Source of the DNA: Salpingoeca rosetta
Taxonomy: Eukaryota > Protista > Choanoflagellata
DNA: 8,286 bases
Direction of reading: 5' to 3'
Assembly: GCA_033442325.1 (NCBI GenBank)
Contig: JAWQFM010000015.1
Location: forward strand, 1,209,160 to 1,217,445
Shown: positions 1 through 8,286 of the stretch, piece after piece
Layout: the number at the start of each line of letters is the position of its first letter
Numbering within the stretch: the first letter of the stretch is position 1
Notes under the pieces: model-generated
Told to the model about the DNA's origin: nothing
What the model saw: only the letters and a program-made list of their open reading frames with translations
Databases searched by the model: none
Made by a program: the position numbers and the translations under genes

Positions 1-188
<188 letters not shown>

Positions 189-365
189 GTACGTCAGATG
201 CGCATGTGTGCCAGAAGTGCGCACATGCACACCTATGACACAAAGTCAGTCTGCCACTACTGTGCTTGCCACAACTCTGCTTCCCTCGCACCTTGCCTCT
301 CACCGTTCCTCACCACGTTTCTAAACCCCCTCTCAATATACACACACACACACGTGCGCCTGCAG
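189..365 (+). other. GT-AG intron (177 nt, phase 2) of the eIF2B gene
   Basis: GTACGT at 189, pyrimidine-rich middle, short CA run, cctgcAG at 364-365. Splicing restores the frame and the family motif. Confidence 0.8.
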
Positions 366-432
366 TGACAGCTACGCTCCTCAGAACATCTATCGCGCCG
401 TGGCTGACCTCTACGTCTCCGTCACGTCATAA
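366..432 (+). CDS. EIF2B2: Terminal exon of the eIF2B (beta-like) gene
   Basis: Spliced frame reads (T)DSYAPQNIYRAVADLYVSVTS* with TAA at 430-432. This resembles the eIF2B-beta terminal motif GGxAPSYIYRLxxxLY. Confidence 0.72.
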
Positions 433-715
433 CAACCACAGACAGCCACACTCTGCTTCCGCTCTGCGTCGTCTGTCTGCAACGTTCGTGCTCCTGTGGC
501 TTCCGTGCTCATCACTTCATGTGTAAGGTAACAAAACAACCAGTAAACAGCAACCAAGGCAATGGCAAAGGCCGGGGGGGAGCCGCCAAGCCATGAATAC
601 ATCAGATGAACTGATGATGAAGAAGAGCTGCAACCAAACAACACCAGCAGCAGCATCACCATCATGTAGACGTTTCTCGAATGTTTTCCAACATTATTCC
701 ACAGACACATGCCTG

Positions 716-3700
716 ATGATGATGATGCACAACAAGAAGGCGCACATCAACTGCCGCCAGCTGTTGGCGGTGGCTGTAGTTGTTCTGGTGACACTCTTCC
801 TGTCTGTGCCCTGCTGCGCCGCCGCCGCCACCGCTGCTGCTAAGGATGCGGCGACATCCGAAGCGGTTGTGGAAAATCAGCCTGTCTTGTTTGGGCATGT
901 TGGGCGTGAACAGGCGGCGTGCTCGGACGTGCGTGCTGCCCACCACACACTCACACAACAACTTTCCGCAGCCATGGACGAAGAACTTGCGCACGGCACC
1001 AACGCCTCCGCCAAGCGGCTGCAACACCACTTGCAGGAGGCAGTGGCAACTGCAGCCGCGCTGCAGAAGGCCTTGGACCATCTCTGCCCTTCATCCACGC
1101 CCCTTGTCATCCAAGACACGCACACCAGTCCGCTGCAGCAGCAACAGCAACCGCAGCAGCAATGGCAACAGCAGCAACAGCGACGTGAGCGGCGTAGCGA
1201 CACGAGTGGCGCTCTGTCTTCGCTGCAGGCGACCAACGATAACAGCCTGTTGGATGAGGTGCCTTGTCGGCTGTCAACTCTCATCACCGAGGGTACTTGC
1301 CCACGACCAGTCCACACCCTCCCTCCTGGCTCACCCCTCTCGCTCCTCGTCGACGTGAACATGTTTGTGGACATGACAAACGCCACGCGGGCAAGCGCAG
1401 CTGCTGGACTTTTGCAGCTCTCGCTCACGGTGCGACCACGCACCTTCACCGTGCACGGCGCCAACTTCACCTTGGGCACCTTGTCCTGGGTATTGGAGAA
1501 CGCCAACTGGGAGAGCGTCAGCACCATAAACGTTCGCGGTGTGGTCACCAACCATCTGCACCTCAGCATCTTCAACCCACTCAGCAACGTGACCACCATC
1601 GCTTTCGCCAACAGCACGATCGTCCACCTCTCGCAACGCGGTCCCAACGGCAACACGCACCCGCCCTTGGCTCGCGCCGCCCAGCTGACCCACCTCTTCC
1701 TCAACAACAGTCACATTGAGATTGTGGACCAAGGCACCTTCGCCGGCCTGCAGGCGTTGGAGGTTCTCTCGTTTCACAGTAACCAGCTGACACGTGTGGA
1801 CAGCAGCCTGTTTGGGCATCTCCCCAGCATCCGCTTCCTCGATCTCGCCTTCAACAGCATTACCACAATCGCATCCAGGTCATTCAGAGACCTGACCACG
1901 CTTGAATTCCTGCGACTGCAGGGCAACGACGTGGAACAGCTGCCCGATGACATGTTCGTGGGCCTCTCACGCCTGCGGCAGCTGAACATTGGTGGCCTAC
2001 CACTCACCGAGCTTCACCCGCAACTCTTGGCGCCTTTACGGCAGCTGCGTTCCATCCGCATGCGTTTCCTGCAAGTCACCGCTCTCCCCGCCACCCTCTT
2101 CTCCAACAACCGCTTGCTTGAGACTGTCAACATGGAGCGCGGCCGCGTCCACACCATCCCCGCCAACACGTTCGCAGGCCTCAACAACCTCGACTTTCTC
2201 GAGCTGTCACAGAACAACATCCCCTTCCTTGATGCGGCCTGGTTTGGTGCCGGCGCCCCCAACCTGACGAAGCTGTGGGTCGTGCAGAATGAGCTGACCG
2301 ACATCTCCCCTGAACTCCCGACACTGCTGCCGCGCCTCGACCATCTGAGCCTGCAGCAGAACATGCTCACCAGCATCCCTGCCCAGGTGCTACGCGACCA
2401 GGACAGTCTTCGCATCATCGACATCAGCAACAACAGGCTGCGCTCCCTCCCTGCGGGCAGCTTCGAGCGGCTGCCACGACTTCGCCACATCTCCCTCGCT
2501 AACAACGAGCTCACAGCGCTGCCGTCGTTCCCGCTCCTCCCCGGCCTTCAATCCATCCGCCTCAACCACAACCAGCTCACGCAACTGCCCGACTTGCTGC
2601 AGTTCCCAGCCCTGAGGGAGTTCTACTTCAACAACCACCGCGTGCCACACCTCAACCTCAATGCCGTCGTGGACCTGACGGAGCTGTGGCGCCTGGAGGT
2701 TGCCGCCCACCCAGACATGCCGCCAGCCACGATCAAGGTCGCGCCAACCGTCGGCAACAAGTTGGCAACGCCGCTGCGCGTGCTGGATGTGCGCAATGTG
2801 GACGTGCGTGAGGTTGCGCCCCTCTTCTTCGACAATTCGCGCGTGCACGTGGAGGCGCTGTACGCCGGCTGGCCGGGCATGGATGAGACGACCGTGCGAA
2901 CCGAAGACATTTGCCGCTTCCTGAAGCCGCTTGACACCACGCTGCAGCTGACCAACACCGGGTACAAGCACCTCAACCTGTGCCCGGACCACGTGTTTGA
3001 CGTGCTACTGCTGCAGAACAACCCGGAGTTGGTGAGCCTGCGCGTCACATCGCCCGTGTCGCAGTTCAACGTGTCAGGCTGCACCAACCTGCACGAGCTG
3101 GCGCTGCCAACCGCGGACATTCTCGACATCAGCGGCACGCGCGTGCCCCCCGTGCGCTCGCTGTGTTCCCAGTGGGGTAGCGAGGTGGTGGTGGCGAGGA
3201 ACTGGAAAAGTGACGCCCTCATGAAATCGCGCGAGCGTGTGCGTTCGATGTTGGAACGGTGCTTTGTGTACAGCAACGTGCTGCTGCTTGACCTTAGCGA
3301 CAACGCCTGGCTCGACAAGCCCGAGCTGGTGAAGGACGCCACCCTCGACCTTACCGTCCTCTCGAGCAACGAAGTGCTGACTCAGCAGTTTGTGTCGCTG
3401 GACAGCAGGGCCAACATACCCATTGTGGAGTTGACAGGCACGCCCATCTCGTGCCAGCTCGAGCTCACGCACGTGCGGACGCGGCTGGTCCCAGACATCT
3501 TGCAGCAGGAGTATCGATTGGCGTACTACCACGCCTGCGACTGTGCACGCGGGTATGCCCGCAGCGGCGGCCGTTGCAAGCCCGTGACGCGCGACATCAC
3601 AGCAGCGGTGCTGGGCACGCTGGCGGGCGTGTTTGCGTTCCAGGGCCTCTTGTTTGCTGTGTACTGGACGTACAAGCGGCAGCGACGCCTGCAGACGGAC

Positions 3701-4254
3701 AACGCGCTCAAGGAGAAGCTGCTGGTGGAGCGAGACGCGGAGGTGATGGCGCTGAAGAAGGGGTGGGAGATCGAGTACGGCGAGCTGGAGATGCGGCGGC
3801 ACATCTGCACGGGCGCGTTTGGCGACGTGTGGGAGGGGCGCTGGGACACGGTGCGGGTGGCGGTCAAGGTGATGAAGCAAGAGGTGTTGCTGTTTGACGA
3901 GACGACGATGCAGGAGTTTGAGAAGGAGGTTGAGTTCTTGCAGCGGACACGGCATCCACACCTGGTGCGGTTCTTTGGGGCGGGCACCGATCCCAACGGC
4001 AGCCCGTTCCTTGTGCTGGAGTATGTCGCACTCGGATCGCTGACCGAGCTGTTGGAGAAGGATTTGGGTATTGTGCTTGCAGCGCACAAGCAAGAGAAGC
4101 GCGAGGCGCGCCACCCGTGCGATGATGAGTCATCGTGCATCACCCCATCAACAGCAACTGCGGTGGAGATGACGGCGTGGGACCTGAAGCAGCGGCTGGC
4201 AGGCGACATTGCCTGCGGCATGGCGTTTATCCACTCCCTCGACCAAGTCCACAG
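716..4254 (+). CDS. LRR receptor TKL kinase, exon 1 (signal peptide, LRR ectodomain, TM helix, kinase subdomains I-VIa)
   Basis: ORF open from ATG 593. ATG cluster 716-727 precedes a signal-peptide-like HNKKAHINCRQLLAVAVVVLVTLFLSVPCCAAAA, so the start is uncertain (593 vs 716-725). LRRs at 1685-2683, TM at 3596-3673, CTGAFGDV and VAVK motifs, HPHLVRFFG. Ends at CACAG|GTGTGT within the Arg of HRD. Confidence 0.9.
1136..1180 (+). repeat. CAG/CAA polyglutamine tract (QQQQQPQQQWQQQQQ) in the receptor N-terminal region
   Basis: Read directly in the kinase ORF frame. Confidence 0.9.
1685..2683 (+). other. Leucine-rich repeat array, ~14 consecutive 22-25 aa 'typical'-class LRRs
   Basis: Recurrent LxxLxLxxNxLxxLPxxxFxxL, e.g. 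LRIIDISNNRLRSLPAGSFERLPR and LEFLRLQGNDVEQLPDDMFVGLSR. More degenerate LRR-like strands continue to about 3310. Confidence 0.93.
3596..3673 (+). other. Single transmembrane helix
   Basis: ITAAVLGTLAGVFAFQGLLFAVYWTY followed by the basic stop-transfer sequence KRQRR. Confidence 0.88.
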
Positions 4255-4542
4255 GTGTGTGTGTGTTTGTGTGTGAATGTATGTACGTGAATGTGTATGT
4301 ACGTGCGTGTGCGTGTGTGTATGTGTGCGCGTCCAAACTTTGTGCTCTCAACTGGTGGTTCTTGAATCTCCCACAAGTGAAGTACTCTTGCTCTTGCTCA
4401 CCCGCGACATCATCCTTTCGTTTCAACTCACGACTGATCGCCATCACCCCCCCTCCCTCCCTCTCTCTTTCAATGACACATCCCCCTCCCCCTTCCATGC
4501 GCCTTTCAATATTTCCCTCCCACCCCCTTTTTCCACGTGCAG
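4255..4542 (+). other. GT-AG intron 1 of the receptor kinase (288 nt, phase 2)
   Basis: GTGTGT donor, GT-rich 5' part, pyrimidine-rich 3' part, tgcAG at 4541-4542. The join AG+A GAC CTG AAG gives HRDLKSGN. Confidence 0.93.
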
Positions 4543-5018
4543 AGACCTGAAGAGCGGCAACGTGCTGGTGTCGAGCGCGCTGCGCGGAAAGATCACGGAC
4601 TTTGGGTCCATCCGCGAGCGTCTTCAGCGCCACGACCGCCACAGCAGCACGGCAAGCAGCATGCTGGCCACAGACGACACGCCGTCCATGTTCTCGTCTG
4701 GCTTGGGCCGCATGCGCTCACTGCGGCGGCCCGACTCCCGCGCCGAGATGAAGTACTCACGCGCTGTGGGCGCGAAGACGATGCACCTGAGCATGACGGC
4801 TGGCGTGGGCACGCCCATGTACATGGCACCGGAGGCCCTGTATGGGCGGGAGTATGGGCAGAAGGCAGACGTGTTCAGCTTTGGGGTTGTGCTGTGGGAG
4901 ATTGTGACGCAGCAGCAGCCGGACATTATTGCCCAAGAGTACGGCGACACCTTTGACGGCCCTTTGTTCCCCACCATCAAGCAGCTGCTCGAGGATGGCA
5001 AGCGCCTTCGCTTCCCAG
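4543..5018 (+). CDS. LRR receptor TKL kinase, exon 2 (kinase subdomains VIb-X)
   Basis: DLKSGNVLV, KITDFG, GTPMYMAPE, KADVFSFGVVLWEI. Ends at CCAG|GTGCGT. Confidence 0.92.
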
Positions 5019-5072
5019 GTGCGTGTGTGTTGGGGGGGGGGTGTTGTGTGTGTTGTGTGTTGGTTTTGTGTG

Positions 5073-5103
<31 letters not shown>

Positions 5104-5264
5104 GGTTTTGTGTGTTGTGTGTGTGTGTGTGTGCGTGCGTGTGCGTGCGTGTGTGTGCGTGTGTGTGCGTGTGTGTTGTTTGCGTGTATGCCTCCGTGTG
5201 CGCTCATCCACCCGGTCCCTCTCTCTTACTTCCACCAAACAAAACACATGCGCACACGCCACAG
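5019..5264 (+). other. GT-AG intron 2 of the receptor kinase (246 nt, phase 1), GT-microsatellite rich
   Basis: GTGCGT donor, (GT)n tracts including a ~42-nt-period duplication of ttggttttgtgtgttgtgtgtg, cacAG acceptor at 5263-5264. An alternative in-frame acceptor exists at 5272-5273. Confidence 0.85.
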
Positions 5265-5404
5265 ACGATTCAGAGGCCTCGCCAGGATCGTCGTTGGCGC
5301 CAGCATGGTTCCGTGACATGGCCGTGGCGTGCATGGCGCAAACACCAAAGGACCGTCCCACATTCCAGGAGCTGGAGAAGAAGCTGCGGTACTCAACCAC
5401 TTGA
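5265..5404 (+). CDS. LRR receptor TKL kinase, exon 3 (kinase subdomain XI, stop)
   Basis: DDSEASPGSSLAPAWFRDMAVACMAQTPKDRPTFQELEKKLRYSTT*, with the TKL/TK-type CxxxxPxxRPTF motif and TGA at 5402-5404. Spliced product is 1384 aa from ATG 716. Confidence 0.88.
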
Positions 5405-6814
5405 GGCAGTCCTCACTCACTCGCTTGCTCGCTTGTTCACTTGGTTGCTGGCTGTTATGTTACGGCTTGCCTGGCAACGGCACCGCCCCCTTTTCCCTGC
5501 CACTTGTGCTCGTGATGGTGCGGCACATCTCCAGCACACAATCATGCAGTGTTCCTCCATTCCATTCCATTCCAGTCTAGCTTGACCCGGCCTTCCTGTG
5601 TTGCTTGCTGTACATGAACTTCATCCTTGATTTGCCTTGGTTGTGCGGCGGTCCTCTGGTTGCCGGCAAGCTTGCAATACCACCAACTCTGGTCGGATTC
5701 CGTGATTTGACCCAACAGCTTGCCTCGCTGATTTGGATTGGGAGTCGTCTCGACACGTTTGCCATGCCAAGAAGGGAAGAGAGACGGATGGGGTGAAGCC
5801 ACACAACCACGAACAACCCAACTGACGAATTGCTTCTCTTTGCCAACCTGCCTGTCAGCCTTCCCAACTTGCTGACCAACAATAGAAACGGCCACCACCA
5901 AACAACCCAAACCGCCCAAGAACAAAGGCAAGCGACATGGCAGAGGAAGCAGAGGAAGAAAAAGAACGGCTTGCTCGCTTCCCAGCGGTGCTTGCTGGGC
6001 TTTGTTGTTTTCGTTGTTTTAAATTTCCCGGCAGTTGTTGGTGTCGAAAACTGACCAACGACAGCGATGAAAATTCAAAACCTGACTGTCTTTTTGTGGG
6101 AGCAGACAAGCAAGAGGCACCGACATGATGTGACACCAGCAAGGACCAGACCGCTGCCACACTGAGCCCAACACGCTGACATGCCATGCGACAAACACCA
6201 ACCACGCAGTGAAATGAAACCTTCTTCCTTGGCAATCCCAATCCTGCAACACGGATTGGGTTCAAGTCGACGCCGGGGTGCAACTCGAAACATGCGTTTG
6301 GGGCGTCACCCAACAGCTCCACACCAACCGTTGGATTCTTTGGACGCTGACAAACACAGCAACAACAGCAGCGAGTAGCTGAGTAGTGTTTGCTCCAAAC
6401 AACAACACCCACCACCACAAGCACGTTTTGATGGACGTGGTCCACAACGAAATCCGCCACAACCACAAGACGCACTGAAGCAAGCACCACCACACAACAT
6501 ATCGACCTGTGTTGCCCGTGGAGACAGCCGTCTTCACCAAACAAATCGGGTGTTGAGTTTGGCGATCCGCAACGGAATCCATCATTTTCTTCACCCACCA
6601 CCATCTCAAACACCTCCCACTCACACACCGTACCAGACAGAGAAGGTGCAAGGTGACTGTAAGTGCAGACGATACCGACAGCACGACGACGGAAGCAAGG
6701 AAGCGCTTGCGCGCAAGGATTCCGAACCGAGACAGCACCACAGCGTTCACACCAAGTTCACAACAACTGACAACGCACAACAACGAACATACGCATTCAC
6801 AACAAAGAACAATC

Positions 6815-8286
6815 ATGAACGCACGCTGCTGGCGTTCAGCGGTGATGCTTGTGGCGCTGTGCGCCTTGCTTGCAGGCACAGCCACGGTGCAAGCACAATC
6901 CGACAACACCACCGCAAGTTATGACGAGACCCAGAGCTACTGCAGCCAGTACGAGGGCAACCGCACGGCGTGCGACGCAGACGCGGCGTGCATTGCCTCT
7001 GAGCACTGCGCGACGTGGCTGAGCTACTGCCAGCACAGCAACCAGAGCTCGTGCGAGGCGGAGGACGGATGCGTGTGGGACGCGGCGGGCCACTGCTACA
7101 TCGGGTACCACCCGTGCTACGACATCCAGGACGAGGGCTCGTGCAACACGCAGAGCGAGTGCGAGTGGCACGTGCACTGCAACAACGCGACGGAGTACGG
7201 CGGCCACGGGCCCGACGACTTTGGGCACTCGTACTGCGAGCTTGAGGAGTGCCGTGACATTGTTGAGCAGTGCACGGGCGGGTGCAACGCGACGTTCCAG
7301 TGCATCATCGAGCTCGTGCAGCAGACGGACTGCGAGGACCCGGACGTGTGCATTGACATGTGCCGCAACACGACGACGCGGACTGCGCAGGAGGAGGCCG
7401 TGTTTGAGGAGCTGGTCACGTGCGAGAAGCGGTGCTACGCGACGCGGGACTGCCGGAAGCGGGACGTTGCGTCGTGCGAGTACGAGGCGGAGTGCAGCGT
7501 GAACCGGTACTGCTTCCCACAGGATGATTACACGCTGTGCCAGGGCAACAGCTCGGCGAGCTGCCTCGGCGAGAGCAACTGCGAGTGGAACTGGAACACC
7601 AGCACGTGCTACCTGAGCAGCCACGCGTGCTTCGGCTACGGCGACTCTGCGAGCTGCGACGGCGCTGCTGAGGGCTGCGTGTGGAAGGAGGAGTGCGACC
7701 TTTCGCCGTACTACCCGAACGTGAACGGCACGGACGACGGCAGCTACTACAACGGCACCGGGGATGGCAGCTACTACAACGGCACCGGGGACGGCACAGC
7801 ACCGTACTATGGGGAGTCGTCGTACTGCAGCCAGTACGAGGGCAACCGCACGGCGTGCGACGCAGACGCGGCGTGCATTGCCTCTGAGCACTGCGCGACG
7901 TGGCTGAGCTACTGCCAGCACAGCAACCAGAGCTCGTGCGAGGCGGAGGACGGATGCGTGTGGGACGCGGCGGGCCACTGCTACATCGGGTACCACCCGT
8001 GCTACGACATCCAGGACGAGGGCTCGTGCAACACGCAGAGCGAGTGCGAGTGGCACGTGCACTGCAACAACGCGACGGAGTACGGCGGCCACGGGCCCGA
8101 CGACTTTGGGCACTCGTACTGCGAGCTTGAGGAGTGCCGTGACATTGTTGAGCAGTGCACGGGCGGGTGCAACGCGACGTTCCAGTGCATCATCGAGCTC
8201 GTGCAGCAGACGGACTGCGAGGACCCGGACGTGTGCATTGACATGTGCACGCAACACGACAACGCGGACTGCGCAGGAGGAGGCCG
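6815..8286 (+). CDS. Secreted/surface Cys-rich tandem-repeat glycoprotein, 5' part (runs off the window; not in the ORF track)
   Basis: First in-frame ATG after TGA 6554-6556. MNARCWRSAVMLVALCALLAGTATVQA-QSDNTT is a typical signal peptide. The frame has no stop to the window end, strong G/C third positions, regularly spaced Cys and many NxS/T sequons. There is a +1 insertion at 8249 relative to the first repeat copy. Confidence 0.88.
   Translation, partial: MNARCWRSAVMLVALCALLAGTATVQAQSDNTTASYDETQSYCSQYEGNRTACDADAACIASEHCATWLSYCQHSNQSSCEAEDGCVWDAAGHCYIGYHPCYDIQDEGSCNTQSECEWHVHCNNATEYGGHGPDDFGHSYCELEECRDIVEQCTGGCNATFQCIIELVQQTDCEDPDVCIDMCRNTTTRTAQEEAVFEELVTCEKRCYATRDCRKRDVASCEYEAECSVNRYCFPQDDYTLCQGNSSASCLGESNCEWNWNTSTCYLSSHACFGYGDSASCDGAAEGCVWKEECDLSPYYPNVNGTDDGSYYNGTGDGSYYNGTGDGTAPYYGESSYCSQYEGNRTACDADAACIASEHCATWLSYCQHSNQSSCEAEDGCVWDAAGHCYIGYHPCYDIQDEGSCNTQSECEWHVHCNNATEYGGHGPDDFGHSYCELEECRDIVEQCTGGCNATFQCIIELVQQTDCEDPDVCIDMCTQHDNADCAGGG
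6938..8286 (+). repeat. 885-bp in-frame tandem repeat: copy 1 at 6938-7822, copy 2 from 7823 past the window end
   Basis: 6938-7363 and 7823-8248 are identical on base-by-base reading. Copy 2 then shows one inserted A (8249) and one G>A change (8261). 885/3 = 295 aa. Confidence 0.96.
7724..7796 (+). repeat. 27-bp minisatellite encoding GSYYNGTGD (two full copies plus partial flanks)
   Basis: ggcagctactacaacggcaccgggga(t/c) at 7739-7765 and 7766-7792, preceded by aacggcacggacgac. Confidence 0.93.

Follow-up and report, generated by a model that had tools for sequence, protein, structure and literature searches.

A tandem cysteine-rich unit of Salpingoeca rosetta as the probable outermost ectodomain of a giant membrane tyrosinase

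The plexin-semaphorin-integrin (PSI) domain has about 50 residues and eight conserved cysteines, which are paired 1-4, 2-8, 3-6 and 5-7 in the structures of Sema4D and the integrins. Rod-like arrays of small disulfide modules, such as those of EGF type, of TNFR type and of the C-terminal domain of the trypanosome VSG, consist of tandem modules with two disulfides each, and they are glycosylated and form an extended ectodomain. Quinone-tanning and adhesive systems, among them the mussel byssus and the trematode eggshell precursors, pair tyrosinase with Tyr-rich structural proteins. Closest to the locus described here are the giant membrane tyrosinases of the PTSG_12389 type (PTSG_12390, PTSG_12385, PTSG_06042 and their orthologues), which have the same unit of three small modules, one larger module and three small modules (3+1+3) and are all uncharacterised. 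In a full-text search of the literature none of the PTSG identifiers led to a paper, and the genes are not listed in the mSphere 2025 supplement.

Here we analysed a window of 8,286 nucleotides, a single contig between two scaffold gaps (1,100 N on its 5′ side and 12,458 N on its 3′ side), in which one frame of the plus strand is open from an ATG at 6815 to the end of the window (490 aa). The original prediction regarded this ORF as an unannotated glycoprotein of an extracellular matrix, coat or adhesion type. The ORF is in fact exon 1 of the public Salpingoeca rosetta model PTSG_12389 (XP_004992948.1, UniProt F2UDJ6), a hypothetical protein, and instead of a separate glycoprotein it is most likely the N-terminal part of a larger one. 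The best explanation of the whole, to which we assign a probability of about 0.7, is that the ORF encodes the signal peptide and the outermost ectodomain, a glycosylated stalk, of a giant type-I membrane tyrosinase. Compared with the other members of the family, this gene is distinguished by the tandem amplification of the whole unit together with a Tyr-rich linker, in copies of identical DNA, and the assembly lacks its middle part.

Reading frame and layout of the repeat unit

The closest in-frame stop 5′ of the ORF is at 6554, and the first ATG past this stop is the one at 6815. The start consists of a charged n-region, a hydrophobic core of 13 residues (Kyte-Doolittle mean of up to 3.0 over 11 residues) and a V-Q-A motif of the cleavage type. 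This N-terminus is identical to that of the public protein PTSG_12389, and hydrophobic leaders also open the paralogues and orthologues. The GC3 of the frame is 0.894, and coding on the plus strand is therefore supported. An antisense ORF of 473 aa was considered as a gene and rejected, because its mirror codon composition (GC1 of 0.90) marks it as an artefact.

Table 1. Features of the ORF at 6815 and of the contig end, in positions of the window
Feature	Positions	Strand	Details
Start codon and signal-peptide-like N-terminus	6815-6895	+	27 residues, ends V-Q-A
Short leader, from cleavage-type site to first repeat unit	6896-6937	+	one sequon; DNA identical to copy 2 only from 6938 onwards
Repeat unit 1	6938-7822	+	885 nt, 295 aa; 34 Cys, 10 sequons, pI 4.09
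First triplet of 4-Cys "mini-PSI-like" modules	6938-7183	+	6938-7012, 7025-7099, 7112-7183
Gly/His/Asp linker	7184-7225	+	lone AF2 stretch with pLDDT <50 (residues 86-95)
10-Cys all-helical module (AF2)	7226-7444	+	8 of 10 Cys invariant in 13 aligned sequences
Second triplet of 4-Cys modules	7448-7699	+	7448-7516, 7535-7612, 7625-7699
Tyr/Gly/Asn linker	7700-7822	+	8 Tyr in 42 residues, three N-G-T sequons
Repeat unit 2, ends with the contig	7823-8286	+	identical to unit 1 up to 8248
Start of the "intron" of the public model PTSG_12389	8231-8286	+	exon 1 ends at 8230, GT donor at 8231, spliced across the 12,458-N gap
A insertion (8249) and G>A (8261) relative to unit 1	8249-8261	+	38 nt and 26 nt from contig end

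In the unit, three 4-Cys modules are followed by a Gly/His/Asp linker, a 10-Cys module, three further 4-Cys modules and a Tyr/Gly/Asn linker (Table 1). This layout, which we re-derived, is the one that had been described as a hierarchical 295-aa repeat of 3+1+3 modules with linkers. The view of the product as secreted, disulfide-rich and acidic, with 10 sequons per unit, likewise agrees with the signal-peptide-like start and with the Cys content and pI of unit 1, where 52 D+E residues stand against 12 K+R and the ten sequons are of the N-x-S/T type. The small modules are 23-26 residues long and their four cysteines are invariant across 19 aligned modules, most of which have a Trp two residues past the third Cys. 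They had been characterized by a CxW core; the 4-Cys pattern was found throughout, but within the unit the C-x-W core itself is present in just four of the six small modules.

The Tyr/Gly/Asn linker contains a 27-nt tandem repeat at 7724-7796. A Tyr-rich linker of this kind is specific to PTSG_12389: no such linker follows the unit in the paralogue PTSG_06042, and the paralogues have no conserved equivalent.

Folds of the modules and comparison with known families

The AF2 model of the unit was calculated from 13 sequences and had a pLDDT of 83.5, whereas a run with 4 sequences was too poor (52.9). In the model the unit is predicted to form separate helix-plus-hairpin knobs and a helical bundle, each small module being a short helix followed by a beta-hairpin (pLDDT about 78-88) and the 10-Cys module being composed of five helices (pLDDT 80-92).

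No known family could be assigned to either module type, as the original prediction had stated. Pfam gave a noise match only in the 490 aa, and searches of PDB sequences with the unit and with profiles of the small and helical modules returned nothing significant, the profile of the 10-Cys module giving nothing at E ≤ 10. A word-based protein search with the 490 aa returned nothing among proteins of 270-857 aa, an outcome that is due to its length filter. With the AF2 model of the whole unit as query, Foldseek found nothing at E ≤ 0.001 and only generic helical matches, and the best hits of the wide VIA search (Z of 5.4) were unrelated helical proteins. The ESM Atlas was blank or below the usable level for the whole piece, and for the 10-Cys module it gave 0.82 to a bacterial cluster, which is also below the usable level. 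Frizzled CRD, GDNF-receptor/GAS1 and RECK N-terminal motifs were considered for the 10-Cys module, which matched none of them by Pfam, PDB profile, Foldseek, VIA or the Atlas. The two module types, the 4-Cys knob and the 10-Cys helical module, are absent from the domain databases, and for this reason they are invisible to the standard annotation of holozoan surface proteins.

The CxW core had been said to recall PSI domains loosely, and the support for this likeness is weak. When the 19 small modules were compared with eight PSI domains of S. rosetta by hhalign, the probability was 37% (E = 3.5e-4, 19 columns), and the first, second and third Cys of the module were in register with C1, C3 and C4 of PSI, the last of these belonging to C-x-W. 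The predicted succession of a short helix and a hairpin with C-x-W, the TIG/IPT neighbours in the orthologues, including TIG_plexin, and the PSI label that InterPro gives to the paralogue PTSG_12385 point in the same direction. On the other hand, the Pfam PSI profile (PF01437) gave nothing at E ≤ 1 in the 490 aa and thus no score above its gathering cut-off of 23.1 bits, and a six-frame scan of the genome found 22 PSI sites, none of them at the 6815 locus or at its paralogues; the best PSI score in a paralogue piece was 14.6 bits (E = 0.042). The small modules also differ from PSI in size, with about 25 residues and four Cys against about 50 and eight, and they have neither the second half of PSI nor Cys 2 and 5, the two that would form disulfides with that half.

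The likeness to ciliate surface antigens, which had been suggested as well, was not borne out, as no ciliate-named protein is among the 20 proteins that match the unit (see below). The only match of this kind is the C-terminal domain of the trypanosome VSG, which at E = 1.3 is the lone PDB match of the small modules. The EGF, TNFR-type and VSG arrays resemble the unit in their tandem, glycosylated modules with two disulfides, whereas none of them has a significant sequence or fold match to it.

Relatives and the gene beyond the contig end

A profile search with the unit matched only 20 of 1.84 billion representative proteins, with E values from 1e-17 to 1e-144. One of them, P0003 (937 aa), is PTSG_12389 itself, which begins with the ORF and runs on into a tyrosinase. 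The proteins of Hartaetosiga balthica (2808 aa; EP00055_P016931) and S. urceolata (2386 aa; EP00051_P017573) contain Cys units, TIG/IPT domains, Kunitz and tyrosinase, and two environmental transcripts have the same architecture. Kazal-like modules, with Pfam Kazal support in one protein (the orthologue P0006), and a transmembrane helix are also present in the full-length relatives. Within S. rosetta, an ungapped locus (C15:1160160-1168407, minus strand) is colinear with the full-length orthologues from residue 1 to about residue 2376 of P0006, and a paralogue on C26 has a signal peptide, small modules, a helical-type module, Kunitz, tyrosinase, Kazal-like modules and a transmembrane helix. 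The units are followed by TIG_plexin in S. urceolata (E = 3.2e-14) and by TIG in PTSG_06042; these neighbours are seen in the relatives only, and the present locus has a gap there.

Unit 1 aligns with units of PTSG_06042, PTSG_12385, H. balthica, S. urceolata and the environmental proteins, and in the alignment of 13 sequences, which the environmental transcripts entered as whole proteins and not as single units, Cys is invariant across species (with the proportion given in Table 1 for the 10-Cys module). Proteins with the 10-Cys module have 1-10 copies of it, and all of them are choanoflagellate-type matches; Pfam gave no family name to the non-choanoflagellate matches with small modules. The distribution of the unit is narrow, being that of the choanoflagellates.

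At the 3′ end of the window, copy 2 shows 100% DNA identity to copy 1 over 426 nt. The insertion at 8249 then shifts the frame, so that the last 13 residues of the translation given in the original prediction are out of frame relative to copy 1, and the shifted frame would stop 13 codons on if copy 2 had the sequence of copy 1 from there onwards. The position of the two differences beside the scaffold gap suggests that 8249-8261 is a low-quality contig end. The assembly breaks at the end of the window because the copies of unit and linker are in tandem and identical in DNA. A reading of the N run as anything but a scaffold gap was rejected, since N runs flank the window and the public model jumps the gap.

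Past the gap, which spans C15:1217446-1229903, the same strand encodes Kunitz, Gly-Tyr-Asp repeats and a copper tyrosinase, together with two Kazal-like modules (identified by eye), a SEA-like region that includes a basic site of the cleavage type, one transmembrane helix and a tail, and this sequence matches residues 1229-2334 of P0006. It begins in the middle of the Kunitz domain and lacks both a start codon and a signal peptide of its own. The queries of all searches were single exons or public proteins. In P0003 the residues encoded up to 8230 are followed immediately by residues encoded at least 27 nt past the gap, a junction that cuts both the helical module and the Kunitz domain, and with 937 aa the public model is too short when compared with the orthologues (2386-2808 aa). 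Where the original prediction had left a transmembrane helix, a GPI anchor or a kinase as candidates for the 3′ end, we found a single transmembrane helix, followed by about 100 residues of tail, and no kinase or other known signalling domain was found in this tail. Judged by this arrangement, the ORF at 6815 is very probably the N-terminus of the tyrosinase gene, with the gap hiding the continuous link here, and the public models PTSG_12389 and PTSG_12390 appear to be fragments of one gene.

Expression and the proposed role of the array

The published FPKM values of PTSG_12389, which cover the whole gene model and not the exon at 6815, are 22.7, 189.5 and 151.6 in attached cells, 35.3 in swimmers, 1.5-6.3 in rosettes and 0.49 in chains (PMC4054682, supplementary tables). 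The log2 ratio of attached to colony cells is 5.5 (P = 7.8e-24), an increase of about 45-fold in attached (thecate) cells (PMC4054682). PTSG_06042, PTSG_12385 and the next model, PTSG_12390 (Kazal), have the same attached-high pattern, and at the head of the list of attached-cell genes are those for collagen, VWA, prolyl hydroxylase and dual-oxidase/peroxidase (PMC4054682). Thecate cells preferentially turn on choanoflagellate-specific genes (Fairclough et al. 2013, PMC4054682).

The gene could instead end soon after the window and encode a stand-alone secreted Cys-rich glycoprotein, with the Kunitz-tyrosinase gene being a separate one. As assembled, the insertion at 8249 does lead towards the stop 13 codons on, provided that copy 2 is like copy 1; the 12.4 kb of unread sequence could contain a gene boundary, and there are small secreted proteins that consist of such modules alone (P0009, P0012 and the C36 locus). 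However, the insertion is located 38 nt from the contig end beside the gap, the part past the gap starts within Kunitz with neither start codon nor signal peptide, and units and tyrosinase are encoded by one ORF in every full-length relative, including the ungapped S. rosetta paralogue. PTSG_12389 and PTSG_12390 also have a common expression pattern. We thus regard separate genes as very unlikely, although it counts against the one-gene reading that the 12,458-N gap hides any continuous sequence or transcript between the exon and the tyrosinase at this locus, and that the public model bridges it by an intron cutting two domains. It is highly improbable that the duplication is an artefact of the assembly and that the true gene has one unit. 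Two copies with no difference over 426 nt, the second of them ending at the contig edge, would fit such an artefact, whereas copy 1 runs into copy 2 in frame across the unique linker within one contig, an unresolved array would leave just such a 12.4-kb gap, and PTSG_06042 is likewise duplicated in ungapped sequence, where the offset is 986 nt, 686 of 690 nt are identical and a third partial copy is present.

A different role for the same gene, as a receptor of the plexin/MET-like type in which the array is a ligand-sensing PSI-IPT ectodomain and the cytoplasmic tail does the signalling, seems unlikely to us. Choanoflagellates have elaborate phosphotyrosine signalling, which counts for this role, as do the order of PSI-like knobs and TIG_plexin/IPT domains in the orthologues, the tails of P0005, P0008 and P0018, which are rich in Tyr motifs of the N-P-x-Y type, and the LRR receptor kinase gene that lies directly 5′ of the ORF at 6815. 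Against it stand the tail, with no kinase or other known signalling domain, and the perfect tandem amplification of a whole unit, which would be more typical of stalk, mucin and coat proteins than of sites that bind a specific ligand. Work in the matrix is indicated by the enzyme and inhibitor domains and by the fact that genes for collagen, VWA and peroxidase are co-expressed.

We therefore return to the stalk of a membrane tyrosinase as the preferred reading. The N-terminal region would be a chain in which small modules, each folded on its own and stapled by disulfides, follow one another in the 3+1+3 arrangement. The 4-Cys knob would correspond approximately to the first half of a PSI domain and would probably retain two of the four PSI disulfides, the predicted pairs in each knob being 1-3 and 2-4. 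The unit and its Tyr-rich, N-glycosylated linker would have been amplified in tandem, with the copies kept identical in DNA. The resulting array may be a stiff, acidic and heavily glycosylated distal stalk or scaffold, which would hold or embed the enzyme and inhibitor domains in a secreted coat or theca, and the Tyr-rich linkers may be cross-linking sites for the tyrosinase. Composition, neighbour domains and cell-type expression are consistent with a structural or cross-linking job of the array in the theca or coat, and we put the odds on this job just short of even.

The occurrence of a tyrosinase with Tyr/Gly-rich stretches and protease inhibitors, expressed as the theca is built, resembles the quinone-tanning systems. 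The difference is that here the enzyme, the inhibitors and the putative substrate are in one membrane-anchored polypeptide. A more far-reaching picture, rather doubtful when taken as a whole, is that two undescribed domain families, the half-PSI knob and the 10-Cys bundle, form a choanoflagellate-specific thecate scaffold, that the tyrosinase tans its own Tyr-studded stalk or the theca into a hardened attachment structure, and that the gap hides about ten more perfect units of a hypervariable array.

The thecate cell is the stage at which the best-studied choanoflagellate model lives attached, and this gene family, in which one surface protein apparently unites an oxidising enzyme with protease inhibitors and a long stalk rich in disulfides, is a concrete candidate for the making or hardening of the theca. 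In addition, a half-PSI module that is found beside plexin-type TIG domains would bear on the origin of the PSI-IPT stalks in animal receptors.

Repeat unit and gene models

From the ATG at 6815, the first past the nearest upstream in-frame stop (6554), a plus-strand frame runs without a stop to the last base of the window. Residues 1-27 read as a signal peptide (basic at the start, a hydrophobic core of 13 residues, then V-Q-A), and 885-nt copies of a 295-aa unit follow. The unit has 34 Cys and runs from a trio of 4-Cys modules through a Gly/His/Asp linker and a 10-Cys module to a second 4-Cys trio and a Tyr-rich linker, in the order given by the original prediction, and its counts of 10 N-x-S/T sequons and a strongly acidic composition (52 acidic versus 12 basic residues, pI 4.09) were reproduced. 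The final linker has 8 Tyr in 42 residues and contains a 27-nt tandem repeat. GC at the third position is 0.894 in this frame. An antisense ORF of 473 aa was rejected as a gene, since its mirror codon-composition pattern marks it as an artefact. The open frame, the unit anatomy, the third-position GC and the artefactual nature of the antisense ORF together confirm the observation of a secreted-type Cys-rich repeat.

Copies 1 and 2 are identical DNA over 426 nt, after which copy 2 differs from copy 1 by an inserted A at 8249 and a G>A substitution at 8261. Were copy 2 to match copy 1 from there on, the shifted frame would reach a stop after 13 codons. The insertion lies 38 nt from the contig end and is likely due to low quality there.

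The ORF had been described as unannotated, which did not hold, because it is the start of a public gene model. A 937-aa protein matched by the unit profile (P0003) starts exactly as this ORF does and is S. rosetta PTSG_12389 (EGD74691.1, XP_004992948.1, UniProt F2UDJ6), labelled in the sources either as a hypothetical protein or as 'BPTI/Kunitz inhibitor domain-containing protein'. The exon 1 junction of this model halves both a helical (10-Cys) module and a Kunitz domain, and Pfam saw no Kunitz domain in P0003 after this split. The model ends just before a 100-N gap, homology to the orthologues carries on beyond it, and the Kazal annotation is borne by the next model, PTSG_12390. For these reasons, the two models are best taken as pieces of a single gene of ~17.7 kb including two gaps, a reading that, with a gap between exon 1 and the tyrosinase part at this locus, draws on colinearity with relatives.

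The window, at C15:1209160-1217445, is a single contig within the scaffold, since it is bounded by N runs of 1,100 (left) and 12,458 (right); these are probably ordinary scaffold gaps. The contig opens at 1-102 with (CA)51, directly after the left gap. Directly past the 12,458-N gap, on the same strand, the sequence resumes in mid-Kunitz domain and continues into Gly-Tyr-Asp repeats and a tyrosinase domain; past the further 100-N gap, with the frame unchanged, come two Kazal-like modules, an SEA-like stretch with a four-Arg run, a transmembrane helix and a tail of ~100 residues. The assembly gap is explained by perfect tandem amplification of the unit.

Coordinates of the features, in window positions or, with a C-number, in positions of the S. 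rosetta assembly sequences
Feature	Position	Strand	Remark
Receptor kinase gene upstream	593-5404	+	LRR ectodomain (LRR_8, E 3e-47) plus protein kinase domain, divided between two open frames
Unit copy 1	6938-7822	+	885 nt
Unit copy 2	starts 7823	+	cut by the window end
PTSG_12389 exon 1	end 8230; GT donor 8231	+	public model, spliced over the gap into the Kunitz domain
Left N run	C15:1208060-1209159		1,100 N
Downstream part of the gene	C15:1229906-1233724	+	in-frame homology past the 100-N gap, through two Kazal-like modules to transmembrane helix and tail
Ungapped colinear locus	C15:1160160-1168407	minus	
PTSG_06042	C15:1136000-1145999	minus	
Small-module cassette gene	C36:175400-178588	+	
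Tyrosinase loci	C7:249296, C7:265478, C26:459123, C15:1162656, C15:1230749, C21:1252860		

The two module types

The unit was modelled with AlphaFold2 from a 13-sequence alignment, in which 8 Cys of the 10-Cys module are invariant. In the model (mean pLDDT 83.5), the 10-Cys module forms a five-helix bundle and each small module a short helix and a hairpin. The helical module matched no known family: Foldseek against the PDB gave no match at E<=0.001, PDB sequence profiles, Pfam and the ESM Atlas were all blank, and the best hit of an exhaustive fold search (VIA) had Z 5.4, to unrelated helical proteins and under the chance level for helical models. This module occurs in 1 to 10 copies per protein, only in matches of choanoflagellate type.

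The small modules had been said to recall PSI domains loosely. With the Pfam PSI model, 22 genuine sites come up in the S. rosetta genome, none of them among the small modules of the window. Profile-profile alignment of 19 small modules with eight genuine PSI domains of S. rosetta gave a probability of 37% and placed small-module Cys 1, 2 and 3 on PSI Cys 1, 3 and 4, with C-x-W in common. The disulfides of PSI domains pair Cys 1-4, 2-8, 3-6 and 5-7. In this hypothetical register, a module with only PSI Cys 1, 3, 4 and 6 would keep two whole disulfides and lose the C-terminal half. The context is in line with the PSI reading, as TIG_plexin domains come after the units in orthologues, and the paralogue PTSG_12385 was labelled PSI by InterPro in the 2013 annotation (Fairclough et al. 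2013, PMC4054682). We therefore describe the small modules as PSI-like, without assigning them to the PSI family.

Arrays of similar 4-Cys C-x-W modules also occur in proteins outside choanoflagellates, as weak unit matches (E 1e-4 to 1e-6). Four of these are apparently bacterial (P0013, P0014, P0016, P0019; the P0013 cluster includes a protein of an Oligoflexales genome bin) and three apparently eukaryotic (P0015, P0017, P0020). Some open with a hydrophobic leader, and no Pfam family covers these array proteins.

Relatives and domain architecture

A profile combining the window unit with three paralogous pieces from S. rosetta was run against 1.84 billion representative proteins, and only 20 matched at E<=0.001. 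The strongest matches were the S. rosetta paralogues PTSG_06042, PTSG_12385 and PTSG_09048 and full-length proteins of other choanoflagellates, from Hartaetosiga balthica (2808 aa), S. urceolata (2386 aa) and two transcripts (2780 and 2416 aa). The full-length order is signal peptide, Cys units, TIG/IPT repeats, an extra helical Cys module, Kunitz, Gly-Tyr-Asp repeats, an FnI/VWC-like knot, tyrosinase, Kazal-like modules, an SEA-like region, a transmembrane helix and a tail. In the four full-length relatives, Pfam supports TIG/IPT (TIG_plexin in the S. urceolata protein, E 3.2e-14), Kunitz and tyrosinase, and Kazal in one of the four; the other parts were read from sequence. An ungapped S. rosetta locus is colinear with these relatives from residue 1 to ~2376, and the C26 paralogue has the same order of parts.

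Tyrosinase domains of the PTSG_12389 type with large open frames lie at six loci in the S. rosetta genome. The nearest sequences are mollusc hemocyanin units and bacterial tyrosinases, not TYRP1. A 2013 survey of type-3 copper proteins detected none in M. brevicollis, a choanoflagellate, and treated membrane-bound forms as animal-only (PMC3658974). The LRR receptor kinase gene of the window adjoins the tyrosinase gene.

PTSG_06042 also carries a whole-unit tandem duplication (986-nt offset, 686/690 nt identical) with a third partial copy, which argues that the duplication in the window is real; together they suggest that amplification or gene conversion has recurred in the family. In the C36 gene and the C26 genes, a signal peptide is directly followed by two or three small modules, each broken by GT-rich introns, and this cassette looks like an N-terminal element that can be reused in S. 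rosetta.

Expression and proposed role

Fairclough et al. 2013 (PMC4054682) tabulate in their supplement the FPKM of PTSG_12389, which refers to the whole gene model and not to the exon at 6815 alone. It is 22.7, 189.5 and 151.6 for the three samples of attached (thecate) cells, 35.3 for swimmers, 1.5, 6.3 and 5.3 for rosettes and 0.49 for chains (attached/colony log2 ratio 5.5, P = 7.8e-24). PTSG_06042, PTSG_12385 and PTSG_12390 show the same pattern, collagen, VWA, prolyl 4-hydroxylase and dual-oxidase/peroxidase genes stand at the top of the attached-up list, and choanoflagellate-specific genes are preferentially upregulated in thecate cells (PMC4054682). Additional file 11 of that study bears the caption 'upregulated in colonial cells'; the header (log2Fold Attach/Colony) and the sort order match attached cells, so the captions seem to be swapped.

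The gene was already known, as hypothetical protein PTSG_12389. What is new is how the 3 + 1 + 3 unit and its two module types are defined, that domain and structure libraries lack them and that they are confined to a few proteins of choanoflagellates. Perfect tandem amplification as the explanation for the assembly gap is also new, as is the link of the unit-bearing gene to thecate-cell expression. The unit belongs with modular Cys-rich ectodomain stalks bearing PSI-like modules and is not categorically new.

In the gene, a secretory start leads into a chain of disulfide modules that fold separately, with dense sequons and a strongly acidic composition; a membrane anchor stands at the far end, enzyme and inhibitor domains lie between, and the gene is expressed in the attached stage. 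A receptor-like role of the N-terminal array is a fair rival, in keeping with the PSI-IPT layout and with Tyr motifs in the tails of relatives. The cytoplasmic tails of three matched proteins (P0005, P0008, P0018) carry dense motifs of this kind (N-P-x-Y-like, Y-x-x-P), which, as motifs, hint at phosphotyrosine signalling or endocytic sorting. In the structural role that we propose, oxidation of Tyr or phenols would fall to the tyrosinase and protection of the matrix to the Kunitz and Kazal modules, and the basic site near the membrane may permit shedding. The Tyr-rich linkers between units might be cross-linking sites, a weak suggestion because this linker is specific to the PTSG_12389 gene. 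The Cys-unit array would then form the outermost part of a surface protein involved in building or hardening the theca or coat, as a stiff, glycosylated stalk or scaffold.
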